IMG/VR virus record: IMGVR_UViG_2645727970_000011
Location: 1 to 35,266 of that record
Length of the DNA: 35,266 nucleotides
Reading direction: 5' to 3' (one strand)
DNA from: a virus
Lineage: Duplodnaviria; Heunggongvirae; Uroviricota; Caudoviricetes
In this document: positions 1 through 35,266 of the stretch, piece after piece
Layout of the letters: each line of letters starts with the position of its first letter
Numbering within the stretch: the stretch's first letter is position 1
Made by a program: the position numbers and the translations under genes
The notes under the pieces: generated by a model
What the model saw: only the letters and a program-made list of their open reading frames with translations
Told to the model about the DNA's origin: nothing
The model's database searches: none

Positions 1-63
1 TATTACTGCTTTGTTCTGTGCAGCACGAAGCATCTGGTGATTGATGGCTATTTCATTGCGCAT
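1..63 (-). CDS. 5' end of an unidentified early-left-operon gene, truncated by the window start
   Basis: Minus-strand ATG at 63..61 opens MRNEIAINHQMLRAAQNKAVI... which runs off the window; lies directly downstream of the cIII homolog in the leftward operon. Confidence 0.35.
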   Translation of the reverse strand, partial: MRNEIAINHQMLRAAQNKAVI

Positions 64-179
64 AATAAGACCTCAACTCTTTTCCATCCGTCACGTAATT
101 TACGGGTGATTCGTTCAAGTAAAGATTCATTTAGTTGGAAGGCACCCATGCGAGCGCCTCCCGCGATTGCGTAAATCAT
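48..179 (-). CDS. cIII: CIII-like protease-inhibitor peptide (43 aa); below the 60-aa cutoff of the ORF track
   Basis: Hand translation MIYAIAGGARMGAFQLNESLLERITRKLRDGWKRVEVLLCAMK; the core ESLLERITRKLRDGWKR and the M-YAIAG N-terminus match lambda CIII as I recall it; AAGGAA Shine-Dalgarno about 7 nt upstream. Confidence 0.7.
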   Translation of the reverse strand: MIYAIAGGARMGAFQLNESLLERITRKLRDGWKRVEVLLCAMK

Positions 180-203
180 GGGTGGTTCCTTATGTTGGTT
201 TTA

Positions 204-1172
204 TTAGTAGGTTATTTTTGTTGCGAATACTTCGCCTTTTACGATGGCTGTTATGATATTTTTAGCAACATCTTCTGATGCGCCAACCTTGATAAGGTCA
301 GCAAGTATTTTGTTATTTACTTCTTTCCGGTGAGCTTTATCCTTTGCTCTGCGCTCTTCTTCGTCCTTGATTCTTTTTTCTTCTGCTATTCTGGCTTGCT
401 CTTTTGCTTCAGCCTCGCGCCGGATTCGTTCAGCCTCCTCCTGTGCTTTTCGGCGTTCTGCTTCAATTGCCGCCTGCTTTTCTCTTTCAGCTCGTTCTGC
501 TGCCTCTTTTGCTTCGCGCTGTGCTCGTTGCTCGGCTTCAATGCGTTCACGCTCTGCACGTTCCGCTGCGGCCTTAGCTTCTGCTTCTCGCCTTGCTGCT
601 GCTTCAATTTCGGCTTTTGCCTTTGCTTCGGCTTCTGCTCTGGCTTTCTCTTCAGCTTCTCTTTTTAAGCGTTCTTCATGCTCTCGCTTTTCCTGCTCCG
701 CTTTGAGTCTTGCCTCTTCTCTTTGGCGGTCAAATTCGCGATCCATCAAAATCGCTATTTCATGGTCAGACTCAATTTGCTTTGCGAGAGCTTCAGCTGC
801 TGCCTTAGCTTCTTCTTCGGCTTTAATCCGCGCCTGTTCTTCCTCATAATCAGTAAGAGGCTGGCGCGCCTTGGCTTTCAGTTCATCAAGGCGATCGCGC
901 ACTGTCTTGCGGTTAGCATCAATTAGCTTTGGAATTTCCTTCAGTTCAGCAACAAGGTCTTTACCAAGACCATCGAGATATGTTTTCGTCTGCGCAACTT
1001 TATACGCCAGAGAAGCGATCTCCTTTCTGCCCTTTGCCGTTGTGATATCAGGCACAAAGGACATAACTTCACGTTCAACCTTTTGAAGGATTTCTTCAAT
1101 CTGGTCGGCAGACTGAAATACAGTCATTGCATTTGCTTTTTCAATAACAACTAAATCTGTTACTTCACTCAT
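204..1172 (-). CDS. Hypothetical highly charged coiled-coil protein (322 aa) of the pL operon
   Basis: Track ORF; central ~200 aa is E/A/K/R-rich repeat (AEEKARAEAEAKAKAEIEAAARREAEAKAAAERAERERIEAEQRAQREAKEAAERAEREKQ) between non-repetitive N- and C-terminal domains; GGAGG-type SD upstream of the ATG at 1172. Confidence 0.75.
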   Translation of the reverse strand: MSEVTDLVVIEKANAMTVFQSADQIEEILQKVEREVMSFVPDITTAKGRKEIASLAYKVAQTKTYLDGLGKDLVAELKEIPKLIDANRKTVRDRLDELKAKARQPLTDYEEEQARIKAEEEAKAAAEALAKQIESDHEIAILMDREFDRQREEARLKAEQEKREHEERLKREAEEKARAEAEAKAKAEIEAAARREAEAKAAAERAERERIEAEQRAQREAKEAAERAEREKQAAIEAERRKAQEEAERIRREAEAKEQARIAEEKRIKDEEERRAKDKAHRKEVNNKILADLIKVGASEDVAKNIITAIVKGEVFATKITY

Positions 1173-1207
1173 ATATCCTCCTTAATTTGTATGCGTCAAA
1201 TCCGCGC

Positions 1208-1519
1208 TCAGGCTGCTGAGGTTTCTTCTTTCAGGCTTTCGATATATTTACGTGGGTCGTCGTAACATTGGCATTCGCTGTACCAATCTACCCAGCGATC
1301 CGTAAGCCCCATCTCTGATAAATCTTCATCAGTAATGCTCTCATCCCACATCTCAAGGCCGTTAGCATTGCAGTAGTCAGGCTTGATATTGTTGTCATAC
1401 TGAAAGGCATCATAATCAGCCAGTGCATCCATCAGGCGAACACCCTCTTCAACACTTGCCACTTCTACAATGAACGGCTTCATAGGAACTTGCGGGATAT
1501 GCCAGACACGTAATTTCAT
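1208..1519 (-). CDS. Hypothetical acidic protein (103 aa)
   Basis: Track ORF starting at ATG 1519 with a GGAGG SD just upstream (complement of 1524..1528); no recognisable family. Confidence 0.6.
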   Translation of the reverse strand: MKLRVWHIPQVPMKPFIVEVASVEEGVRLMDALADYDAFQYDNNIKPDYCNANGLEMWDESITDEDLSEMGLTDRWVDWYSECQCYDDPRKYIESLKEETSAA

Positions 1520-1531
1520 ATTTCCTCCGTC

Positions 1532-1558
1532 AAAAAAATGCCCTCACACTGGAGGGCA
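1532..1558 (-). terminator. Rho-independent terminator on the minus strand
   Basis: Minus strand reads a 7-bp stem (tgccctc / gagggca, plus-strand 1539..1545 and 1552..1558) with 6-nt loop followed by a run of seven U (plus-strand A7 at 1532..1538). Confidence 0.7.
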
Positions 1559-1619
1559 AAGAAGATTTCCAATAATCAGAACAAGTCGGCTCCTGTTTAG
1601 TTACGAGCGACATTGCTCC

Positions 1620-1647
1620 GTGTATTCACTCGTTGGAATGAATACAC
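1620..1647. other. Intergenic hairpin (9-bp stem, 10-nt loop)
   Basis: gtgtattca (1620..1628) pairs with tgaatacac (1639..1647); sits just downstream of the 156-aa gene; no U-tract on either strand. Confidence 0.4.
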
Positions 1648-1661
1648 AGTGCTTATTCGTA

Positions 1662-2132
1662 CTAATAAAACACCCAGTTTTCTGTTTCTTGGTTGTGTCC
1701 AAAGTTATATTCAATATCTGGTGTTGATGTATCAATATTTTTCATCCCATCAACAAGAGTTGATACAACAGCCAAATCTTGTTTTATTCTCATTAAATGG
1801 TATTTCTTCCGACGCAATAAACTTTCAATAGCAAGTTTCTTCGTTGGGAATGCAAAAGATCTTTCTGCATTTTTTGCTACTTTCTTAATTGCATATCTAT
1901 TTCTCCTTTGTTTCCATTCCTGTAACCACTGATTTGGTGCTGGTTTAAAATCAACAATCCAATGCGCAGGAACCAACCATGCATAATGCTCTGTCTGATG
2001 AAAAGCTATATATTGAAGTGCGAATATTTTGATTCCATCTTCTTCAACTGTCGCTTGGAATCTCCAGAAAACAGGCATTCCATTATGTTCAGTTTCTGAT
2101 TCAGGAAAAGGTACGCTCCATGATTTTGTCAT
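1662..2132 (-). CDS. Hypothetical protein (156 aa), AT-rich moron candidate
   Basis: Track ORF; GAGGTG SD before the ATG at 2132; visibly AT-rich compared with neighbouring genes; flanked by minus-strand terminators at 2181..2206 and 1532..1558. Confidence 0.65.
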   Translation of the reverse strand: MTKSWSVPFPESETEHNGMPVFWRFQATVEEDGIKIFALQYIAFHQTEHYAWLVPAHWIVDFKPAPNQWLQEWKQRRNRYAIKKVAKNAERSFAFPTKKLAIESLLRRKKYHLMRIKQDLAVVSTLVDGMKNIDTSTPDIEYNFGHNQETENWVFY

Positions 2133-2180
2133 ATCTCACCTCAAATAATTCAGTGCAGTGTTTATTCTGTTGTTTATGCC

Positions 2181-2206
2181 AAAAATAAAGGCCGACTATG
2201 CGGCCT
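2181..2206 (-). terminator. Rho-independent terminator on the minus strand, overlapping the stop of the upstream gene
   Basis: aggccg (2189..2194) / cggcct (2201..2206) stem with 6-nt loop, followed on the minus strand by uuauuuuu (plus-strand 2181..2188). Confidence 0.6.
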
Positions 2207-2819
2207 CGGAAGGAAGTCCAATCATCTTATTCAAATCTTCTACCCGTAAAGCAGGAAGTGCTGTACTTGCTTTATCTGCTTCTTTTGGTAGCAATTCTTT
2301 GCTTTCAGGCCAAACTTCAATAAGTCGCTTAACTGTTGTGACTGAGTTCAAAGCAGCCCATACATTTGATTCGATATCCTTTTTCTTGGCTTCAAGTTTT
2401 TGTTGCAATGCGCAGATTTCATCAAACCTTTTTGTTATTTCGTGTTCTGCGTCAAACATGCATTTATCTTTTTCTGGGGTGGGGAGCAATATATCTTCAC
2501 CGTTGCCGTCTTTTCCGTATGAATGCCAGCCAACCCTTCTTCCAGATACAGTCAGATAAATCGAAGCAGAACGAACATCGCATGAGTAAAATGAACATCC
2601 CATCTTCTCAAGTTCTTCACTTATAGCTGCTAACTTGGATGATAACCGATCCACTTCCTCAGTTTTCTTTTTACCGCCAAACGCAATAACTCTGGCGTCA
2701 AGTGCAAGCTGGTTCTTTAACTTTGTTACTTCTTCAAGTTCAGTGAAAACCCCAGACTTAATTAAAGCGTTACGAGCGATTTCCTCTTTCATTCTCGTAG
2801 TTAAGCGGATTGATGACAT
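2196..2819 (-). CDS. Hypothetical protein (~207 aa) of the pL operon
   Basis: Track ORF 2196..2834 begins with TTG; an in-frame ATG at 2819 has a GAGG SD 7 nt upstream, giving MSSIRLTTRMKEEIARNA...; no recognised family. Confidence 0.6.
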   Translation of the reverse strand: MSSIRLTTRMKEEIARNALIKSGVFTELEEVTKLKNQLALDARVIAFGGKKKTEEVDRLSSKLAAISEELEKMGCSFYSCDVRSASIYLTVSGRRVGWHSYGKDGNGEDILLPTPEKDKCMFDAEHEITKRFDEICALQQKLEAKKKDIESNVWAALNSVTTVKRLIEVWPESKELLPKEADKASTALPALRVEDLNKMIGLPSEAA

Positions 2820-2955
2820 ATTAATTCCTCTCAAATAAGTGGTTTGCTGCCTAATTTCATTTTCTGGCGACCAACACAGGTCACACCCATTTCACTGCGT
2901 GGCTTGCGGTAGTAAATACGGTTATTTATGTCATTAAAAACCAGCGTGAGCGTGG

Positions 2956-3222
2956 TTATTTTTTCTTTCCAAGAGATGGAAGCCCTCCAGAATAATCTGG
3001 ACCACTTGAACGATGCATTTGATACAATATTGCGTTTTTGTTGGCGTTTAGTGGCTTTGTTGCGAAAGAAATTTTTTCTCGTTTTACATCTCTTATCATC
3101 ATCAACTCACGTTCTGATGCTTTTGGATGATAATCATTGATATGCTTCCATGCTGCCTTGGCGCTGAATTTTCTTCCACATAAAGGGCAATAGCATTTAT
3201 ATGATACTTGTTTGCTAGTCAT
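2956..3222 (-). CDS. Small C2H2-type zinc-finger-like protein (88 aa)
   Basis: Translation contains YKCYCPLCGRKFSAKAAWKHINDYH, i.e. C-x2-C-x12-H-x4-H spacing of a classical C2H2 finger; the ATG at 3222 lies 2 nt after the N stop, so it is co-transcribed from pL. Confidence 0.6.
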   Translation of the reverse strand: MTSKQVSYKCYCPLCGRKFSAKAAWKHINDYHPKASERELMMIRDVKREKISFATKPLNANKNAILYQMHRSSGPDYSGGLPSLGKKK

Positions 3223-3224
3223 TT

Positions 3225-3533
3225 CTATCTCGCCGTAATTGATTTCATTGACCTGTAACCAGCAGCATACAGTGCAACTTCAGGCAAACAAACGCTTCCG
3301 CCATTCGCATCTGTATTTGATTTACTGATGATGCCGAGTGATATTGCTTTTTCAGAAAGACTTAAACGCTTTCTCGGTTCTTCCTGAACAGCTTCCTCAC
3401 TGTCTGTGCCGAAGATCGAATCGATGATGTTGCAGATGGAATCACGCTCGATAGCCAGCTTTCTGCGCCGCTCATGACGGCGAGTTTTGGCATTTCCTGC
3501 AAATGTTGATTTTCCGTACACGATTACCGTCAT
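3225..3533 (-). CDS. N: N-type transcription antiterminator (P22 gene 24-like), 102 aa
   Basis: Internal ATG at 3533 with GAGGA SD 7 nt upstream; arginine-rich motif GNAKTRRHERRRKLAIER matches the P22 N boxB-binding peptide as I recall it; the track ORF extends upstream from a GTG and that N-terminal extension is rejected. Confidence 0.85.
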   Translation of the reverse strand: MTVIVYGKSTFAGNAKTRRHERRRKLAIERDSICNIIDSIFGTDSEEAVQEEPRKRLSLSEKAISLGIISKSNTDANGGSVCLPEVALYAAGYRSMKSITAR

Positions 3534-3652
3534 GATGTTTTCCTCATGTGAAATGGCTTTGGTGGTGATGCGCCAGGTGCTGATCTTCTGGTTGCTGTCG
3601 TTGCAGCTGCAATTCACATCACCGCCAAACCCATCTCGTTTGGTATCTGTTT

Positions 3653-3687
3653 GCGCTTTGTCAGCGCCCCATCGAAGTTAAAGAGCC
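3653..3687 (-). promoter_or_regulatory. nutL site: boxA plus boxB
   Basis: Minus strand reads GGCTCTTTAAC (boxA-like, 3677..3687) then GCGCTGACAAAGCGC (3653..3667), the P22-type boxB-left hairpin from memory; positioned between pL and N. Confidence 0.8.
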
Positions 3688-3732
3688 TGCCAATCTGTTC
3701 CGTTTGGCTTCCAGCTTCCTGCTGATGGCTAA

Positions 3733-3761
3733 ATAGTACGATGTGTGCTTTATTGAGTCAA
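3733..3761 (-). promoter_or_regulatory. pL-like leftward early promoter with overlapping operator
   Basis: Minus strand reads TTGACT (3761..3756), a 17-bp spacer, then TACTAT (3738..3733); the spacer holds an AGTAC-containing motif that recurs in the cI-cro intergenic region. Confidence 0.6.
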
Positions 3762-3821
3762 TACAAAATGTTCTAAATGCGGTTAGTTTTTTATAACACT
3801 TTGTATTTTATTGATTTATAT

Positions 3822-3856
3822 TTTGGAAAAAGAAAACCCGACGCTAAGGTCGGGTT
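3822..3856 (-). terminator. Rho-independent terminator downstream of cI
   Basis: Minus strand: stem acccgac / gtcgggt (3835..3842 with 3849..3856), 6-nt loop, then a U-rich tract (uuuucuuuuucc). Confidence 0.7.
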
Positions 3857-3886
3857 ATTGTTGTGTGTTTTAGAGTGGTGAGGCTG

Positions 3887-4546
3887 TTAACTAAATGTCT
3901 CTTCAGGCCACTGGCTGGCGATAACTTTCCCTACTACGGAACAGCTATCATTGCATGGGATCATTGGATATTGCGGGTTTAGTGGTTGTAGGAACACCTG
4001 ACCGCTATCCCTGATCAGTTTCTTGAAGGTAAACTCGTCACCACCAAGTCTGGCTATGCAGAAATCACCTGGCTCAACAGCCTGCTCAGGGTCAACGAGA
4101 ATTAACATCCCGTCAGGAAAGCTTGGCTTGGATCCTGTTGGTGCGGTCATGGAATTACCTTCAACTTCAAGCCAAAACGCACAATCACTGGCTTTTTTGG
4201 TTGTGCTGACCCATCTCTCCGCATCGCCTTTGGTAAAGGTTCTAAGCTCAGGCGAGAACATCCCGGCCTGAACATGAGAAAAAACAGGGTACTCATATTG
4301 TTTTTTAACGGGGGCAGATGAGTATTCGCCAACAGGTGAAAATGTACCGTCGTGGTTGAATGAGACGTTATCAATACCAAGGTATTTAAACACCACACCA
4401 ATCTCGTCAAGAGATGGATGACGAGATCCGCGCAACCAGTGACCAATTCCACCCTGCGTCATACCAAGCTCTTCAGCTAACTTCTCTTGAGTTATGCCGA
4501 GTTCTTTCATTCTGGATCTAGCCAGTTCATACCATTTCATTTTCAT
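3887..4546 (-). CDS. cI: CI-type prophage repressor (HTH plus LexA-like S24 autopeptidase domain), 219 aa
   Basis: Start taken at the MKMKW ATG (4546) rather than the longer track ORF; N-terminal HTH ([22 protein letters not shown]), Ala-Gly cleavage site (HVQAGMF), GNSM catalytic serine motif and downstream Lys; divergent from cro. Confidence 0.85.
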
Positions 4547-4657
4547 ATCCTTATTATTACGCTCTGTACTAAAACCATCCATGCACAAGATGTATTTTTT
4601 GTTTGCATTCCAAAAGTACATGTCGTATTATTGTTTCATGGTTACTATGGAGGGCAT
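4547..4657. promoter_or_regulatory. oR/pR/pRM divergent control region
   Basis: Rightward pR candidate: TTGCAT (4603..4608), 17-bp spacer, TATTAT (4626..4631), then GGAGGG SD and cro ATG at 4658; AGTAC-containing operator-like motifs at about 4562..4576 and 4611..4625. pRM not resolved. Confidence 0.6.
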
Positions 4658-4873
4658 ATGAGCAACCTACGAAAATATCGAGAGTCACTGAATATCTCTC
4701 AAACAACACTTGCTAAGGCGGTTGGATGCACACAGGGAGCTATCGGACATTGGGAATCTGGTCGTCGCTTCCCAGACCTTAAAACATGCCGTGCTCTTGT
4801 TGCGTGCCTAAACAAGTTAGGCGCAAAAGTCAGTCTTGATGACGTGTTCCCACCGGAACACAAAGCCGCTTAA
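4658..4873 (+). CDS. cro: Cro-like HTH repressor (71 aa)
   Basis: ATG at 4658 after GGAGGG SD; HTH motif QTTLAKAVGCTQGAIGHWESG; the track ORF from 4487 is an upstream open-frame artefact. Confidence 0.8.
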   Translation: MSNLRKYRESLNISQTTLAKAVGCTQGAIGHWESGRRFPDLKTCRALVACLNKLGAKVSLDDVFPPEHKAA

Positions 4874-4883
4874 TAAGCGGATC

Positions 4884-4918
4884 CGCTCTTTATCAATCTG
4901 CACCGCCGACAACGCGGT
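4884..4918 (+). promoter_or_regulatory. nutR site: boxA plus boxB
   Basis: CGCTCTTTA (4884..4892) followed by ACCGCCGACAACGCGGT (4902..4918), the P22-type boxB-right hairpin from memory; immediately downstream of cro. Confidence 0.8.
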
Positions 4919-4926
4919 AACTAATT

Positions 4927-4958
4927 AATCACTCATCGAAAGATGAGTATTAGTGATT
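4927..4958 (+). terminator. tR1-like hairpin between nutR and cII
   Basis: Imperfect hairpin: aatcact / agtgatt outer stem, catc / gatg inner stem, GAAA tetraloop, followed by AUUU; occupies the position of tR1. Confidence 0.35.
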
Positions 4959-4982
4959 ATTTACCTATGGAAATAGTAAGAA

Positions 4983-5279
4983 ATGGAACAAACAAGTTAC
5001 AGCAAACTATCACAGAGCGACGTTGATCGCGCAGAAACAGATTTACTCATCAACCTGTCAACGCTTACCCAGCGCGGTCTGGCAAAGATGATTGGCTGTC
5101 ATGAATCGAAGATAAGCAGAACGGACTGGAGATTTATTGCTTCGGTCTTGTGTGCTTTTGGAATGGCATCAGACATCAGTCCAATTAGCAGGGCTTTTAA
5201 GTATGCGCTTGATGGACTCACCAATAAAAAACGCCCGGCGGCAACCGAGCGTTCTGAACAAATCCAGATGGAATTCTGA
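4983..5279 (+). CDS. cII: CII transcriptional activator (98 aa)
   Basis: C-terminal [20 protein letters not shown] matches the lambda CII C-terminus as I recall it; HTH region [14 protein letters not shown]; located cro-distal as in lambda. Confidence 0.85.
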
Positions 5280-5311
5280 GGTCATTACTGGATCAATCCA
5301 CAGGAGTAATT

Positions 5312-5458
5312 ATGACAAAACAACTCAGTCCTTACCAGGACAAAATTCACAAACACATACTACGTGATCGCTTCCTGTCCAGCTTCAAGCAGCCTGGTCG
5401 ATTCCGGGCTGAGTTGGAAAAAGTGAAGCTGATGCAGAAGGAGAAAGGTCATGAGTAA
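5312..5458 (+). CDS. Small basic ORF (48 aa) between cII and the replication initiator; below the track cutoff
   Basis: AGGAG SD 5 nt upstream of the ATG at 5312; translation [48 protein letters not shown]; its end overlaps the O start by 8 nt. Confidence 0.5.
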
Positions 5459-6350
5459 CATATCTAATCTAGCCGAAGCCAGAGAGGCCAGAAGGCTACA
5501 ACGACCGCATCAAAGCAGCGGTAAGGGGTATGCCTTGCTGCACCGTAAAATTATGGATGTGCCGTTTTACAAGGACGCAGAAGCAGCGCATCTGTGGGTT
5601 CACTTAATCCTCAAAGCAAAGCATACGCCTGAGTATGTAATGACTGACGCAGGAGAAATTCTGGTAGGCAAAGGGAAGCTACTTGGCGGTAGAAACTCTC
5701 TGGCGTTTGAAACAGGACTCAAACCAGATCGCGTTCAGTACCTGCTTAGAAAGTTCAAAAAACTCGGCATGATTGACTGGGTTTCACACGGTAAATTCTC
5801 AGTTTTCTCGGTAGAGAAATATGACGATTATCAGTCAAATTTTGTACCAGCAGATTACCAGCAAATTACCACCTCAAAGCCAGCAATACCAATGCCTGTA
5901 AGCAATACAGTACCAGCAGATTACCAGCAAATTACCACAGATAAAGAATATAATAATATTATCTCTAATACTGACGTATTAGAGAGTGCCACAGCAGACA
6001 AAAAGTCTGACAAGAAAAAACCTTCCGTCAGCTGTCAGGATGTTGTCGATGCTTACCACGAAATCCTTCCTGAAGCGCCAAGAATCCGCGCACTGAATGA
6101 CAAGCGTAAAAACCAGATCCGAACGTTCTGGCGCAAAGCCGGAGTTATAACCCGCCAGCTTGACGGGCATGGGTTCTCGATGCAGGACTGGAGAAATTAT
6201 TTGAGCTACGTAGGCGAAAATTGCCGATGGATGTTCGAAGAGCGCCCAAACCATCAACGCGGAACTGTCTGGCACAAAAAGGGATTTGATTTCCTGCTTA
6301 ACGATAATACCTACCTGAAAGTTCGTGAGGGTGAACACGATGACCGATAA
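5451..6350 (+). CDS. O: Replication initiator, O-like (P22 gene 18-like), 299 aa
   Basis: Track ORF; position after cII; contains the in-frame repeat [10 protein letters not shown] x2 that corresponds to DNA iterons; followed by an overlapping helicase gene. Confidence 0.7.
5844..5975. repeat. ori-like element inside the O gene: iterons plus AT-rich tract
   Basis: 29-bp repeat gtaccagcagattaccagcaaattaccac at 5844..5872 and 5910..5938 (each holding two ACCAGCARATT sub-units), followed by agataaagaatataataatattatctctaata. Confidence 0.7.
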
Positions 6351-7776
6351 TTTTTATGCGCCGCCCCATAGCATCGAGGCAGAGCAGGCGGTGATTGGTG
6401 GATTGCTTCTGGATGATGACAGCAGTGAGCGCGTCCAGAAAGTTCTGGCGATGCTGAAGCCTGATTCATTTTACAGCCGACCACACAAAATCCTTTTCGA
6501 AGAAATAATCAGAATGCACCGGGAGCAAAAGCCAGTAGATGGCCTGACGCTTTTCGATGAACTGGAGCGTAAATCGTTAACGGCGTCTGTTGGCGGTTTT
6601 GCTTATATCGCTGAGATCGCAAAGAACACGCCAAGCGCCGCAAACATCGTTGCCTATGCAATGCAGGTTCGCGAAACCGCAATGGAACGCTACGCCATCA
6701 ACCGCATGACTGAAGCGACGGAATTGCTCTATTCCCGCAACGGAATGACTGCGACGCAGAAGTACGAAGCTATTCAGGCGATTTTCACGCAACTGACAGA
6801 CCATGCAAAAACCGGATCGCGTCGCGGCCTTCGCTCATTTGGTGAGGTCATGGAAGACTGGGTTAGCGACCTTGAGAAGCGATTTGACCCGTCAGGCGAA
6901 CAACGAGGAATGAGCACAGGGATCCCATCGCTGGACAGGATGCTGTCACCGAAAGGTCTGGTGAAAGGCTCTCTGTTTGTCATTGGCGCTCGCCCTAAGA
7001 TGGGGAAAACGACGCTATACAGCCAGATGGCAATCAACTGCGCAGTGCATGAGAAAAAGCCCGCTCTGATGTTCAGCCTTGAAATGCCAAGTGACCAGAT
7101 ACTGGAAAAACTGGTAGGGCAGAAGTCAGGTGTTAACCCGAATATTTTTTACCTTCCGGCGACAAATGACGCTGATGACGGCTATCAGGGTGATTACGAT
7201 GGTGACTTCAACAGGGCGATAGAAACAGCCAATCGCTTGAGTGAAATCGACCTGCTTTACATCGACGACACGCCGGGATTATCTCTGGCTCAAATCGTCA
7301 GCGAAAGCCGTCGAATCAAACGAGAAAAAGGATGCGTTGGCATGATTCTTGTCGATTACCTGACACTAATGACCGCTGAAAAGGCCGATCGTAACGACCT
7401 TGCCTACGGCATGATCACCAAAGGACTGAAGAACCTTGCCAAAGAGCTTGATTGCGTTGTTGTGCTTCTGACACAGCTTAACCGCGCACTGGAAAGCCGA
7501 ACCAATAAACGCCCATTACCAAGTGACTCCCGAGATACAGGGCAGATTGAACAGGATTGCGATTATTGGGTGGGGATCCATCGTGAAGGTGCTTTTGATG
7601 ACAGTGTTCCACCTGGTGAAACCGAACTAATCCTTCGTCTCAATCGTCATGGCAATACCGGCACGGTGTATTGCATTCAGGCAAATGGCGCTATTTATGA
7701 CACAGACCAACAGTCTGCTGAAATGCGCCGCCGTGAACGCGAGGAACCGCAGTCCAAGAAGAAAGGAGGATTCTGA
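6340..7776 (+). CDS. Replicative DNA helicase, DnaB family (P22 gene 12-like), 478 aa
   Basis: N-terminal DnaB motif SIEAEQAVIGGLL; Walker A GARPKMGKT; ATG at 6340 has a GAGG SD 9 nt upstream (track ORF starts at GTG 6325). Confidence 0.85.
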   Translation: MTDNFYAPPHSIEAEQAVIGGLLLDDDSSERVQKVLAMLKPDSFYSRPHKILFEEIIRMHREQKPVDGLTLFDELERKSLTASVGGFAYIAEIAKNTPSAANIVAYAMQVRETAMERYAINRMTEATELLYSRNGMTATQKYEAIQAIFTQLTDHAKTGSRRGLRSFGEVMEDWVSDLEKRFDPSGEQRGMSTGIPSLDRMLSPKGLVKGSLFVIGARPKMGKTTLYSQMAINCAVHEKKPALMFSLEMPSDQILEKLVGQKSGVNPNIFYLPATNDADDGYQGDYDGDFNRAIETANRLSEIDLLYIDDTPGLSLAQIVSESRRIKREKGCVGMILVDYLTLMTAEKADRNDLAYGMITKGLKNLAKELDCVVVLLTQLNRALESRTNKRPLPSDSRDTGQIEQDCDYWVGIHREGAFDDSVPPGETELILRLNRHGNTGTVYCIQANGAIYDTDQQSAEMRRREREEPQSKKKGGF

Positions 7777-8045
7777 TGAATAAAAAACAATTAGCCATTC
7801 TCGAAAAGGCATGGGATGCACAAATATCATACGCTTTGAAAGAACAGGCACTACCAATAATCCAGACCAAATCGAAAATAGCCAGGCAGTTATGCGATGG
7901 CGGATTCCTGAACGAAGTTGAGATTACGCGCCAGATGGTAACGTTTAAAGGGTATGAGATAAATCATCATGGTATAGCGGCGTATTGCTCCCACCTTCCT
8001 GATGACGTTGACATTGATGAAATGGAAGGGGAGATGAAGCAATGA
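7776..8045 (+). CDS. Hypothetical nin-region protein (89 aa)
   Basis: Track ORF; its ATG overlaps the helicase stop (ATGA). Confidence 0.55.
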   Translation: MNKKQLAILEKAWDAQISYALKEQALPIIQTKSKIARQLCDGGFLNEVEITRQMVTFKGYEINHHGIAAYCSHLPDDVDIDEMEGEMKQ

Positions 8046-8125
8046 CCATCTACATCACTGAGCTAATAACAGGCCTGCTGGTAATCGCAGGCCTTTTTAT
8101 TTGGGGGAGAGGGAAGTGTGGCTGA
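8042..8125 (+). CDS. Possible small hydrophobic peptide (27 aa)
   Basis: ATG overlapping the preceding stop; translation MTIYITELITGLLVIAGLFIWGRGKCG is a single predicted transmembrane helix; below the track cutoff. Confidence 0.3.
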   Translation: MTIYITELITGLLVIAGLFIWGRGKCG

Positions 8126-8339
8126 CTGGCAAATTCCAATCATCATTCTTTCCGGAGCTTCGCTGGTTGCTGGCTTTATCCTGCTGAAAAAGCATAAAGA
8201 CCGTGATCAAAAAGTCGAAGTTCTCTATGGGTATCCAGCGAACAGCACAACATGGCTGACCATTTACCACTACCGAAAATCAGGCCGCTGGGTATTCGAA
8301 TGGGATGATCTGTTCGCTGAAAAGCGACCAAAGTCATAG
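8118..8339 (+). CDS. Hypothetical small membrane protein (73 aa)
   Basis: GTG start with a GGGAAG/GAGGG SD-like stretch upstream; N-terminal hydrophobic helix IPIIILSGASLVAGFILL. Confidence 0.45.
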   Translation: MADWQIPIIILSGASLVAGFILLKKHKDRDQKVEVLYGYPANSTTWLTIYHYRKSGRWVFEWDDLFAEKRPKS

Positions 8340-8440
8340 GGAGACATCAGCGAATGCATGATGTTTGAAGAAAGAAAATCCGGCGCAACCAGAGAAGAGT
8401 TTAACGAAGCGTGGGCGCGATTAAGTGAGAGAGGGTATTT

Positions 8441-8641
8441 GTGAGCAAGTACGAAAAATTAGATCAAAACATTCTTTCAATGCTGAGTGAAAGACCAACA
8501 CCTGTTTTTGATATCTGGCTTAAATGGCGGAGCAATGGAATGTATATCGAAACCATCGATCGCCGTATGCAATACCTGAGAAAGAAAGGGCTTGTTGCAA
8601 ATGTGCGTGGGAAGGGTTGGGTGAAAATTAACCTGTCATAA
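8441..8641 (+). CDS. Hypothetical nin-region protein (66 aa)
   Basis: GTG start with GAGGG SD 7 nt upstream; basic C-terminus. Confidence 0.5.
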   Translation: MSKYEKLDQNILSMLSERPTPVFDIWLKWRSNGMYIETIDRRMQYLRKKGLVANVRGKGWVKINLS

Positions 8642-8652
8642 CGGGGATTGAT

Positions 8653-8937
8653 ATGGGCGAATCAAGAAAGCAGTTTGAGGAATACGTTGCCAAAAAATTG
8701 AGATTACCATTCGAGATGATAACCGAGGCAAGAAATGGTGATAGGTACTTCGCATTTTCAAGCATGGATATTCGTCACTCCTTAAATGAGTGGTGGGCTT
8801 TATGGCAGGCATCGCGAGCAGCTATCGAGATTGAGCTTCCTGAAAGCTTTACCATGCATAGTGGGCGAACCCCATATCTGTATGTAAGCGAGGTGCAGAG
8901 CGCCATCCGCGCTGCTGGAGTCAAAGTGAAGGAGTAA
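8653..8937 (+). CDS. Hypothetical nin-region protein (94 aa)
   Basis: Track ORF with ATG start; no recognised family. Confidence 0.55.
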   Translation: MGESRKQFEEYVAKKLRLPFEMITEARNGDRYFAFSSMDIRHSLNEWWALWQASRAAIEIELPESFTMHSGRTPYLYVSEVQSAIRAAGVKVKE

Positions 8938-8939
8938 CG

Positions 8940-9350
8940 ATGAAGCAAACAATCTTCCTCCGAACTAAGCAACAACAGCAAGCCGCAATAAATGCCATCC
9001 TCGCAACACCACTCGATAAAGACAAGCCAGTCACCATCCGCATTACTGACTACAAGCGCAACCTTGACCAGAACGCAAAATTTCACGCGATGCTGGCGGA
9101 TATCGCTCGTCAGGTTCAATGGTGCGATAAATGGTTAAAACCAGAACAATGGAAGGTTTTGTTGATAAGCGGTCATGCAGTGGCAACAAAGCAGGAAGCT
9201 GATGTTTTGCCCGGCCTTGAAGGCGAATACGTCAACATTCGCGAAAGCAGCGCGCAGATGAGCGTGAAGCGCATGGCAAGTCTGATCGAGTACACAACAG
9301 CCTGGGCTATTGGTCAGGGTGTCAGATTTACCGACAGGAGGTACGAATGA
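8940..9350 (+). CDS. ninB: NinB recombination protein (136 aa)
   Basis: Motif [22 protein letters not shown] resembles the lambda NinB SLDQN region as I recall it; followed directly by NinE and NinF homologs. Confidence 0.7.
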
Positions 9351-9523
9351 GACGACAGCGACGAAGTTTCACCGACATCATCTGCGAAAACTGCAAATAC
9401 CTTCCAACGAAACGCTCCAGAAATAAACGCAAGCCAATCCCAAAAGAATCTGACGTAAAAACCTTCAACTACACGGCTCACCTGTGGGATATCCGGTGGC
9501 TAAGACATCGTGCGAGGAAATGA
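9347..9523 (+). CDS. ninE: NinE (58 aa); below the track cutoff
   Basis: Hand translation [58 protein letters not shown] is near-identical to lambda NinE as I recall it; start overlaps the ninB stop. Confidence 0.8.
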
Positions 9524-9525
9524 CA

Positions 9526-9927
9526 ATGCTTTTAATTCAACCTGGATTTGGCCTTAGCATCAAAAAAGGGCACATGTTTGGCGAGAAAGAGTCTCAACGA
9601 AAAATGGTGTCTATCCAGTTGCCATTTATCAGTATTTATTGGCTAAACAGGGAGGCAACAAATTATTGGTATACATGCGCCAGAGCAGCATTTAACGACC
9701 CTGACTGGTTTGTGGAAAACCACCACGCAGTTCGTCAGGCAAAGAGAAAGGCCAATACGACATACATGAAGGCGTATCGAAAAGCATGGAAAGAACACCG
9801 CGATCGATACCAACAAGACATGGAAAAACTTGAATCAGAAAACATGGAATTAAGACGAAAGCTTGGTGAAGCAAAACGAGACATTGATGCTTACAAGCGA
9901 CTTTTTAATGGTGAAAGCCATGCTTAG
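9526..9927 (+). CDS. Hypothetical protein (~133 aa) in the NinX position
   Basis: Track ORF 9484..9927 trimmed to the ATG at 9526, which has AGGA 7 nt upstream; C-terminal coiled-coil segment EKLESENMELRRKLGEAKRDIDAYKRL. Confidence 0.5.
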   Translation: MLLIQPGFGLSIKKGHMFGEKESQRKMVSIQLPFISIYWLNREATNYWYTCARAAFNDPDWFVENHHAVRQAKRKANTTYMKAYRKAWKEHRDRYQQDMEKLESENMELRRKLGEAKRDIDAYKRLFNGESHA

Positions 9928-10096
9928 CCCATCCCAATCACTTCAATACCAGAAAGAAAGCGTCGAGCGGGCTTTAACGTGCGCTAACTGCGGTCAGAAG
10001 CTGCATGTGCTGGAAGTTCACGTGTGTGAGCACTGCTGTACAGAACTGATGAGCGATCCGAATAGCTCAATGTACGAGGAAGAAGACGATGAATGA
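9920..10096 (+). CDS. ninF: NinF (58 aa)
   Basis: MLSPSQSLQYQKESVERALTCANCGQKLHVLEVHVCEHCC... closely matches lambda NinF as I recall it; internal ATG of track ORF 9863..10096. Confidence 0.8.
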   Translation: MLSPSQSLQYQKESVERALTCANCGQKLHVLEVHVCEHCCTELMSDPNSSMYEEEDDE

Positions 10097-10811
10097 GTTA
10101 ATAAATGGCAATGCCATCAAAATGACAAGCATTGAAATCGCTGAGTTGGTGGGAAGTCGTCATGACAAGGTGAAACAATCTATTGAACGACTGGCGGCTC
10201 GAGGTGTGATCCGAAATCCCCCAATGGTGGTTTTCGAAAAAATCAATAACTTAGGATTACTTCGTGGCGTAGAGGCTTACGTTTTTGAGGGAGAACAAGG
10301 TAAGCGAGACAGTATTGTCGTTGTAGCCCAGTTGTCGCCGGAATTCACCGCTCGTCTTGTTGACCGTTGGCGAGAGCTTGAAGACGCTGCGGTTAATATC
10401 CCCAAAACTCTACCAGAAGCGTTGCGCCTTGCTGCTGATCTTGCTGAGCAGAAAATGCAACTGGAAAACCAGCTCGCAATTGCAGCACCTAAAGTTGAGT
10501 TTGCCGATCGCGTTGGCGAGGCCAGCGGAATTTTGATTGGAAACTTTGCAAAGGTTGTTGGAATTGGTCCAAACAAACTGTTTGCGTGGATGCGCGATCA
10601 CAAAATCCTTATTGCTTCAGGTTCCCGGCGCAATGTGCCAATGCAGGAATATATGGATCGCGGCTATTTCACAGTGAAAGAAACAGCGGTCAATACAAAT
10701 CACGGAATACAGATATCGTTCACCACAAAAATCACCGGGCGTGGTCAACAGTGGCTGACCAGAAAGCTGCTCGATAACGGAATGCTGAAAGTAACAGGGG
10801 AGGCTGCTTAA
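10089..10811 (+). CDS. Rha-family phage regulator with C-terminal antirepressor (KilAC/Ant-type) domain, 240 aa
   Basis: N-terminus MTSIEIAELVGSRHDKVKQSIERL fits the Rha domain pattern; C-terminal half resembles antirepressor C-domains; family assignment from memory. Confidence 0.6.
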   Translation: MNELINGNAIKMTSIEIAELVGSRHDKVKQSIERLAARGVIRNPPMVVFEKINNLGLLRGVEAYVFEGEQGKRDSIVVVAQLSPEFTARLVDRWRELEDAAVNIPKTLPEALRLAADLAEQKMQLENQLAIAAPKVEFADRVGEASGILIGNFAKVVGIGPNKLFAWMRDHKILIASGSRRNVPMQEYMDRGYFTVKETAVNTNHGIQISFTTKITGRGQQWLTRKLLDNGMLKVTGEAA

Positions 10812-11101
10812 TGGCTAACCTACGCAAAGAAGCGCGCAACAGAGAATGCCAGGTACGTATTTACGGCGTATGCAATGGTAATCCTGAAACTACAGTTCTG
10901 GCACATTACCGGATGGCTGGAATTTGCGGAACGGGAATGAAGCCTGACGACCTGATCGGCGCATGGGCCTGTAGTGACTGCCACGCGGAGATCGACCGAC
11001 GCACAATGATTCTCGACAACAAAGACGCCAGACTTTACCACCTCGAAGGCGTGATCAGGACGCAGGCGATACTGCTGAAGGAGGGGAAGATTAAGTCATG
11101 A
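10811..11101 (+). CDS. Cysteine-rich zinc-binding nin-region protein (96 aa), possibly DUF1364-like
   Basis: Cys/His cluster (CQVRIYGVCNG ... CSDCHAEIDRR); family name is a tentative recollection. Confidence 0.5.
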   Translation: MANLRKEARNRECQVRIYGVCNGNPETTVLAHYRMAGICGTGMKPDDLIGAWACSDCHAEIDRRTMILDNKDARLYHLEGVIRTQAILLKEGKIKS

Positions 11102-11460
11102 ACGAATATCAGTTTGTGCTTCCATACCCGCCGTCGGTGAATACCTACTGGCGAAGACGGGGAAGCCAATACTACATCAGCGATAAAGGCCAGAAATACC
11201 GAAAAGACGTTCAGCAAATCATCCGCCAACTTAAGTTAGACATTTTCACCAAATCACGACTCCGCATCAAAGTCATCGCAGACGTTCCAGACTCCCGCCG
11301 CCGCGACCTCGATAACATCCTGAAAGGTTTACTCGATTCCCTTATCCACGCCAGATTTGCGGAAGACGACGAACAATTCGATGACATTCGCGTAATTCGT
11401 GGTGTGAAAGTACCAGGCGGACGGCTTGGAATAAAAATCACCGAACTCGAGAACGTATGA
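11098..11460 (+). CDS. rusA: RusA-family Holliday-junction resolvase (120 aa)
   Basis: LPYPPSVNTYWRRRG N-terminus, DVPDSRRRDLDNILK acidic motif and GGRLGIKITELE C-terminus match E. coli RusA as I recall it. Confidence 0.85.
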   Translation: MNEYQFVLPYPPSVNTYWRRRGSQYYISDKGQKYRKDVQQIIRQLKLDIFTKSRLRIKVIADVPDSRRRDLDNILKGLLDSLIHARFAEDDEQFDDIRVIRGVKVPGGRLGIKITELENV

Positions 11461-11645
11461 ACGCCACAATTCAAACGATACCAGAGCTTCTTATCCAGAC
11501 ACGAGGCAATCAGACCGAAGTGGCGAGGATGCTTTCCTGCGCAAGAGGAACAGTGCTCAAGTACAACCGAGACAGCAAAGGCGAGCGTCATGTAATAGTT
11601 AACGGCGTCCTGATGGTCAAACAGGGCAAGAGGGGAAGACGATGA
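11457..11645 (+). CDS. ninH: NinH-like protein (62 aa)
   Basis: Motif GNQTEVARMLSCARGTVLKY and VNGVLMV resemble lambda NinH from memory. Confidence 0.7.
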   Translation: MNATIQTIPELLIQTRGNQTEVARMLSCARGTVLKYNRDSKGERHVIVNGVLMVKQGKRGRR

Positions 11646-12160
11646 GCATAAGAGAACTAAACCTCACCAAAGAGCAGCACGAGTGGCTGAATGGCTGGCT
11701 TGAACTGTGGGGCGCATGGGTTTATTCAGGTCGTCTGGAAAAGCGCATGAGCAGCGTAATAGCGAAGTTCATGGAGAGCGTAGAGCCTGGAAGAATTATG
11801 ACAAGGCCAATGTGTAATGATGATGATGGAATGTTGATTTCTCAGGTCGTCGATTCCGTCATGTACATTGACAAGAAAGCCTTTGGCATCCTCCTCAGCT
11901 ACTACGCTCATGGTTCATCTAAGCGAGCAATTGCATCCTACTATCACGCGACTGCAAAGCCACGCAAGATGTGTGGACGTGGTGGCGAGGGATGGAGAAA
12001 ACCTTCACTGGCAACCTGTAGAAACGAAATTGACGACATCCTGAAAGCGTCGTTATTTGTTTTATACCAGCCAATGCAAAATGCTTTCAAAATGCGTAAA
12101 CGTGTTGAGAAAGTTAAGCATGTTGCTGTTAAAAGCCTTGACATGCAATTAGCCATTTAG
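11642..12160 (+). CDS. Q: Late-gene antiterminator Q (phage 82/21-type family), 172 aa
   Basis: Last gene of the nin region, immediately upstream of a TTGACA/CATAAT promoter and a short leader terminator; Cys-rich segment; family assignment by position and recollection. Confidence 0.65.
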   Translation: MSIRELNLTKEQHEWLNGWLELWGAWVYSGRLEKRMSSVIAKFMESVEPGRIMTRPMCNDDDGMLISQVVDSVMYIDKKAFGILLSYYAHGSSKRAIASYYHATAKPRKMCGRGGEGWRKPSLATCRNEIDDILKASLFVLYQPMQNAFKMRKRVEKVKHVAVKSLDMQLAI

Positions 12161-12167
12161 CCATAAT
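12138..12167 (+). promoter_or_regulatory. pR'-like late promoter overlapping the 3' end of Q
   Basis: TTGACA (12138..12143), 18-bp spacer, CATAAT (12162..12167). Confidence 0.6.
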
Positions 12168-12177
12168 TAGAGGGTAA

Positions 12178-12220
12178 GCTGCCGTTAGTGACTCTTAAGT
12201 TGCAACGGTGGCTTTTTTTA
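12178..12220 (+). terminator. tR'-like leader terminator
   Basis: Stem gctgccgtt / aacggtggc (two G-U pairs) with 17-nt loop, followed by seven T (12213..12219); begins about 10 nt after the predicted transcription start. Confidence 0.55.
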
Positions 12221-12223
12221 TTT

Positions 12224-12298
12224 GGGTCAGTCGTATAAAGGTCATTACGGAAGGCTGTTAACCTTCTTATCGTGGTTCGAGTCCACGCTGTCCCGCCA
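12224..12298 (+). tRNA. tRNA-Asn (anticodon GUU), 75 nt including encoded CCA
   Basis: Hand-folded cloverleaf: acceptor GGGTCAG / CTGTCCC (one U-U mismatch), anticodon stem GAAGG / CCTTC with loop CTGTTAA, T-arm CGTGG-TTCGAGT-CCACG, discriminator G and CCA. Not run through tRNAscan. Confidence 0.6.
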
Positions 12299-12303
12299 AA
12301 CAT

Positions 12304-12379
12304 GCTGGTTTAGCTCCAATGGTAGAGCGGTCGCCTTGTAAGCGAATGGGTAGCGGTTCAAGTCCGTTAACCAGCACCA
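12304..12379 (+). tRNA. tRNA-Thr (anticodon UGU), 76 nt including encoded CCA
   Basis: Hand-folded cloverleaf: perfect 7-bp acceptor GCTGGTT / AACCAGC, D-arm GCTC-CAATGGTA-GAGC, anticodon loop CTTGTAA, T-arm AGCGG-TTCAAGT-CCGTT, discriminator A and CCA. Confidence 0.65.
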
Positions 12380-12466
12380 TAACTGAGCCGTAGCCACTGG
12401 CTATCCTGAATTCATAAGTGATAGTTACGCTGCGGCCTTCTACACATGACCTTCGTGAAAGCGGGT

Positions 12467-12502
12467 GGCAAGAGGTTGCGCTAACAACCTCCTGCCGTTT
12501 TG
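12467..12502 (+). terminator. Hairpin with U-rich tail downstream of the tRNA genes
   Basis: ggcaagagg / cctcctgcc stem (one mismatch) followed by GTTTTG. Confidence 0.3.
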
Positions 12503-12621
12503 CCCGTGCATATCGGTCACGAACAAATCTGATTACTAAACACAGTAGCCTGGATTTGTTCTATCAGTAATCGACCTTATTCCTAATTAAATAGAGCAAA
12601 TCCCCTTATTGGGGGTAAGAC

Positions 12622-12945
12622 ATGAAGATGCCAGAAAAACATGACCTGTTAGCCGCCATTCTCGCGGCAAAGGAACAAGGCATCGGGGCAATCCTTGCGT
12701 TTGCAATGGCGTACCTTCGCGGCAGATATAATGGCGGTGCGTTTACAAAAACAGTAATCGACGCAACGATGTGCGCCATTATCGCCTGGTTCATTCGTGA
12801 CCTTCTCGACTTCGCCGGACTAAGTAGCAATCTCGCTTATATAACGAGCGTGTTCATCGGCTACATCGGTACTGACTCGATTGGTTCGCTTATCAAACGC
12901 TTCGCTGCTAAAAAAGCCGGAGTAGAAGATGGTGGAAATCAATAA
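12622..12945 (+). CDS. S: Holin S, lambda class I, with dual-start motif (107/105 aa)
   Basis: Translation essentially identical to lambda S as I recall it ([39 protein letters not shown]...); Met1-Lys2-Met3 dual start at 12622 and 12628. Confidence 0.95.
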
Positions 12946-13405
12946 TCAACGTAAGGCGTTCCTCGATATGCTGGCGTGGTCAGAGGGAACTGATAACGGA
13001 CGTCAAAAAACCAGAAATCATGGTTATGACGTCATTGTTGGCGGAGAGCTATTCACTGATTACTCCGATCACCCTCGCAAACTTGTCACGCTAAACCCCA
13101 AACTCAAATCAACAGCGGCCGGACGTTACCAGCTTCTTTCCCGTTGGTGGGATGCCTATCGTAAGCAGCTTGGCCTGAAAGACTTCTCTCCGAAAAGCCA
13201 GGACGCTGTTGCACTGCAGCAGATTAAGGAGCGTGGCGCTTTACCGATGATTGATCGCGGTGATATCCGTCAGGCAATCGACCGTTGCAGTAATATCTGG
13301 GCTTCACTGCCGGGCGCTGGTTATGGTCAGTTCGAGCATAAGGCTGACAGCCTGATTGCAAAATTCAAAGAAGCAGGCGGAACGGTCAGAGAGATTGAGG
13401 TATGA
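12929..13405 (+). CDS. R: Endolysin R, lambda-type lytic transglycosylase (158 aa)
   Basis: [49 protein letters not shown]... matches lambda R as I recall it. Confidence 0.95.
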
Positions 13406-13839
13406 GCAGAGTAACCGCGATTATCTCCGCTCTGGTTATCTGCATCATCGTCTGCCTGTCATGGGCTGTTAATCATTACCGCGATAACGCCATCGCCTAC
13501 AAAGAGCAGCGCGACAAAGCCGCATCCACTATCGCTGATATGCAGAAGCGTCAACGTGACGTAGCAGAACTCGACGCCAGATATACAAAGGAGCTTGCTG
13601 ATGCTAACGCGACTATCGAAAGCCTCCGTGCTGATGTTTCTGCTGGTCGTAAGCGCCTGCAAGTCGCCGCCACCTGTGCAAAGTCAACGACCGGAGCCAG
13701 CGGCATGGGCGATGAAGAAAGCCCAGGACTTACAGCAGATGCTGAACTCAATTATTACCGTCTCCGAAGTGGAATCGACAAGATAACCGCGCAGGTTAAC
13801 TACCTGCAGGAATACATCAGGACGCAATGCCTGAAATAA
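13402..13839 (+). CDS. Rz: Rz i-spanin (145 aa)
   Basis: N-terminus [31 protein letters not shown] matches lambda Rz as I recall it; N-terminal transmembrane helix plus coiled-coil periplasmic domain. Confidence 0.9.
13601..13786 (+). CDS. Rz1: Rz1 o-spanin lipoprotein embedded in the +1 frame of Rz (61 aa)
   Basis: ATG at 13601 with AAGGAG SD 7 nt upstream (track ORF starts at an upstream TTG); lipobox LVVSAC; proline-rich mature region. Confidence 0.8.
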
Positions 13840-13870
13840 TTTTTTTGCAAATCACAAAGTCCATTTAATG

Positions 13871-13893
13871 AGCCTCGCGATGCGGGGCTTTTT
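13871..13893 (+). terminator. Rho-independent terminator after the lysis cassette
   Basis: 8-bp stem agcctcgc / gcggggct (one G-U) with 3-nt loop, followed by a T run. Confidence 0.6.
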
Positions 13894-13900
13894 GTAATAA

Positions 13901-13925
13901 ATGCGTACCGCAACGCATGTTTTTT
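13901..13925 (+). terminator. Second, tandem rho-independent terminator
   Basis: atgcgt / acgcat stem with 6-nt loop, followed by GTTTTTT. Confidence 0.6.
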
Positions 13926-14040
13926 ACACCGAACCTGCCCCTTTGGAATGGGCCTTTGAGGATACCAGTTAGTGCTGGCGAGCCTCGGTGGGCTGGTTTC
14001 CTGTGCGGCAAAGGTTCATTTCAAAGAGTAGGTACACGCT

Positions 14041-14538
14041 ATGAAATCATTAACCCTCTTCAATCAACCAATTCGTATCGGTGAAGATGGCATGATCTGC
14101 CTCACTGATATGTGGAAAGCCAGTGGTAAAAGTGAATCTGAATCGCCTTACCACTACCTGCGAAACAAGCAGACCAAAGAGTTCTTAGCCGAGCTGGAGA
14201 AAAACCACGAATCTGTGGTTTTTACTGAGCGCGGTGTACACGGTGGAACATATGGCGGGAAGTTTGTTGCTTACGATTATGCGGCTTGGTTAAACCCCGG
14301 GTTCAAGTACGCGGCCTATAAAGTCCTCGATGACTACTTCACCGGAGAACTTCAGCATCGCAACAGCTTAAGTGCGCAGCTCAACATGAAATGTCATGAG
14401 TTTGACCAGAAGAAAGACATGGCGAGCTTCTGCGGACAAGGGCTGGCAGCATGGCGCTATACGAAGCCAGTGTTGGTCGCTGAGATTAACTCCCTGGCTA
14501 ACCAGCTGCAGATTACGATCCCCGGGCTTCCGGGATGA
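14041..14538 (+). CDS. KilA-N domain DNA-binding protein (165 aa)
   Basis: N-terminal region IRIGEDGMICLTDMWKASGKSESESPYHYLRNKQTKEFLAEL fits the KilA-N pattern as I recall it. Confidence 0.6.
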   Translation: MKSLTLFNQPIRIGEDGMICLTDMWKASGKSESESPYHYLRNKQTKEFLAELEKNHESVVFTERGVHGGTYGGKFVAYDYAAWLNPGFKYAAYKVLDDYFTGELQHRNSLSAQLNMKCHEFDQKKDMASFCGQGLAAWRYTKPVLVAEINSLANQLQITIPGLPG

Positions 14539-14792
14539 GTGATCGTGTCATTGAATGCGCCTCCAGAGCGGGGCGTGACTTCTCAGAGTTCATGAAAGGT
14601 GAGAAGGGCATGATGGAAGCATTGGCCTCGGTGGATGAGTTTGGCGAGCAGCTGCGCCTCAACGGCTGTGTCAATCATCACTTTGTTAGCTACATGATGC
14701 GGAACTCGATCATGCAGGCATTCATGGACATGGCAAAAGCCGAGAGGAAAGAAGAGCGCCGGCGTAAGCGAGCGGAAGCAAAAGCGAAGTAG
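14535..14792 (+). CDS. Hypothetical protein (85 aa) with basic C-terminal tail
   Basis: ATG overlaps the upstream stop (ATGA); C-terminus KAERKEERRRKRAEAKAK. Confidence 0.5.
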   Translation: MSDRVIECASRAGRDFSEFMKGEKGMMEALASVDEFGEQLRLNGCVNHHFVSYMMRNSIMQAFMDMAKAERKEERRRKRAEAKAK

Positions 14793-14800
14793 CCATTACA

Positions 14801-14822
14801 AAGCCCATCTACTGGTGGGCTT
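14801..14822 (+). other. Strong hairpin 9 nt after the stop of the preceding gene
   Basis: 9-bp stem aagcccatc / ggtgggctt with 4-nt loop; no clean U-tract. Confidence 0.4.
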
Positions 14823-15145
14823 GATAATGAAACCGTGATTTACATCCCCACAATCCGGGTATGTAAAAGATAGTTCAGGCGAGAACGGATTTAACTAAAT
14901 CTGTGCGCCACCAGTTAACGGCAGTACAGCGAAACAACCCAAGCCAGTAAGTGGGGAAATAACACTGGCAGCCACTGAAAGATGAACCTCCTGCCTTATG
15001 GCAAAAAAGATTCTTTGTGGTGGCGGACTGATGGAAAGACATCGGTTATTGCAGAGGCCATTCAATGAGTGGTCTCGACAATGGCTTATACCCTGCACGG
15101 GATAACTTAACTGATATCCCTTTTAACGGATAAACGGAGCCAACA

Positions 15146-15388
15146 ATGGCAGAGATTATTCCCATGACTGAAGAACAGAAATTCCAGTTAGAGATTTACA
15201 AACTGGTCATGAACCAGAACGCAGCCGCAGAAGAAGCATTTCAGTTCATTGGCACTGACGAGTTGAAGCTTGAGCTATTCAAAATTCACTTCCAGTCAGG
15301 CGGCGCTAATTCAGATATCACGACCCGTACTATCGAAGCGGTGCGTAAATCGAAGGAAGCGTTAGACCTGTTCACTACCGGAGCATAA
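15146..15388 (+). CDS. Hypothetical small protein (80 aa) preceding the terminase genes
   Basis: ATG with GGAG SD 6 nt upstream; first gene after a 353-bp non-coding region. Confidence 0.55.
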   Translation: MAEIIPMTEEQKFQLEIYKLVMNQNAAAEEAFQFIGTDELKLELFKIHFQSGGANSDITTRTIEAVRKSKEALDLFTTGA

Positions 15389-15390
15389 AC

Positions 15391-15831
15391 ATGGCGCGCC
15401 CAACGAAGTATCAAGAGGCGTATGCCGAACAGGCACGCAAACTGTGCTTGCTGGGCTATACAGACGCCGAACTCGCGGACTTCTTTGAAGTTAGCGAGGC
15501 AACAATCAACAATTGGAAATTGGAATATCCGGAGTTTTTAGAGTCCATAAAAAAGGGTAAGGCCGTCGCTGATGCAGAAGTTAGTGATCGTCTTTATCAA
15601 CGCGCTATGGGCTTCGTGGCTCCAGACATCGATATTCGTGTTATTGAAAACAGAATTGTCGAAACTCCGCTTGAGAAGTATTACCCGCCTGATACAACCG
15701 CCGCCATCTTCTGGCTTAAGAACCGACAGAAGGATAAATGGCGCGACAAGGTTGATCACGAGCTAACAGGCAAAGACGGCGGCGCAATTCAGATTGAAAC
15801 ATCACCGATGAGCACTCTATTCGGAAAATGA
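15391..15831 (+). CDS. Terminase small subunit (146 aa)
   Basis: Directly upstream of and overlapping the large terminase; N-terminal HTH-like segment (YTDAELADFFEVSEATINNW). Confidence 0.75.
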   Translation: MARPTKYQEAYAEQARKLCLLGYTDAELADFFEVSEATINNWKLEYPEFLESIKKGKAVADAEVSDRLYQRAMGFVAPDIDIRVIENRIVETPLEKYYPPDTTAAIFWLKNRQKDKWRDKVDHELTGKDGGAIQIETSPMSTLFGK

Positions 15832-17243
15832 CCTCGATTAATCCTATCTTTGAACCGTTCATTGAGGCGCATCGCTACAAAGTTGCCAAAGGCGGTCGAG
15901 GTAGCGGTAAGTCATGGGCAATTGCGAGGCTGCTTGTTGAAGCGGCGCGTCGGCAGCCTGTGCGTATTCTCTGCGCTCGTGAACTGCAAAACAGTATCAG
16001 CGATTCGGTAATCCGGTTGCTTGAAGATACCATCGAGCGTGAAGGGTATTCGGCTGAGTTTGAAATTCAGCGTTCAATGATTCGTCATCTCGGAACGAAT
16101 GCTGAATTCATGTTCTACGGCATCAAAAACAACCCGACGAAGATTAAATCGCTCGAAGGTATTGATATCTGCTGGGTGGAAGAAGCGGAGGCGGTAACGA
16201 AGGAATCATGGGATATCCTGATACCAACCATCCGTAAGCCGTTCTCTGAAATATGGGTGAGCTTTAACCCGAAGAACATCCTCGACGATACCTATCAGCG
16301 ATTCGTCGTAAATCCTCCTGATGATATTTGTCTGCTGACGGTGAACTACACCGACAACCCGCACTTTCCTGAAGTTCTCCGTCTGGAGATGGAAGAGTGC
16401 AAACGCAGAAATCCGACACTGTATCGTCACATCTGGCTTGGTGAGCCGGTAAGCGCAAGTGATATGGCAATCATCAAACGTGAATGGCTTGAAGCCGCAA
16501 CCGATGCGCACAAGAAACTAGGATGGAAAGCGAAAGGCGCTGTTGTTTCTGCACATGACCCGTCAGATACAGGGCCGGATGCTAAAGGTTATGCATCGCG
16601 TCACGGTTCGGTAGTTAAGCGCATTGCCGAAGGTCTGCTGATGGACATCAACGAGGGGGCTGACTGGGCTACTTCGCTGGCGATTGAAGACGGTGCTGAC
16701 CACTACTTGTGGGATGGTGATGGTGTCGGTGCAGGGCTACGCAGACAGACAACGGAAGCGTTCTCCGGTAAGAAAATCACCGCCACGATGTTCAAGGGCA
16801 GCGAATCGCCATTTGATGAAGATGCACCATATCAGGCTGGAGCATGGGCTGATGAAGTCGTGCAGGGCGACAACGTTCGCACTATTGGCGATGTGTTCCG
16901 CAATAAGCGAGCGCAATTCTATTACGCGCTGGCTGACAGGTTGTATCTGACATATCGGGCGGTTGTCCACGGTGAGTATGCAGACCCCGACGACATGCTG
17001 AGCTTCGACAAAGAAGCGATAGGCGAGAAGATGCTGGAGAAGCTGTTTGCAGAACTGACGCAGATTCAGCGCAAATTCAATAACAACGGGAAGCTGGAGC
17101 TTATGACTAAGGTCGAAATGAAGCAGAAGCTCGGTATTCCATCTCCTAACCTGGCTGATGCGCTGATGATGTGTATGCATTGCCCGGAGTCGGCTGCGCA
17201 ACCCGACTATTCCAGTTACTCAATTCCTTGTGGTGTAGGTTGA
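15828..17243 (+). CDS. Terminase large subunit (471 aa)
   Basis: Walker A-like KGGRGSGKS near the N-terminus; Walker B-like CWVEEAE; size and position ahead of the portal gene. Confidence 0.9.
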   Translation: MTSINPIFEPFIEAHRYKVAKGGRGSGKSWAIARLLVEAARRQPVRILCARELQNSISDSVIRLLEDTIEREGYSAEFEIQRSMIRHLGTNAEFMFYGIKNNPTKIKSLEGIDICWVEEAEAVTKESWDILIPTIRKPFSEIWVSFNPKNILDDTYQRFVVNPPDDICLLTVNYTDNPHFPEVLRLEMEECKRRNPTLYRHIWLGEPVSASDMAIIKREWLEAATDAHKKLGWKAKGAVVSAHDPSDTGPDAKGYASRHGSVVKRIAEGLLMDINEGADWATSLAIEDGADHYLWDGDGVGAGLRRQTTEAFSGKKITATMFKGSESPFDEDAPYQAGAWADEVVQGDNVRTIGDVFRNKRAQFYYALADRLYLTYRAVVHGEYADPDDMLSFDKEAIGEKMLEKLFAELTQIQRKFNNNGKLELMTKVEMKQKLGIPSPNLADALMMCMHCPESAAQPDYSSYSIPCGVG

Positions 17244-17244
17244 T

Positions 17245-19443
17245 ATGGCAGAAAAAAAGATGACTGACTGGCATCGCAAGGTGCTGTGCAACTTTGATAA
17301 TGCCTGGTCAGCAACGCAGGATATGCGTAAGCAGATTATTGAGGCTCAACGTTTCGTCCGGGTGTCCGGCGCACAGTGGGAAGGCAGCACAAACGCTGGT
17401 TACTCATTTGATGAAGGCAGGTTTGAGCATTACCCGCGCTTTGAACTGAATAAGATTGCCCGTGAATGTGATCGCATCATTGGCGAGTATCGACAGAATC
17501 GCATCAGCGTTAAATTCAGGCCGAAGGATGACAAGGCATCGGAAGCGTTAGCCGAAAAGATGAACGGCAAATTCCGCGCTGATTATCAGGAAACATCCGG
17601 TGGCGAAGCGTGTGATAACGCATTTGATGATGCTGTAACGGGCGGATTCGGTTGTTTCCGCATGTGTGCTGATTACGAAGATGAAATGGATCCGAGTAAC
17701 GAGCAGCGACGCATCAGCCTTCTTCCTGTTTACGACCCGGCGACATGCGTCTTCTTCGATCAGGACAGCAAGCAATATGACCGCTCTGATGCCATGTGGG
17801 CTATGGAAATGTTCTCCATGACGCCTAAAGCGTTCGAGGCTGAATACCCTGATTCCATCGCGGCAAGCCTTTCTCGTGATGACACTGGTACTCGGTATGA
17901 CTGGTCAACGCCTGACGCCATCTATGTTGGACGCTACTACGAAGTCCGCATAGAGAAGGTGAAGCTCACAGCATGGCGTAACCCTGTCAGCGGAGAAACG
18001 GCAATCTATGATGAAGAGCAAATCAAAGATATTGTCGACGAGCTGACCGATGGTGCATTCGAACTGATTGGCGAGCGAACGGTGAAGAAACGCCGAGTTT
18101 ATTGCGGTCTTCTGTCTGGCGCTGAATGGCTGGAAGAACCGAAGCGTATTCCGGGCGAACATATTCCTCTCATCCCGGTATATGGGCGTCGTTCATTTGT
18201 TGATAATCAGGAGCGAATCGAAGGCCACGCAGCAAAAGCGATGGATGCACAGCGTCTTGAGAACCTGATGGTTTCCATGATTGCAGATAACGCTACTCAG
18301 GCTGGCGGCGATGGCATTCCTGTAGTTGATGTTGACATGATTCCTGGTCCTCTTGCCACTCATTGGGCGGAGCGCAACAAAAAGCGCCCGGCGTTCCTGC
18401 CGATGGTCAGTTTGAAAAACAAAAACGGAGATATTACTGCGCAGGCTCAGGTCAGCAGTTATACGCCTTCGACACAAATGCCTCCAGCTCTTGCCGGGCT
18501 ATTGCAGTACACCGGAACGGCTATTCAGCAAATTACAGGTGCGTCGCAGCTTGAGAACATGCCGAGCAACGTCGCCACCGATACCGTTGATAGCATCTTT
18601 AACCGGATGGACACGCAGTCCTATATCTACATGGACAACATGGCTAAATCCATGCGCCGTGCTGGCGTCGTGTGGCTTTCTATGGCTCGTGAAGTCTATG
18701 GCAGCGATACGCCAATGCGCATCGTTAATGAGGATGGCAGCGATGACGTGGCGCTGATGACTGGTGAAGTGGTTGACCGTCAGGCAGGGCAGGTTATCGC
18801 GCTTAACGACCTTTCGCAGGGTAACTATGAAGTGACTGTCGATGTCGGTCAGTCGTTCGCTACTCGCCGTGATGCAACGGTTAAGTCGTTACTTTCCATG
18901 CTGGCACTTATCCCGCCAGGAACGCCGAAGCATGACCTTGTATCATCGATGATTCTCGACAATATGGACGGCGAAGGGATGGACGACCTGAAAGAATACA
19001 ACCGCAATCAGTTGCTTCTGTCTGGCGTTATCAAGCCGAGAACGCCTGAAGAACAGCAAATGGTTGAGCAGGCGAAACAACAACAGGCCAGTCAGCCAGA
19101 TCCGGCTATGGTTGCAGCGCAAGGTCAGCTTCTTGCAGGTCAGGCTGAATTGCAGAAAGCGCAGAACGAACAGGCAGCCATTCAGGTTAAAGCATTCCAG
19201 GCACAGACTGATGCTCAGGTTGCAGCGGCAAACGTTGTGAAAATCCTCGCATCTGCCGATAGCCAGCAGAAATCTGATATCCGCGAGGCTCTGAAACTGC
19301 TCGGACAGTTCCAGCAACAGCAAGGAGACAATGCCCGTGCTGATGCAGAGCTTGTCCTGAAAAGTCAGGCACAGGGTCATGCGCAGCGCATGGACATCAG
19401 CAGCATCCTGCAAAAATCAACTCAGCAACAACCACAGCAGTAA
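17245..19443 (+). CDS. Portal protein, P22 gp1-like (732 aa)
   Basis: Segments RRRVYCGLLSGAEWLEEPKRIPGEHIPLIPVYG and C-terminal EEQQMVEQAKQQQASQPDPAMVAAQGQLLAGQAELQKAQNEQ resemble the P22 portal as I recall it. Confidence 0.9.
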   Translation: MAEKKMTDWHRKVLCNFDNAWSATQDMRKQIIEAQRFVRVSGAQWEGSTNAGYSFDEGRFEHYPRFELNKIARECDRIIGEYRQNRISVKFRPKDDKASEALAEKMNGKFRADYQETSGGEACDNAFDDAVTGGFGCFRMCADYEDEMDPSNEQRRISLLPVYDPATCVFFDQDSKQYDRSDAMWAMEMFSMTPKAFEAEYPDSIAASLSRDDTGTRYDWSTPDAIYVGRYYEVRIEKVKLTAWRNPVSGETAIYDEEQIKDIVDELTDGAFELIGERTVKKRRVYCGLLSGAEWLEEPKRIPGEHIPLIPVYGRRSFVDNQERIEGHAAKAMDAQRLENLMVSMIADNATQAGGDGIPVVDVDMIPGPLATHWAERNKKRPAFLPMVSLKNKNGDITAQAQVSSYTPSTQMPPALAGLLQYTGTAIQQITGASQLENMPSNVATDTVDSIFNRMDTQSYIYMDNMAKSMRRAGVVWLSMAREVYGSDTPMRIVNEDGSDDVALMTGEVVDRQAGQVIALNDLSQGNYEVTVDVGQSFATRRDATVKSLLSMLALIPPGTPKHDLVSSMILDNMDGEGMDDLKEYNRNQLLLSGVIKPRTPEEQQMVEQAKQQQASQPDPAMVAAQGQLLAGQAELQKAQNEQAAIQVKAFQAQTDAQVAAANVVKILASADSQQKSDIREALKLLGQFQQQQGDNARADAELVLKSQAQGHAQRMDISSILQKSTQQQPQQ

Positions 19444-19533
19444 TTAACCCATAACGTGCAATGGCTGTCTTTATGAGGCCTGGCACCCTATTGCCTTCCG
19501 ATGGGCTGAACATCGAGTAAACAGGGGTAACAA

Positions 19534-20427
19534 ATGGACCAGATGGCAGAAAACACACCAGAAGTTGAAATCGAAACCGACGCGTCAGAGCAGATTCCTG
19601 ATGATGTCGAACTGGCTGAAGAAGTCGAAACAGAAGATGGCAGTGAGTCCTCCGGCAATGATGCAGAGGAAGCTACTGAAACTGATGACGACGAATCAGA
19701 ACAGGAATTCTACTTTGGTGACGAAAAGCTGGATTCGCCAACCAGCGAAGATGGCGCAGAGCATGGACTGGTAAAACACCTGCGCAAGACGATTAAAGAG
19801 AAAGACCGCGAGCTGAAAGAGCTGATGCGTCAGTCTCAGAAACCCGTCGAGCAGCAGCCGGTAATAACTCAACCACCGCGAATGCCAAAACTGGATGATG
19901 AGGACATCGGTTTCGATGAAGAAATCTACCAGCAACGCATGGCTAAGTGGGCAGAGGATAACGGAAAGTACCAGCAACAGGAGATGGCTCGCAAGCAGAA
20001 GGAGCAGGAGCTTCAGGCTGCCTATCAAGAGCGATTATCCAAATATCAGCAACGTGTTAAGGCTCTCAAAGTTCCTGGCTATCAGGAAGCAGAACAGGCC
20101 GTACTCGAGGAAATCCCCATCGAGACACAAAACGCGATCCTGTTTGAGTCAGAGAAGCCGGAAATCGTTGTTCTGGCGCTCGGTCGCAACGCTGAACTGC
20201 GCAAGCAACTGGCAGAAGCTACCAACCCCGTAGCAATTGGTCGTCTGCTGGAACGTATCGAATCGAAGGCCAGAGTCATGCCAAAAGCAAAAACCACGGC
20301 AGCCACAACCCCGACAGTTAAGGGGAGCAACGGCGCAGTAATCAACAACCTCGGCAAATTGAAAGCCAAGGCGCTGGAAACTGGTGACTGGACGCCGTAT
20401 TTCGCCGCTAAAAAGGCAAAAAAATAA
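19534..20427 (+). CDS. Scaffolding protein, P22 gp8-like (297 aa)
   Basis: Position between portal and coat; very acidic N-terminus and basic helical C-terminus. Confidence 0.75.
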   Translation: MDQMAENTPEVEIETDASEQIPDDVELAEEVETEDGSESSGNDAEEATETDDDESEQEFYFGDEKLDSPTSEDGAEHGLVKHLRKTIKEKDRELKELMRQSQKPVEQQPVITQPPRMPKLDDEDIGFDEEIYQQRMAKWAEDNGKYQQQEMARKQKEQELQAAYQERLSKYQQRVKALKVPGYQEAEQAVLEEIPIETQNAILFESEKPEIVVLALGRNAELRKQLAEATNPVAIGRLLERIESKARVMPKAKTTAATTPTVKGSNGAVINNLGKLKAKALETGDWTPYFAAKKAKK

Positions 20428-20445
20428 CCTATCGGAGCATTAAAC

Positions 20446-21699
20446 ATGGCTAACCAATTAGCAAAAGACCTTGAAATCATGTTCGAAAACTACGTTGAAG
20501 GCTTTGAGGCCGCCTGCGTAGTTTCCCGTAACGCTAAAAAATTCCGTCCCGGTGATACAGCAATGCAGCGAGCAGGTGATGTTCTGTATCGTCCGCAGCA
20601 TTACCACATGAACATTGAGGAAGGCCTAGACCTCAGCGGCAAAACGCCAACAGCACTGGTTCAGCGCCTTGTTCCTTCTGTGTTCAAGGAGCCGAAAAAC
20701 ATTCTGTACACTCTGGATGCGCGTGAAATGCGTGACCCGGAACATAAAACTGAAGCTGGTCGCGCCGCAGGTATGCGCCTTGCTGCACAGATTGACTCTG
20801 ACCTGATTTCCATGGTCACGCAGCGTGCTACTAACGTGATCACAATGGCTGACTCAACCACTGGTTCACAGGGCCGTGATTTGTGGAACTGTGCGGCAGG
20901 TATTGATGCCACCATGACGGCGATTGGTGTACCACAGGGTATCAACCGCCGCTCTTTCTGGAACCCCTTCAACTACAAAGACCTTGCTGGCGAGCTTGGT
21001 CACCGTGCCTATGCTCAGGGCGCAACCCTGACAGCATACGAAAAAGCGCAGATCCCTCCGGTTGCGTCCTTCGATAGCTACAAGACCGATATTTCTGGTC
21101 GTGTTCCGAAGGGTACAGCAACTTCCATTACGCTGGCAGCAGCACCTGCGCACAAGGTTGAAGCGAAAGATGCTAACGAAATGCCAGTGGATAACCGACA
21201 GGGGACCATTACGGTATCTGCTGAAGGTTTGCAGGTTGGCGATGCGTTTACCATCGCAGGGGTGAATTCCGTACACCAGATCACCAAAGATACCACCGGG
21301 CAGCCGCAGGTATTCCGCGTTCTGGCAGTTAGCGGAACGACAGTAACTATCTCCCCGAAAATTCTGCCGCCTGACAACGCGGATGTCGCCAGCCGTCCAT
21401 ATGCAAACGTTGATGCTAATGCGGCAAGTAGCGCAGCAATCACCATTCTCAACAAAAATGCCGCACCGGCTAACCTGTTCTGGGCTGATGGTTCTGTTGA
21501 ACTGATGTACGGCAAACTGGCGTTCCCGACTGGTCAGGGTCCACAGGTAATGACAGCAACCACCGAGCAGGGCGCTACGCTGATCATGTCTTACGCCTTC
21601 GACCACATCAAAGGCGTAACCACTGCGCGTTTCACCACTCTGTACGGTTGCTCTGTACTGGTTCCTGAATATACGGGCATCGTTATTGCCGGGCAGTAA
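20446..21699 (+). CDS. Major coat protein, P22 gp5-like (417 aa)
   Basis: Position and size; segments such as NLFWADGSVELMYGK resemble the P22 coat NVFWADDAIRIVS region; followed by a strong terminator. Confidence 0.85.
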   Translation: MANQLAKDLEIMFENYVEGFEAACVVSRNAKKFRPGDTAMQRAGDVLYRPQHYHMNIEEGLDLSGKTPTALVQRLVPSVFKEPKNILYTLDAREMRDPEHKTEAGRAAGMRLAAQIDSDLISMVTQRATNVITMADSTTGSQGRDLWNCAAGIDATMTAIGVPQGINRRSFWNPFNYKDLAGELGHRAYAQGATLTAYEKAQIPPVASFDSYKTDISGRVPKGTATSITLAAAPAHKVEAKDANEMPVDNRQGTITVSAEGLQVGDAFTIAGVNSVHQITKDTTGQPQVFRVLAVSGTTVTISPKILPPDNADVASRPYANVDANAASSAAITILNKNAAPANLFWADGSVELMYGKLAFPTGQGPQVMTATTEQGATLIMSYAFDHIKGVTTARFTTLYGCSVLVPEYTGIVIAGQ

Positions 21700-21704
21700 T
21701 TTAG

Positions 21705-21727
21705 GTGGGGCTTCGGCCCCATTTTTA
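21705..21727 (+). terminator. Rho-independent terminator after the coat gene
   Basis: GC-rich stem gtggggc / gccccat with ttcg loop, followed by TTTTT. Confidence 0.8.
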
Positions 21728-21740
21728 TTGGGAGAAGACA

Positions 21741-21929
21741 ATGGCACGAACAATGCTCTATAAGCCGGGCAACATGATCACCTGTGGTCAGTTTGCTGTC
21801 GATTACATCATTGTTGATGACGAAGAAGTTAAATCTCACCTGAAAAAAGGCTGGGTAAAAACTCCTGAAGAAACCGCAACGAAGCAAAAAGTGGCTAAGG
21901 CGGAAGAAGATGGCGAAAACGAAGGGTGA
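21741..21929 (+). CDS. Small hypothetical protein (62 aa) between coat and gp4
   Basis: ATG at 21741 with GGGAGA SD; internal start of track ORF 21705..21929. Confidence 0.5.
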   Translation: MARTMLYKPGNMITCGQFAVDYIIVDDEEVKSHLKKGWVKTPEETATKQKVAKAEEDGENEG

Positions 21930-22371
21930 TCTCGTTCTTAAGGCTTTACGAAAAGCCGGGCTGTATTCCAATGCCACGTTGACAGATGCTGACCCTCAGG
22001 CAATTGAAGATGCCATTAATGACCTCGAAGACATGATGGCAGCATGGCAGGCAAAAGGTATCGAGCTTGGGTATCAGTTTGCTGATACAGAAAACGGCAT
22101 CATGCCGTTACCTGACGATGATTCAGGTATCCCTGCATGGGCAAATGATGGCGTCGCTTTGAAACTCGCTGTGCAAGTGTGCATGGATAACGTCATTCAG
22201 CCGTCAGACGCTCTCCTTACCGCTGCTGACAGTGCATATCAGACAATCTGTATCGCTTTAACCAAAATACCACCACTTGAGCGGAGAAATGACATGCCTC
22301 GCGGTAGTGGTAACAAAAGCGCGTTTACGTGGAATCGGTTTTACATCGAGAAAGATGATCCGAGTACGTGA
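21910..22371 (+). CDS. Head-to-tail adaptor / tail accessory factor, P22 gp4-like (153 aa)
   Basis: TKGDLVLKALRKAGLYSNATLTDADPQAIEDAINDLEDMMAAW resembles the P22 gp4 N-terminus as I recall it; synteny. Confidence 0.8.
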   Translation: MAKTKGDLVLKALRKAGLYSNATLTDADPQAIEDAINDLEDMMAAWQAKGIELGYQFADTENGIMPLPDDDSGIPAWANDGVALKLAVQVCMDNVIQPSDALLTAADSAYQTICIALTKIPPLERRNDMPRGSGNKSAFTWNRFYIEKDDPST

Positions 22372-22380
22372 GGTGAATAA

Positions 22381-23799
22381 ATGCCGATTCAGCAACTTCC
22401 GCTTATGAAAGGTGTCGGCAAAGACTTTCGAAACGCCGACTATATCGACTATCTGCCAGTGAATATGTTGGCAACCCCCAAAGAAATCCTGAACAGCAGC
22501 GGATATCTTCGCTCATTCCCGGGCATTGCCAAACGCTCTGATGTGAACGGTGTATCGCGCGGCGTCGAGTACAACATGGCGCAGAATGCTGTCTATCGTG
22601 TGTGTGGCGGCAAGCTGTACAAAGGAGAAAGCGAAGTCGGTGACGTCGCCGGAAGTGGTCGCGTATCAATGGCGCATGGTCGAACATCACAGGCGGTAGG
22701 TGTTAATGGTCAACTGGTCGAGTATCGCTATGATGGCACGGTTAAAACAGTCTCAAACTGGCCTACAGACAGCGGATTCACTCAGTATGAGTTAGGTTCG
22801 GTTCGCGACATTACGCGTTTACGTGGGCGTTATGCGTGGTCAAAAGACGGAACTGATTCATGGTTTATCACTGACCTTGAAGACGAATCGCATCCTGACC
22901 GCTACAGCGCACAATATCGTGCAGAATCGCAGCCTGACGGCATCATTGGCATCGGAACATGGCGAGACTTCATCGTCTGTTTTGGTTCATCGACGATTGA
23001 GTATTTTTCCCTGACTGGGGCAACCACCGTTGGTGCTGCTTTGTATGTCGCCCAGCCATCGTTAATGGTGCAGAAAGGCATTGCCGGAACCTACTGCAAA
23101 ACGCAGTTTGCTGATTCGTATGCGTTCATCAGCAATCCGGCAACGGGTGCGCCGTCTGTATACATCATCGGCTCCGGTCAGGTGTCACCAATCGCCAGCG
23201 CGAGCATTGAGAAAATACTCCGCTCCTACACTGCTGATGAACTGGCTGATGGCGTGATGGAATCTCTGCGATTTGATGCGCATGAGCTTCTGATTATCCA
23301 TCTTCCGCGCCATGTTCTGGTGTACGACGCATCTTCAAGCGCCAATGGTCCGCAATGGTGTGTACTGAAAACAGGCCTGTATGACGATGTGTACCGCGCT
23401 ATCGACTTCATTTACGAAGGCAATCAGATAACGTGCGGAGATAAGCTGGAATCCGTGACCGGGAAATTGCAGTTCGACATCAGCAGCCAGTACGACAAGC
23501 AACAGGAACACCTGCTGTTTACTCCGTTGTTCAAAGCGGATAACGCCAGGGTGTTTGACTTTGAGGTTGAATCGTCAACTGGCGTTGCGCAGTACGCCGA
23601 CCGCCTTTTTCTCTCTGCAACCACTGACGGAATCAATTACGGACGTGAGCAGATGATTGAGCAGAATGAACCGTTCGTTTACGACAAACGCGTTTTGTGG
23701 AAGAGAGTAGGGCGCATCAGGAAAAACATTGGCTTCAAATTGCGCGTTATCACGAAGTCACCTGTCACTCTGTCTGGCTGCCAGATAAGGATTGAGTAA
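22381..23799 (+). CDS. Tail hub protein, P22 gp10-like (472 aa)
   Basis: N-terminus [49 protein letters not shown] and C-terminus [10 protein letters not shown] match P22 gp10 as I recall it; same length. Confidence 0.9.
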
Positions 23800-24647
23800 T
23801 GGCTGATTCGAATCTCAATGTGCCGGTAATCATTCAGGCTACACGGCTCGACACATCAGTCCTTCCACGCAATATCTTCTCGCAGTCGTATCTGCTTTAC
23901 GTTATCGCACAGGGCACTGATGTTGGTAACGTGGCTAACAAGGCCAACGAGGCCGGACAGGGCGCTTATGACGCACAAGTCAGGAACGATGAGCAGGATG
24001 TGATTCTCGCTGACCATGAGCAGCGAATTTCTGCTGCGGAAGCAACGCTTGTTAATCATGAGGAGCGAATCAGCCAGGCAGAATCAACTCTTCAGGAACA
24101 TGAAACGCGAATCGCTCAGAATGAAAGCGATATTGCGTCGCTTGATACCAGAGTTCAGTCGCTGGAATCGCAGGTTTCAGACCATGAAACGCGCATCGAT
24201 GCTCTGGAGTATGCCACTACTCGCAAGAAGTCAGAGGTTGTTTACTCTGGCGTATCTGTAACCATCCCGACAGCGCCGACCAACCTTGTTAGCCTGCTGA
24301 AAACGCTCACGCCGTCATCCGGCACGTTGGCACCATTCTTCGACACCGTTAACAACAAGATGGTTGTGTTCAACGAGAACAAAACCTTGTTCTTCAAGCT
24401 GTCGATTGTCGGGACGTGGCCCAGCGGAACCACCAACAGATCAATGCAGCTAACCTTTTCCGGCTCTGTTCCTGACACACTGGTCAGCAGTCGTAATGCG
24501 GCGACAACAACCGACAACATCCTGTTAGCTACATTCTTCAGCGTGGATAAAGACGGCTTTCTTGCCACAAATGGCAGTACGTTAACCATTCAGTCGAATG
24601 GTGCGGCGTTTACTGCCACAACCATCAAGATAATCGCGGAGCAGTAA
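23799..24647 (+). CDS. Tail needle, P22 gp26-like N-terminus with extended C-terminal domain (282 aa)
   Basis: N-terminus [43 protein letters not shown] matches P22 gp26; heptad trimeric coiled coil in the middle; about 130 aa of non-P22 C-terminal sequence. Confidence 0.85.
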
Positions 24648-25102
24648 TGATTCAGTTCAAACCAACGCGAAACATCGACCTGATCGAAGCAGTCGGAAAT
24701 CACCCTGACATTATTGCCGGAAGCAACAACGGTGATGGATACGACTACAAGCCTGAATGCCGTTACTTTGAGGTGAACGTGCATGGGCAGTTCGGCGGAA
24801 TTGTTTACTATCAGGAGATTCAGCCGCTGACCTTTGATTGCCACGCCATGTACCTGCCAGAGATTCGCGGCTTCAGCAAGGAAATCGGGCTGGCGTTCTG
24901 GCGACACATTCTGACTAACACCACCGTTCAGTGCGTCACATCGTTCGCCGCACGCAAATTCCGCCACGGGCAGATGTACTGCGCAATGATTGGCCTTAAG
25001 CGTGTAGGAACCATCAAGAAATACTTCAAAGGCGTGGATGACGTGACATTTTACAGTGCTACACGCGAAGAACTAATCGACTTCCTGAATCACGGGAGAT
25101 AG
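24647..25102 (+). CDS. gp14-like head/ejection accessory protein (151 aa)
   Basis: Assigned by conserved P22 late-operon order (26-14-7-20-16); ATG overlaps the upstream stop. Confidence 0.55.
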   Translation: MIQFKPTRNIDLIEAVGNHPDIIAGSNNGDGYDYKPECRYFEVNVHGQFGGIVYYQEIQPLTFDCHAMYLPEIRGFSKEIGLAFWRHILTNTTVQCVTSFAARKFRHGQMYCAMIGLKRVGTIKKYFKGVDDVTFYSATREELIDFLNHGR

Positions 25103-25104
25103 CC

Positions 25105-25797
25105 ATGTTATATGCATTTAAGCTGGGCAGAAAACTGCGCGGCGAGGAACCTTGGTGCCCTGAAAAAGGCGGGAAAGGTGGTAGCTCTGATAAAAGCGCA
25201 AAGTATGCAGCAGAAGCCCAGAAGTATGCAGCAGACCTGCAAAATCAGCAGTTCAACACCATCATGAACAACCTGAAGCCGTTTACTCCTCTGGCTGATA
25301 AGTATGTCGGCAGCCTCGAGAACTTATCGTCTCTGGAAGGGCAAGGTCAGGCACTTAACCAGTATTACAACTCTCAGCAGTACAAAGATCTTGCTGGTCA
25401 GGCTCGCTATCAGAGTCTGGCGGCAGCGGAAGCAACAGGTGGATTGGGTTCCACTGCAACCGGTAATCAGTTAGCAACAATCGCACCAACGCTTGGTCAG
25501 CAGTGGCTGTCTGGTCAGATGAACAACTACCAGAATCTGGCAAATGTTGGTCTTGGCGCACTGCAAGGTCAGGCAAACGCCGGGCAGACATATGCCAACA
25601 ACATGAGTCAGATTTCGCAGCAAAGTGCGGCTCTTGCAGCGGCAAATGCCAACAGACCATCAGCAATGCAATCTGCTATTGGCGGAGGTGCGTCTGGTGC
25701 TATTGCTGGGGCTGGACTTGCGAAATTAATTGGTTCATCCACTCCGTGGGGGGCTGCGATCGGCGGCGGTCTTGGTCTGCTTGGCTCGTTGTTTTAA
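25105..25797 (+). CDS. Ejection protein, gp7-like (230 aa)
   Basis: Synteny and size; Gly/Ala/Gln-rich low-complexity protein with hydrophobic C-terminus. Confidence 0.65.
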   Translation: MLYAFKLGRKLRGEEPWCPEKGGKGGSSDKSAKYAAEAQKYAADLQNQQFNTIMNNLKPFTPLADKYVGSLENLSSLEGQGQALNQYYNSQQYKDLAGQARYQSLAAAEATGGLGSTATGNQLATIAPTLGQQWLSGQMNNYQNLANVGLGALQGQANAGQTYANNMSQISQQSAALAAANANRPSAMQSAIGGGASGAIAGAGLAKLIGSSTPWGAAIGGGLGLLGSLF

Positions 25798-25806
25798 GGG
25801 GTAATC

Positions 25807-27138
25807 ATGGCTACGTGGCAACAGGGTATTAATTCTGGTGGTTTTCTGGCTGGCATCGGTACGCAAAATGAGAATGCGCCAAAGGCAAGCGACATTAACG
25901 CAACGCTTGGTCTGATCCGCGAAAACAATGAACTGGCTCGCTCAGGTGCAAATAACGTTGGCCTGACCGCGTTACGTGGTCTGGCTGGAGTTGCTGATAT
26001 TTACAATCAGGAACAGCAACAGAAAGCGATTAGTGCATTCAATAAGGTTCACGCTGATGCATGGGCTTCTGGTGATCCATCGGGACTATTTAAGTTTGCC
26101 CAGGAAAATCCAGCGTTTGTTGCACAGGCACAACAGGCGTTTTCCGGTCTTAATGAGCAGCAACGCAACGATATGGGCGATTTAGCCATGAGGGCTAACG
26201 TCGCTCTTTCTCAGGGACCGGAAGCCTACAGTAAATTCATTACTGACAACAAGGACAGGTTAAATCGCGTTGGTGCTAATGCTGACTGGATGATTCAGAC
26301 AGGTATCCAGAATCCAGAGCAGCTATCACACATGCTGACTACTATGACGCTAGGGGCTGTTGGTCCGGATAAAATGCTGGATTATCAGGATAAGATGGTT
26401 GGTCGCCAACTTGAGAAAGGGAGATTGGATGAAAGCATCCGTCAGGCTGACATGGAGAACGCGAGAGGATGGGCAAATATCCAAAACGCTCAACTAGACA
26501 GGGCTCAGCGGGCACAAATGCATAATGATAACGTAGCCCTGAAGTTGCAGGAATTAGGGATGAAACAACAGGAAAGCGGAAAGATTGACCCAAAACTTGT
26601 TCGAGATCTGAATAGTGATATTAATGGGTTCTCAAAGAATTATTCTGCAATGCGCAGTGCTTCTGACAACCTACAAGCCCTTGGGAAGCGCAACACTCCA
26701 GCCGCGCAGTTGGGAATGATTTTCAACTATATGAAATCGTTGGATCCGCAATCTGTGGTACGCGAAGGTGAGCAAGTGCAGGTAAAACGCACTGATGGAA
26801 TATTCGGCACACTTGGTAACTATGTTAGCCAATTATCTAACGGCAAGATGCTGAATAATGAGCAAGTCCAGGACTTAATCAACACCTCAAAACTGATGGC
26901 AAATACTGAAGGCGAAAAGTTTAACCAGCAAATGGATGATTATCTTTCAACTTATGGAGATTCTCTCCCCAGCGGACTAACTAAGCAATTGCAATCCAGA
27001 AAAGCCAAGCTGTATGAAGATATTCAGCAGCCTGCGCAACAACAGAGCAATAACCAACAACCGACAGATACCCAACAGCAGCAGAGTCAATCCGGATCAT
27101 ATACCTCAAAATCAGGCATTCAATTTACGGTGGAATGA
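25807..27138 (+). CDS. Ejection protein, gp20-like (443 aa)
   Basis: Synteny and size; Gln-rich C-terminus. Confidence 0.65.
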
Positions 27139-29261
27139 TGAAAGTAACTGCAAACGGAAAGACATTTACCTTCCCTGATGGTACGAGCACGGAAGATATT
27201 GGCACCGCCATTGATGAGTATTTTGCTGGTCAGGCTGTTCAGCAACAAACAGTTAATCAGGCCAATAATGAACCAGCACGTGAAGAACCATCATTGATGC
27301 AACAAGCTGGCGATTGGTTCACTGGTGGTCAAAGTGCAGGGCAAATTGCAGAACAGGCTGGTCGTGGTCTGGTAAACATACCATTTGACGTATTGCAGGG
27401 TGGCGCAAGTCTGATTAATGCAATCAGTCAGGGGCTTGGTGGGCCCAAGGTTTTGGATGATGTCTATCGTCCAGTCGATCGACCGACAGACCCTTACGCG
27501 CAAGCCGGTGAAACAATTGGTGGGTATCTCCTGCCAATTGGCACAGCGGCAAAAGCTGCTGGAGCGCCAGCAAAGCTCGCTGGAGATATCGGTTCCGCAG
27601 GAAACATGATTGCAGGTTCTCTTGCTGATGCTGCAAATCAGGAGGGCGATTTTGCACAAAATGCCGCCATTAACGGTGGTATCAATATTGGTGCTCAAGG
27701 CGTTCTTTCAGGTGTTGGGCGCGTTATTGCGCCAAGGGTTTCACAGGCTCTTGGTGGTGCAGCACTGAATTCTGCTAATGATGTTTCCAGGATGGCAAAG
27801 TCAGGTGCTGGGCGTCAGTCAATTGCCAGTCAGGCCGCTAATGTGTCCGAAGATGTAGCAAAAGCGGCTGAGTCTGCTGGAGTTGATATAAACGCATTAA
27901 CACCAGGAATGCGATCTGGAAGTCGTGGAATTGCACAAGCCGAAGGCGCATTGGCATCAACACCAGGAATTGTTCAGGATGCCCATCAGGCAGCATTTAA
28001 CGAAATATCATCAAAGTTAAGTCGAAACCTTGATGAATTTGGGGCCGCATCTGGAACGGCATCAGAAAAAAGTGCGGCTATAAAACAAAGGATTCTTCAA
28101 AATCTTGATCAGATGAAGGATGCTGAGCGCGCGGCATGGGATGACGTGCGGTCAACAATGCCAAATCAAAAAGCAAGAATGCTAAATGGTAATGCCGTTA
28201 TTCAGGCAGAGCGATCTGCTGGCATACCGCTTACTCCTGAAATGAAACAGTTTGTTCAGGCAAACAATCAAGGTGGAGTAACATTTGATGGCATGAAAGC
28301 ATGGAGAGCGAAATTTGCTGATGCGGAGCAAAAATATAAGCGTAGCGGAGAGGCAAATGCGGCAAGGAGAGCAGGGGAAATACGTCGGGCAATTACTGAT
28401 GATATGCGCACAATGGCGGAAAACGGCGGATTTTTTGATGACTGGCAAAAAGCTAATGATCTGTCTAAAGCGAGGCTATCCGCACAAGAGAGTGCAGAAT
28501 CTGTTTTTGGGCGTGATTTGGCAACAGATGCACTGATTACGAATGGAGTAAAATCTCTTCAATCATCGTCAGCTAAAGGTCTTAATGGTCCTGCTGGATT
28601 CCATTCTATGATCCGCGCGCTGCCAGAATCAGAGCGTGTTCCTGCTATATCATCAATGTTGCAGGATGCTATCTCGCATGGTGTACGTGGCGGCAAATCT
28701 GATGCAGCAGGAATTAACCATATCGCAGGGATACTTACCCCACAAAATGTAAAAGCCATTAGCAGATATTCCTCAGAACTCGGAAGAATTGCTGATGCAT
28801 ATGGCACTCTTGCAAGAGCAGCAGTGAAACCTCAGCAGTATATTGAAAGAACAGGGAGAACTGCCAATGTACTACGCGATCTGGATGCTGGTTTATCCAA
28901 CGTCACATCAACAGTGTTAAATGCAATTGCCAACTCAACATCAGGTGCCATTGTTGGTGGCGCTGGAGGGGGCATTGCAGGCGCTGCCGCGGGTGCTTTA
29001 GTTGGCGCTGGGTTAAAAGGAGCTGTATCTAAAATTGCCACCACACGTAGTGGTCGATATGCGATAGAGAAAGCTGTTCAGGAAGCCACCAAAGCAGTAA
29101 GAGCAGGCGGAAGCAAAGAAGCTTTAGCGGCGGCGGAACGCAGATTTATGGCAAATAAGGCCGCCGTAAAAGCAATACGTGATACAGTCGGAAACGAAGA
29201 GTTTCAGCGCTTAGCGAGGGCCGGTATTGTGGCATCGCTAAGCGGAATGGCACAGGAGTAA
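27135..29261 (+). CDS. Ejection protein, gp16-like (708 aa)
   Basis: Synteny and size; last gene of the rightward late operon before the leftward cargo genes. Confidence 0.65.
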
Positions 29262-29594
29262 TTAATCATCCATGGATGGATTGAGCTTATCTCGTGTTGA
29301 TGTGGCGGTTTTCCCTACATTCCTAAGCCAAGCTTTCAAATCCTTGATATTGTCATTGATTTCATGAATATCTTCTTTTTTTAATCTGTCAATATTATTT
29401 TCAATAATTTCAATGGATTGCTCAATATCAGATATAGTGAATGATAGTTTGCTCTTCTCATCTGTTATTGAGTTTTTAAGTGCTTCGTTCTCAGTCTTGA
29501 GGTCAGATATCTTTTGCTTTAAAGATGCCAGTTGGCACTGAACCACAATGAGTGCGATAGCTATCACGACAAATGTTGTATACACGCTAACCAC
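29262..29594 (-). CDS. Small membrane-anchored coiled-coil protein: N-terminal transmembrane helix then coiled coil (107-110 aa)
   Basis: Track ORF starts at GTG 29594; a second GTG at 29585 has an AAGGTGG SD 5 nt upstream; hydrophobic N-terminus YTTFVVIAIALIVVQ then heptad-rich segment; AT-rich. Confidence 0.6.
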   Translation of the reverse strand: MVSVYTTFVVIAIALIVVQCQLASLKQKISDLKTENEALKNSITDEKSKLSFTISDIEQSIEIIENNIDRLKKEDIHEINDNIKDLKAWLRNVGKTATSTRDKLNPSMDD

Positions 29595-29605
29595 CTTGGT
29601 TTTAT

Positions 29606-29854
29606 CTACTTGAGGACTAATCCGTTAAGTGCATCAAGGATTTTAGATACGTAACTACCGAAAATGTAGGTGCAAAAAGCAAAAACAACCGTGACGACAG
29701 CACCGATAGCCTTAATGGTTGTTTTCATTGTGGTGATACTAGTTTCAATACTGCTAAGCCTGGTGTCAATTGACTTCACGTCTTTTTGAATGATTTCAAT
29801 GTCACGCTTGATATAGCTGACATCAGACTCTAACTTTGCGACCCTTGATTCCAT
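29606..29854 (-). CDS. Small tail-anchored coiled-coil protein, XhlA-like architecture (82 aa)
   Basis: ATG at 29854 has an AAGGAGG SD 7 nt upstream, whereas the longer track ORF start at 29959 has none; coiled coil (VAKLESDVSYIKRDIEIIQKDVKSIDTRLSSIETSITTMK) followed by C-terminal transmembrane helix AIGAVVTVVFAFCTYIFGSYV. Confidence 0.6.
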   Translation of the reverse strand: MESRVAKLESDVSYIKRDIEIIQKDVKSIDTRLSSIETSITTMKTTIKAIGAVVTVVFAFCTYIFGSYVSKILDALNGLVLK

Positions 29855-29951
29855 GCCATCGCCTCCTTCGCCTCCAGACCTGTTCTTATCCTTTGTGTTC
29901 TCAGGATGGATACGAGATATGTTTTTTTCACTAATTGATGTTTCAATTATA

Positions 29952-30362
29952 TCAAGCATCTTTCACATGACTCACGGAAAAGTAGGCTTGCGCAGAATGC
30001 ACTAGAGTGTTGTCTTTGCTGATGGATACTCGAATTAAGTAATCCCCGTCAGCATCAAGTTTGCATTTATCGAAATGCATAGACATCGATGTTGCCAAGG
30101 TGTTCCTGATCTCATTGTGTCCTTTTGCCTTAATCCACACGCCTTTATCACCGCTTACACTGATTTCTAACTCATTCTCGATTCTATAGAGACAAGCTGA
30201 AACCCAATATGGTGTATCATGAATTAAACCGAGAAAGTGAACCTGAAAATCAAGGTCAGTAGTCACAGGTAACTCATCTGTCTCCATGATTAACATGGGT
30301 GATTTTTCATCATTTTCAGACTTATGGTAAGGAAAAAGGAATGCTATTTTTTCAGTGTTCAT
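29952..30362 (-). CDS. Hypothetical soluble protein (136 aa), first cargo gene downstream of mnt
   Basis: ATG overlaps the mnt stop (ATGA); AT-rich; no recognised family. Confidence 0.6.
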   Translation of the reverse strand: MNTEKIAFLFPYHKSENDEKSPMLIMETDELPVTTDLDFQVHFLGLIHDTPYWVSACLYRIENELEISVSGDKGVWIKAKGHNEIRNTLATSMSMHFDKCKLDADGDYLIRVSISKDNTLVHSAQAYFSVSHVKDA

Positions 30363-30601
30363 TTCCCATCCCTTAAACGTTTAAGTACATTGATGGTTAC
30401 ATCAAGAGCCTCTTGCTCTGACTTTGCCAGTTGCTGACTGCTTGATGGTATAACCTGCTCTTTATGCATTTTTATCCACAACTGGATAGCAGCAATAATC
30501 TCAGCATTGATAGAGCGTCGATTAGTGGCAGCAATATGCGTAAGTTGCTGTTTTATCTCATCTGGCATTCTTACGTTGAATTGCGGATCATTTCTAGCCA
30601 C
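30359..30601 (-). CDS. mnt: Mnt-like ribbon-helix-helix repressor (80 aa)
   Basis: GTG start with AGGAG SD 6 nt upstream; N-terminus MARNDPQFNVRMPDEIKQQL ... NRRSINAEIIAAIQ resembles P22 Mnt as I recall it; divergent from arc. Confidence 0.75.
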   Translation of the reverse strand: MARNDPQFNVRMPDEIKQQLTHIAATNRRSINAEIIAAIQLWIKMHKEQVIPSSSQQLAKSEQEALDVTINVLKRLRDGK

Positions 30602-30694
30602 GTCATTCTCCTTTTATTTATTGACATGCTAGAACGGTAGTAGTACGCTTTCAATAGTAGTACGGTGCTATCATTTAATGAAATGGAGTTGAAT
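30602..30694. promoter_or_regulatory. immI control region: Pant-like promoter with Arc-operator-like sequence and tandem direct repeats
   Basis: TTGACA (30621..30626) followed by ATGCTAGAAC, resembling the P22 Pant -35 and Oarc left half; direct repeat TAGTAGTACG at 30641..30650 and 30658..30667; sequence ATAGTAGTACGGTGCTATCAT at 30654..30674; GGAG SD before arc. Confidence 0.55.
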
Positions 30695-30856
30695 ATGCAA
30701 GGTGCAAGAAAAATGCCGCAGTTCAATTTGCGGTGGCCTAAAGAAGTATTGGATTTGGTACGCAAGGTGGCGGAAGAGAATGGTAGGTCTGTTAATTCTG
30801 AGATTTATCAGCGAGTAATGGAAAGCTTTAAGAAGGAAGGGCGCATTGGTGCGTAA
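30695..30856 (+). CDS. arc: Arc repressor (53 aa)
   Basis: [53 protein letters not shown] is near-identical to P22 Arc as I recall it; ATG at 30695 (track ORF starts at an upstream GTG). Confidence 0.9.
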
Positions 30857-30924
30857 AGTTGAAGCCCCAACTGCGGGAACAGTCAGGGCTTCGGTATCAA
30901 CAAATCGGATTAGGAAATATTGAC

Positions 30925-31803
30925 ATGAAAAGTATAGCAAAGGCACAAAACGATTTCACCATCTTCAAATTCGGCGACAGTGAAATCCGCGTCATCAACA
31001 AATGCGGTGAGCCGTGGTTTGTAGCAAAAGATGTTTGTGATGCTTTAACCCTGACTAACTCACGCAAGGCGCTTACTGCACTTGATGACGATGAAAAGGG
31101 AGTAACTTTAAGTTACACCCTTGGTGGTGAGCAGAATCTAAGCATTGTTAGCGAATCAGGTATGTATACATTGGTTCTGCGCTGCCGCGATGCTGTCAAT
31201 AAAGGTTCATTACCGCACAAATTCCGCAAGTGGGTAACAGCAGAAGTTCTGCCTTCAATTCGCAAACATGGCGAGTATGTGAAAGGCAAGAAAACCACTG
31301 TTGAGGAAAGAACACCGCTACGAGATGCAGTAAACATGCTGGTAGGAAAGAAAGGACTTCGCTATGACGATGCATACAATATGGTTCATCAGCGTTTTGG
31401 TATTGACAGCATTGATGAACTTTCAATTGAACAAATCCCGCTGGCCGTAGAGTACATCCACAGGGTAGTGCTTGAAGGTGAATTCATCGGAAAACAAGAG
31501 AAGAAAACCAACGAGCTTTCTGCAAAAGAAGCAAACAGTCTTGTATGGTTATGGGATTATGCCAACCGCTCACAGGCATTATTCCGCGAACTGTATCCGG
31601 CATTAAAACAAATTCAATCGAACTATTCCGGCAGATGCTACGACTATGGTCATGAGTTCTCGTATGTTATCGGAATGGCGAGAGACGTTTTAATCAATCA
31701 CACACGAGATGTTGATATCAATGAGCCAGACGGACCAACGAATCTTTCCGCATGGATGAGACTTAAGAATAAAGAATTACCTCCTTCAGTACATAACTAC
31801 TGA
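30925..31803 (+). CDS. ant: Antirepressor Ant with Bro-N/AntA-type N-terminal domain (~292 aa)
   Basis: ATG at 30925 with AGGA SD (track ORF starts at TTG 30859); N-terminal [30 protein letters not shown] is a Bro-N/AntA-type signature; position after arc as in P22. Confidence 0.75.
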
Positions 31804-31821
31804 CAGATAACCAACGCAACG

Positions 31822-31846
31822 ACCCAGCTTCGGCTGGGTTTTTTTA
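31822..31846 (+). terminator. Rho-independent terminator between ant and the tailspike gene
   Basis: 7-bp stem acccagc / gctgggt with ttcg loop, followed by a run of six T. Confidence 0.8.
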
Positions 31847-31903
31847 TGCCCAAAATTCACCGTAGCCATGCTGCGGCGATTCCTTGTATCTGGAGCAAAT
31901 TAA

Positions 31904-34033
31904 ATGACAGACATTACAGCCAATGTGATCGTATCAATGCCTTCGCAACTCTTCACTATGGCACGTTCTTTTAAAGCCGTAGCCAATGGTAAAATTTATA
32001 TCGGAAAAATTGACACTGATCCGGTAAATCCTGAAAACCGGATTCAGGTTTATGTGGAGAACGAAGATGGTTCTCACGTTCCTGTTTCGCAACCAATCAT
32101 CATTAACGCTGCCGGATATCCGGTATATAACGGACAGATTGCCAAATTCGTTACCGTGCAAGGCCATTCTATGGCTGTTTATGATGCATATGGTGCGCAG
32201 CAGTTTTATTTTCCTAATGTGTTGAAGTATGATCCTGATCAGTTTAGTTTGAAGCTATCCATGCCTGATGGGGCAGGTGAAATTGGATATCAATATAGAA
32301 ATAATGTTACATCTTCTTACCGAAGAGTAAACGACAAGCTTGATGAGCATGTCAGTATTCTGGATTTTCATAGAAATGTTGATGGTGGGTTAATCCTTCC
32401 TGCACAGAATGTTGATAGTAGACCATTCTTTGAGCGAGCACTTGTATACATTGAATCAATAGGCGGTGGCACTATTTATGTACCGGCTGGAAAATACTAT
32501 TTAAATTCATACAGTGAAATAGGGATCATAGGCACTGTCTTTAATGCAATATTGCCACTTTGCGATAATGTTAAAATTTTATTGGATACAGCGGCAGAAA
32601 TAGTTGTTGGTACTTTTTTTGATGACAAGCCTTTCCAGTTGTTTTTTGGTTCTTCGCCTTTGAAACCAAATCTTGTAGACGCTGTAAATAATGTTGTCAT
32701 AGAAGGTGGTACAATTAGCTTTAGTGGTTATAGCAGTATGATGAGAACAGCACCACTAAACAGAATTGCATTGCAGACAGGAAATATAGATAATCTTCGC
32801 ATATCAAATGTTACCTTTCGTGATGGTGACTTAACAAACGCTTTAGCGATAGGATACAAAAATCTAGGCAAATATGCAGTTGTTGAGAATTGCAACTTTA
32901 TTGACCTTATTCAGAACGGAATGAATAACGATCATAGTAGTATCTACCTTAATGCGTCATACTCTACAATTAATAATTGCAACTTTATTTCCACGATAGA
33001 TAAAGGAAGGAAGATCGCTTGTGCTGTTGAGTTGCATAAATCTTTCAATAGTTGGATTGGTGGTAATGTTGATGGCTATACACGTGGTGCTTTTATAAAC
33101 GCTATTGATACTGAATCATCTCTTGTAGAAAACACCAGAATTGAATCAGTTACCGCTAGAATACTACACCAGTTTGTAGCGTACTCGTTCGGTTCTAATG
33201 GGGTTATAAGAAATAGTCTTGTTTCAGGAAATAATGTAACAACTCTTGCGAGAAGTTCATCCGATACAGATCCTTCAGAATTTGGACCTTGCAGTCTCTG
33301 CGGTTGGGTGTCATATGGTAGTTTTGCAAATGCAGAAGGCCTAAATATCGTAGTTGAAAATAATACATACATTGTTGATGAATCAGTACAAGATTCATAT
33401 AGTTGCGTATTTTATGCAATCGCAAATGTTTCAGGTGTTACTGTTCGTAGAAACAGTGTTGGAGCGAGAACTTTTTTCTACAACCCAACCCCATCACTAA
33501 ATCTTTACAATTGCCATTTTTATGAAAACAGGTTTGAGGAATCGTATGTACAGAGCGGTTCAGAAAGATTTTTATATGATCTTAACTGTAATCGTATTTC
33601 TCAAAGCACTTTCGAAGCATTTGTTCCAATAAAAACAACTGCACTGACAGGAGTTATGAGGATTGACCCATCTACGCTCGGTCCGCAGAATCGTTTTGTT
33701 GTCGATACTCAGAATACAGATAATATTGAACACCCATTTATTACAAATTTGCCAGGTTTGCTCGGGCAGGATGGTACAACTTACTCATATCCGCAAAAAT
33801 GCGATGTCAACATCGGAGTTGGTTCTACACCTGTCCTATCTGTGATAAGTCCGGAAATAAGCACTGTAGACAGAGGACAGATTCTTAACAACGCGAACCT
33901 TCCATCTGGTTATGTCGCTCCGTCGTCGTTAATGAAGTACGATTCTACGCTTACAGGAGCTGGTGTCACAGTATCAGGGACGCCATCCGGTAATTATCAT
34001 GACGTGAGGATTCTACTGATAAGAGAACGTTAG
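31904..34033 (+). CDS. Tailspike: P22/HK620-type head-binding N-terminal domain plus divergent receptor-binding domain (709 aa)
   Basis: N-terminal ~115 aa ([64 protein letters not shown]...VLKYDPDQF) match the conserved tailspike head-binding domain from memory; the remainder is AT-rich and unrelated to the P22 sequence I recall. Confidence 0.85.
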
Positions 34034-34108
34034 ATAGGTCTTGCGCAGGGACGCGCAAATCATTCGGGATTGCAAGGCTTTGTGCTCTTCGATAGTGGTT
34101 AAGGTGGT

Positions 34109-35266
34109 TCACTCCACCTTCTCATCAAGCCAATCCGCCCACCACTGCATCATTTCTCTGCGCTTATCGAGATACTGAGCATGGTTGTAAATACCGCGCA
34201 CAGATCCGCCGTTGGCATGTGCCAGTTGCACTTCAATAGCGTCAGCAGGCCATTCGTGCTCGTTCATAATTGTGCTGAATTCATGCCTGAATCCGTGACC
34301 GCTTTCCAGACCCTCATAGCCGATTTGTTTGATCACAAGCAATACCGCGTTCTCGCAGATTGGCTTCTTCTTATCGTTGCGCCCGGCAAAAACAAACTCT
34401 GAGACTGGTTTGGTGATTGAGCTTAGCGTAGTGAGAAGTTCAACCACCTGGTCTGACATCGGGACCACATGAATTTTGCGTCCCTTCATCACACTGGCGT
34501 CGATGGTGATAATCCTGTTTTCAAAATCGACGTTCTTCCATAGCATGGAACGAAGCTCTTTCGTTCTTAGGGCAGTGTAGCGTAAAACTTTGGTCGCAAT
34601 GAGCGATACGATACTTCCTGAAAATGTTGCCAGTGCTTTGTTGAATGCAGGGATCTGGTCTGCAGGAAGAAACGGGAAGTTCTTCTTGCGGTATCCCTTC
34701 ATGGCGTCAGCAAGGTCAGGTGCCGGGTTATATTTAGCCCTACCAGTGACAATAGCGTAACGGAAAACCTCGCCGCATCTTCTGCGTGCTTTGTTGGCTC
34801 GCTCCATTGCGCCGCGATCTTCAAATCTGCGGATTACTTCCAGCAGTTGCATCGGCTCAATATCCTGAATTTCAAGACCGCCGATGATGGGTAAAATGTC
34901 GTCATCAAACATTTTGGCAAGTTCAGTTGCATAGCCTACTGACCAGACTTGCTTCTTGTGCTCGTACCATTCCTTGTAAATCGCACTAAAGGAATTGTTG
35001 TTAGACGAAGCCTTTTTCGCTTTTACCGGATCGATGCCAACCGAGATGTCTTTCCTCGCAGTCCATGCTTTATCCCTTGCCTCCTGCAAAGTCATAAGCG
35101 GATATTTTCCGACGGTCAGGATTTTCTCCTTACCGTCAATCTTGTAGCGAAGCTGCCATACCTTTTTCCCTGATACAGGGACATAAAGGTACAGGCCATT
35201 ACCATCGAGAAGGCGGTATGGTTTTTCTTTCGGCTTTGCTGCTTCAATCTGCTTAACGGTGAGCAT
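34109..35266 (-). CDS. int: Tyrosine integrase, P4-type (385 aa)
   Basis: ATG is exactly the last three bases of the window; N-terminal arm-binding-like domain (LTVKQIEAAKPKEKPYRLLDGNGLYLYV) and C-terminal catalytic region with conserved R, H-x-x-R and terminal Y (GIYNHAQY). Confidence 0.85.
   Translation of the reverse strand: MLTVKQIEAAKPKEKPYRLLDGNGLYLYVPVSGKKVWQLRYKIDGKEKILTVGKYPLMTLQEARDKAWTARKDISVGIDPVKAKKASSNNNSFSAIYKEWYEHKKQVWSVGYATELAKMFDDDILPIIGGLEIQDIEPMQLLEVIRRFEDRGAMERANKARRRCGEVFRYAIVTGRAKYNPAPDLADAMKGYRKKNFPFLPADQIPAFNKALATFSGSIVSLIATKVLRYTALRTKELRSMLWKNVDFENRIITIDASVMKGRKIHVVPMSDQVVELLTTLSSITKPVSEFVFAGRNDKKKPICENAVLLVIKQIGYEGLESGHGFRHEFSTIMNEHEWPADAIEVQLAHANGGSVRGIYNHAQYLDKRREMMQWWADWLDEKVE

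Follow-up and report, generated by a model that had tools for sequence, protein, structure and literature searches.

A P22 gene 17 orthologue and an orphan Nmad5-family gene in the early-left operon of a P22-like Escherichia coli phage

What do the accessory genes between N and cIII do for the phage that carries them? In lambda and P22 the slot from N to cIII/kil holds ral, sieB/esc, ea10/DUF2528 and kil, all non-essential early-left accessory genes (for lambda, see the gene table in PMC10695390). We analyzed this slot in a P22-like (Lederbergvirus-type) E. coli phage, IMG/VR record IMGVR_UViG_2645727970_000011. The whole 35,266-nucleotide stretch of DNA is referred to here as the window. The initial annotation had placed a 207-aa protein and an acidic 103-aa protein in the slot, assigned neither to a family that it could name, and proposed both as candidates for counter-defence or modulation of the host.

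Both reading frames exist as described, on the minus strand in the interval from N to cIII, and the flanks also match the description, with N, cIII, a 156-aa low-GC ORF and an 88-aa zinc-finger-like ORF. The features of the interval are the following:

3225 to 3536, minus strand: antiterminator N of the P22 type (gene 24 type); PF25694 N_peptide, E 1.4e-36, residues 29-130 of a long ORF.
2956 to 3222, minus strand: 88-aa basic ORF with a C2H2-like zinc-finger motif, directly after N; phrog_20899, E 2e-64.
2196 to 2819, minus strand: Nmad5-family protein, 207 aa, ATG at 2819; PF18757 and phrog_1965.
2188 to 2207, minus strand: terminator-like hairpin GAGGCCGCATAGTCGGCCTT with TATTTTT behind it; it overlaps the stop codon of Nmad5; consensus scan and sequence.
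1662 to 2132, minus strand: 156-aa basic protein, pI 9.1, GC 35%; phrog_1636, E 2.3e-111.
1539 to 1558, minus strand: terminator-like hairpin TGCCCTCCAGTGTGAGGGCA followed by TTTTTTT; consensus scan and direct sequence reading.
1208 to 1519, minus strand: gene 17 orthologue, 103 aa, acidic; PF17420 GP17 and phrog_1510.
204 to 1172, minus strand: coiled-coil protein of 322 aa with many E, A and K residues, whose gene separates gene 17 from cIII; phrog_1376, E 2e-110.
48 to 179, minus strand: cIII, 43 aa; phrog_550, E 1.6e-20; motif ESLLERITRKLRDGWKR seen in the translation, and cIII annotated here in related records.

The reading frame of N is open back to a GTG at 3617, its start is probably the ATG at 3536, and an arginine-rich motif, GNAKTRRHERRRKLAIE, is visible in the translation. 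Pfam zinc-finger matches of the 88-aa ORF are all sub-threshold (best zf-Di19, E 0.0011). The 322-aa coiled-coil protein matched no Pfam family and is labelled 'TolA protein' in related phage records. An Rfam scan of the interval found no RNA family.

We rejected the possibility that the 103-aa and 207-aa ORFs are spurious, on the grounds of conservation and dN/dS. Homologues of the two proteins number hundreds to thousands each, and both genes are under purifying selection, with dN/dS of 0.22 for the 207-aa gene (77 copies) and 0.10 for the 103-aa gene compared with P22. The view that neither belongs to a nameable family does not hold. The 207-aa protein scores 239.1 bits against PF18757 Nmad5 (cut-off 27 bits; E 6.4e-71), spanning positions 1-206 of the 206-position model, and the 103-aa protein scores 185.7 bits against PF17420 GP17 (cut-off 25 bits; E 1.6e-55; residues 1-98 of the 98-position model) and reaches E 9.5e-58 against phrog_1510. 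The homology and structure searches that the initial annotation had advised yielded these two Pfam families and no solved relative: single-sequence and profile searches of the 103-, 156- and 207-aa proteins against solved structures gave nothing significant, and Foldseek against BFVD with Nmad5 returned only other Nmad5 or unnamed phage proteins. Likewise, the same three proteins gave no match of the ral, sieB, kil, Gam/Abc2 or Ocr/ArdA type in Pfam, PHROGs, NCBIfam and PADLOC. Nor did the searches show clear homology to proteins of recombination or housekeeping, which had been named as evidence against the counter-defence proposal.

The 207-aa gene is an ordinary full-length member of the Nmad5 family, and an orphan with no modification cassette alongside. 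Its reading frame stays open beyond the ATG, back to a TTG at 2834. Homologues carry the RefSeq name 'Nmad5 family putative nucleotide modification protein'. The family comprises 2,301 clusters at 50% identity (E<=1e-3), and nearly all of the best 150 of these are, like the window protein, stand-alone and about 200 aa long. The window protein carries the conserved C-terminal motif of the family, VTTVK[KR]L..WPE..ELLP ... LPA...DLN..IGLP, of which the LPA...DLN..IGLP tail is invariant and probably disordered.

In 80 related E. coli prophage loci Nmad5 is 94-100% identical, and in nearly all of them it lies directly after N or one small ORF later; the exceptions are two loci with several small ORFs between N and Nmad5. 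Its downstream neighbours vary across the 80 loci. Gene 17 occurs together with Nmad5 in only four of the 80, and on this count we rejected a functional pair of gp17 and Nmad5. In other phages Nmad5 belongs to modules of replication or nucleotide metabolism and sometimes to cassettes for thymidine hypermodification, and its neighbours there are thymidylate synthase, DNA polymerase, helicase, or RecE together with an origin initiator. In contrast, the window copy and the 80 prophage copies are orphans beside N in the PL operon.

The AF2 model of Nmad5 begins with three helices, followed by a beta-hairpin, a long helix and, at low confidence, a conserved tail; it displays no enzyme-like fold. 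At no position is a His, Asp, Cys or Ser residue conserved in 80% or more of 141 family members, which are about 30% identical. From this lack of a catalytic signature and of an enzyme fold, together with the gene context, we infer that Nmad5 is most likely a non-enzymatic helical adaptor, whose invariant C-terminal peptide would dock onto a DNA replication or nucleotide-metabolism protein of the phage or the host.

Rather unlikely, in our view, is that Nmad5 is an early counter-defence or host-takeover protein that inhibits or evades host immunity or a host process. Its place right after N, or one gene further on, in almost all of the 80 loci would suit such a role, since the same slot in P22 holds sieB/esc and ral, and the Dhillonvirus Nmad5 is dispensable and apparently toxic to clone. 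The only experimental tie of Nmad5 to defence is a Dhillonvirus missense allele, a Lys-to-Glu change, that escapes the Tmn defence system (PMC11846954, which cites Iyer et al. 2013 for Nmad5 as its reference 29). If the published numbering is that of phage Oekolampad, the escape lysine appears to map to K164/R165, in the most conserved motif of the family. However, deletion of nmad5 left Tmn sensitivity of Dhillonvirus unchanged (PMC11846954), indicating that wild-type Nmad5 neither triggers nor inhibits Tmn. We compared the window protein with its relatives from Dhillonvirus (PhiSMS22, PhiSMA8 and Oekolampad bas18_0007), Yuavirus PAE1 (Orf51) and Pam3 (gp51). All have the C-terminal motif in common, and with it the K/R positions that the Tmn-escape mutation appears to hit; identity is only about 34-42%, over the C-terminal half. 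Typical anti-defence genes are patchy and fast-evolving, unlike the Nmad5 family, which is very large, uniform in length and located inside replication modules in lytic phages; moreover, no PADLOC or known anti-restriction family was matched. A more specific form of the proposal is equally doubtful: that lambdoid Nmad5, uncoupled from DNA modification, serves as an immediate post-N host-takeover or counter-defence factor, and that its C-terminal peptide and TxK[KR]L..WPE dock onto a host or defence protein, by the surface that the Lys-to-Glu escape change of Dhillonvirus seems to alter.

We consider it improbable that Nmad5 is an enzyme or an obligatory cofactor of DNA or nucleotide modification, by which the lambdoid copy would evade restriction. 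The family name suggests this, as do several gene neighbourhoods. Nmad5 lies between aGPT-Pplase1 and thymidylate synthase in Pseudanabaena phage Pam3, adjoins thymidylate synthase and 5'-deoxynucleotidase in Yuavirus PAE1, adjoins ThyX in the N4-like phage SP-076, and is listed in the thymidine-hypermodification cassette of SN1 and M6 phages (PMC9476957). Many homologues, however, are found beside polymerase, helicase or RecE with no modification gene annotated there, and the association with a nucleotide or DNA-base modification cassette, on which the name Nmad5 is based, is not seen in the window. A Pfam scan of 27 ORFs of the window, a stretch that is without about 4-5 kb between int and cIII, revealed no thymidylate synthase/hydroxymethylase, aGPT-Pplase, kinase, PLP or radical-SAM gene; in two related annotated phages, recombination genes occupy that region past cIII/kil. 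Likewise, the annotated early-left regions of related phages include no modification gene, and in the 80 lambdoid loci, where neighbours were labelled solely by similarity to window genes and not by Pfam, no ORF next to Nmad5 is as large or as recurrent as a modification cassette would lead one to expect. The model and the residue conservation of Nmad5 also make a catalytic role less likely.

Downstream of Nmad5 lies a separately inserted low-GC cassette. Comparison with two related loci, L087 and L025, set its boundaries: the 156-aa ORF is borne on a precise 498-bp insertion (window 1653-2150) that is missing from both. The initial annotation had counted a moron among the genes of the slot. 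The 156-aa gene is indeed a discrete insertion of deviant composition, with a GC content of 35% versus 47% for the window, but a promoter and terminator of its own, the other mark of a moron as an autonomously expressed inserted gene, were not found within the insert. A crude consensus scan found no sigma-70-like site in 1653-2150, and of the two hairpins on either side of the ORF one is part of the Nmad5 module and the other of the gene 17 module. The hairpin at 2188-2207 is part of the Nmad5 module (2916..2151) common to L087 and L025, and the one at 1539-1558 lies inside the block 1652..1185, which the two loci also have in common. The 156-aa protein has 33 homologues in Enterobacterales, down to 55% identity and all unnamed, and in Pfam, NCBIfam and PADLOC it has no match with a meaningful E-value.

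By homology, the 103-aa gene is the orthologue of P22 gene 17. The two proteins are of equal length and 86.4% identical over 103/103 aa, and the genes are syntenic, each in the PL operon upstream of cIII. The DNA block containing gene 17 and about 100 bp upstream aligns with P22 at 82%, and this conserved block includes the hairpin at 1539-1558, which sits just upstream of the gene 17 ribosome-binding site and belongs to the gene 17 module. In the P22 RefSeq record the gene order is 24 ... 17, terminator, c3. The host of P22 is Salmonella, whereas that of the 103-aa copy is E. coli, and the immediate neighbours differ too: orf87 upstream and c3 directly downstream in P22, the 156-aa cassette upstream and the 322-aa coiled-coil gene downstream in the window. 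Gene 17 is precisely missing from locus L072. The protein is acidic, as annotated (pI 4.1; 23 D+E versus 9 K+R), and is modelled as a soluble, small alpha/beta domain without a membrane segment. Ea10/DUF2528 occupies the same slot in phage APC_JM3.2, and we rejected its kinship with gp17, since alignment of gp17 against the Ea10/DUF2528 profile gave an hhalign probability of 0.4%.

The function of gene 17 is known from P22. The note on the gene in the P22 RefSeq record reads 'allows growth on phage Fels2 lysogen', and gp17 is reported to counteract Fels-2 exclusion (PMC6486243, PMC9409062); one paper names Fels-1 instead as the prophage concerned, in disagreement with the other sources (PMC4837284). 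Because gene 17 lets P22 grow on Fels-2 lysogens, it counteracts exclusion, and in the light of the P22 genetics 'superinfection exclusion protein', as databases name it, is the wrong name for a protein that opposes exclusion. Judged by its homology to P22 gene 17, the 103-aa gene is this known counter-exclusion gene and not a new candidate. The phenotype itself, growth on Fels-2 (P2-like) lysogens, comes from the P22 literature, and by orthology it would be expected of the window copy. Thus, of the counter-defence roles first proposed, the one for the 103-aa gene stands, as a known assignment made by homology, and the one for Nmad5 keeps the status of a less likely reading.

Our search of the literature found no published biochemical mechanism or target for P22 gp17. 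A screen of 200 accessory genes in ECOR strains took in a close gp17 homologue from phage ST64T (UDP0144), which is absent from the main text, with no phenotype recorded, and neither gp17 nor Nmad5 is present in the supplements of the follow-up paper. We propose that gene 17 would be expressed early in the lytic cycle, when transcription runs past the upstream hairpin, presumably under N antitermination. The protein most likely binds and neutralizes a sensor or effector of the exclusion system; direct binding to the target is what we infer. The proposed target system would be of the abortive-infection type, carried by a resident P2-like, Fels-2-type prophage.

SieA/SieB-type exclusion proteins are usually pictured with a membrane segment, unlike the gp17 model. 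Homologues of gene 17 are common in strictly virulent phages (N4 gp18, Kuttervirus, Gamaleyavirus), which argues against a function in protecting lysogens. In addition, gene 17 should be silent in a lysogen, since the repressor controls the PL operon to which it belongs and a terminator-like hairpin precedes it. Although the family carries the label 'superinfection exclusion' in Pfam, PHROGs and RefSeq alike, these observations, together with the growth on Fels-2 lysogens that gene 17 permits according to the P22 record and two papers (PMC6486243, PMC9409062), make it highly improbable that the prophage expresses the 103-aa protein as a genuine superinfection-exclusion factor against incoming phages.

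Taken as a whole, the interval consists of independent accessory cassettes, shuffled horizontally and strung together in the N-antiterminated early-left (PL) operon, and the general idea of the N-to-cIII interval as a slot for accessory and counter-defence genes is upheld. As a joint explanation, we hold it moderately probable that gene 17 acts in counter-exclusion, Nmad5 as an adaptor, and the 156-aa gene as a separate cassette, all being shuffled modules of the PL operon.

Databases already list both genes, whose families occur in hundreds of sequenced phages and prophages, and the result is mainly a correction of annotation; beyond that, the window contributes no more than a rare mosaic of common cassettes. 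The genetics reported for P22 make a counter-exclusion factor of the family that goes by 'superinfection exclusion protein', and the family has reached virulent phages of the N4-like and Vi1-like kinds with uses in therapy and biocontrol. The name of Nmad5, a very large family of phage proteins, derives from gene neighbourhood only. Lambdoid copies of Nmad5 occur with no modification genes found alongside, and the family name may be a poor guide to their real function. Were lambdoid Nmad5 a counter-defence factor, the name would be misleading, and about 2,300 clusters would gain a new function.

A lambdoid early-left (PL) operon on the minus strand makes up the left end of the window. Its genes, in the order in which they are transcribed, are:

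3887-4621, minus strand: cI repressor (Peptidase_S24 and HTH)
3225-3536, minus strand: P22-type N (PF25694, E 1.4e-36; ORF open to 3617)
2956-3222, minus strand: 88-aa zinc-finger-like ORF (phrog_20899)
2196-2819, minus strand: 207-aa ORF, Nmad5 (PF18757, phrog_1965)
1662-2132, minus strand: 156-aa ORF
1208-1519, minus strand: 103-aa ORF, gene 17 (PF17420, phrog_1510)
204-1172, minus strand: 322-aa coiled-coil "TolA-like" ORF (phrog_1376)
48-179, minus strand: cIII (phrog_550)

The remainder is a P22-like genome encoding a DnaB-type helicase, NinB, RusA, Q, lysis genes, an integrase, a Terminase_3-family large terminase, a tailspike with the P22 head-binding domain and an Ant/sar immI region. 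The closest nucleotide matches to the window are E. coli Lederbergvirus phages. The immI region is of P22 type: the start of a plus-strand gene (30859-31803) for an Ant-like antirepressor, with Bro-N and P22_AR_C domains, is overlapped by the sar antisense RNA on the minus strand (30857-30923; Rfam RF00262, 71.6 bits). Adjacent tRNA genes for Asn(GTT) and Thr(TGT) at 12224-12379 (plus strand) have the Q antiterminator gene on one side and the lysis cassette on the other. From its first ATG, the cI ORF encodes 244 aa with an N-terminal extension ahead of the HTH domain; because related repressors are annotated at 217-243 aa, translation may really begin at an internal Met.

The initial annotation described a 207-aa and an acidic 103-aa protein between N and cIII that matched no nameable family. 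ORF, Pfam and PHROGs calls bear out the coordinates, sizes and flanks of both ORFs, and the 103-aa protein is indeed acidic (pI 4.1). Both proteins, however, matched named families, PF17420 "GP17" (103 aa, E 1.6e-55) and PF18757 "Nmad5" (207 aa, E 6.4e-71, spanning all 206 model positions). The observation is right as anatomy and wrong on "unassigned": both families were already known, gene 17 as a gene and Nmad5 as a family.

Judged by sequence, the 103-aa ORF is gene 17 of phage P22. Its product is 86.4% identical to that of P22 over all 103 residues, and the DNA block, including ~100 bp upstream, gives an 82% alignment to P22. In P22, gene 17 is part of this operon too, placed between ral/orf78/orf87 and c3. 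The gene is under purifying selection (dS 0.76 and dN 0.077 against P22). Invariant residues of gp17 form four motif clusters (PQ.P, YD.FQ, KPDY.N and W.DW).

The P22 RefSeq note states that gene 17 "allows growth on phage Fels2 lysogen". Likewise, two papers report that gp17 is required to overcome exclusion by Fels-2 (PMC6486243, PMC9409062), whereas PMC4837284 names Fels-1, so that the sources conflict over the prophage. Close homologues are named "superinfection exclusion protein" in RefSeq; this family-wide database label is misleading, the opposite of the reported phenotype, since gene 17 frees the phage from exclusion. Release from exclusion fits the location of the gene downstream of a terminator-like hairpin (1558-1539) in the repressed PL operon, the homologues common among strictly virulent phages (N4 gp18, 65% identity; Kuttervirus; Gamaleyavirus) and the AF2 model, a soluble alpha/beta domain (pLDDT 91.7). 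No mechanism or target of gp17 is described in the literature searched. A screen of 200 accessory genes in wild E. coli included a 91% identical homologue from phage ST64T (UDP0144), which is not named among the hits. The counter-defence role proposed for both genes is supported by homology for gene 17. We infer that gp17 may bind directly to, and neutralise, some sensor or effector that a P2-like prophage encodes.

For Nmad5 the counter-defence reading is unproven. The only experiments cited are those on Dhillonviruses, where nmad5 is dispensable and apparently toxic when cloned, and where a Lys-to-Glu substitution, but not deletion of the gene, lets the phage escape the Tmn defence system (PMC11846954). 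Assuming the same residue numbering, the Oekolampad alignment maps the escape lysine to K164/R165 in a conserved TxK[KR]L motif.

That Nmad5 is a modification enzyme is less likely: RefSeq calls close homologues "Nmad5 family putative nucleotide modification protein", and the name derives from hypermodification cassettes, but we found no modification partner genes among the window ORFs scanned, nor do the early-left annotations of related phages list any, and therefore the family's defining association is absent from the window. Here Nmad5 is an orphan, without its eponymous modification context.

With modest confidence, we favour Nmad5 as a non-enzymatic adaptor that would act on DNA replication or nucleotide metabolism. 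Among 141 members (median identity 30%), no His, Asp, Cys or Ser position is conserved at ≥80%. The conserved core comprises an N-terminal TRLT...IV.NA..KAG / VR...LGG segment, a single glycine in a beta-hairpin and a C-terminal VTTVK[KR]L..WPE..ELLP ... LPA...DLN..IGLP segment. The AF2 model (pLDDT 84) shows three N-terminal helices, the beta-hairpin and a long helix; the C-terminal tail is modelled with low confidence yet is highly conserved, a pattern typical of peptides that fold upon a partner. A profile run against 1.8 billion representatives retrieved 2,301 clusters (E≤1e-3), and nearly all of the best 150 are stand-alone proteins of ~200 aa. Elsewhere, Nmad5 lies within replication or nucleotide-metabolism modules: it adjoins thymidylate synthase in Yuavirus PAE1 and N4-like phage SP-076, DNA polymerase in Acinetobacter phage Scuro and a helicase in PD0307, is flanked by aGPT-Pplase1 and thymidylate synthase in Pam3, and, in a Vibrio phage, is close to RecE and an origin initiator. 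In Dhillonvirus it stands alone on the opposite strand, between capsid and lysis genes.

Across 80 IMG/VR E. coli prophage loci, Nmad5 is 94-100% identical, and it is under purifying selection (median dN/dS 0.22 over 77 prophage copies). In nearly all of them it comes first after N, or second behind one small ORF, a position kept over many different N and cI alleles. Its downstream neighbour varies: gene 17, the 156-aa ORF, a 122-aa ORF (Ea10/DUF2528-like on size and slot), the TolA-like gene or cIII. Gene 17 and Nmad5 occur together in just 4 of the 80 loci, and we therefore rejected them as a functional pair.

The basic 88-aa ORF, found in few of these loci, begins directly 3' of the N stop codon and carries a C2H2-like motif, CYCPLCGRKF...HINDYH; its Pfam zinc-finger matches are all sub-threshold. 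The E/A/K-rich 322-aa ORF between gene 17 and cIII, labelled 'TolA protein' or 'cell envelope biogenesis protein' in related phage records, matches phrog_1376 (unknown function) and has no Pfam family; it too is a mosaic cassette that only some related loci have. The 156-aa ORF is basic (pI 9.1), of low GC (35%) and without a family in Pfam, NCBIfam or PADLOC; homologues are conserved in Enterobacterales (identity down to 55%), and a consensus scan of 1653-2150 revealed no dedicated promoter.

Alignment to related loci shows every gene of the interval to be a cassette of its own. The 498-bp block 2150..1653, with the 156-aa ORF, is precisely absent from two related loci (L087, L025), where gene 17 directly follows Nmad5; likewise, block 1516..1181, with gene 17, is precisely absent from a third (L072). 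Terminator-like hairpins belong to the Nmad5 module (2207-2188) and the gene 17 module (1558-1539), neither belonging to the 498-bp insert. No phage record covers at least 80% of window 1-4700, and none of 5,426 complete E. coli genomes (RefSeq) holds the whole 1150-3260 arrangement; part of it is present in 2,253, the best match, NZ_CP023673.1, covering 82% and lacking gene 17. Together, the combination of cassettes is rare, and its component parts are common.

Follow-up and report, generated by a model that had tools for sequence, protein, structure and literature searches.

The 156-aa open reading frame (ORF) at 1662–2132 (minus strand) of the 35,266-nt DNA stretch analyzed here, hereafter the window, is probably carried by a 504-nt single-ORF cassette that has no promoter or terminator of its own, is expressed by read-through from pL, and interrupts a module made up of a terminator (T1), a ~30-nt spacer, a hairpin, and the sRNA PreS ending in terminator tL2a. 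Judging from alignments, the two terminators and the hairpin around the ORF represent the two halves of an older backbone module. A sequence-only reading of the window had seen in them an insulated single-gene layout, taken as the signature of a moron. That interpretation did not survive comparison: the same terminators and hairpin are backbone, adjoining one another in 1,390 E. coli genomes, in lambda, and in mEp234. Since the flanking structures are part of the backbone and PreS ends at the downstream one, the gene would be an ordinary promoterless passenger, not a self-contained moron.

The window represents the genome of a temperate phage of P22-like/lambdoid type. The earlier placement of the gene inside the pL operon was correct; a pL-like promoter, nutL, and N all lie upstream of it on the minus strand. 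The features of this region, by descending coordinate, are:

3887–4621, minus strand: cI
3733–3761, minus strand: pL-like promoter, TTGACT-17-TACTAT (consensus scan; PWM score 12.78, top of the pL region)
3653–3686, minus strand: nutL, with boxA GCTCTTTAAC and boxB GCGCTGACAAAGCGC (one match; 0 in 100 shuffles)
3225–3536, minus strand: N antiterminator gene (PF25694, E = 6.7e-37)
2956–3222, minus strand: zinc-finger-like ORF, 88 aa
2196–2822, minus strand: Nmad5-family protein, 208 aa, the upstream neighbor (PF18757, E = 6e-71)
1662–2132, minus strand: ORF of 156 aa (471 nt), HK97 gp45 family (phrog_1636)
1208–1519, minus strand: P22 gp17 homolog, the downstream neighbor (PF17420, E = 1.6e-55)
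204–1172, minus strand: coiled-coil protein, 322 aa

The nutL box sequences are presumably of the P22 type. The window's far end carries a sar RNA, a tailspike gene, and an integrase gene.

Between the two neighbors, the gene and its surroundings resolve into the following parts:

2181–2207, minus strand: backbone terminator T1, a 7-bp stem at 2207–2188 and then UUAUUUUU, with the T-run reaching 2181 (dG −11.0 kcal/mol)
2157–2180, minus strand: conserved backbone spacer GGCATAAACAACAGAATAAACACT, which leads from T1 to the hairpin in uninterrupted phages (alignment)
2151–2156, minus strand: GCACTG, left copy of a 6-nt direct repeat at the junction (sequence and alignments)
1647–2150, minus strand: the cassette, a 504-nt insertion relative to the O157:H7 2-6-2 prophage, comprising an 18-nt leader, the 471-nt ORF, and the 15-nt trailer TACGAATAAGCACTG
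2133–2150, minus strand: the leader, AATTATTTGAGGTGAGAT, with Shine-Dalgarno sequence GAGGTGA
1647–1652, minus strand: GCACTG, right copy of the junction repeat (sequence and alignments)
1618–1649, minus strand: perfect 14-bp hairpin, directly 5' of PreS (dG −18.8 kcal/mol, z = −6.3)
1532–1619, minus strand: PreS/LPR1 homolog by alignment, 88 nt, including the tL2a terminator (86/88 identical to lambda)
1532–1558, minus strand: downstream terminator tL2a, a 7-bp GC-rich stem at 1558–1539 followed by seven U at 1538–1532 (dG −12.3 kcal/mol, z = −3.5)

The cassette was delimited with a prophage of E. coli O157:H7 2-6-2, in which the same Nmad5 end, T1, and spacer are joined straight to the hairpin and PreS and the ORF is absent. 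Its sequence agrees with the window as far as '...AATAAATACTGCACTG', with one substitution (AATAAATACTG vs AATAAACACTG), and then continues with 'TGTATTCATTCC...'. Because it has the backbone without the ORF, it defines the 504-nt indel at 1647–2150; owing to the 6-nt repeat, bounds of 1653–2156 are equally valid. The same contiguous arrangement, T1 (hairpin and TTTATTTTT), GGCATAAAYAACAGAATAAACACTGCACTG, TGTATTCATTCC... (hairpin), and then PreS, was found in lambda, in mEp234, and in a prophage of E. coli NCCP15648. In the window the backbone is broken after ...CACTGCACTG (2160–2151) and picks up at TGTATTC (1646 downward).

Phages HK97, 933W, and H-19B place the gene in another setting, directly after N. 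Identity between the window and these phages starts at TTATTTGAGGTGAGATATG, 17 nt before the ATG, and extends through the downstream terminator. The left boundary of the cassette shifts by no more than 2 nt between the two contexts, and of the upstream sequence just the leader appears to move with the gene. Since the gene directly follows N in these phages, in HK97 without a terminator between, the upstream terminator falls outside the transferable unit.

A set of 5,426 complete E. coli genomes was searched with the cassette and the region 3' of it. The PreS element was present in 2,238 genomes, an uninterrupted T1–hairpin with nothing between in 1,390, and the gp45 gene in 563 (about 10%). 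Among the 563 carriers, 466 (83%) have the HK97-type arrangement, with gp45 straight after N and no intervening terminator; the arrangement of the window, with gp45 behind Nmad5 and T1, was found in 75 of the 5,426 genomes. The ~120 nt at window positions 1532–1652 occur without the gene in ~1,700 of these genomes and in lambda. In phage records the element was found 325 times, lambda included, and the gene 83 times, mostly in Stx-converting phages.

From these frequencies, the base composition of the segment, and the coincidence of its boundaries, we infer an insertion here rather than a deletion elsewhere. Under the converse account, the gene would have stood between T1 and the hairpin from the start, and the lambda-type form would have arisen by deletion between short GCACTG / GAATAA repeats. 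Short direct repeats do flank the segment (GAATAAACACTGCACTG on one side, GAATAAGCACTG on the other), and these fit deletion as well. However, the uninterrupted form is 18 times commoner (1,390 vs 75 genomes), the 35% GC segment stands out from the backbone, and the same left boundary recurs beside N in HK97-type phages, as for a transferable cassette. We therefore consider a deletion improbable and retain the insertion reading.

The structures that the sequence-only reading had named around the gene were all confirmed: a terminator at the stop of the upstream gene (T1, 2181–2207, −11.0 kcal/mol), a strong downstream terminator with seven U (1532–1558, −12.3 kcal/mol), now identified as tL2a and the 3' end of PreS, and an extra hairpin just downstream of the gene (14 bp, 1618–1649). 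A terminator scan gave 10 sites against 5.6 ± 2.5 expected by chance in 5 kb, which is weak evidence alone. Conservation is the stronger evidence: T1, the hairpin, and tL2a are kept at 95–100% identity, with phage records numbering in the hundreds and E. coli genomes in the thousands. T1 is annotated as a rho-independent terminator in mEp234, and its loop contains the TAG stop codon of the Nmad5 gene. In other prophages the gene ahead of it may be ral, Nmad5, or another. Because ral, Nmad5, and unrelated hypothetical genes precede T1 in this way, the segment from N to T1 is a variable accessory-gene slot; the T1–hairpin–PreS module is conserved backbone.

The 14-bp hairpin is likewise a backbone element, with exact matches in lambda, HK97, 933W, H-19B, mEp234, phi24B, and two E. 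coli prophages; none of 200 shuffles folded as well. It is placed immediately 5' of PreS because its 3' base and the end of the U-run are 88 nt apart. A role as a processing or stability element is possible.

The element downstream of the hairpin matches a known sRNA. Lambda LPR1, renamed PreS, is an Hfq-dependent sRNA encoded between ea10 and ral, of ~88 nt and processed to ~68 nt, with tL2a, a terminator of the pL operon, as its 3' end; it activates translation of dnaN and was seen 10 min after induction but was absent in lysogens (bioRxiv 10.1101/2024.10.31.621285). The authors of that study found PreS in 2,537 genomes, taking at least 92% identity as their criterion (bioRxiv 10.1101/2024.10.31.621285). 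Window positions 1532–1619 are identical to lambda 34012–33925 (pL strand) at 86 of 88 positions (97.7%), above that 92% threshold, and lie in the early-left operon, as the lambda element does between ral (34087–34287) and ea10 (33536–33904). The 3' end is again a rho-independent terminator with a U-tail. On this evidence the segment is, at the sequence level, a homolog of lambda PreS. The identification rests on the literature (bioRxiv 10.1101/2024.10.31.621285); Rfam gave no match for the region 3' of the gene and has no model for PreS. Other prophage sRNAs, AgvB/AsxR and PasA–D, were considered for the downstream element and rejected, as they map to late (pR') or structural regions and not to pL. 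As read from the sequence, the ribosome-binding site of the gp17 homolog begins 4 nt past the PreS U-run.

The ORF is a real gene. Its Shine-Dalgarno sequence, GAGGTGA, is separated from the ATG by a 5-nt gap, and its product matches the phrog_1636 profile over residues 1–156 of 156 (E = 2.3e-111; PHROG label 'unknown function'). AT-rich DNA yields many short accidental ORFs on both strands, and a chance open frame could be envisaged on that ground. Full-length homologs reaching down to 55% identity, a profile family of 87 representatives, the strong Shine-Dalgarno sequence, and an AlphaFold model with pLDDT 95 make the probability of this negligible; the conservation data already refute it.

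In base composition the gene is set apart from most of the window. Its GC content is 35.2% (GC3 25.5%), against a window mean of 47.0% (sd 4.5%, 471-nt windows). Only 0.75% of 471-nt windows are as GC-poor, and the others lie in the tailspike gene. The Nmad5 gene (40.7%), the zinc-finger ORF (36.7%), and the gp17 homolog (45.8%) are all richer in GC. The earlier remark that the gene is more AT-rich than its neighbors thus holds in a GC-window check, but the contrast with the neighbors is smaller than the window-wide figures suggest.

Morons in the sense of Juhala and Hendrix are extra genes of deviant composition that have their own promoter and their own factor-independent terminator and are expressed from the repressed prophage. 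The segment is an extra gene between sequences that are adjacent in related phages, as an exact 504-nt indel, and its composition deviates (35.2% vs 47.0% GC, the lowest 0.75% of windows). The sequence-only reading was right to regard it as extra DNA of foreign composition; it behaves as a clean presence/absence polymorphism on an otherwise identical backbone. The terminator does not belong to the gene; it is that of tL2a/PreS, which also stands without the gene in the ~1,700 genomes and in lambda. No promoter immediately upstream was predicted either.

For the promoter, a consensus scan predicted no sigma-70 site near the gene, 2133–2187 included. A PWM scan of up to 370 nt upstream gave a best score of 6.97, against 12.78 for pL; a score that high or higher is reached at ~0.06% of all positions. 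All the candidates lay upstream of T1. A promoter on the minus strand between T1 and the ATG, for which the sequence-only reading had suggested a prediction, was missing from ours: no sigma-70-like site was found there, and the cassette has 18 nt before the ATG, although a weak promoter or one of a type other than sigma-70 could escape such scans. In diverged homologs from a Pectobacterium prophage and a metagenomic lambdoid phage, an upstream terminator sits ~30–60 nt before the start codon, too close for a promoter to fit in between. In HK97, N and gene 45 have no terminator between them.

By prediction the cassette lacks a promoter, and the gene directly follows N in 466 of 563 carriers, so expression should follow the insertion site. 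We propose that the gene takes its regulation from where it lands. In HK97, 933W, and H-19B the cassette would share its transcript with N, which would make the gene immediate-early. In the present phage the gene stands behind T1 and so would be made only upon N-dependent read-through, when N-modified RNA polymerase from pL passes T1, which would make it delayed-early. Its mRNA would continue into the hairpin and PreS, so that PreS would effectively be the 3' UTR of the gp45 message; PreS is assumed to arise from this longer transcript as it does in lambda. The limited evidence on expression, which includes the timing of lambda PreS, points to early lytic expression and not to expression in the lysogen.

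A true autonomous moron, with a cryptic promoter at the leader, expression from the prophage, and a function in lysogenic conversion, exclusion, or defense, would account for AT-rich foreign DNA with terminators on both sides, and the AT-rich leader could conceal a weak promoter. The region from N to gene 17 of lambda and P22 also holds sieB (lambda annotation), and sieB is expressed from the prophage. We nevertheless judge this account unlikely. No promoter-like site was predicted from T1 to the ATG, the cassette holds just 18 nt before the ATG, and the terminators belong to the backbone. The gene comes straight after N in 83% of carrier genomes, and in the Pectobacterium and metagenomic homologs only ~30–60 nt separate terminator from ATG. 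Its structural relatives occur in phages of diverse hosts; among these are phiAxp-3 and RG-2014, which we take to be N4-like virulent phages. The protein has no membrane segment, unlike exclusion proteins of the SieB type. PreS, directly downstream, was undetected in lambda lysogens (bioRxiv 10.1101/2024.10.31.621285). A passenger read through from pL remains the preferred description.

The protein is 98–99% identical to HK97 Gp45 (AAF31125; 98%), 933W ST933Wp19 (NP_049479), phi24B vb_24B_11c, and an unannotated ORF of H-19B. It had been described as having no recognized family, and this was borne out: searches of Pfam, NCBIfam, and PADLOC returned none, and the only named match is the uncharacterized phrog_1636. 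Relaxing Pfam to E ≤ 5 for 82 family members gave only scattered chance matches. The best PADLOC hit was Cas1_II at chance level (E = 0.018, 12 bits), so no defense profile matches the protein. Sequence searches of the PDB with the single protein and with a profile gave nothing below E = 0.027. A profile search of 1.84 billion representative proteins yielded 87 relatives of ~130–165 aa, all named 'hypothetical protein'. Our literature search found nothing relevant on HK97 gp45.

With an alignment of 82 sequences, AlphaFold produced a model with pLDDT 95.2 and pTM 0.82, values that do not validate the fold, as it has no solved relative; with 22 close homologs pLDDT was only 57. The model has a three-stranded antiparallel sheet (residues 19–55), short helices, a short strand, a 33-residue helix (98–130), and a conserved C-terminal tail. 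Structure searches matched only uncharacterized proteins, from phages of Erwinia, Achromobacter, Delftia, Rhizobium, and Cellulophaga. The protein is basic (pI 9.07), with 18 K/R in residues 61–131 and acidic ends. No membrane segment was detected (maximum 19-residue Kyte-Doolittle mean 0.56), and neither Pfam nor PHROG matched it to SieB; it is not a homologous membrane protein. Across the 82 relatives only G33, T47, K87, and A101 are conserved at 90% or more, none of them a typical catalytic residue, and the alignment shows no catalytic-looking constellation. A basic/hydrophobic pattern, RFAFxTKxxAxxSLxxRK, runs through the family.

All homologs with readable context are in early operons, situated after N, between the immunity region and int (last in the left operon, ahead of xis/int), or, in a Vibrio phage, after a cro-like gene. 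Neighborhoods of the distant homologs consist mostly of hypothetical early genes, with no firm functional link. From charge, the absence of catalytic conservation, and genomic position, we tentatively suggest that this small basic protein may have a binding role, with nucleic acid or a host protein as its target, instead of an enzymatic one, and may act in early lytic host takeover or counter-defense and not in lysogenic conversion.

A more specific idea would make the protein part of a DNA-modification/anti-restriction module with Nmad5 or a methyltransferase, as an analog of Ral in the same slot. Nmad5 adjoins the gene here, and in a Vibrio phage the gp45-family and Nmad5 genes stand three genes apart. 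At three loci, distant homologs have C5 DNA methyltransferase genes 2–5 genes upstream, and lambda ral holds the equivalent position before T1. Most copies, however (HK97, 933W, H-19B), have no Nmad5 or methyltransferase gene nearby, and for that reason we treat these neighbors as a weak lead. Nmad5 also precedes T1 where gp45 is absent (O157:H7 2-6-2), such genes are generally common in early-left operons and may co-occur there by position only, and the gene was not found in the supplements of two published accessory-gene screens. We give this idea little weight beside the broader suggestion of an early lytic binder.

The finding was already known as sequence and is largely explained, because the gene is almost identical to HK97 gene 45 and the structures downstream of it correspond to PreS/tL2a, an element already described. 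Its main value is corrective: what resembled a moron layout would be a promoterless ORF inside an existing tandem-terminator and sRNA module, so terminator bracketing alone is no evidence of autonomy. In HK97, in 933W, and in the present phage, PreS would form the 3' end of the gp45 message instead of the ral message. In most Stx-converting phages and HK97, gp45 stands beside N. As an early gene it is widespread in Stx phages, which are medically relevant; it has a confident predicted fold with no solved or annotated relative, and makes a reasonable low-cost target for study. More doubtfully, gp45 might represent a phage-specific fold acting as an early counter-defense or host-takeover factor, possibly anti-restriction like Ral, with an mRNA that serves as the precursor of PreS. 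If so, one early transcript would deliver both a protein effector and a replication-boosting RNA effector, PreS.

The nearest known systems are HK97 gene 45, 933W, and phi24B, where the gene has the same Shine-Dalgarno leader as here and the same hairpin and PreS/tL2a come after it. There it comes straight after N with no terminator between, whereas here it stands behind Nmad5 and T1. Lambda PreS shares with the present element an early-left operon location and a GC-rich stem followed by a U-tail. It follows ral and a degenerate T1 (−3.8 kcal/mol), however, and here the element follows the gp45 ORF and T1 is a good hairpin. Lambda ral, and sieB in lambda and P22, occupy the same hypervariable pL slot as the present gene. 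The stop codon of ral lies in the loop of lambda T1, just as that of Nmad5 does here. SieB is a membrane protein; gp45 is soluble and basic, is larger than Ral (156 vs 66 aa), and has no sequence or predicted structural similarity to Ral or SieB. Classical lambdoid morons, of which HK97 gene 15 is an example (Juhala et al. 2000), resemble the cassette in being an extra gene of deviant base composition between otherwise contiguous sequences. The present gene differs from them in having, by prediction, no promoter of its own and in being followed by a terminator that predates it.

Upstream of the gp45 cassette (the insertion carrying the HK97 gp45 homologue) lies a putative DNA-modification gene, and directly 5' of the homologue of PreS, the lambda sRNA LPR1 that ends at tL2a, is a perfect hairpin. 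These and two other genes of the left operon are, by window position:

204-1172, minus strand: 322-aa protein, directly downstream of the P22 gp17 homologue
1618-1649, minus strand: perfect 14-bp hairpin, directly 5' of the PreS homologue
2196-2822, minus strand: Nmad5-family gene ('nucleotide modification associated domain 5'), adjoining the cassette upstream
2956-3222, minus strand: 88-aa ORF, AT-rich (36.7% GC), immediately after the antiterminator gene N

The 88-aa ORF belongs to phrog_20899, a family without assigned function, and gave weak matches to C2H2/C2HC zinc fingers (best E = 0.0011). The 322-aa protein has a long coiled-coil region rich in Glu, Ala, Lys and Arg, and resembles Sf6 gene 33; its counterparts in related phages bear the annotation 'TolA protein' (phrog_1376/21365).

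Genes for DNA modification were also found near more distant members of the gp45 family. Vibrio phage OM837731 carries a gp45-family gene and, at a distance of three genes, an Nmad5 gene (L013 6448-7080). At three other loci (L018, L019 and L020), C5 DNA methyltransferase genes precede the gp45 homologue by 2-5 genes. The family could have a functional tie to DNA modification, or the genes could merely share a common early-operon position.

In a metagenomic lambdoid phage (L005), the gp45 homologue is 73% identical and is flanked on either side by an almost identical sequence of ~30 nt (4960-5003 and 5484-5522), each copy finishing with the next gene's ribosome-binding site and start codon (CGTGGACGCAGCAGA...AAGAGGTGAGTATG). 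The flanks look like a repeated gene-boundary 'linker', and could mediate cassette exchange.

Only one other stretch of the window is as AT-rich as the gp45 ORF, at about 32400-32800 on the plus strand. It falls within the tailspike gene (31904-34033, 709 aa), in the part that encodes the C-terminal region. Elsewhere we noted:

12224-12379, plus strand: adjacent pair of tRNA genes, Asn(GTT) and Thr(TGT)
30857-30923, minus strand: sar antisense RNA of a P22-type immI/ant region (RF00262, 71.6 bits)

The 14-bp hairpin is identical in lambda, HK97, 933W, H-19B, mEp234, phi24B and two E. coli prophages. Counting from the 3' base of the hairpin, the PreS U-run ends after 88 nt, in agreement with the reported LPR1 size of ~88 nt, so the hairpin may be a site where the RNA is processed or stabilised.

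T1, the backbone terminator upstream of the cassette (2181-2207, minus strand), forms a good hairpin in the window (-11 kcal/mol), and likewise in mEp234 and NCCP15648. By contrast, T1 of lambda (34059-34091; L007 860-892) is degenerate, at -3.8 kcal/mol equal at best to shuffled sequence. In all of these, lambda included, the T1 loop holds the stop codon of the upstream gene, though that gene differs (ral, Nmad5 or others).

What the first reader, a model, noticed from the sequence alone, without database searches (positions are those of the whole stretch)
2956..3222. C2H2-type zinc-finger protein directly downstream of N
The 88-aa product carries a textbook C-x2-C-x12-H-x4-H spacing (CPLCGRKFSAKAAWKHINDYH), a fold common in eukaryotes but rare in bacterial and phage proteins. 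It is the first gene after N in the pL operon, the slot where lambdoid phages often place host-takeover or anti-restriction genes, so a role in nucleic-acid binding or anti-defence is plausible. This is untested.
Basis: partly seen in the sequence, partly recalled or inferred. Interest (0 to 1): 0.5.

Follow-up and report, generated by a model that had tools for sequence, protein, structure and literature searches.

The report
Zinc-finger gene co-transcribed with phage N
A real, conserved 88-residue zinc-finger-like protein is made together with the phage antiterminator N in the first early transcript; it belongs to an unstudied family found only next to the N/Nun transcription-control genes of lambda-like phages, so it probably acts on transcription, though this is untested.

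Summary
The ORF is real: window 2956-3222, minus strand, 88 aa, starting 2 nt after the stop of a P22-type N gene. The four ligands are nevertheless conserved down to about 26% identity. AlphaFold predicts a beta-beta-alpha finger, a second helix and a disordered basic tail. Substitution patterns show purifying selection. The family has no Pfam model (phrog_20899, unknown function) and is confined to Enterobacterales lambdoid phages. It has two clades. Clade B, including this ORF, ends in SGGLPSLGKK[KR], follows N directly, and is usually followed at once by an intrinsic terminator, so it belongs to the immediate-early pL-nutL-N unit. Clade A sits where nun sits in HK022-type phages that use put RNA, and often carries the C-terminal tail of P22-type N. 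In sibling prophages the same post-N slot holds a Nun homolog. My best reading, with confidence about 0.37, is a factor acting on the transcription elongation complex, either Nun-like or N-modulating. Nothing specific supports anti-defence. It is not Ral. Function is inferred from context only.

The parts
2956..3222 (-). ORF88: coding sequence for an 88-aa small basic zinc-finger-like protein (stop codon included)
   Evidence: Listed as an ORF. Matches phrog_20899 full length at E=2e-64. Annotated as a hypothetical protein in RefSeq and GenBank. The exact sequence is seen on 849 contigs. pN/pS is 0.24 against the 68%-identical homolog, and pI is 9.9.
3127..3189 (-). Putative zinc-binding motif C12-x2-C15-x11-H27-x4-H32, predicted as a beta-beta-alpha finger spanning residues 9-32
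   Evidence: Regex match. The ligands are conserved in alignments A2, A4 and A6. AlphaFold predicts strands 9-11 and 18-20 and a helix at 24-31, with pLDDT about 88.
3073..3114 (-). Second helix, residues 37-50 (ERELMMIRDVKREK). It carries the family signature AS[DE]xxLxxIRDa[KR]R.
   Evidence: AlphaFold helix 37-50. L40, I43, R44, D45 and R48 are invariant in A2. It lies inside the region that aligns between the two clades at hhalign E=3.9e-25.
2959..2991 (-). Conserved C-terminal peptide SGGLPSLGKKK, residues 78-88, at the end of a disordered tail
   Evidence: G79, G80, P82, S83, L84, G85, K86 and K87 are invariant in clade B down to 39% identity. The peptide is kept through many synonymous codon changes. 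AlphaFold predicts disorder, with pLDDT 56-62.
2934..2957 (-). Weak hairpin plus T-run that abuts the ORF88 stop codon. It is a degenerate counterpart of the strong terminators found at this position in relatives.
   Evidence: Fold energy -6.3 kcal/mol, not better than shuffled sequence. Homologous positions in L010, L068, L074, L076 and L077 carry stem-loops of -11 to -20 kcal/mol followed by a T-run.
3225..3533 (-). P22-type antiterminator N gene (102 aa from the ATG at 3533). ORF88 starts 2 nt after its stop codon.
   Evidence: PF25694 N_peptide at E=6.5e-37. Sequence read.
3653..3686 (-). nutL: boxA-like GCTCTTTAAC (3677-3686) and boxB hairpin GCGCTGACAAAGCGC (3653-3667) in the pL leader
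   Evidence: Read directly from the sequence. Identifying this hairpin as the P22 boxB rests on my own recall of the P22 N-boxB literature.
3733..3761 (-). pL-like sigma-70 promoter (TTGACT, 17 nt spacer, TACTAT) that drives nutL, N and ORF88
   Evidence: Consensus scan. It lies between the cI terminator at 3835-3856 and nutL.
2831..2914 (-). Fossil 3' end of a lambda-type N gene (YYRKPRSEMGVTCVGRQKMKLGSKPLI*). It marks the mosaic boundary of the N-ORF88 module.
   Evidence: Translation. BLASTP against a lambda-type N C-terminus gives E=8e-8 with 56% identity. The same junction sequence occurs in L015 and L051.

Best explanation
ORF88 is a translated, immediate-early accessory protein. It is transcribed from pL together with N. 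It probably depends on translational coupling to N, given the 2-nt gap. It lies before the first leftward terminator, so it is made before and independently of antitermination. It has three parts: a single Zn-binding beta-beta-alpha finger (C12, C15, H27, H32), a conserved basic helix (IRDxKR), and a disordered lysine-rich tail ending in the invariant peptide GGLPSLGKK[KR]. I think it most likely acts on the transcription elongation complex, as the neighbouring small disordered basic proteins N and Nun do. In this model the finger and helix dock on nascent RNA or on an RNAP/Nus surface, and the C-terminal peptide acts as the effector on RNA polymerase. The outcome would be either Nun-like interference with rival lambdoid phages or a general modulation of termination that does not depend on N type. 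What is shown: the gene is real, it is conserved, the fold is predicted, the operon position holds across relatives, and it is homologous to the nun-slot proteins. What is inferred: zinc binding, the target, and the direction of the effect.
For: (1) The gene is real and under selection. The Cys/His ligands are conserved to about 26% identity. pN/pS is 0.24, and dN/dS is 0.06 in the one pair where synonymous sites are not saturated. The C-terminal peptide is kept through many synonymous changes. (2) The position is conserved. In 28 viral contigs and several genomes, clade-B genes follow N with gaps of -4 to 34 nt. They do so behind at least five N types with different arginine-rich motifs. One truncated contig (L067) holds only a partial N, and in L052 the ORF scan did not show N directly upstream. 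(3) A strong intrinsic terminator abuts the stop codon in L010, L068, L074, L076 and L077. The same holds after HK022 nun and after the Nun-like gene of L014. (4) The same slot holds a Nun homolog in E. coli E94, which matches PDB 6alg chain N at E=5.4e-5. L076 has the order lambda-type N, Nun-like gene, finger gene. (5) Clade A is homologous to ORF88 over residues 7-64 (hhalign E=3.9e-25). Its genes lie directly after put-like RNA elements, where HK022 has nun. (6) Many clade-A proteins end in the C-terminal tail of P22-type N. BLASTP gives E=1e-5, Pfam N_peptide gives E=0.007-0.008 aligned to the profile end, and hhalign gives E=2e-4. This is a domain-fusion link between the finger module and the C-terminal tail of N, which by analogy with lambda N I take to contact RNA polymerase. 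(7) The protein has pI 9.7-10.2 and a disordered tail, like N and Nun.
Against: There is no sequence similarity between ORF88 itself and N or Nun. Its own tail differs from the N-like tail of clade A. All functional evidence is positional or by fusion in a paralogous clade. No promoter that would express it in a lysogen was found, and a strong terminator follows cI. Classical Nun-type exclusion by a repressed prophage is therefore not supported. The hairpin after ORF88 in this window is weak. The finger deviates from canonical C2H2, and structure searches gave no significant match. No put-like element or other candidate target RNA was found in the window.
Confidence: 0.37

Rival explanations
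1. ORF88 is an anti-defence or host-takeover protein. Made in the first seconds of infection, it binds and inhibits a host protein such as a restriction or defence system, a protease or a nucleoid protein, through its finger or its C-terminal peptide.
For: It is expressed immediate-early and independently of N. It is an accessory gene with patchy distribution: 14 complete E. coli genomes carry it, against 48 that carry this N. It sits in a variable cassette slot where different genes alternate. Small size and a disordered tail are typical of phage inhibitors.
Against: It matches nothing in PADLOC, NCBIfam or Pfam anti-restriction families. Ral is present in addition, further downstream, in relatives. 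The only alternative occupant of the slot whose function is known is a transcription factor, Nun. This idea does not explain why clade A is fused to the N C-terminal tail.
Confidence: 0.2
2. ORF88 is a sequence-specific or structure-specific DNA-binding regulator. In the manner of GAGA factor or Ros/MucR, it would use a single finger plus basic flanking regions to repress or activate a phage or host promoter early in infection.
For: The predicted beta-beta-alpha finger is followed by a basic helix and tail, and pI is about 10. The top, non-significant structural neighbours are DNA-binding C2H2 fingers.
Against: It does not match the Ros/MucR model, and the spacing is non-canonical. I identified no conserved candidate operator. 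The family is tied to N, nun and put rather than to any promoter region. The N-tail fusion in clade A has no obvious role for a DNA-bound repressor.
Confidence: 0.15
3. ORF88 is a dedicated cofactor or stabiliser of its own N protein. It would protect N from Lon or help N-nut complex assembly, which would explain the tight translational coupling.
For: The 2-4 nt gap to N is conserved in several lineages, and the two genes share one transcript. A single Enterobacter kobei record encodes an in-frame N-finger fusion of 188 aa.
Against: Only about 29% of complete E. coli genomes with this N carry ORF88. Nearly identical finger proteins follow N proteins with different arginine-rich motifs (L074 against L075), and another follows a lambda-type N plus a Nun-like gene (L076). 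Clade A exists in phages with no N at all. The finger therefore does not co-vary with N or boxB specificity.
Confidence: 0.1
4. ORF88 is a spurious or decaying ORF with a chance Cys/His pattern.
For: The family is narrow. Some copies are damaged: P0003 has a scrambled finger, P0004 and P0007 are frameshifted, and phiKp_30 has a replaced C-terminus.
Against: Homologs in several genera of Enterobacterales conserve the ligands. Substitutions show purifying selection with abundant synonymous change. The exact protein occurs on 849 contigs.
Confidence: 0.03

Closest known systems
HK022 Nun (transcription arrest and superinfection-exclusion factor; PDB 6ALG)
   Same: Both are small, basic, largely disordered early proteins encoded as the gene between the nut/put-(N) region and the first pL terminator. 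A Nun homolog occupies exactly ORF88's slot in the E94 prophage and sits beside a clade-B finger gene in L076. Nun's C-terminus is reported to include a zinc-binding motif and functionally important C-terminal lysines; I take this from the titles of Watnick et al. 2000 and Kim and Gottesman 2004 in the reference list of PMC5386594.
   Different: There is no sequence similarity. ORF88 has no arginine-rich motif and lacks the HxxxxHxH...KKW C-terminus. Its expression from a repressed prophage is not evident.
P22/lambda-type N antiterminators (Pfam PF25694 N_peptide)
   Same: ORF88 shares a transcript with N and is translationally coupled to it. The clade-A relatives of ORF88 carry the N C-terminal motif LPxVAxYAAGYR..TAR. 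Both are disordered basic proteins.
   Different: ORF88 itself has no match to N. A finger replaces the arginine-rich motif, and the tail is a different peptide.
Classical C2H2 zinc fingers (PF00096 and relatives such as zf-Di19), and prokaryotic Ros/MucR fingers
   Same: It has the Cys2-His2 ligand order, a predicted beta-beta-alpha fold and a conserved Phe four residues after the second Cys.
   Different: The inter-ligand spacer is 11 rather than 12 residues. All profile scores are below their cut-offs. It is a single finger in an 88-aa phage protein. It does not match Ros/MucR.
Small zinc-binding phage regulators such as P2 Ogr / P4 Delta and Mu Com (recalled from my own knowledge, not tested here)
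   Same: They are phage proteins of 60-90 aa whose single zinc site supports binding to RNA polymerase or RNA in order to control transcription or translation.
   Different: They use Cys4 ligands and unrelated sequences, and they belong to different phage groups and regulatory positions.
Lambda Ral (PF11058), the classical gene downstream of N
   Same: It is a small Cys-containing early pL protein located near N.
   Different: Ral lies after the terminator. It co-occurs with the finger gene in L011-L013. There is no similarity.

Membership tests
Classical C2H2 zinc finger (Pfam PF00096 / zf-C2H2 clan) | Ligand spacing C-x2-4-C-x12-H-x3-5-H | tested here: not met
   The spacing is C-x2-C-x11-H-x4-H in ORF88 and in all family members. 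The x12 regex finds nothing.
Classical C2H2 zinc finger (Pfam PF00096 / zf-C2H2 clan) | Profile score above the curated gathering threshold | tested here: not met
   zf-C2H2 scores 14.1 bits against 25.2. zf-C2H2_4 scores 14.9 against 27. The best match, zf-Di19, scores 19.6 against 27.5. The same weak families recur in 11 of 13 members.
Classical C2H2 zinc finger (Pfam PF00096 / zf-C2H2 clan) | Beta-hairpin plus helix (beta-beta-alpha) fold that positions two Cys and two His | tested here: inconclusive
Classical C2H2 zinc finger (Pfam PF00096 / zf-C2H2 clan) | Binds one Zn(II) ion | not testable with these tools
   This needs metal analysis of purified protein and ligand mutants.
PHROG phrog_20899 (unknown function) | Full-length profile match | tested here: met
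   E=2e-64, residues 1-88 aligned to profile positions 1-88 of 88.
N antiterminator (Pfam PF25694 N_peptide) | N-terminal arginine-rich motif and a profile match | tested here: not met
   ORF88 does not hit N_peptide even at E<=10. hhalign of clade B against an N alignment gives E=0.57. No arginine-rich motif is visible in the sequence.
N antiterminator (Pfam PF25694 N_peptide) | C-terminal CLPxVALYAAGYR..TAR tail | tested here: not met
   The tail is absent from ORF88 and clade B. It is present only in clade-A relatives.
HK022 Nun | Sequence similarity, including the C-terminal HAHQRNPxKKW motif | tested here: not met
   A Nun HMM finds L014, L076 and HK022 but nothing in the window. The PDB sequence search with ORF88 does not hit chain 6alg_N.
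HK022 Nun | Gene position between nut/put-(N) and the first pL terminator | tested here: met
   A Nun homolog sits in the identical slot in L014.
HK022 Nun | Arrests RNA polymerase on rival phage templates and is expressed in lysogens | not testable with these tools
   This needs reporter and plating assays. The consensus scan found no separate promoter.
Ral (Pfam PF11058) restriction alleviation | Profile match, and occupation of the ral position | tested here: not met
   There is no hit. Ral is encoded separately, downstream of the finger gene, in L011-L013.
Known anti-defence or defence families (PADLOC, NCBIfam) | Profile match | tested here: not met
   NCBIfam gives no match. PADLOC gives only a chance-level hit at E=0.038.

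The most novel reading that the evidence does not exclude
The ORF88 family is a previously unrecognised class of lambdoid-phage transcription-elongation factors, in which a single zinc finger takes the place of the arginine-rich motif of N and Nun. Clade A (finger plus the C-terminal tail of N, sitting in the nun slot of put-RNA phages) and clade B (ORF88: finger plus the invariant peptide GGLPSLGKK[KR], made with N from the immediate-early transcript) would dock on elongation complexes. There they would either arrest transcription of rival phages, as a Nun-like weapon used during co-infection or co-induction of polylysogens, or reprogram termination independently of N type.
Probability: 0.3. 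Interest if true: 0.8.

Novelty: new variant of a known kind. Interest (0 to 1): 0.55.

Why it matters
Lambda's immediate-early leftward transcript is the textbook case of a one-gene unit that encodes only N. Here a second conserved protein is built into that unit in many E. coli and Salmonella prophages, including relatives of Shiga-toxin phages. Its relatives sit in the place of nun in phages that antiterminate with put RNA, and these relatives carry the C-terminal tail of N. If the family acts on RNA polymerase, it would add a zinc-finger-based member to the N/Nun paradigm. It would also give a new handle on how co-resident lambdoid prophages compete during induction, which bears on Stx phage induction. 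If instead it is an anti-defence protein, it would be one of the earliest-expressed ones in lambdoid phages. Either way it is a cheap, well-defined target: 88 aa, four ligand residues and one 10-residue peptide to mutate.

Tried and rejected

2. The PDB sequence search gave only chance-level C2H2 hits at E>=0.056.

3. NCBIfam and PADLOC gave nothing.

4. I first read the inverted repeats linking the pL leader and the region downstream of cro in clade-A phages as new nut sites, and clade A as a 'zinc-finger N'. I rejected this when the elements proved to be HK022 put-like. The L015 leader is 96% identical to putL, and an nhmmer profile of the elements hits HK022 putR at E=1e-6. Clade A therefore sits in the nun slot, not the N slot.

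5. Rfam has no match for these elements.

6. I considered that ORF88's tail (GGLPSL...) is a truncated N tail (GGSVCLPEVAL...). hhalign does not support this (E=0.57).

7. dN/dS could not be computed for most pairs because synonymous sites are saturated. I used pN/pS and one unsaturated pair instead.

8. The genome-contig scan found no relative.

9. Literature searches for the motif strings, and for zinc fingers near N or Nun, found nothing. The King et al. 2000 paper on nun promoters is not held.

10. The terminator after ORF88 in this window is weak and not better than shuffled sequence. It counts only as the positional counterpart of strong terminators in relatives.

Full report
**Observation**

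The window holds an 88-codon ORF at 2956-3222 on the minus strand. Its product is MTSKQVSYKCYCPLCGRKFSAKAAWKHINDYHPKASERELMMIRDVKREKISFATKPLNANKNAILYQMHRSSGPDYSGGLPSLGKKK. The ATG lies 2 nt after the stop codon of a 102-aa N gene at 3225-3533, which matches Pfam PF25694 at E=6.5e-37. That N gene is preceded by a boxA-like GCTCTTTAAC, by the hairpin GCGCTGACAAAGCGC, and by a pL-like promoter. I recognise the hairpin from memory as the P22 boxB.

There are 11 residues between C15 and H27, giving C-x2-C-x11-H-x4-H. A regex for the textbook x12 finds nothing in the window. All Pfam zinc-finger models score below their curated cut-offs; the best is zf-Di19 at 19.6 bits against 27.5. A second strict-motif match at 19344-19406 looks like chance.

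**The gene is real and conserved**

The ORF matches phrog_20899 (unknown function) over its full length at E=2e-64. It is annotated as a hypothetical protein in Klebsiella phage phiKp_30 and in RefSeq E. coli genomes. The exact protein occurs on 849 contigs, with source names from E. coli and Salmonella. It is present in 14 of 5,426 complete E. coli genomes.

A word-indexed search found only 7 clusters. An exhaustive HMMER scan of 1.84 billion representatives also found small homologs of 60-90 aa down to about 38% identity. A profile search placed these in Proteus, Pantoea and Arsenophonus as well as E. coli, and a cluster look-up added Enterobacter and Salmonella.

Across 13 members, F19, H27, I28, H32, L40, R44, D45 and R48 are invariant. 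C12, P13 and C15 are at least 90% conserved, and the only exception is an N-terminally truncated call.

Against the 68%-identical E. coli variant, pN is 0.21 and pS is 0.91. The one unsaturated pair gives dN/dS of 0.06. The last 11 residues are kept through many synonymous codon changes.

AlphaFold, using a 13-sequence alignment, predicts strands 9-11 and 18-20, a helix at 24-31 and a second helix at 37-50, with pLDDT 85-89. Residues 51-88 are predicted disordered. pI is 9.9. Structure-library searches were not significant; the top hits are mostly C2H2 fingers.

**Two clades**

hhalign joins the two clades over ORF88 residues 7-64 at E=3.9e-25.

*Clade B.* This clade includes ORF88 and ends in the invariant peptide [SQ]GG[LIA]PSLGKK[KR].
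- In the related loci, which include 28 viral contigs, the clade-B gene lies just downstream of an N gene, with gaps of -4 to 34 nt.
  - It does so behind at least five N types with different arginine-rich motifs.
  - Two viral contigs are unclear: L067 is truncated and holds only a partial N, and in L052 the ORF scan did not show N directly upstream although an N match is present nearby.
- The one real exception is L076, where the order is lambda-type N, then a Nun-like gene, then the finger gene.
- A strong intrinsic terminator abuts the stop codon in L010, L068, L074, L076 and L077 (-11 to -20 kcal/mol).
  - The same is true after HK022 nun and after the Nun-like gene of L014.
  - In this window the corresponding hairpin at 2934-2957 is weak (-6.3 kcal/mol) and no better than shuffled sequence.
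- The conserved unit is therefore pL-nutL-N-finger-terminator, which is the immediate-early transcript.
- Ral, where present, lies after this terminator.

*Clade A.* This clade is the first gene leftward of the repressor in seven groups of loci, and no N gene precedes it there.
- Its leaders, and the regions downstream of cro, share elements that I first took for new nut sites.
- They are in fact HK022 put-like antiterminator RNAs.
  - The E. coli prophage L015 carries one of these elements downstream of its cro, and its pL leader is 96% identical to HK022 putL.
  - A profile built from 25 unique elements hits HK022 putR at E=1e-6 and hits nothing in N-type loci or in the window.
- HK022 has the order cI, putL, nun. 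Clade A therefore occupies the nun slot.
- Of 22 viral contigs that carry the element, 16 encode a clade-A-type finger, in most of them directly downstream of the element.
- Many clade-A proteins end in the C-terminal tail of P22-type N.
  - For example, SILPQVAQFAAGFRKPTETVTAR compares with the window N tail CLPEVALYAAGYRSMKSITAR at BLASTP E=1e-5.
  - Pfam N_peptide hits these tails at E=0.007-0.008, aligned to the end of the profile.
  - hhalign of the clade-A alignment against an N alignment gives E=2e-4.
- ORF88's own tail shows no such similarity.

**The slot**

In E. coli E94, a nearly identical N is followed 2 nt later by a different gene. This 92-aa arginine-rich protein has a C-terminus that matches HK022 Nun (PDB 6alg chain N) at E=5.4e-5.

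This N type occurs in 48 complete E. coli genomes, and ORF88 in 14 of them, so ORF88 is an optional cassette.

Directly downstream of ORF88, at 2831-2914, lies the fossil 3' end of a lambda-type N gene. It matches at E=8e-8, and the same junction occurs in L015 and L051. The module nutL-N-ORF88-hairpin has therefore replaced the 5' part of an older N gene.

**Interpretation**

The following points are shown by the analysis:
- It is a real, selected gene for a small basic protein.
- Four conserved zinc ligands sit in a predicted beta-beta-alpha fold.
- It lies inside the immediate-early N unit.
- It is homologous to proteins in the nun slot of put-type phages.
- It alternates with, or sits beside, Nun homologs.

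From these I infer that the family acts on the transcription elongation complex. The strongest single argument is the fusion of the same finger module to the N C-terminal tail in clade A. In lambda N the C-terminal region contacts RNA polymerase. I assume the same for this tail by analogy, and neither point was checked here.

According to PMC5386594, Nun blocks superinfection by lambda. It binds boxB RNA through an arginine-rich motif and stalls RNA polymerase through its C-terminal segment.

Several observations argue against ORF88 being a specific cofactor of N:
- Nearly identical finger proteins follow N proteins with different arginine-rich motifs.
- One clade-B protein follows a lambda-type N and a Nun-like gene.
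- Clade A exists in phages with no N at all.

Several observations argue against Nun-type exclusion by a repressed prophage. No separate promoter was found, and a strong terminator follows cI. If the protein is an exclusion factor, it would act during infection or during co-induction. That last step is speculation.

The anti-defence idea has only positional support.

My confidence in the elongation-complex model is about 0.37. I could find no publication on this family.

Noticed in passing
window 2831-2914 (minus strand): A fossil 3' end of a lambda-type N gene (YYRKPRSEMGVTCVGRQKMKLGSKPLI*) lies just after ORF88 and overlaps the start region of the next gene. It matches a lambda-type N at BLASTP E=8e-8. 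It marks a mosaic junction that is also seen in STEC-like prophage L015 and in Wanchaivirus L051.
   Followed up: yes
L014 2579-2857 (E. coli E94 prophage); L076 3682-3975: Nun homologs (arginine-rich N-terminus, C-terminus ...VNHAHQR(N/R)PxKKW) are encoded directly after N genes in N-type prophages. They are therefore not confined to put-type HK022. In L076 the order is lambda-type N, Nun-like gene, finger gene.
   Followed up: partly
L003 5864-5950 and 4509-4587; L019 5886-5956; 22 viral contigs L028-L049: HK022 put-like antiterminator RNA elements occur in prophages of Proteus and Pantoea and in uncultured viral contigs. They show compensatory changes in stem I (CGGCN/N'GTCG). Rfam has no model that matches them. 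The nun slot in these phages is filled by clade-A finger proteins, several of which carry an N-like C-terminal tail.
   Followed up: partly
P0054 (Enterobacter kobei, 188 aa): This is an in-frame fusion of N and a clade-B finger protein, in which N's ...VTAR stop is replaced by ...VTGEVV-M.... It is seen in a single record. It could be a natural fusion or a sequencing error.
   Followed up: no
L075 2005-2408; L077 and L079 3998-4475: Tandem paralogs occur here. A clade-B finger gene is followed 29-49 nt later by a short finger gene (57 aa in L077 and L079; a 42-aa remnant in L075) that lacks the C-terminal motif.
   Followed up: no
L015 2067-2510; L051 1418-1861: In E. coli put-type phages similar to HK022 in the put/immunity region, the nun slot holds an unrelated 147-aa protein with no Pfam match, followed by a strong terminator. 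In Wanchaivirus PDP110P2 a short 54-aa finger gene follows it, after the fossil N end.
   Followed up: no
window 2196-2819 (minus strand); L005 7773-8393: The next gene after ORF88 encodes an Nmad5 protein (nucleotide modification associated domain 5, E=5.9e-71). An Nmad5 gene also lies two genes downstream of the clade-A finger gene in a Proteus prophage.
   Followed up: no
window 1208-1519 (minus strand): This is a homolog of P22 gp17 (superinfection exclusion gene product 17, PF17420, E=1.6e-55). Together with the matches to Lederbergvirus phage phiKp_30 and to podophage vB_EcoP-683R2, it suggests that the window comes from a P22-like prophage.
   Followed up: no
L001 1689-1982 (Klebsiella phage phiKp_30); proteins P0003, P0004, P0007: Several copies are damaged. 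phiKp_30 has the C-terminal motif cut and replaced (GGLPS|DYLLDTCNIYNKAA). P0003 has the finger scrambled by what looks like a double frameshift. P0004 and P0007 are frameshifted in the tail. The gene is therefore dispensable in at least some contexts.
   Followed up: no
window 19344-19406 (plus strand): A second C-x2-C-x11-H-x4-H match (CRACPEKSGTGSCAAHGHQQH) lies inside the 732-aa ORF at 17245-19443. It is probably chance.
   Followed up: no

Follow-up and report, generated by a model that had tools for sequence, protein, structure and literature searches.

The phage DNA examined here, a single stretch of 35,266 nt that we refer to as the window, carries exactly two tRNA genes, both on the + strand: a tRNA-Asn with anticodon GUU and a tRNA-Thr with anticodon UGU, which lie together at the start of the late operon. 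The pair is already known, as the annotated tRNA-Asn/tRNA-Thr cassette of phages 21 and Sf6, and it illustrates neatly how an old question is being answered, that of why a small temperate phage should have a tRNA gene or two. The explanation that we favour, and regard as reasonably probable, combines two roles, in that a cassette expressed late and in dependence on Q would keep particular codons readable and at the same time supply nuclease-resistant replacements for host tRNAs. The Thr member would be a nuclease-proof spare for a host tRNA that P2 Old destroys, as described in 2025 for the phage 21 allele (PMC12445682). The tRNA-Asn has the same sequence in phages of very different mosaic make-up, and its host counterpart is another target of this nuclease family.

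Two tRNA genes lie between the late promoter and the holin gene

ARAGORN, applied to the whole window, and the Rfam tRNA model RF00005 independently returned the same two genes (Table 1). The Rfam scores were 55.3 bits (E = 1.9e-9) for tRNA-Asn and 61.2 bits (E = 4.5e-11) for tRNA-Thr, both above the gathering score of 29, and on these values chance is excluded for both genes; the tRNA-Asn/tRNA-Thr pair of phage P1 scores higher still, at 73 bits each. We thus confirm that both genes are real and correctly identified. An earlier, sequence-only reading of this DNA had proposed the same isotypes, the span 12224-12379, a 5-bp spacing and encoded CCA ends on both genes, all of which the two programs reproduced, with ARAGORN rejecting neither candidate and reporting the anticodons as gtt and tgt. 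The proposed location, downstream of a pR'-like promoter and leader terminator and upstream of the holin gene, also agrees with the features found here. The A/U-rich spacer is presumably the processing site of the pair, and 242 nt separate the end of tRNA-Thr from the holin gene.

Table 1. Features of the late leader, tRNA cassette and flanking genes in the window.
Feature	Position	Strand	Evidence
Late-gene antiterminator Q, phage 21/Sf6 type, 172 aa	11642..12160	+	Pfam PF06530 Phage_antitermQ, E = 1.6e-25
pR'-like late promoter, TTGACA-18 nt-CATAAT, overlapping the 3' end of Q	12138..12167	+	Promoter scan, 11/12 matches
Leader terminator tR': 39-nt hairpin (12176-12214), then U7AUUU	12176..12223	+	RNAfold
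tRNA-Asn (anticodon GUU)	12224..12298	+	ARAGORN; Rfam RF00005
Inter-tRNA spacer AACAT, 5 nt	12299..12303	+	Sequence
tRNA-Thr (anticodon UGU)	12304..12379	+	ARAGORN; Rfam RF00005
Conserved 3' tail of the cassette, with stable hairpin	12380..12445	+	RNAfold, alignment
Second hairpin, then GUUUUG; possible extra late-leader terminator	12467..12500	+	RNAfold
Dual-start holin/antiholin, lambda S type	12622..12945	+	Pfam PF05106, E = 2.4e-30

The tertiary nucleotides conserved in tRNAs are U8, A14, G18-G19, U33, T54-Psi55-C56 and A58. The tRNA-Asn has all of these, while the tRNA-Thr has C14 in place of A14, at a position that is variable among its relatives. The tRNA-Thr of phage 21 also has C14, though it is functional in vivo (PMC12445682). 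Together with a G27•A43 mismatch this makes the tRNA-Thr non-canonical as well, and the sequence-only reading was silent on both features. In RNAfold, the z-scores of the two tRNAs were weak (-1.5 and -1.7) and the minimum-free-energy structure of tRNA-Thr was not a cloverleaf; thermodynamic folding was treated as uninformative for tRNAs, and we relied instead on covariance models and covariation.

The late leader places the tRNAs behind a strong terminator

In Sf6, the homologue of the window Q is gene 59, which carries the annotation of a Q-like antiterminator, and Q would be needed for transcription to continue past the leader terminator to the tRNAs. Within the spacer of the pR'-like promoter, ATTAGCCA and TTTAGCCA form a direct repeat, at a position equivalent to the Q-binding element of phage 21. 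The promoter aligns with the annotated pR'/QBE of phage 21 and with the annotated late promoter of Sf6, and from this homology we infer its function. It was the sole strong match in the promoter scan, in which a separate promoter for the tRNAs was sought and neither a candidate nor space for one was found.

The tR' hairpin has a predicted stability of -20.8 kcal/mol (z = -4.55, with 0 of 200 shuffles equally stable), and its U-run ends one base upstream of the start of tRNA-Asn. It is essentially invariant in five aligned phages, the T-run being one T shorter in Sf6 and phage L, and the records of phage 21, Sf6 and L mark its homologue as a terminator. The promoter/terminator scan did not call tR', presumably on account of its long bulged stem; the element is established by the RNAfold result and by these annotations of homologues.

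Downstream of the tRNAs, the cassette tail is shared by the window with phage 21, Sf6 and the E. coli E2348/69 prophage up to ACGCTGCGGCCTTCT, and homology to phage 21 stops at its end (12445). The hairpin within this tail (approximately 12387-12436) is also stable (-23.7 kcal/mol, z = -4.34). The hairpin that follows (-17.8 kcal/mol, z = -2.37) could conceivably act as an additional terminator in the late leader; the phage L record has a terminator annotated at a similar spot, downstream of the tRNA genes and upstream of the holin gene, in a sequence that is not alignable with the window. The holin gene is the first protein-coding gene in the late operon. Its product begins MKMPEK, with two Met codons three codons apart, and the homologues in Sf6 are annotated as S107/S105-like.

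The pair belongs to a widespread mobile cassette

The pair is a mobile cassette of the phage 21/Sf6 type, consisting of the tR' hairpin, tRNA-Asn, 5 nt, tRNA-Thr and a tail of about 70 nt, and it is also annotated in BTP1, SPN9CC, vB_SosS_Oslo, mEp506 and Bas106. The sequence-only reading had considered Asn and Thr unexpected isotypes for the position between Q and the lysis genes; the pair itself stands, and the isotypes are not unusual there, being annotated in many records. Overall, we found the cassette in 60 phage records and the pair in 369 of 5,426 complete E. coli genomes, and the 5-nt spacer recurs in 79 of the 81 Asn-Thr arrays in IMG/VR. A prophage of E. coli E2348/69 carries the 156-nt pair at 100% identity, and over the whole 541-nt region the identity to Sf6 is 98.2%. 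The conserved block begins at the tR' hairpin, occurs in three different upstream contexts and is followed by differing lysis genes; we take the cassette to be a probable selected module, and count this in support of the explanation that we favour. In some relatives, namely phage L and JLK-2012, the second tRNA position looks decayed.

Covariation and identity elements point to functional tRNAs

The sequence-only reading had noted a U-U mismatch in the acceptor stem and a 3-bp D stem in tRNA-Asn. Both are present in the Rfam alignment, as U4•U69 and as U13 facing U22, and the anticodon stem (GAAGG/CCUUC) has its full 5 bp. The accompanying suggestion that this gene may be degenerate does not survive, given a tRNA-Asn sequence that is identical in five phages (the phage of the window, Sf6, phage 21, phage L and JLK-2012), strong covariation, and a U4•U69 mismatch that is constant among relatives while the adjacent pairs vary. 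Across the 31 unique variants of this family, 15 of the 21 stem pairs are double-changed, and the covariation score was 0.570, compared with 0.151 in shuffles (0 of 500 matched the observed score) and at most 0.127 in slid registers, for a set in which the D arm was held constant by the search pattern. We therefore rejected decay of tRNA-Asn on the extent of this covariation and on its identity across distant mosaic phages, and U4•U69 is a fixed trait of the temperate-phage lineage. The tRNA-Asn is conserved even more strictly than the tRNA-Thr.

The identity elements of E. coli AsnRS are the anticodon G34-U35-U36 and the discriminator G73. The window tRNA-Asn has both, G73 being shared by 90% or more of the 31 family variants, and by these elements it is predicted to be a substrate of the E. 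coli enzyme. For E. coli ThrRS, the identity elements are G1-C72, C2-G71, G35 and U36. All of them occur in the tRNA-Thr, together with discriminator A73, and it is likewise a predicted substrate. Within the Thr family, pair 2-71 is C-G in 26 of 26 variants and pair 1-72 is G-C in 25 of 26, neither showing covariation, while the acceptor pairs 3-70, 5-68, 6-67 and 7-66 do co-vary. In total, 10 of the 21 pairs of this family are double-changed and 0 of 500 shuffles reached its score, with the anticodon arm held constant by the search pattern.

The anticodon arm of the window tRNA-Thr reads GUCGC-CUUGUAA-GCGAA, with the G27•A43 mismatch followed by U28-A42. Among Thr genes that were reached via the neighbouring Asn gene, 14 of 18 unique variants have exactly this arm, which sits on several distinct acceptor stems. 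The window and phage 21 differ in this tRNA solely at position 26, which is G in the window and A in phage 21 (1 of 76 bases). Sf6 also has A, and G26 is the minority allele (24 of 120 IMG/VR loci, a set selected by the anticodon arm, the invariance of which is there by construction).

ACA and Asn codons are enriched in phage genes

The codon ACA occurs 16.3 times per thousand codons in the late genes and 5.4 times in a host sample of 14,725 codons (odds ratio 3.0, p = 5e-13), and it is three-fold enriched in early as well as late genes. Asn codons are 1.4-fold enriched in the late genes, AAT alone 1.8-fold, and of the Asn codons in the coat gene 16 are AAC and 3 are AAT. The codons AGA (6.2-fold) and AGG (5.4-fold) are more enriched than ACA and ATA (2.8-fold) about equally so, and the phage carries no tRNA for any of these. 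Because of the three-fold enrichment of ACA, codon supply probably contributes to the role of the cassette.

The anticodon stems lack cleavage motifs of the host tRNAs

The main target of P2 Old is the host tRNA-Thr(UGU), tRNA-ThrU, which is the sole UGU tRNA in MG1655 and in which the cut falls on the 3' side of the C in paired CNG motifs (Govande et al., NAR 2025, PMC12445682). The phage 21 homologue, tRNA-Thr21, resists Old, protects cells and rescues ACA decoding, and this resistance requires a shorter anticodon stem together with an altered CNG motif; tRNA-ThrU with the CNG alteration alone was not resistant, and overexpressed host tRNA-ThrU, unlike the phage allele, gave little or no protection (PMC12445682). 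These protection assays used plasmid-expressed tRNA-Thr21 of the A26 allele rather than phage infection, and the need for the anticodon in rescue was shown for a related rescue tRNA, Thr6 (PMC12445682).

Where host thrU has CUG/CAG and A27-U43, the window tRNA-Thr has UCG at 28-30, CGA at 40-42 and G27•A43. Its anticodon arm is identical to that of tRNA-Thr21, including the 27•43 mismatch and the C28U/G42A changes in the CNG motif, and the G26 by which it departs from the tested A26 allele is one base outside the stem. The window tRNA-Thr thus keeps both Old-resistance features. With the UGU anticodon, the altered CNG motif and the shortened stem all present, the G26 form is predicted to be an Old-resistant rescue tRNA.

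A comparable difference exists for tRNA-Asn. Host asnT has CGG/CCG, which is a paired CNG, and U39-C40, while the window tRNA-Asn has AAG/CUU and C39; it is without the Old and PARIS cleavage motifs of host tRNA-Asn and keeps a 5-bp anticodon stem. Chance alone will frequently make a diverged tRNA depart from the host in its anticodon stem. In Klebsiella-type tRNA-Asn the CNG motif is restored. The PARIS effector AriB cleaves Lys(UUU), then Thr(UGU), which is also a major target, and then Asn(GUU), and the Thr and Asn tRNAs of phage T5 help to neutralise PARIS (PMC12409363). The window cassette should not defeat PARIS alone, because it has no tRNA for Lys(UUU), the primary target of AriB. Gifsy-1 HepS also cleaves Thr tRNAs (PMC13043305); its relevance to a P22-like podovirus is doubtful, as its trigger is siphovirus tail-tip proteins. 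The window begins immediately to the right of the cIII/kil region and reaches as far as the start of int, and the recombination/anti-RecBCD segment (the trigger of Old being a RecBCD inhibitor) lies outside it.

A probable combined role of the cassette

In the explanation that we favour, the cassette is placed at the very head of the late operon and the tRNAs would be made only when polymerase reads through tR'. The position of the tR' U-run leaves no room for a promoter of their own, so that read-through would be required. This would take place mainly once Q has modified the polymerase at pR', with N-antiterminated early transcripts as a possible further source. Host tRNA-processing enzymes would then excise the tRNAs from the long late transcript, and CCA addition would be unneeded since CCA is encoded. 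During late protein synthesis, the tRNAs would allow continued decoding of ACA (Thr) and AAC/AAU (Asn), with the phage tRNA-Thr evading Old by means of an anticodon stem that is one pair shorter (G27•A43) and an altered CNG motif (U28-A42). By inference, the tRNA-Asn is most likely a parallel case, a spare that resists cleavage and stands in for a host tRNA that these nucleases hit as a secondary target.

Two other accounts each retain one part of this combination. The tRNAs may do no more than add decoders for ACA and AAC/AAU and thereby speed late synthesis, in a manner unrelated to host nucleases. The codon enrichments described above are what this would predict, the AAC-rich coat gene matches an argument made for phage L (PMC8022706), and tRNA-ThrU is the only UGU tRNA of MG1655 (PMC12445682). 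Against this stand AGA, AGG and ATA, which are similarly or more enriched and have no phage tRNA, and the destabilising G•A Thr anticodon arm, whose presence on several acceptor stems is left unexplained. Host tRNA-Asn is made from four gene copies, of which we retrieved asnT, and its supply should not limit. The failure of overexpressed host tRNA-ThrU to give more than slight protection from Old, when the phage allele protects (PMC12445682), is also hard to place under supplementation, and we consider supplementation an unlikely account when taken by itself. The reverse emphasis makes the whole cassette a dedicated counter-measure against Toprim-family tRNA nucleases (P2 Old, PARIS AriB) of rival P2-like prophages or P4-like satellites. 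Old and AriB share Thr(UGU) and Asn(GUU) as targets, and resistant copies of both would stand at the first-transcribed position of the late operon; the tRNA-Asn would be a second resistant replacement, with U4•U69, U13•U22 and AAG/CUU as escape adaptations and not defects. We treat this broader claim as possible and tentative. The escape features are not universal among Asn+Thr pairs, because Klebsiella-type tRNA-Asn regains the CNG motif and the P1 tRNAs keep cleavage motifs, a point that also counts against the explanation that we favour.

The remaining alternatives give the tRNAs a different use, or none. Low read-through of tR' in the prophage might feed them to the host, where they would change translation or protect the lysogen against toxins that target tRNAs. 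In lambda, pR'-type promoters are constitutive and terminators leak, and the cassette is common in resident prophages (the 369 genomes above); however, tR' is strong and adjoins the first tRNA, and expression is coupled to Q through the place of the cassette at the start of the late operon. Colicin E5 cuts inside the anticodon. Escape from it by the phage tRNA-Asn was rejected, since the anticodon loop is identical to that of host tRNA-Asn, and a benefit to the lysogen seems improbable on the whole. The cloverleaves could instead serve as entry sites for RNase P or RNase E that detach the leader and give the late mRNA a defined or more stable 5' end, with decoding mainly incidental. The tRNAs do lie in an untranslated leader right after the terminator, and a further conserved hairpin follows them. 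On the other hand, the anticodons, the discriminators and the pairs that specify synthetase identity stay constant where other stem pairs co-vary, which is the pattern of decoding tRNAs and not of mere processing signals. Rescue by tRNA-Thr21 needs UGU-type decoding, as indicated by the anticodon requirement of Thr6 (PMC12445682), and P22 (PMC8022706) and lambda manage without such elements; we regard a processing role of this kind as very improbable. Least credible to us is that these are decaying pseudo-tRNAs that hitch-hike with the mosaic junction between Q and the lysis genes. U4•U69 and U13•U22 in Asn, C14 and G27•A43 in Thr, Rfam scores below those of the P1 pair, the non-cloverleaf fold of tRNA-Thr and the apparent loss of the second position in phage L and JLK-2012 could all be read in this way, but both families show extensive covariation, tRNA-Asn is identical in five distant mosaic phages, and the phage 21 Thr allele is functional experimentally (PMC12445682). 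For tRNA-Thr, decay is already essentially refuted.

Comparison with tRNA genes of other phages

Stx-converting lambdoid phages have an Ile/Arg tRNA cluster downstream of Q and pR', at the head of the late operon. The window has Asn and Thr at this position, and ARAGORN found no Ile or Arg tRNA in it. Phage T5 has the same isoacceptors, Thr(UGU) and Asn(GUU), and in T5 as in the window both are without U39 by the AriB cut site and without a paired CNG. The T5 tRNAs are only 62-64% identical to those of the window, and close kinship was rejected on this basis; in addition, T5 is virulent and produces about 24 tRNAs from their own promoters. The ARAGORN search of the window returned no tRNA-Lys that would complete the PARIS-neutralising trio.

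P1 is a temperate enterobacterial phage with the same isoacceptors in the same order and adjacent to each other, with a spacer of 2 nt. Its pair belongs to another lineage (59% identity for Asn, 82% for Thr) and lies in a different genomic context, upstream of tciABC. The P1 tRNA-Thr retains the paired CNG and a full stem and the P1 tRNA-Asn retains the AriB-type UAAUCA, so that the escape features of the window are absent.

The cassettes of phages 21 and Sf6 correspond to the window in position, in the order pR'-tR'-Asn-5 nt-Thr-lysis genes, in the encoded CCA and in the tR' hairpin. Phage 21 differs in its promoter and Q-binding region, for which the window is of the Sf6 type, and in having a pinholin where the window has a lambda-S-like holin. 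The tRNA-Asn genes of both phages are 100% identical to the window copy.

A conserved Asn-Thr tRNA pair ahead of the lysis genes

Across the 35,266-nt window ARAGORN predicts two tRNA genes and no more, and both lie above the Rfam gathering threshold of 29, with E-values referring to the entire window searched against all families. The sequence-only reading had placed them at the same coordinates, 5 nt apart (spacer AACAT) and each with an encoded CCA end, and its Asn and Thr isotypes, with anticodons gtt and tgt, were reproduced by the ARAGORN run. Both observation and interpretation were correct. The irregularities it saw in tRNA-Asn are also real: U4 lies opposite U69, and the D stem is reduced to 3 bp by U13 opposite U22. 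tRNA-Thr is likewise non-canonical: it has C14 where A14 is usual, and its anticodon stem is topped by a G27•A43 mismatch.

Features of the window discussed in the text, with supporting evidence
Feature	Position	Strand	Evidence or remarks
Early-left-operon ORF	204-1172	-	322 aa, without Pfam match
ANT(KilAC)/Rha-type antirepressor-like gene	10089-10811		nin region
Q-family antiterminator gene	11642-12160		upstream of tRNAs; Pfam
Promoter (pR')	12138-12167		upstream of tRNAs; TTGACA-18-CATAAT, 11/12 matches
39-nt hairpin (tR')	12176-12214		upstream of tRNAs; -20.8 kcal/mol, z = -4.55; then U7AUUU to 12223
tRNA-Asn (gtt)	12224-12298	+	ARAGORN; Rfam tRNA covariance model, 55.3 bits, E = 1.9e-9
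tRNA-Thr (tgt)	12304-12379	+	ARAGORN; Rfam tRNA covariance model, 61.2 bits, E = 4.5e-11
Conserved hairpin	~12387-12436 (within 12380-12445)		3' of tRNA-Thr; -23.7 kcal/mol, z = -4.3
Weaker hairpin	12467-12500		downstream of tRNAs; short U-run
Lambda-S-type dual-start holin	start 12622		downstream of tRNAs; followed by endolysin and Rz
KilA-N/ORF11CD3 protein gene	14041-14538		between Rz and small terminase gene
sar antisense RNA	30857-30923	-	Rfam RF00262, 71.6 bits
Ant-like ORF	30859-31803	+	Bro-N and P22_AR_C domains; start overlapped by sar RNA
Tyrosine integrase ORF	34109-35266	-	start codon at the window's final base

The window represents a temperate phage or prophage of the P22-like (Lederbergvirus-type) group. 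Its genes include those for an integrase, an Ant protein of P22 type and a tailspike that has the P22 head-binding domain; sar and the Ant-like ORF form a P22-type immI region, which marks the window as P22-like. Its closest overall matches, in mosaic fashion, are the E. coli phages phiv205-1, CUS-3, 720R6 and HK620. The left end lies just right of the cIII/kil region and, because the window runs from there to the integrase start, the xis-to-kil segment, including any RecBCD inhibitor, falls outside it. A hypothetical ORF of the same length and position as the early-left-operon ORF occurs in the prophage of E. coli E2348/69.

The only strong promoter match near the tRNAs is the late promoter pR'. 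Since the U-run of the leader terminator tR' ends one base before tRNA-Asn, transcription of the pair would require read-through, provided by Q-modified polymerase and possibly also by N-antiterminated early transcription via Q. The phage pair would probably follow the general route of E. coli tRNA processing, in which RNase P would form the 5' ends, an endonuclease would cleave within the A/U-rich spacer, and trimming from the 3' side would stop at the encoded CCA.

The terminator and tRNAs form a mobile block

The Ile/Arg tRNA set that the sequence-only reading named for this position, asking for the Asn/Thr pair to be confirmed, is presumably that of Stx-converting phages. Asn and Thr are the normal isotypes of this cassette, as they are annotated in the Sf6 and phage 21 records and reported at this position in P22-like phages in the genome papers of ε34 (PMC2629481) and phage L (PMC8022706), both as Asn(GTT) and Thr(TGT). 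The Sf6 record lists the late promoter, qut site, tR' terminator and both tRNAs, the tRNAs being labelled as resembling those of phage 21. A matching arrangement (pR', Q-binding element, terminator, tRNA-Asn, tRNA-Thr, holin) is annotated in phage 21's curated record. Over the 541-nt region, identity with Escherichia phages HF4s, 720R6 and Bas106 and with Shigella phage Sf6 is 98-99%. The 156-nt pair is present in 369 of 5,426 complete E. coli genomes, and 60 phage records contain at least 80% of it.

An alignment of the window, phage 21, Sf6, phage L and the E2348/69 prophage places the start of the conserved block exactly at the tR' hairpin; the block spans both tRNAs and ends about 65 nt past tRNA-Thr. 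What precedes it is of three kinds: in phage 21 that phage's own promoter with the Q-binding element, in the window a promoter of Sf6 type, and in E2348/69 an HNH endonuclease gene. Downstream, phage 21 has a pinholin whereas the window has a lambda-S-type holin. As both flanks vary, the terminator-plus-tRNA block behaves as a mosaic module of its own. The hairpin 3' of tRNA-Thr belongs to this block; a T-run follows it in phage 21 but not in the window. In the E2348/69 prophage the HNH gene (19434-19946) lies between the Q gene and the cassette; the prophage matches the window's tRNA pair with 100% identity, yet its virion genes are of another type.

Both tRNAs are maintained

The window shares an identical tRNA-Asn sequence with Sf6, phage 21, phage L and JLK-2012. 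Scanning IMG/VR with its distinctive D-arm, UCGUAUAAAGGUNAUUACGG, returned 120 loci, of which 79 had the Asn-Thr arrangement and others Asn alone, Asn-Gly or Asn-Phe-Thr-Arg; about 15 lay within large tRNA arrays of big phages. Where this D-arm occurs in big-phage arrays of 10-16 genes, the acceptor and T stems are fully compensated. Across 31 unique 72-nt variants, standard pairs fill 92% of cells, 15 of 21 pairs show changes on both sides, and the covariation score is 0.570, against 0.151 ± 0.014 for shuffled alignments (0/500 as high) and no more than 0.127 with the pairing register shifted. At least 90% of the variants have G as their discriminator base. U13•U22 falls within the search pattern, making its invariance uninformative, but U4•U69 lies outside it. 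At 4-69, 17 unique variants from the temperate-phage lineage have U•U, and other lineages have U-A, U-G or C-G. Because the mismatch is fixed while the neighbouring pairs 5-68, 6-67 and 7-66 co-vary, U4•U69 is a stable lineage trait and not erosion. Together with the identity among phages and the covariation, this leaves the earlier worry that tRNA-Asn is degenerate unfounded; judged from sequence, the gene is not decaying.

tRNA-Thr differs from that of phage 21 and Sf6 only at position 26 (G in the window, A in both), G26 being a common minor allele (24 G versus 94 A in a separate set of 120 IMG/VR loci, retrieved with the Thr anticodon arm). Its family comprises 26 unique variants chosen by anticodon arm, which makes the arm invariant by construction. 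Standard pairs fill 94.9% of cells, two-sided changes occur in 10 of 21 pairs, and the observed covariation was reached in 0/500 shuffles. Pairs 3-70, 5-68, 6-67 and 7-66 co-vary, and C2-G71 (26/26) and G1-C72 (25/26), which we take to be the ThrRS identity pairs of the tRNA-identity literature, are kept. Position 14, almost universally A, is C, T, G or A among relatives with the same arm. In an unbiased set of 18 unique Thr variants reached via the adjacent Asn gene, the arm GUCGC-CUUGUAA-GCGAA is exact in 14, across at least four different acceptor stems. Small IMG/VR arrays with the Old-resistant Thr arm usually carry Asn(GUU) alongside, other gene orders included.

Altered relatives exist. 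The annotated tRNA-Thr of JLK-2012 (1581-1656) is a chimera of a phage 21-type 5' half and a 3' half like host thrU; it has anticodon-stem mismatches, is rejected by ARAGORN (Rfam 49.0 bits) and is followed by a tRNA-Gly. In phage L/ST64T (1281-1352), the Thr position holds a second gene annotated as tRNA-Leu(TAA), 72 nt long with C33 and a 4-nt deletion relative to Thr, which ARAGORN also rejects (Rfam 42.1 bits); this gene is a derivative, altered or in decay, beside a tRNA-Asn that is still identical. In both P1 (2425-4216) and JLK-2012 (1501-2495), an Asn-Thr pair is followed by tciA/tciB, suggesting a larger shared accessory module; in JLK-2012 an STnc100 sRNA is strongly matched (107 bits) immediately downstream.

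Proposed roles: codon supply and nuclease resistance

One explanation for the pair is pure codon supplementation. As the sequence-only reading had proposed comparing, late genes differ from the host: relative to 41 annotated MG1655 genes (14,725 codons), ACA is enriched (late genes 16.3 and early genes 18.7 per thousand codons, versus 5.4; odds ratio 3.0, p = 5e-13), implying an unusual phage dependence on the ACA-reading tRNA, and Asn codons are commoner (51.9 versus 37.7 per thousand; odds ratio 1.4). However, AGA (6.2-fold) and AGG (5.4-fold) are enriched beyond ACA, and ATA (2.8-fold) to about its level, with no phage tRNA for any of them. The host has four tRNA-Asn gene copies, of which asnT was the one used here for comparison, and the Thr anticodon stem retains a destabilising G•A mismatch. 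Supplementation by itself is thus the weaker explanation, and supply and nuclease-proofing are complementary rather than mutually exclusive benefits.

For tRNA-Thr, nuclease resistance is supported by experiments on the phage 21 allele. Govande et al. (NAR 2025, PMC12445682) found that the P2 nuclease Old cleaves host tRNA-ThrU behind the C of paired CNG motifs and that phage tRNA-Thr(UGU) species rescue cells; tRNA-Thr21 of phage 21, tested directly, protected against Old and resisted cleavage in vitro, whereas host tRNA-ThrU, when overexpressed, protected little or not at all. Resistance was put down to a shorter anticodon stem plus CNG motif changes (C28U/G42A in tRNA-Thr21). The window's anticodon arm is exactly that of tRNA-Thr21: host thrU has CUG at 28-30, CAG at 40-42 and A27-U43, and the window UCG, CGA and G27•A43. 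A second Toprim nuclease, AriB of PARIS, attacks Lys(UUU), then Thr(UGU) and then Asn(GUU); its cut falls between positions 40 and 41, beside a U36-A-A-U39 motif, and PARIS is neutralised by the T5 tRNAs for Lys, Thr and Asn in combination (PMC12409363). With a slash at the cut, this site reads UAAUC/A in host thrU and UAAUC/C in host asnT, compared with UAAGC/G and UAACC/U in the window's Thr and Asn. The PARIS specificity paper also suggested base-specific D-loop contacts by the nuclease.

tRNA-Asn may be a second resistant spare. Host asnT has paired CNG motifs (CGG/CCG). The window's tRNA-Asn has AAG/CUU instead, together with C39, and so lacks the recognised features of Old and AriB; this is consistent with such a role. 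Against this, it keeps a full 5-bp anticodon stem, and CNG alteration alone left tRNA-ThrU unprotected (PMC12445682). A Klebsiella-type variant regains CNG through a compensatory A28-U42 to C28-G42 change, and in the independent adjacent Asn-Thr pair of P1, Thr keeps paired CNG and Asn keeps UAAUCA. The cassette also has no tRNA-Lys and so should not by itself defeat PARIS. We found no experiments on the cassette tRNA-Asn, and the role of this strictly conserved gene is where a modest interest remains.

The pair itself is known from annotation that goes back to the records of phage 21 and Sf6, and its Thr member, as the phage 21 allele, is already known as an experimentally supported anti-Old rescue tRNA; what the window contributes is a 1-nt allele already present in public genomes.

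Follow-up and report, generated by a model that had tools for sequence, protein, structure and literature searches.

hkcB, a catalogued gene for a predicted membrane-anchored coiled-coil protein, ends the mnt operon of a P22-like phage and meets gene 16 stop to stop

The immI region and the hkcB gene

The window, a stretch of 35,266 nucleotides, represents a P22-like phage whose immI region (mnt, arc, sar and ant) is intact. The leftward operon of this region runs from mnt through genes for proteins of 136 and 117 aa to hkcB, which is the fourth and last gene. Successive genes overlap by 4 and 8 nt before a 20-nt gap that holds the Shine-Dalgarno sequence of hkcB, and no terminator-like site lies on the minus strand from 30601 to 29262. 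The sequence-only reading had assigned the flagged gene to the immunity region, and it does end the mnt operon of immI. The operon opens with an Arc-family repressor (30359-30601, minus strand; PF03869, E = 4.8e-13) that is 48% identical to the N-terminus of P22 Mnt. The 136-aa protein (29952-30362, minus strand) belongs to phrog_5893; Pfam, NCBIfam and PADLOC returned no match to it and its AlphaFold2 model was unusable (pLDDT 47). Immediately upstream of hkcB lies the gene of the 117-aa protein (29606-29959, minus strand), an XhlA-like, tail-anchored coiled-coil protein with a C-terminal transmembrane segment at residues 84-100. It matches phrog_6136 (E = 1e-37), phrog_6324 (E = 5.6e-9) and, below the Pfam threshold, PF10779 (E = 2.4e-5; 24.8 bits against a cut-off of 34.7). 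The rest of the control region (30602-30923) contains Pant/Pmnt, which aligns with P22 and epsilon34, followed by arc (30665-30856, plus strand; PF03869, E = 1.4e-30) and the antisense RNA sar (30857-30923, minus strand; RF00262, 71.6 bits). Since hkcB sits in an operon led by mnt, analogy with Pmnt of P22 suggests that it is made in the lysogen. At one distant locus (L026), the moron consists of mnt and hkcB alone.

The hkcB coding sequence occupies 29262-29585 on the minus strand and encodes 107 aa. An in-frame GTG further upstream at 29594 is an alternative start, giving 110 aa (29262-29594). GTG 29585 is the likelier start because an AAGGTGG Shine-Dalgarno sequence lies 5 nt upstream, and because it is the annotated start of the homologues in E. 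coli 266917_2, epsilon34 and CUS-3. The PHROG 5962 profile matches the product with E = 2.6e-57, residues 2-110 aligning to positions 1-109 of 109. HkcB is 91-97% identical to epsilon34 gp14, CUS-3 HkcB and an E. coli prophage copy, and 50% identical to HK620 HkcB. Comparison with diverged homologues gave dN/dS values of 0.22-0.35, a range indicating purifying selection on the HkcB protein. It is near certain that the flagged reading frame is a genuine hkcB-family gene, and we hold its architecture and its separation from the spanins, both discussed below, with the same confidence.

The family is already catalogued. Its members are annotated as hypothetical proteins in HK620, CUS-3 and epsilon34 (PHROG 5962; gp14 in epsilon34), and the family carries no assigned function (PMC2629481). 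The epsilon34 genome paper was the only literature found on hkcB. Of 5426 complete E. coli genomes, 274 (about 5%) contain a match. When 1.84 billion representatives were searched exhaustively with an HMM, only five matched at E < 1e-10, and a scan of representative genomes yielded no confirmed loci. The family is small, and its members come only from enterobacterial phages and prophages of the P22-like (Lederbergvirus) type. The window gene resembles hkcB of HK620 and CUS-3 and gene 14 of epsilon34 in family (50-92% amino-acid identity), length, position, orientation and junction with gene 16. The upstream genes differ, with divergent genes or other cassettes preceding hkcB elsewhere. The flagged feature is mostly accounted for as a catalogued hypothetical gene in the "ant moron", a region of P22-like phages that is well described and changes fast.

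The junction with gene 16 and its RNA structures

Gene 16, the convergent partner of hkcB, encodes the ejection (DNA transfer) protein (27135-29261, plus strand; phrog_770, E = 1.6e-232). Its product shares 94-99% identity with the gp16 proteins of every close locus that carries hkcB, and 73% with that of HK620. The two genes meet in TAATTA (29259-29264), where the gene 16 stop (TAA, 29259-29261, plus strand) abuts the hkcB stop (TAA, 29262-29264, minus strand) with zero intergenic bases, as had been read from the sequence. The same zero-base junction is present at 26 of 26 related loci, including HK620. Distant hkcB homologues are separated from gene 16 by 3-4 nt, and by 19 nt at a single locus (L083). 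Among 90 loci sharing the gp16 C-terminal family, there are 35 further zero-gap cases. The distribution indicates an ancestral junction inherited together with the gene 16-hkcB pair. The earlier description of hkcB as the last cargo gene of a cassette does not really fit, as hkcB is the sole constant gene and always adjoins gene 16, with at least seven different architectures upstream. This constant adjacency could reflect insertion-site ancestry alone.

Terminators were sought on both strands from 27000 to 34500, and no terminator-like site was found on either strand between 28036 and 30283. An intrinsic (Rho-independent) terminator at the junction was rejected, as a GC-rich stem with a U-tract is found on neither strand. 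The earlier claim that no terminator separates the two genes thus stands as far as canonical sites are concerned. The region is nevertheless structured, with one conserved hairpin at the 3' end of gene 16 and another within the last codons of hkcB. The former is a 10-bp stem-loop in the last 54 nt of gene 16 (29208-29244) with arms CGCTTAGCGA and TCGCTAAGCG. Its RNA fold z is -3.3 on the plus strand and -3.05 on the minus strand, and -3.3 against synonymous-codon shuffles. The stem is followed by GAAUGGCA on the plus strand or CUGAAACU on the minus strand, with a U-run on neither. At the same site, L027 and L114 carry wholly different yet complementary arms, and the stems of L094, L101 and L100 are shifted. 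The stem-loop was discarded as a universal element: about half of the tested lineages show it significantly, and L089, L096, L098, L113, L115 and L026 lack it.

The hairpin on the hkcB side is small (ATCC-ATGGAT-GGAT, 29268-29281, plus strand) and overlaps the hkcB codons N-P-S-M-D. Its core, CCANGGANGG (29270-29279), occurs once in the window. Of 33 distinct sequences downstream of gene 16, 14 have a hairpin with an ANGGAN loop at +8 to +11 past the stop, and P22 has one too. It is found beside hkcB, SieA-like, lipoprotein and TM-protein genes, and across loci it falls in codon phase 0, in codon phase 1 or in non-coding spacer. The C-ANGGAN-G hairpin under the last codons of hkcB is a new detail, and it persists beside unrelated genes. 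The hkcB frame crosses the conserved hairpin and then ends exactly at the gene 16 stop. The published high-affinity RNA ligand of CsrA/RsmE is an ANGGAX hexaloop on a stem closed by a C-G pair (PMC4005645). The junction element likewise has the form C-[A-N-G-G-A-N]-G on a stem of 3-5 bp, with loops AUGGAU, ACGGAU, AAGGAA and AAGGAC. Unlike CsrA/RsmE sites over a ribosome-binding site, it follows a stop codon. We consider it a candidate CsrA/RsmE site, and as such a lead. One conceivable function would be a CsrA site that links the fate of the late mRNA, or read-through to the tailspike gene, to host physiology. P22-like phages conserve the C-ANGGAN-G hairpin irrespective of the gene that follows and of whether the hairpin itself is coding. 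Situated where gene 16 ends, it offers a small testable handle on how late transcripts are handled at the moron boundary.

The sequence-only reading had further proposed that late transcription runs antisense into the cassette and could silence it during lytic growth. The transcriptional part is well grounded in the layout, in the presence of a Q-like antiterminator (11642-12160) and in the P22 literature. Late transcripts are expected to be antisense over the cassette because the tailspike gene (31904-34033, plus strand) lies downstream of it on the same late strand. Between the cassette and the tailspike gene stands a strong intrinsic terminator after ant (31821-31840, plus strand; an 8-bp stem with 5 GC pairs, then TTTTTTT), which is the positional equivalent of the annotated ant terminators of P22 and epsilon34. 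No promoter-like site was found between this terminator and the tailspike start. During lytic growth, Q-antiterminated late transcription would cross hkcB, the two genes upstream of it and mnt in antisense, and would read through the ant terminator to the tailspike gene. Such antisense read-through is already known for P22, where PLate transcripts cross the ant moron to the tailspike gene (PMC2629481, PMC8022706).

The regulatory part of the proposal, that late transcripts silence the mnt-hkcB cassette in lytic growth and perhaps that the leftward transcript damps gene 16 in the lysogen, seems improbable to us. The conserved zero-gap convergence, the lack of a canonical terminator between gene 16 and the cassette, the obligatory passage of late transcription over the mnt-hkcB region and the two conserved RNA hairpins flanking the junction are all consistent with it. 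However, every occupant of the slot, P22 sieA included, converges on gene 16, with spacers of 2-22 nt, which makes the convergent layout a feature common to the ant moron and not one peculiar to hkcB. A convergent arrangement without a terminator is the norm of the P22-like group. The purifying selection acting on the HkcB protein also argues against a mainly regulatory role. RNA-seq reads of P22 sieA, which has the same position, rise on induction, but the methods text found for these libraries does not mention strand-specificity, and the reads speak neither for nor against silencing.

Predicted architecture of HkcB and competing functions

HkcB is a single-pass membrane protein of about 107 residues, in which an anchor at the extreme N-terminus leads into a heptad-repeat helix of about 80 residues. 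The transmembrane segment (29520-29573, minus strand; residues about 5-22) has its hydropathy maximum at VVIAIALIVVQCQLASL, with a mean Kyte-Doolittle value of 2.46. It is followed by a long amphipathic helix (29283-29519, minus strand; residues 23-101), supported by AlphaFold2 and by a 3-4-3-4 heptad pattern that extends from residue 22 to about 90 with an occupancy of 0.75-0.88. The AlphaFold2 model is one helix over residues 2-101 (mean pLDDT 87). Hydropathy, heptads and model thus agree with the N-terminal transmembrane helix and coiled coil described at the outset. From these predictions, HkcB probably oligomerises through a coiled coil that its N-terminal segment anchors in the inner membrane. 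The most conserved stretch lies near the C-terminus (W-L-x-N-V-G-x-I-A-T-S-T-R-D-K), and its WxxNVG motif is retained in the distant homologues P0015 and P0017. No lysine or arginine precedes the transmembrane segment and four follow within 15 residues. In five diverse homologues the counts are 0 before the segment and 2-4 after it, which leans towards an N-out/C-in topology by a crude count that misjudges Rz (1 versus 2).

Several other identities were considered and set aside. A lipoprotein or signal-peptide N-terminus was rejected for want of a conserved cysteine, of a lipobox and of a suitable -3 residue for signal peptidase; the transmembrane cysteine is replaced by tyrosine in most homologues. 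Searches of Pfam, PDB, NCBIfam and PADLOC with HkcB returned generic coiled-coil matches only. Among solved structures, the listed matches of a profile search of all PDB sequences were designed coiled coils and intermediate filaments. A known anti-phage defence protein was not supported either, as PADLOC gave coiled-coil noise (JetC and LmuB; E >= 3e-4, about 16 bits). A short "KIATTR" likeness between the HkcB C-terminus and gp16 was taken as chance because it does not co-vary across phage pairs.

HkcB had been called spanin-like and compared with the i-spanin Rz about 16 kb away. The distance is right (15.4-16.2 kb), the window Rz being encoded at 13402-13839 (phrog_13, E = 1.8e-72) by a gene whose +1 frame contains Rz1 with the lipobox LLVVSAC, in a set of holin, endolysin and Rz genes at 12622-13839. 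The resemblance holds for the linear layout: HkcB shares with lambda-type Rz the small size, the N-terminal transmembrane segment and the helix prone to coiled-coil formation, and Rz-like spanin PHROGs match it weakly (E = 0.002-0.02). These matches lie, however, among dozens of generic coiled-coil matches, and BLASTP between HkcB and the window Rz gives no alignment even at E <= 100. No embedded or adjacent lipoprotein reading frame could serve as an o-spanin, as the other frames of hkcB are stop-rich and have no lipobox, and gene 16 lies directly downstream. Rz proteins of the lambda type carry periplasmic cysteines for covalent dimerisation. Residues 23-107 of HkcB contain no cysteine, and the sole cysteine, C17, lies within the transmembrane segment at a position that is tyrosine in most homologues. 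The gene belongs to the mnt operon on the minus strand, opposite the late operon and 15-16 kb from the lysis genes, and its product may have the opposite membrane orientation. That HkcB is a further i-spanin of non-canonical type, or an accessory to lysis, is thus very improbable, and it is near certain that the likeness is superficial and that HkcB is no part of the lysis machinery.

A similarly remote prospect is that HkcB mimics the bitopic divisome proteins FtsB, DivIC or FtsL and modulates host division. The top Pfam family is indeed DivIC (PF04977, E = 1.2e-4, residues 7-49), FtsL (TIGR02209) matches weakly (E = 0.046), and these proteins resemble HkcB in size and layout, FtsB and DivIC having about 100 aa with an N-terminal transmembrane segment running into a leucine/isoleucine zipper. 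HkcB also has a polar Gln 16 followed by Tyr, presumably as in the transmembrane segment of E. coli FtsB. The DivIC score (22.3 bits) nevertheless stays below the gathering cut-off of 28.9, no Fts chain is among the 60 listed matches of the PDB profile search, the Gln/Tyr pair is lost in HK620 HkcB, P0015 and P0017, and the genomic context is a phage moron. An envelope or host-physiology function apart from exclusion, for instance as a membrane-active pair with the XhlA-like 117-aa protein, is unlikely but deserves more weight than the divisome or spanin readings. Tail-anchored, XhlA- or holin-like coiled-coil proteins directly precede hkcB in two unrelated cassettes, that of the window (117 aa; phrog_6136/6324) and that of the L010 type (111 aa; phrog_6324, with weaker matches to holin and hemolysin PHROGs). 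The pair is mirror-imaged, the 117-aa protein having its transmembrane segment at the C-terminus and HkcB at the N-terminus. Against such a pairing, hkcB occurs without an XhlA-like neighbour in epsilon34, HK620, L006, L008 and L026, the XhlA match of the 117-aa protein falls under the curated Pfam cut-off, and the two proteins share no similarity. Possible effects of a membrane-active pair in the lysogen include membrane stress, vesiculation, altered lysis timing or toxin-like activity.

A slot shared with SieA

In other lineages, the position next to gene 16 is occupied by genes for lipoproteins or small transmembrane or membrane proteins. In P22 it holds sieA, which converges on gene 16 across a 22-nt gap, and at one locus (L095) a SieA-like gene (phrog_7745, E = 7e-68) stands beside the same gp16 type. 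P22 SieA is an inner-membrane superinfection-exclusion protein made by the prophage (PMC10883804). Both sieA and hkcB stand first in the ant moron, converge on gene 16 and run antisense to the late genes. The proteins are unlike in sequence (phrog_7745 versus phrog_5962) and in architecture, SieA being a multi-pass protein of about 164 aa and HkcB a single transmembrane segment with a coiled coil. sieA also has its own promoter and the 22-nt spacer, whereas hkcB has zero spacer. Membership of HkcB in the SieA family was rejected on the unmatched profile and the single transmembrane segment, and tblastn with SieA found no homologue in 28 hkcB loci.

We suggest that HkcB is an accessory protein expressed by the prophage at the cell envelope, where it may plausibly interfere with DNA delivery by incoming P22-like phages bearing gp16 of the HK620/CUS-3/epsilon34 type. 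An envelope factor of the exclusion type is the best guess because SieA or other envelope proteins fill the same slot elsewhere. The explanation as a whole, namely an hkcB-family membrane coiled coil made from the mnt operon and acting at the envelope or in exclusion rather than in lysis, has in our judgement a probability of about 0.5. The specific exclusion role, for which position and architecture are the arguments, has a chance of about one in three. P22 SieA fully excludes CUS-3 even though this phage carries hkcB, which counts against an exclusion role, and the gp16 C-terminal family also stands beside many other neighbours, which counts against a specific interaction between gp16 and HkcB. 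If the coiled coil were cytoplasmic, the side to which the charges flanking the membrane segment weakly point, it would also be less obvious how HkcB could interfere directly with a conduit in the periplasm. The fuller proposal, in which HkcB would be a new single-pass coiled-coil exclusion protein for gp16 of this type and the C-ANGGAN-G hairpin an RNA element with a function in the late transcript, is more doubtful still. Should it be true, HkcB would represent a second and structurally simple block of the P22-type DNA-ejection conduit. The finding would then bear on the mechanism of SieA and on the assembly of the gp7/gp20/gp16 channel, through a gene carried by about one in twenty complete E. 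coli genomes.

The gp16 ejection conduit of the HK620/CUS-3/epsilon34 type is, at least in the case of HK620, poorly excluded by SieA. At L100 and L102 the slot is occupied by a 98-aa protein with a transmembrane segment plus coiled coil, which aligns with HkcB at an hhalign probability of 43%.

Genomic setting and the hkcB product

The window is a temperate phage genome of E. coli, P22-like (Lederbergvirus-type). CUS-3 is the closest sequenced phage overall (coverage 74%, identity 95.5%), and a prophage of E. coli 266917_2 is 99.3% identical across the region of interest. On the plus strand, the late genes include a Q-like antiterminator gene (11642-12160), the holin, endolysin and Rz genes, the last with an embedded Rz1 (12622-13839), and the virion genes followed by ejection genes 7, 20 and 16 (gene 16 at 27135-29261). 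Two tRNA genes (12224-12376, +) lie between the antiterminator and holin genes. Four tightly packed minus-strand genes are located downstream of gene 16, namely mnt (30359-30601), a 136-aa gene (29952-30362), a 117-aa gene (29606-29959) and hkcB (29262 to 29585 or 29594, with two possible starts). Beyond these genes are arc and then ant on the plus strand, the sar antisense RNA (30857-30923, minus strand, Rfam RF00262), a strong terminator after ant (31821-31840, +) and the tailspike gene (31904-34033, +). The region matches the ant moron, or immI, described for P22 and relatives (PMC2629481; PMC8022706). Junctions within the mnt operon are overlapping or 20 nt, and the operon contains no minus-strand terminator. 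The sequence-only reading correctly assigned the flagged gene to the immunity region, as hkcB is the final gene of the mnt operon and the immI control elements are intact. The Pant/Pmnt region (30602-30664) aligns with P22. The differing sequences at operator positions and a Mnt only 48% identical to that of P22 over the N-terminal DNA-binding part suggest that immI specificity differs from P22. No family is annotated for the 136-aa protein (phrog_5893), and its all-beta AlphaFold2 model (pLDDT 47) is of unusable confidence.

HkcB is conserved and crosses the membrane once, with a long helix of coiled-coil type. The reading frame has two in-frame GTG starts. The start at 29585 yields 107 aa, has an AAGGTGG Shine-Dalgarno sequence 5 nt upstream and is the one from which homologues are annotated. 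Residues ~5-22 are strongly hydrophobic, residues 22 to ~90 carry hydrophobic positions in near-continuous 3-4 spacing, and the AlphaFold2 model of the entire protein is a single helix (residues 2-101, pLDDT 87). The product matches PHROG 5962 (E 2.6e-57). Its homologues are hkcB in HK620 and CUS-3 and gene 14 in epsilon34, all with an annotation of unknown function, and a published mention of hkcB likewise gives the function as unknown (PMC2629481). The family is very small, with 14 clusters recovered from 5.8 billion clustered proteins and five matches below 1e-10 among 1.84 billion representatives searched exhaustively by HMM. The distant homologues P0015 (104 aa) and P0017 (96 aa) share this layout and, close to the C-terminus, a WxxNVG motif. 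The dN/dS of 0.22-0.35 against diverged homologues identifies hkcB as a protein-coding gene under purifying selection. The segment spanning the gene 16 3' end and hkcB is present in 274 of 5426 complete E. coli genomes (~5%).

Inheritance of the stop-to-stop junction

The gene 16 TAA (29259-29261) and the hkcB stop (29262-29264) form TAATTA with no base between them, exactly as first read from the sequence. This zero-base junction is inherited rather than a local accident. The abutment is found in all 26 loci of a set comprising the window, HK620, CUS-3, epsilon34, an E. coli prophage and 21 IMG/VR contigs, with TGATTA replacing TAATTA in one. A further 90 loci were picked solely for sharing the gp16 C-terminal domain; hkcB is full-length in 37, with a zero gap in 35 of the 37. 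Gaps in distant homologues are 3 nt (locus L026), 4 nt (L027), 0 nt (L029) and a 19-nt spacer (L083). Upstream of hkcB, at least seven architectures occur among the loci compared, and DNA similarity of the window to epsilon34, CUS-3 and SEN22 ends 18 nt upstream of the hkcB start. As the zero gap is kept while upstream genes vary, gene 16 has a constant neighbour in hkcB, with the remaining moron in flux.

Six loci (L032, L035, L036, L043, L052 and L110) have lost hkcB though gene 16 is the same, and the last ~15 codons of hkcB including the ANGGAN motif remain beside gene 16 (first ~50 nt). DNA similarity to HK620 (87%; window 29124-29383) is confined to ~137 nt at the end of gene 16 and ~120 nt at the end of hkcB. 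Over its N-terminal two-thirds, HkcB falls into two diverged allelic types, window-type and HK620-type. Both types adjoin near-identical gp16 C-termini, which indicates recombination within the conserved junction. The gp16 of CUS-3 and HK620 are 96% and 73% identical to the window gp16, respectively, values that do not fit the mere 26% identity stated between these two gp16 proteins (PMC10883804).

A terminator scan of both strands detected none within ~1 kb of the junction, in line with the initial claim. The proposal that late transcription runs antisense into the cassette has a sound premise, which is generic to the group. Scanning the window between the ant terminator and the tailspike gene revealed no promoter-like site. 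A tailspike gene lacking its own promoter-like site, together with a Q-like antiterminator, leads us to expect antisense late RNA across hkcB through mnt in every phage of the group. The one data set that bears on whether such RNA might silence the cassette is from P22, in which sieA reads rise on induction, and the methods passages of that source state no strand specificity.

Proposed roles of HkcB: lysis or exclusion

The flagged gene had been likened to a spanin, and the N-terminal transmembrane plus coiled-coil layout does hold. The true Rz lies 15.4-16.2 kb from hkcB, close to the ~16 kb proposed. Spanin identity fails on homology, partner, cysteines and strand alike, and we reject it. 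The window Rz matches Rz PHROGs at 1.8e-72 and embeds an Rz1 with lipobox, whereas HkcB yields no BLASTP alignment to this Rz even with E<=100 allowed. No lipoprotein reading frame was found embedded in or adjacent to hkcB, and the soluble part of HkcB contains no cysteine. Rz belongs to the late operon, whereas hkcB is encoded on the opposite strand. Weak Rz-like PHROG matches of HkcB (E 0.002-0.02) occur among dozens of generic coiled-coil matches. Five diverse homologues have no K/R before the transmembrane segment and 2-4 just after, a count leaning towards N-out, C-in, the reverse of Rz, though the same crude count misjudges Rz itself.

The contents of the gene position convergent on gene 16, together with the comparison to SieA of P22, make an exclusion-type, envelope-acting accessory protein the best reading of HkcB. 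The convergent gene in P22 is sieA, separated by a 22-nt spacer, and locus L095 has a SieA-like gene adjoining the same gp16 C-terminal family. Other lineages carry lipoproteins (161 aa and 78 aa), N-terminally anchored proteins (154-174 aa), two-TM miniproteins or another 98-aa TM-plus-coiled-coil protein. No SieA homologue was found in any of 28 hkcB loci. In gp16 and gp20, mutations that escape SieA lie in the C-terminal regions, and the ejection proteins of HK620 escape SieA in part (PMC10883804). As Pmnt is active in lysogens in P22 biology, HkcB should be expressed from the prophage. By analogy with P22, a Pmnt-type leftward operon would supply the protein, which would act at the envelope during lysogeny. 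We hold with high confidence that HkcB is a real membrane coiled-coil moron protein, prophage-expressed and not involved in lysis. A specific exclusion role, argued from position and architecture, has roughly one chance in three.

Nine loci (L068, L094, L096, L098, L100, L101, L105, L113 and L114) always have a small envelope protein of lipoprotein, single- or two-TM or TM-plus-coiled-coil type first after gene 16, mostly without known function. Directly upstream of hkcB, the 117-aa protein (29606-29959, -) and its counterpart at L010 3644-3979 are small tail-anchored coiled-coil proteins, XhlA-like or holin-like (phrog_6136/6324). The two cassettes are otherwise unrelated, and the arrangement suggests that membrane coiled-coil proteins of mirror-image layout recur as a pair.

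The gene, its position, moron variability and late read-through are already in the literature, which does not cover hkcB function. The finding is of interest chiefly for two leads that can be tested, a possible role of HkcB as a simple exclusion protein and a conserved ANGGAN hairpin.

Stem-loops flanking the gene 16 stop

Within the final 54 nt of gene 16, positions 29208-29217 and 29235-29244 form a perfect 10-bp stem, with folding z-scores of -3.3 and -3.05 against dinucleotide shuffles and -3.3 against synonymous-codon shuffles. At the same codons, L027 and L114 have arms CTCAGAGTTG / CAACTCTGAG, wholly unlike those of the window in sequence and yet perfectly complementary. Strong stems displaced by a few codons occur in L094/L101 and L100/L102, and several lineages lack the stem-loop. 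Neither strand has a U-tract at this site, hence the structure is not a canonical terminator. A role as 3'-end barrier to the leftward transcript is conjecture.

Of 33 distinct sequences downstream of gene 16, 14 have the decamer CCANGGANGG at 8-11 nt past the stop; the background rate is ~0.004 per 45 nt. Its single occurrence in the window (29270-29279) forms the core of a C-ANGGAN-G hairpin (29268-29281, +). The decamer is also found in the 22-nt spacer of P22, and the hairpin in P22 (L031 4322-4333), L026, L083, L094-L097, L101 and L105. Genes adjoining it include hkcB, hkcB remnants, SieA-like, lipoprotein and TM-protein genes alike. In hkcB, phase 0 gives the decamer as P-S-M in the window, HK620 and L029, phase 1 gives it as S-I-R-G in L026, and in L083 the decamer is non-coding. 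The pair flanking CC...GG alternates between T-A and G-C without mismatch across ten variants. Given the differing codon phases, the non-coding case and this covariation, the decamer looks like a nucleotide-level element, a short stem with an ANGGAN hexaloop and C-G closure. The high-affinity CsrA/RsmE ligand has been published in this same form (PMC4005645), and the shape match makes the junction hairpin a candidate ligand, as a lead only. The junction in the window has zero intergenic bases because the hkcB frame passes through the hairpin and stops exactly at gene 16.

Follow-up and report, generated by a model that had tools for sequence, protein, structure and literature searches.

Genes between gene 16 and the immI region

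The window (the whole 35,266-nucleotide stretch of DNA that was analysed) contains the leftward mnt operon of the immI region of a P22-like E. coli prophage, and this operon carries two separate cargoes. ORF translation placed four leftward genes, mnt and the genes for proteins of 136, 117/82 and 107 aa, packed within positions 29262-30601. This block falls between gene 16 and mnt-arc-sar-ant-tailspike, in a region described in the literature as the hypervariable "ant moron" (PMC2629481). The features of the block and its immI neighbours are listed below.

29262..29585, minus strand: hkcB, 107 aa; GTG at 29585 behind AAGGTGG, the PGAP start; phrog_5962, E = 2.6e-57
29604..30365, minus strand: discrete two-gene cassette, 762 bp, with borders set by homology breaks
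29606..29959, minus strand: 117-aa long form of a tail-anchored coiled-coil membrane protein, XhlA-like; phrog_6136, E = 1e-37
29606..29854, minus strand: 82-aa short form of the same protein from an internal ATG (Met36) at 29854; AAGGAGG at 29868-29862, 7 nt upstream
29952..30362, minus strand: 136-aa cytoplasmic, acidic, all-beta (Ig-like sandwich) protein; putative sensor/regulator partner
30359..30601, minus strand: mnt, 80-aa Arc/Mnt ribbon-helix-helix repressor of immI; Pfam Arc PF03869, E = 4.8e-13
30626..30654, minus strand: Pmnt-like sigma-70 promoter predicted by consensus scan only, TTGAAA-17-TAGCAT, just upstream of mnt
30695-30856, plus strand: arc, rightward half of immI
30857..30923, minus strand: sar antisense RNA; Rfam RF00262, 71.6 bits, E = 4e-14
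about 30925-31803, plus strand: ant (BRO-N and P22_AR_C), rightward half of immI

The mnt product scored 49.2 bits against Pfam Arc PF03869, exceeding the gathering cut-off (GA) of 20.4; the immI context of arc, sar and ant was also present, and the gene was ~88% identical in nucleotide sequence to mnt of phages Emek and epsilon34. The predicted Pmnt-like site has the same position as the Pmnt/Pant annotated in epsilon34, and the leftward mnt operon presumably begins there. Further along the operon, the ATG of the 136-aa ORF overlapped the mnt TGA as ATGA, the 136-aa and 117-aa ORFs overlapped by 8 nt, and the stop codons of hkcB and gene 16 adjoined at 29261/29262. No terminator-like site was detected on the minus strand from mnt to the end of hkcB or in the next 1.2 kb. 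An earlier sequence-only reading of this DNA had described leftward genes packed behind mnt, with the start of the 136-aa gene overlapping the mnt stop; the overlapping and near-abutting frames and the lack of a terminator bear this out.

The three cargo proteins matched PHROG families with E values of 3e-57, 1e-37 and 5e-51. Comparison with a Salmonella copy gave dN/dS values of 0.11 for the 136-aa gene, 0.10 for the 117-aa gene and 0.09 for the N-terminal extension of the latter. Because of these matches and the low dN/dS, the cargo genes were taken to be real, and ratios of about 0.1 indicate that both cassette genes are under purifying selection.

The block had also been described as much more AT-rich than its flanking structural genes, and this was correct on one side. 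Its GC content was 0.388 (38.8%), against a window mean of 0.470 (SD 0.040 over 1340-nt windows; 4.4th percentile), but the tailspike gene to its right, at 0.386, was as AT-rich as the block, so the contrast is valid only against the left-hand ejection genes.

hkcB and the two-gene cassette as separate cargoes

For hkcB, a start at GTG 29585 (107 aa) is likelier than one at GTG 29594, which would give a 110-aa product (29262-29594). Hydropathy and heptad analysis of HkcB placed a transmembrane (TM) segment at residues 4-22, followed by a coiled coil, as expected for the ~108-aa protein with N-terminal anchor and coiled coil first described here. The match to phrog_5962 was full-length (positions 1-109 of 109). 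Nucleotide identity was 93-95% to epsilon34 gene 14, SEN22_15 and the CUS-3 hkcB, the hkcB of HK620 being a further relative, and amino-acid identity to the closest relatives was 90-97%. An Rz-type i-spanin identity was rejected: PHROG matches of that kind were weak (E = 0.002-0.004), and the gene lies outside the lysis cassette. The window copy adjoins gene 16 just as its relatives do in HK620, epsilon34, SEN22 and CUS-3, but it lacks its own upstream region, the homology ending about 10-18 nt before the start codon. It must therefore be read from the mnt operon, whereas in epsilon34, SEN22 and HK620 hkcB stands apart from mnt.

Among 5,426 complete E. coli genomes, hkcB was present in 155, mostly without the two cassette genes, the pair of 136-aa and 117-aa genes in 16, and the full block in one; closely related prophages lacked the pair. 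In Salmonella copies of the cassette, an unrelated 62-aa ORF takes the place of hkcB. These distributions speak against the single three-gene cassette proposed earlier. Judged from them, hkcB is an independent, already named moron gene that is not part of the cassette, and it most likely encodes another lysogen-expressed envelope or exclusion factor. Because hkcB is independent, the two membrane proteins are not the conserved pair, and the proposal that two membrane-anchored coiled-coil proteins act together was abandoned in favor of the 136-aa and tail-anchored proteins. The new part of the block is the two-gene cassette at 29604-30365.

The borders of the cassette were read from a comparison with positions 29100-30800 as query, in which SEN22 and CUS-3 matched query positions 1-504 and 1-502 and Emek matched 1267-1701. 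Likeness to hkcB-bearing phages stops at about 29603, and likeness to the mnt of other phages starts at about 30366. Across 91 loci, a closely spaced partner ORF (-56 to +12 nt) preceded the XhlA-like gene. At least 47 of the 55 distinct contexts had a repressor gene of CI/LexA, short CI or Mnt/Arc type directly ahead of the pair: the product of the gene upstream of the partner matched Peptidase_S24 in 30, Phage_CI_repr in 11 and Arc in 6 of the 55 distinct proteins. About 15% of contexts were without an upstream repressor (DUF6246, AraC and others).

Most hosts of the cassette are lambdoid long-tailed prophages that carry it behind cI. Lambdoid prophages of E. coli and Salmonella, one of them in EPEC E2348/69, carry the pair between cI and N; the cI and N flanks were 98.8% identical to HK97, mEp234 and HK106, with the difference confined to the cargo in between. 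The cI-linked 145-aa partner was homologous to the 136-aa protein (BLASTP E = 1e-11; both in phrog_5893), and the membrane proteins of the mnt- and cI-linked pairs shared 73% identity over the 82-aa core. A tblastn search of 50,697 phage records with the 136-aa protein gave no match, and the 136-aa family is almost confined to prophages. A long-tailed Leclercia prophage also carries the pair of Mnt and the 136-aa protein. Its 70-aa ORF gave no pairwise BLASTP match to the window protein; the extended 108-aa frame has the same layout of Gly linker, Met, coiled coil and TM segment and gave a weak profile match (E = 8.5e-4), making it an analogue of uncertain homology.

Judged from these comparisons, the cassette is a mobile pair whose conserved partners are the 136-aa soluble protein and the tail-anchored protein. 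Horizontally mobile cargo in the P22 sieA slot, as the sequence-only reading had proposed, agrees with the literature on the ant moron (PMC2629481) and with our locus comparison across P22-like phages. The same reading had a ribbon-helix-helix regulator leading the module, and here it failed: the same cassette stands behind CI-type repressors elsewhere, and Mnt is the phage's own repressor, outside the module. Mnt was likewise rejected as a dedicated module regulator or a toxin-antitoxin-like ribbon-helix-helix antitoxin, since most cassette loci lie behind CI-type repressors.

The position of the block recalls SieA of P22, a superinfection exclusion protein that is encoded leftward between ejection gene 16 and the tailspike, beside mnt, and resides in the inner membrane of the lysogen (PMC10883804). 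The window genes share its slot (between genes 16 and 9), its leftward orientation and the company of mnt, and they too encode predicted inner-membrane proteins. HkcB and/or the XhlA-like protein might accordingly sit in the lysogen inner membrane and block the gp7/gp20/gp16 conduit of incoming P22-like phages, with no DNA entry and no cell death, an explanation that we consider unlikely. It is favored by the finding that hkcB always directly adjoins the 3' end of gene 16, without a single base between them, the two being co-inherited at 93-95% identity, and that another small membrane protein fills the third position where hkcB is absent. SieA escape mutations fall in genes 16 and 20, and sieA is present in only 22 of 66 P22-like phages, so that others may use substitutes (PMC10883804). 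However, no homology to SieA was detected: the FxRYPxEAxxFNK motif was absent from all three translated ORFs, and there was no likeness to the multi-pass SieA types A-C (PMC10883804), each window membrane protein having one hydrophobic segment only. Unlike sieA, the cassette is also present in phages that are not P22-like, and a P22-specific injection block makes little sense in the lambdoid long-tailed prophages that carry most copies behind cI. A soluble partner drawn from three interchangeable families also resembles a sensor more than part of a passive plug.

Architecture of the membrane protein and its soluble partner

No TM segment was found in the 136-aa protein by hydropathy analysis, consistent with the soluble protein originally described. 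It had no match in Pfam or NCBIfam, and sequence searches of the PDB with profiles of both cassette families gave no significant match. In the 117-aa protein, the same approach combined with heptad analysis placed 8/8 heptad a/d positions in register from about residue 34 and a TM segment at residues 82-100, confirming the tail-anchored coiled coil that had been ascribed to an 82-aa product. The AF2 model had residues 1-34 disordered and residues 35-116 in one continuous helix. Residues 1-34 form a variable extension with a Gly-rich linker.

The assignment of the gene as an 82-aa frame held in part. The internal start was chosen by a gene caller in one Salmonella locus (L008). Of 31 unique contexts, 25 had a GGAGG core ahead of the conserved internal ATG/GTG, where Gly codon usage would lead one to expect 13.2 ± 2.6. 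This enrichment has to be read with the already high baseline (13/31) of the Gly-rich linker on which it sits and with the phylogenetic relatedness of the contexts. The longer 117-aa frame, however, was open in every locus and is under purifying selection, and an 82-aa call alone is incomplete.

The partner proteins fell into three unrelated families: the Ig-like beta-sandwich, a zinc-ribbon protein and an 89-aa protein. Each type of N-terminal extension went with one partner family, and the coiled-coil/TM core was common to all. This co-variation could reflect plain physical linkage of adjacent DNA and not co-evolution.

The 117-aa protein matched Pfam XhlA (PF10779) with 24.8 bits and E = 2.4e-5 over profile positions 9-66 of 67, below the gathering cut-off (GA) of 34.7, and 14 of 22 family members matched the same profile (best E = 1.9e-5). 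The protein has the architecture of that family, being short, with a coiled coil at the N-terminus and one transmembrane helix at the C-terminus, and a sub-threshold match of this kind could come from coiled-coil and TM composition alone. The lysis cassette context of an XhlB-type holin and endolysin was absent: the neighbors are mnt, the 136-aa gene, hkcB and gene 16. Across Pfam and NCBIfam, the two membrane proteins of the window matched sub-threshold coiled-coil families only.

Relatives of the membrane protein are labelled "hemolysin XhlA" by NCBI, and this name could point to a function directed at the host: the pair might stabilize the prophage as a membrane toxin and its soluble antitoxin, or it might act on the envelope or in virulence, to the benefit of the lysogen and with no bearing on phages. 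The hicAB toxin-antitoxin genes occupy the same cI-N slot in mEp234 and HK106, and small hydrophobic proteins readily disturb the envelope and set off stress responses (PMC12704755). Nevertheless, we consider such a function improbable. The hemolysin annotation derives from the title of the Pfam family and is not supported by the sub-threshold match; no signal peptide or secretion signal was seen in either the 136-aa or the 117-aa protein; there was no likeness to known toxin-antitoxin families; and antitoxins would not usually come from three unrelated families, each matched to a docking extension of its own.

Parallels were also seen among lysis proteins of other phages. XhlA of the Bacillus element PBSX and SPP1 gp24.1 have the same N-terminal coiled coil and single C-terminal TM segment in about 80 aa. 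Both have dual starts; that of gp24.1, an XhlA homologue, has been reported (PMC6316719), with an in-frame internal start behind a ribosome-binding site, as in the cassette membrane protein. XhlA-type proteins are tail-anchored holins that need a partner for membrane disruption (PMC6316719, PMC6834076), and by analogy the cassette protein may need one as well. In PBSX, the lytic cassette that contains xhlA also includes the gene for XepA, a beta-sandwich protein (PMC6834076), and a beta-sandwich gene likewise lies next to the XhlA-type gene in our cassette. These parallels, together with the immunity-repressor linkage, which could mean regulatory coupling, suggest that the pair might modulate the prophage's own induction, lysogeny-lysis transition or lysis timing as a holin accessory and regulator, and not act against other phages. 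This seems distinctly unlikely: the lysis genes (holin, GH24 endolysin and spanin) lie ~15 kb from the cargo genes in a near-identical prophage, the cargo is transcribed against the late operon, and genes placed behind that of the maintenance repressor should be expressed just when lysis has to be avoided. The pair is also rare and dispensable, as its presence in 16 of the 5,426 E. coli genomes and its absence from closely related prophages indicate.

A possible Rex-like role in lysogens

The cassette is inserted directly behind the gene for a prophage maintenance repressor and so appears built for expression in lysogens; in the window, knowledge of P22 leads us to assume expression from Pmnt. 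The first suggestion, of an exclusion or abortive-infection role in the lysogen in preference to one in the virion, agrees with the position of the core behind a repressor in at least 47 of 55 contexts. It had also been noted that the proteins matched no named defence family, and searches of PADLOC-DB v2.0 with the window proteins and the alternative partner families returned only coiled-coil noise (JetC, LmuB and CorA-like; E >= 1e-4). Literature searches found no functional study of hkcB, of the proteins or their PHROG families, or of XhlA in connection with prophage repressors.

Lambda RexA/RexB, an abortive-infection system co-transcribed with cI, offers a close organizational parallel, being likewise a two-gene module, with a soluble protein encoded first and an inner-membrane protein second, directly downstream of the prophage repressor gene. 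The downstream, co-oriented placement is also seen in the window, with mnt as the repressor gene, and a soluble-plus-membrane architecture is predicted for the cassette as well. RexB crosses the membrane several times and RexA is roughly double the 136-aa protein in size, whereas the cassette combines a single-pass tail-anchored coiled coil with dual start and a soluble partner from three interchangeable families. No significant sequence likeness to RexA or RexB was found in PADLOC, Pfam or NCBIfam. Genes carried behind repressors can serve ends other than defence: hicAB encodes a toxin-antitoxin pair, and RexAB has an effect on the lysogeny-lysis switch as well. The cI-N slot, where the cI-linked copies of the cassette lie, is the place of lambda rexAB and of BstA (PMC8585504). 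BstA, a single large DNA-associated protein of prophages that acts by abortive infection and is encoded downstream of cI with a cognate aba self-immunity element, has no sequence or architectural likeness to the cassette.

From position and architecture, we infer that the cassette may be a Rex-like, lysogen-expressed exclusion or abortive-infection module, a reading to which we give slightly less than an even chance. The 136-aa cytoplasmic beta-sandwich would be the sensor or regulator and would bind the membrane protein at its disordered N-terminal extension, which differs from family to family. The conserved, XhlA/holin-like part of the membrane protein is predicted to be a long coiled-coil helix running into the single C-terminal transmembrane segment. 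On a signal from an infecting phage, the membrane protein would oligomerize and permeabilize, depolarize or obstruct the inner membrane, so that infection is aborted or excluded. The short isoform from the conserved internal start, without the docking extension, would tune the system in an antiholin/holin-like manner. Once the prophage itself entered lytic growth, Arc would silence the operon together with rightward late transcription running antisense to it.

Carried further, the Rex-like reading would make the cassette a member of an undescribed family of prophage immune modules placed behind both immC cI and immI mnt, with a two-isoform holin-like effector, interchangeable cytoplasmic sensors and matching disordered docking extensions. 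Such a plug-and-play functional analogue of Rex, which might have arisen when the XepA-XhlA lysis pair of Gram-positive phages was turned to use in lysogeny, is a possibility that we consider less likely than not.

The cassette is a good candidate for a new lysogen-expressed anti-phage system. Repressor-linked genes, such as rexAB, bstA and those of sieB-type loci, rank with the most dependable markers of immunity between phages. The mechanism of Rex is still unclear after 60 years, and the cassette is a much smaller system of 136 + 117 residues, with a predicted modular logic of swappable sensor, docking tail, conserved membrane helix and dual start. The copy in the model EPEC strain E2348/69, E2348C_RS13570/RS13575, makes it directly testable. 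If the cassette is defensive, its single-pass holin-like coiled coil would be a new type of effector for prophage immunity, and the P22 immI operon would be a second repressor-linked defence slot beside cI-N. It would also suggest a route by which lysis proteins may be redeployed as abortive-infection effectors.

The mnt-hkcB block and its prophage

The DNA is a P22-like (Lederbergvirus-type) prophage of E. coli. Positions 29100-30800 matched a prophage of E. coli 266917_2 over their full length at 99.2% identity; all other matches were partial only. That prophage is annotated in P22 order: immC, replication, nin, lysis, terminase-portal-coat and ejection genes 7/20/16, and after gene 16 the leftward block from mnt to hkcB, arc, ant and the tailspike.

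Features of the window
204-1172, minus: charged helical ORF, 322 aa, early-left region
3225-3617: N-like ORF with Arg-rich motif, ~270 nt after cI
3887-4621, minus: cI repressor (immC), 244 aa
end at 27138: gene 20
27135-29261: gene 16
29262-29594 (110 aa) or 29262-29585 (107 aa), minus: hkcB
29606-29959, minus: 117-aa ORF
29952-30362, minus: 136-aa ORF
30359-30601, minus: mnt (Pfam Arc, 49.2 bits against a cut-off of 20.4)
30857-30923, minus: sar antisense RNA (Rfam RF00262, 71.6 bits, E 4e-14)
31904-34033: tailspike, 709 aa

Since sar, mnt, arc and ant are all present, the immI region is complete, and its regulatory circuit looks intact. sar overlaps the arc-ant junction, and the mnt-arc intergenic region (30620-30665) carries an Arc-operator-like sequence, ATGATAGCACCGTACTACTAT, as well as GTACTACTA as a direct repeat. 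The 322-aa ORF of the early-left region encodes a helical stretch of great length and high charge, rich in Ala, Glu, Lys and Arg (AEAKAKAEIEAAARREAEAK...).

All features that the sequence-only reading had described at 29262-30601 (ORFs, packing, TM/coiled-coil layout and low GC) were found. An ATGA contains both the mnt stop and the start codon of the 136-aa ORF; this ORF shares 8 nt with the 117-aa ORF, whose stop lies only 11-20 nt from the hkcB start. A sigma-70-like site (TTGAAA-17-TAGCAT, 30654-30626) lies upstream of mnt, and no terminator-like hairpin was found on the minus strand in the block or the next 1.2 kb. The 136-aa protein showed no hydrophobic segment by hydropathy; the 117-aa protein has perfect heptads from ~residue 34 that continue into a TM at 82-100, and HkcB has a TM at 4-22 followed by a coiled coil. 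The ~108-aa protein described earlier is present at 107 aa in the PGAP call; the 82-aa protein is also present, but as the 117-aa frame begun at Met36. The block ORFs are real genes. All three behind mnt matched PHROG families without assigned function (phrog_5962, 6136 and 5893; E 1e-37 to 3e-57), and dN/dS of the 136-aa and 117-aa genes was 0.10-0.11 against a Salmonella copy.

GC content was 38.8% in the block compared to 47.0% in the window (4.4th percentile of equal-sized windows). The claim that the block is richer in AT than its flanks holds for the ejection genes on the left but not on the right, where the tailspike is equally AT-rich. No part of the window is richer in AT than the tailspike gene (GC 0.35-0.39), whose 709 aa compare with 883 aa in the otherwise 99%-identical 266917_2 prophage, a difference that indicates a receptor-binding module swap.

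A two-gene cassette in a variable slot

A 2008 description of P22-like phages named the interval from gene 16 to gene 9 the hypervariable 'ant moron' and distinguished ten types among sixteen genomes; P22 has mnt, arc, sar, ant and sieA there, along with two unknown ORFs (PMC2629481). Gene 16-to-mnt content differed among epsilon34, SEN22, CUS-3, HK620 and several E. coli prophages, confirming that the slot is variable. The leftmost gene of the block, hkcB, showed 93-95% DNA identity to epsilon34 gene 14, SEN22_15 and CUS-3 hkcB, and always abutted the gene 16 stop codon in the compared phages. No intergenic base separates the gene 16 and hkcB stop codons in any phage examined (29261/29262 in the window; comparison loci L001-L003 and L100), and no terminator stands at this junction, where the late operon and the leftward genes converge.

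The block had been read as one three-gene cassette, a view that the distribution of hkcB contradicts: hkcB occurs in 155 of 5,426 complete E. coli genomes (full length in 72), the whole block in one. In Salmonella, the ORF following the 136-aa and 117-aa genes is an unrelated 62-aa, two-TM one, without hkcB. hkcB is therefore independent cargo. Its homology to other hkcB loci ends ~10-18 nt upstream of the start, so that here it is readable only from the mnt operon. HkcB may have a role of its own in the envelope or in exclusion, with its gene tied to gene 16. Both slot variability and hkcB are already published.

The cassette itself is a 762-bp insert (29604-30365) bounded by homology breakpoints and comprising exactly the 136-aa and 117-aa genes. 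It is rare: a search at the DNA level detected it in 16 of 5,426 complete E. coli genomes. The 136-aa protein belongs to a very small family (13 clusters at 90% identity and 18 at 50%, among 1.84 billion representatives), whose members, from E. coli, Salmonella, Leclercia and metagenomes, are all stand-alone proteins of 119-143 aa. Enterobacterales contain ~70 relatives of the 117-aa protein, for many of which NCBI uses the name 'hemolysin XhlA'; Pfam XhlA scored 24.8 bits, below the threshold of 34.7, and weakly matched 14 of 22 relatives.

SieA, which resides in the inner membrane and prevents the injection of DNA, is carried by only 22 of 66 P22-like phages (PMC10883804). Assignment of the cassette to SieA failed, as did assignment to RexAB, no homology being found to either. 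A SieA-like injection block is unlikely.

Prophage repressors upstream of the cassette

The repressor-linked location of the cassette is our key result. Relatives of the membrane protein were compared in 80 viral contigs and in genomic loci. In essentially all loci their gene was coupled to an upstream partner ORF (gap -56 to +12 nt); as read from the sequence, the two genes are translationally coupled. Partners fell into three unrelated families: a beta-sandwich family (28 of 41 unique sequences), in which the 136-aa protein and a 145-aa form are homologous (E 1e-11, both phrog_5893), a second of 110-132 aa with two CxxC pairs, and a third of 87-113 aa. Of 55 distinct genes next upstream of the partner, at least 47 encode prophage repressors (Peptidase_S24, 30; short Phage_CI_repr, 11; Arc/Mnt, 6).

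Lambdoid prophages of E. coli and Salmonella, and EPEC E2348/69, had the order cI, 145/156-aa partner, 123-aa membrane protein and N. The cI and N flanks were 98.8% identical to HK97, mEp234 and HK106, and the cargo alone differed (hicAB in mEp234 and HK106, gp48/49 in HK97). A toxin-antitoxin or host-fitness role for the pair was also considered, and is very improbable. The cI-N interval is a mosaic hotspot, with rexAB in lambda and bstA in BTP1, and Owen et al. emphasise this position, since few promoters in lysogens are as active as that of the repressor (PMC8585504). The Mnt-linked version was seen again in P22-like prophages of Salmonella and in one of Leclercia, which is long-tailed.

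The cI-linked version of E. coli O127:H6 E2348/69, the prototype EPEC, lies at 2130-3646 of locus L101 (E2348C_RS13565/13570/13575: LexA-family repressor, 145 aa, 123 aa). In the window, the cI-N interval contains no cargo gene, and the C-terminal half of cI reads like the lambda CI C-terminal domain; in the 266917_2 prophage, a 122-aa ORF (WP_000233126.1) lies immediately downstream of a LexA-family repressor. In L073 (1022-1761), genes for XhlA-like tail-anchored coiled-coil proteins of 99 aa and 136 aa stand in tandem in an atypical context, downstream of an AraC-type regulator and not a phage repressor. In some long-tailed prophages (L007, 8745-9413; L069-L071), the cassette adjoins a DUF6246 gene in the tail region, not immC, suggesting a third insertion site.

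Probable dual start of the membrane protein and its proposed role

Aligned membrane proteins share an order of variable N-terminal extension (18-59 aa), Gly-rich linker, near-invariant Met, the motif (M/L)E.RVAKLESDV.YI+RD, coiled coil and TM. AlphaFold predicted residues 1-34 of the 117-aa protein as disordered and 35-116 as a single helix. Each extension type went with one partner family, and the C-terminal core was common across families. This matching would fit docking of the partner on the extension; linkage of adjacent DNA is an alternative explanation. All of the extension types, at least 15 and unrelated to one another, keep the long frame open, and extension dN/dS (0.09) equals that of the core; on this evidence the long form is translated. 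A GGAGG core preceded the conserved internal start codon (ATG, but GTG in two) by 4-9 nt in 25 of 31 unique contexts, compared to 13.2 ± 2.6 expected from Gly codon usage (GGA, 56 of 167 linker Gly codons) and a maximum of 24 in 5,000 simulations. This excess and the window site, AAGGAGG-N7-ATG, argue for a second conserved start that would yield the 82-aa core.

The 117-aa protein has the architecture of XhlA and SPP1 gp24.1, tail-anchored holin-like proteins that disrupt membranes only with a partner (PMC6316719, PMC6834076). An internal RBS-preceded start is also reported for SPP1 gene 24.1, an XhlA homologue, and was interpreted as a holin/antiholin-type dual start. Membership of XhlA failed on score and on context. 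Control of the phage's own induction or lysis is improbable.

In P22, the immI promoter active in lysogens is Pmnt, which Arc represses in lytic growth. Late transcripts heading for the tailspike cross the block in the antisense direction (PMC2629481). The cassette is therefore read as lysogen-expressed and Rex-like. Cargo behind a prophage repressor and the soluble-plus-membrane pair as a kind are already known. In the defence databases and literature searched, no record was found of the cassette, of its almost constant association with repressors of two different immunity systems, of the three interchangeable partners with matched extensions or of the conserved dual start.

The pair is very probably a repressor-linked, lysogen-expressed accessory module, and an anti-phage function is a tentative but real prospect. 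For the details of a Rex-like working, we infer that the cytoplasmic partner would act in sensing or regulation and bind the disordered extension. On infection by another phage, the coiled-coil/TM core would oligomerise and the inner membrane would be depolarised or obstructed, and the short isoform may modulate the system. Enterobacter phage ENT1 (PV358077; L018, 2804-4249) encodes cI, a 127-aa zinc-ribbon partner of the second family (phrog_4293) and a 109-aa XhlA-like protein. As a cultured phage with this arrangement, ENT1 may provide an experimental system.

Follow-up and report, generated by a model that had tools for sequence, protein, structure and literature searches.

Two products from one reading frame are known among phage proteins, as in the lambda S107/S105 holin-antiholin pair and in endolysins with a secondary product (CTP1L and Lys170). 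The two starts of lambda S are 2 codons apart, and the choice between them changes only the N-terminal charge. In lambdoid phages, the interval between cI and N is a known hotspot that holds rexAB and bstA, a position in the repressor operon implies expression in lysogens, and RexB has been reported as an ion channel (PMC8585504). In P22, the gene for the superinfection-exclusion protein SieA lies in the "ant moron" downstream of mnt (PMC2629481). XhlA of PBSX (Bacillus subtilis) works with the holin XhlB and the endolysin XlyA, is needed together with them for PBSX-driven membrane-vesicle release, and is also needed for lysis according to an earlier report cited in the same paper (PMC5589764). 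The remaining literature that we found on XhlA comprised only Gram-positive lysis contexts or automatic annotations. In the literature searched, no description of a nested-start modular two-gene cassette was found, and searches with the accessions and PHROG identifiers of the gene treated here returned nothing.

We analysed a stretch of 35,266 nucleotides, hereafter the window, and within it a small gene of the minus strand. Our overall reading is that this gene encodes a C-tail-anchored membrane protein in two nested forms, and that it is the second gene of a mobile repressor-operon cassette that serves in lysogen defence; for this reading as a whole we consider the chances evenly balanced. 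Its parts differ in strength, and they are taken separately below.

Locus and protein architecture

The window, a P22-like prophage, has a match of 99.5% identity over the region in the chromosome of E. coli 266917_2; among 5,426 complete E. coli genomes, the exact region is present in one. Four minus-strand genes stand head to tail and converge on a 708-aa DNA-transfer gene. The block is headed by a Mnt-like Arc-family repressor gene (30359..30601, minus strand; Pfam Arc E = 4.8e-13; RefSeq "Arc family DNA-binding protein"), which lies two genes upstream of the target, with arc and ant adjoining. Its stop overlaps the start of the partner gene (29952..30362, minus strand), which encodes a 136-aa protein and is the first gene of the two-gene cassette. 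The target follows as an open frame of 117 aa with dN/dS below 1 (29606..29959, minus strand), exactly where the sequence-only reading had placed it. The last member is an hkcB-like gene (29262..29594, minus strand; 110 aa; phrog_5962 E = 3e-57) that starts 11 nt downstream of the target, encodes an N-terminal transmembrane (TM) helix and a coiled coil, and is 94-95% identical in DNA to epsilon34 gene 14, CUS-3 hkcB and SEN22. It probably belongs to the same operon as the target; the conserved cassette excludes it, and other loci carry different downstream genes. A candidate operon promoter, sigma-70-like (TTGAAA-17-TAGCAT, a consensus match only), lies just upstream of the mnt-like gene (30626..30654, minus strand), and a search of the minus strand from 30601 to 29262 gave no terminator-like site.

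RefSeq annotates the target as a 117-aa hypothetical protein (WP_032194756.1). Its residues 2-117 align with positions 8-120 of the 120 in the profile of phrog_6136, a family of unknown function, which is a full-length match (E = 1.1e-37). At the DNA level, the target gene had no homolog in a phage collection searched by megablast with the region; only the hkcB-like gene and the mnt/arc flanks were matched. When 1.84 billion representatives were searched with a family profile, there were 1,629 matches at E <= 1e-3 and 106 at E <= 1e-10, many of them long repetitive coiled-coil proteins. The small members of the family have a common plan, which runs from a variable extension through a Gly run, a motif and a coiled coil to a C-terminal TM helix. 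In these small members the core motif is [M/L/V]-E-x-R-V-A-K-L-E-S-D-V-E-Y-I-K-R-D, within which RVAKLESDVxYIKRD is the most conserved motif of the family.

By prediction, the target is a small protein with a coiled coil and a C-terminal tail that anchors it in the membrane. In the AF2 model, residues 1-34 are disordered and residues 35-115 form a single helix with a pLDDT of about 90. The variable N-terminal extension (residues 1-27; 29879..29959, minus strand) is predicted to be disordered, with pLDDT below 50 for residues 1-21 and 25-29, and is an open frame in all lineages. It is followed by a Gly-rich linker, SGGEGGDG (residues 28-35; 29855..29878, minus strand), the codons of which also spell an internal ribosome-binding site. 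The coiled coil (residues 36-83; 29711..29854, minus strand) is an uninterrupted heptad repeat, modelled as part of the single AF2 helix, in which all positions a (7/7: M,L,I,I,I,I,M) and all positions d (7/7: V,V,I,V,L,I,I) are hydrophobic. M36 is the first core position of the heptad, and Met, Leu or Val there are also structurally sensible. A C-terminal TM helix at about residues 84-104 (29648..29710, minus strand) is predicted from hydropathy, with the top 19-residue Kyte-Doolittle window at residues 82-100 (score 2.08), and is helical in the AF2 model. A 13-residue tail, SKILDALNGLVLK (S105-K117; 29609..29647, minus strand), comes after it and is near-invariant in close (enterobacterial) homologs. 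The nested in-frame ORF that begins at the internal ATG (29606..29854, minus strand) encodes 82 aa, which is the whole structured part of the protein. The long and the short form have the coiled coil, TM helix and tail in common, and the disordered N-terminal peptide belongs to the long form only. The description of the 82-aa product in the sequence-only reading, an uninterrupted coiled coil ending in one C-terminal TM helix, agrees with the heptad, the model and the hydropathy.

A conserved internal start

The internal ATG (29854-29852) has an AAGGAGG Shine-Dalgarno (SD) sequence 7 nt upstream (29862..29868, minus strand). This site had been singled out from the letters of the window; it pairs with the anti-SD at -10.4 kcal/mol and is conserved in the variants. 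Pairing at the first ATG (29959) is weak (-3.1 kcal/mol). Among 28 distinct close variants, the internal start pairs at -10 to -14 kcal/mol in most, and the long ATG at -2 to -7 kcal/mol in nearly all. The internal-start codon is ATG in 31 of 35 independent variants, GTG in two and TTG in two, and an exact GGAGG lies 4-9 nt, mostly 7 nt, upstream of it in 24 of the 35. Folding of the RNA from 29800 to 30010 showed no structure beyond that of shuffled sequences (z = -0.53), so there is no sign that structure masks or unmasks the internal SD.

Such a signal could also arise if only the 117-aa protein were made, with the Gly run as an SD-like flexible linker and Met36 kept as a core residue of the coiled coil. 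RefSeq has the long form only, Leu or Val would be conservative replacements at this heptad core position, and Gly runs are SD-like with almost any codons (mean -9.7 kcal/mol over synonymous resamples). When overall SD strength was compared with synonymous resamples, the excess was accordingly only modest (-11.6 versus -9.7 kcal/mol; combined p = 0.0025), since the anti-SD will pair with a Gly run whatever its codons. A position-specific codon test was used in its place. The Gly run is conserved across the whole family, and GGA makes up 22 of the 32 Gly codons at position -4 (69%) versus 23 of 145 (16%) elsewhere in the run (Fisher p = 8e-9, odds ratio 11.7); a GGA at codon -4 puts GGAGG at 7 nt before the internal start. 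A second line of evidence against a 117-aa product alone comes from the start codon. Two further homologs that lack Met at the internal start both have TTG, and the six independent Met replacements are split evenly between GTG and TTG, three each, with no case of Ile, CTN or another Val codon. In the family, GTG is 14.5% of Val codons and TTG is 10.5% of Leu codons; the chance that all six replacements would be GTG or TTG is 3.5e-6 under equilibrium family codon usage, and about 1e-3, by our own estimate, under a stricter null that admits only hydrophobic codons one step away from ATG (Ile x3, Leu x2, Val x1). With these two codon patterns set against it, a 117-aa product alone appears unlikely, if still worth weighing.

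In the sequences compared, these codon-level signals are unexplained by protein selection, and the internal SD and start are a conserved initiation signal under selection that supplements the annotated start. We consider it likely that the internal start is used. Both in-frame starts show evidence of selection, and most likely there are two in-frame products, a long and a short form. As in lambda S107/S105, CTP1L and Lys170, a nested start would give two products with a common C-terminal oligomerising part. Unlike those of lambda S, the starts here are separated by 35 codons (by 26-75 in relatives), and a whole peptide module is gained in the long form. The target also differs from the S107/S105 holin-antiholin in not being a lysis gene; the window carries its lysis cassette at another place.

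A two-gene cassette in prophage repressor operons

The target gene is always preceded by a small partner gene. For the partner protein of the window, the structure model (pLDDT 89) shows a sandwich of Ig-like type, and no segment of the sequence is hydrophobic; we predict a soluble Ig-like beta-sandwich. This fold is too generic to point to a function. Upstream partners belong to several unrelated families, the commonest of which includes the 136-aa protein of the window (phrog_5893). A second family, to which the partner in Enterobacter phage ENT1 belongs, is of a Zn-finger type (phrog_4293); partners of a 90-aa type make up a third, and further partners are unclassified. The type of extension on the target tracks the type of partner. 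Ig-like partners pair with a short [D/N]xx[V/I]x[L/I]xP-like extension motif, Zn-finger partners with FPQ[H/Y]-type or short extensions, and 90-aa partners with Ser/Ala-rich extensions of 55-75 residues that have a YEDPxL-like motif in common. On the strength of this co-variation, we propose that the N-terminal extension is an adaptor for the partner protein.

Module boundaries were compared between one E. coli copy (L101) and one Salmonella copy (L105). Nucleotide identity is about 30-50%, with no detectable similarity, in the cI genes and flanks, rises to 70-80% in the partner gene and N-terminal extension, and reaches 92-98% in the core from the Gly linker onward. The extension thus co-diverges with the partner gene, and because of these steps in identity we regard the cassette as a discrete mobile unit with a recombination junction at the Gly linker.

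The pair lies directly downstream of a prophage repressor, and is co-oriented with it, in most of the relatives examined. The repressor is Mnt in the window and cI in most relatives. In lambdoid prophages of E. coli and Salmonella, the pair lies between cI (HTH_3 + Peptidase_S24) and N, which is the rexAB slot of lambda. The further upstream neighbours that were tested are of repressor type in 9 of 10 cases (S24/HTH, short HTH, or Arc plus Mnt). The window and two relatives (L004 and L014) have the pair in immI, on the downstream side of mnt, and the cI-N junction of the window itself is empty. A minority of copies (L033, L056 and L109) lie among tail genes, not beside a repressor. The position of the gene beside immI had been called unexpected in an enterobacterial podovirus. 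The location is as described, but it is typical of this cassette, which is usual cargo of the moron slots in repressor operons, between cI and N in lambdoid phages and downstream of mnt in P22-like ones.

The comparison with known exclusion systems is close in position and layout. Like lambda RexA/RexB and BstA, the pair in the relatives occupies the identical slot, downstream of cI and upstream of N. Like RexA/RexB, it consists of two genes, one for a soluble and one for a membrane component, both assigned by prediction only. In the window the repressor is upstream in the same orientation with overlapping stops and starts, an arrangement of RexAB type to which the three tail-gene copies are exceptions. 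Unlike RexB, the target has a single C-terminal TM helix and a coiled coil. In P22, sieA and the ant moron (hkcB and hkcC, between gene 16 and mnt) occupy exactly the slot of the window copy; unlike the ant-moron genes, the cassette is found at cI-N as well and, in rare cases, among tail genes.

Neither the target nor the partner has significant sequence similarity to Rex or to any PADLOC model, and neither matches a PHROG "superinfection exclusion" family. In PADLOC, the sole match of the target is CorA-like (E = 0.0023) and the partner has none; NCBIfam and PADLOC searches returned only weak coiled-coil noise. Genes 44 and 45 of epsilon34 are reportedly a rex-like pair downstream of the repressor; they were considered as a copy of this cassette and rejected, since tblastn of the phage collection missed epsilon34 at E <= 1e-3.

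We infer from the repressor-operon position that the pair is expressed in lysogens. By analogy with the known occupants of the slot, defence or exclusion is the likeliest function, with a probability somewhere between a little under even and even. Another role in the lysogen, either as an addiction or toxin-antitoxin-like module or as a conversion factor for envelope physiology or virulence, would agree with a translationally coupled two-gene cassette that includes a small membrane protein and moves as a discrete module, and one relative adjoins a YafO toxin gene. Homology to known toxin-antitoxin families was not found in Pfam, NCBIfam or PADLOC, and the position fits known exclusion and abortive-infection cargo (PMC8585504; PMC2629481), so that we hold such a role to be improbable beside defence or exclusion.

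The upstream codons, the XhlA name and a proposed mechanism

The sequence-only reading had moved the start of the gene to the internal ATG at 29854, on the ground that the first 35 codons lack a ribosome-binding site, and had concluded that an untranslated gap of about 97 nt follows the upstream gene. The SD at the first ATG is indeed weak, the internal signal is conserved, and the arithmetic of the gap (29855-29951) is right. The upstream start is also supported, however, and 29855-29959 is coding. The evidence comes from relatives that were gathered blind to their N-termini by core-only tblastn patterns and exact homolog look-ups. Close relatives include 17 mutually unalignable N-terminal variants, and in none of them (0/17) is the frame interrupted by a stop over the 26 codons that precede the internal start; the other five frames of this stretch contain at least one stop in 9, 17, 8, 10 and 8 of the 17 variants. 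Pairwise Nei-Gojobori counts, with the Gly run excluded, gave dN/dS values for the extension between 0.02 and 0.74 among the compared pairs. The strongest constraint is between L033 and L056 (synonymous changes 8/10.8, non-synonymous 2/43.2; dN/dS 0.02), followed by L044 versus L059 (0.07), L048 versus L051 (0.18), L010 versus L105 (0.49) and L082 versus L084 (0.74).

The position of the long start points the same way. In the window it overlaps the TGA stop of the partner gene at ATGCTTGA (29952..29959, minus strand; gap -8 nt), which, as written in the sequence, is a translational-coupling arrangement. The long ATG is -17 to +4 nt from the upstream ORF stop in most close variants. An upstream ORF abuts in 47 of 48 distinct family genes, including members from Vibrio, Shewanella, Pseudomonas and alphaproteobacteria, and among these 47 the long ATG is -23 to +9 nt from the upstream stop in 43. 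In the remaining four the overlap is larger (-41 to -56), probably because the first ATG there is not the genuine start. On these comparisons the upstream codons are coding and under purifying selection, and the long ORF is very probably translated. The 97-nt "gap" is read here as a translated N-terminal extension because its frame is open, it abuts the partner stop and it is under purifying selection. That only the 82-aa protein is made from ATG 29854, with 35 upstream codons as an untranslated spacer behind a mis-called start, would suit the strong conserved internal SD and start beside the weak first-ATG SD, the tblastn matches to relatives that begin exactly at residue 36, and a structure that begins at residue 35. 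We judge it very unlikely, given a frame that is open in all 17 unalignable variants when about 60% have stops in other frames, the selection on the extension with its partner-specific motifs, and the regular spacing of the long ATG from the partner stop.

XhlA (Pfam PF10779) is the best Pfam match of the target (24.8 bits, E = 2.4e-5, 58 of 67 profile positions), and its architecture, a coiled coil followed by one C-terminal TM helix, is that of the target. Like PBSX XhlA, the target is small and phage-encoded, and the weak profile similarity spans the coil and the TM helix. Unlike XhlA, it carries three elements beyond the matched region, namely the variable extension at its N-terminus, the Gly linker and the conserved tail of 13 residues, and it has no holin or endolysin partner at the locus. 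The score falls short of the Pfam gathering cutoff of 34.7 bits, which was reached by none of the 119 homologs scanned (56 close and 63 remote small ones); the lowest E-values are 1.9e-5 among the close and 2.4e-6 among the remote homologs, the latter still below the cutoff in score. FlaC_arch scores the target equally with XhlA. With the core sequence reversed, 17.0 bits remain on XhlA, versus 25.4 forward, and 18.7 on FlaC_arch, so about two thirds of the XhlA signal is coiled-coil composition. PHROG "hemolysin" families match the target weakly, and many homologs are named "hemolysin XhlA" by NCBI. The complete holin-endolysin-Rz (spanin) cassette of the phage lies at 12622-13839, 16 kb from the target, the neighbours of which are the Ig-like partner, the Mnt-like repressor and the hkcB-like gene. 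Membership of the target in XhlA is not established, and of the earlier suggestion of an XhlA-type lysis-associated protein, the shape and the best Pfam match stand and the lysis context does not; "XhlA-like" describes shape only. A true XhlA-type lysis accessory that acts with a holin in lytic growth, on the model of PBSX XhlA with its XhlB and XlyA, is highly improbable despite the best-match status, the common architecture and the database names, with the sub-cutoff scores, the separate lysis cassette, and a repressor-operon place and non-holin partner in the window and most relatives examined.

The mechanism that we propose for the preferred reading, a two-form membrane protein of a lysogen cassette, is as follows. 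The pair and mnt would be co-transcribed in the lysogen. Ribosomes that end the partner gene would re-initiate at the overlapping ATG 29959 and make the long form, which would be coupled to partner translation, and the strong internal AAGGAGG would independently drive the short form from ATG 29854. The heptad, with beta-branched residues at both core positions, would drive oligomerisation at the inner membrane, and the disordered lineage-specific peptide of the long form may tie the oligomer to the soluble partner, here a putative cytoplasmic Ig-like beta-sandwich. The pair could then act at the inner membrane against superinfecting phage, in the logic of lambda RexA/RexB or P22 SieA. A bolder and doubtful extension is that the cassette represents an undescribed modular prophage defence or exclusion system, with a constant coiled-coil effector, anchored in the membrane, in two forms and a swappable partner with its docking peptide. 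In such a system the short form would build the oligomer and the long form would be made only when the upstream gene is translated; the soluble partner docked by the N-terminal peptide would be exchangeable and of Ig-like, Zn-finger, 90-aa or another type, and partner and adaptor peptide would be exchanged by recombination at the Gly linker, which is also the internal ribosome-binding site.

The two-gene cassette is widespread in prophage repressor operons and, by analogy with known cargo of the same slots, probably protects lysogens. For the family of the target, "hemolysin XhlA" names in databases rest on sub-threshold, largely compositional similarity, and the name points to the wrong biology, that of lysis and haemolysis and not of repressor-operon cargo. 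The Gly-linker sequence appears to double as a protein linker and an internal ribosome-binding site, and to coincide with a recombination junction. If both products are made, the gene would be a clear bacterial example of nested in-frame isoforms with built-in stoichiometry control. The cassette occupies the rexAB/bstA slot, which among lambdoid phages is the best-known hotspot of defence genes, as well as the P22 sieA slot, and this makes it a concrete candidate for a new system of exclusion or abortive infection encoded by prophages.

Module junctions of the cassette

The cassette pairs the target gene (coiled coil and C-terminal transmembrane helix) with its upstream partner gene. When its E. 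coli and Salmonella copies (loci L101 and L105) are compared, nucleotide identity jumps at positions about 6090–6120 of each locus, being about 75% before the step and about 97% after it. The step lies exactly at the Gly linker and internal start, suggesting that copies have recombined at the linker; the partner and the N-terminal adaptor would thereby be exchanged against a constant core.

A second junction lies at the other end of the cassette. The hkcB-like gene downstream (29262–29594, minus strand; 110 aa) has 94–95% DNA identity to epsilon34 gene 14, CUS-3 hkcB and SEN22, and this homology block ends at about 29603, within a few bases of the gene start, so that a mosaic junction with the cassette lies there. 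The hkcB-like protein resembles an i-spanin in shape, with an N-terminal transmembrane helix (residues 2–20; Kyte-Doolittle 2.3) followed by a long coiled coil; its matches to Rz-like PHROGs are weak (E about 0.002).

The coiled-coil part of the family profile also matched 5–16 separate stretches in each of several very long proteins (900–3,700 aa; P0113, P0115, P0119, P0126 and others among the representative-library profile matches). Giant proteins of unknown type therefore also contain the RVAKLESD-type heptad unit, in tandemly repeated form.

Cassette copies in other surroundings

In Klebsiella-group prophage contigs, one cassette copy (L109, 685–3477) has a partner of the 90-aa type and an extension of 75 residues. 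It is surrounded by tail genes, including those for the tape measure and tube, and does not adjoin a repressor; its neighbours are a YafO-toxin-family gene and a second ORF of 158 aa. Two small ORFs flank the cassette in the P22-like relative L014 (4668–5021 and 5873–6175; 117 and 100 aa, respectively). Since both have signal-peptide-like N-termini, the L014 mnt operon is predicted to hold extra envelope-directed cargo beside the cassette.

Repressors, Ant-like gene and rexAB slot of the window phage

Of the Pfam domains, Arc alone is matched by the Mnt-like protein (30359–30601, minus strand), whereas its L014 counterpart (4390–4641) matches both Arc and the Repressor_Mnt C-terminal domain; the window repressor may thus be a divergent Mnt. 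Near the target gene, the start codon of the Ant-like gene (30859–31803, plus strand) is likewise in question: the mechanical ORF has a TTG start and encodes 314 aa, while the RefSeq form from the identical E. coli prophage, annotated as "P22AR C-terminal domain-containing protein", is shorter at 296 aa.

The window also carries a member of phrog_1510, a "superinfection exclusion" PHROG, at 1208–1519. An N-like antiterminator gene (3225–3617, minus strand) directly follows the phage's own cI-type repressor gene (3887–4621, minus strand), so nothing fills the slot that rexAB occupies in lambda; this phage has the cassette in immI instead.
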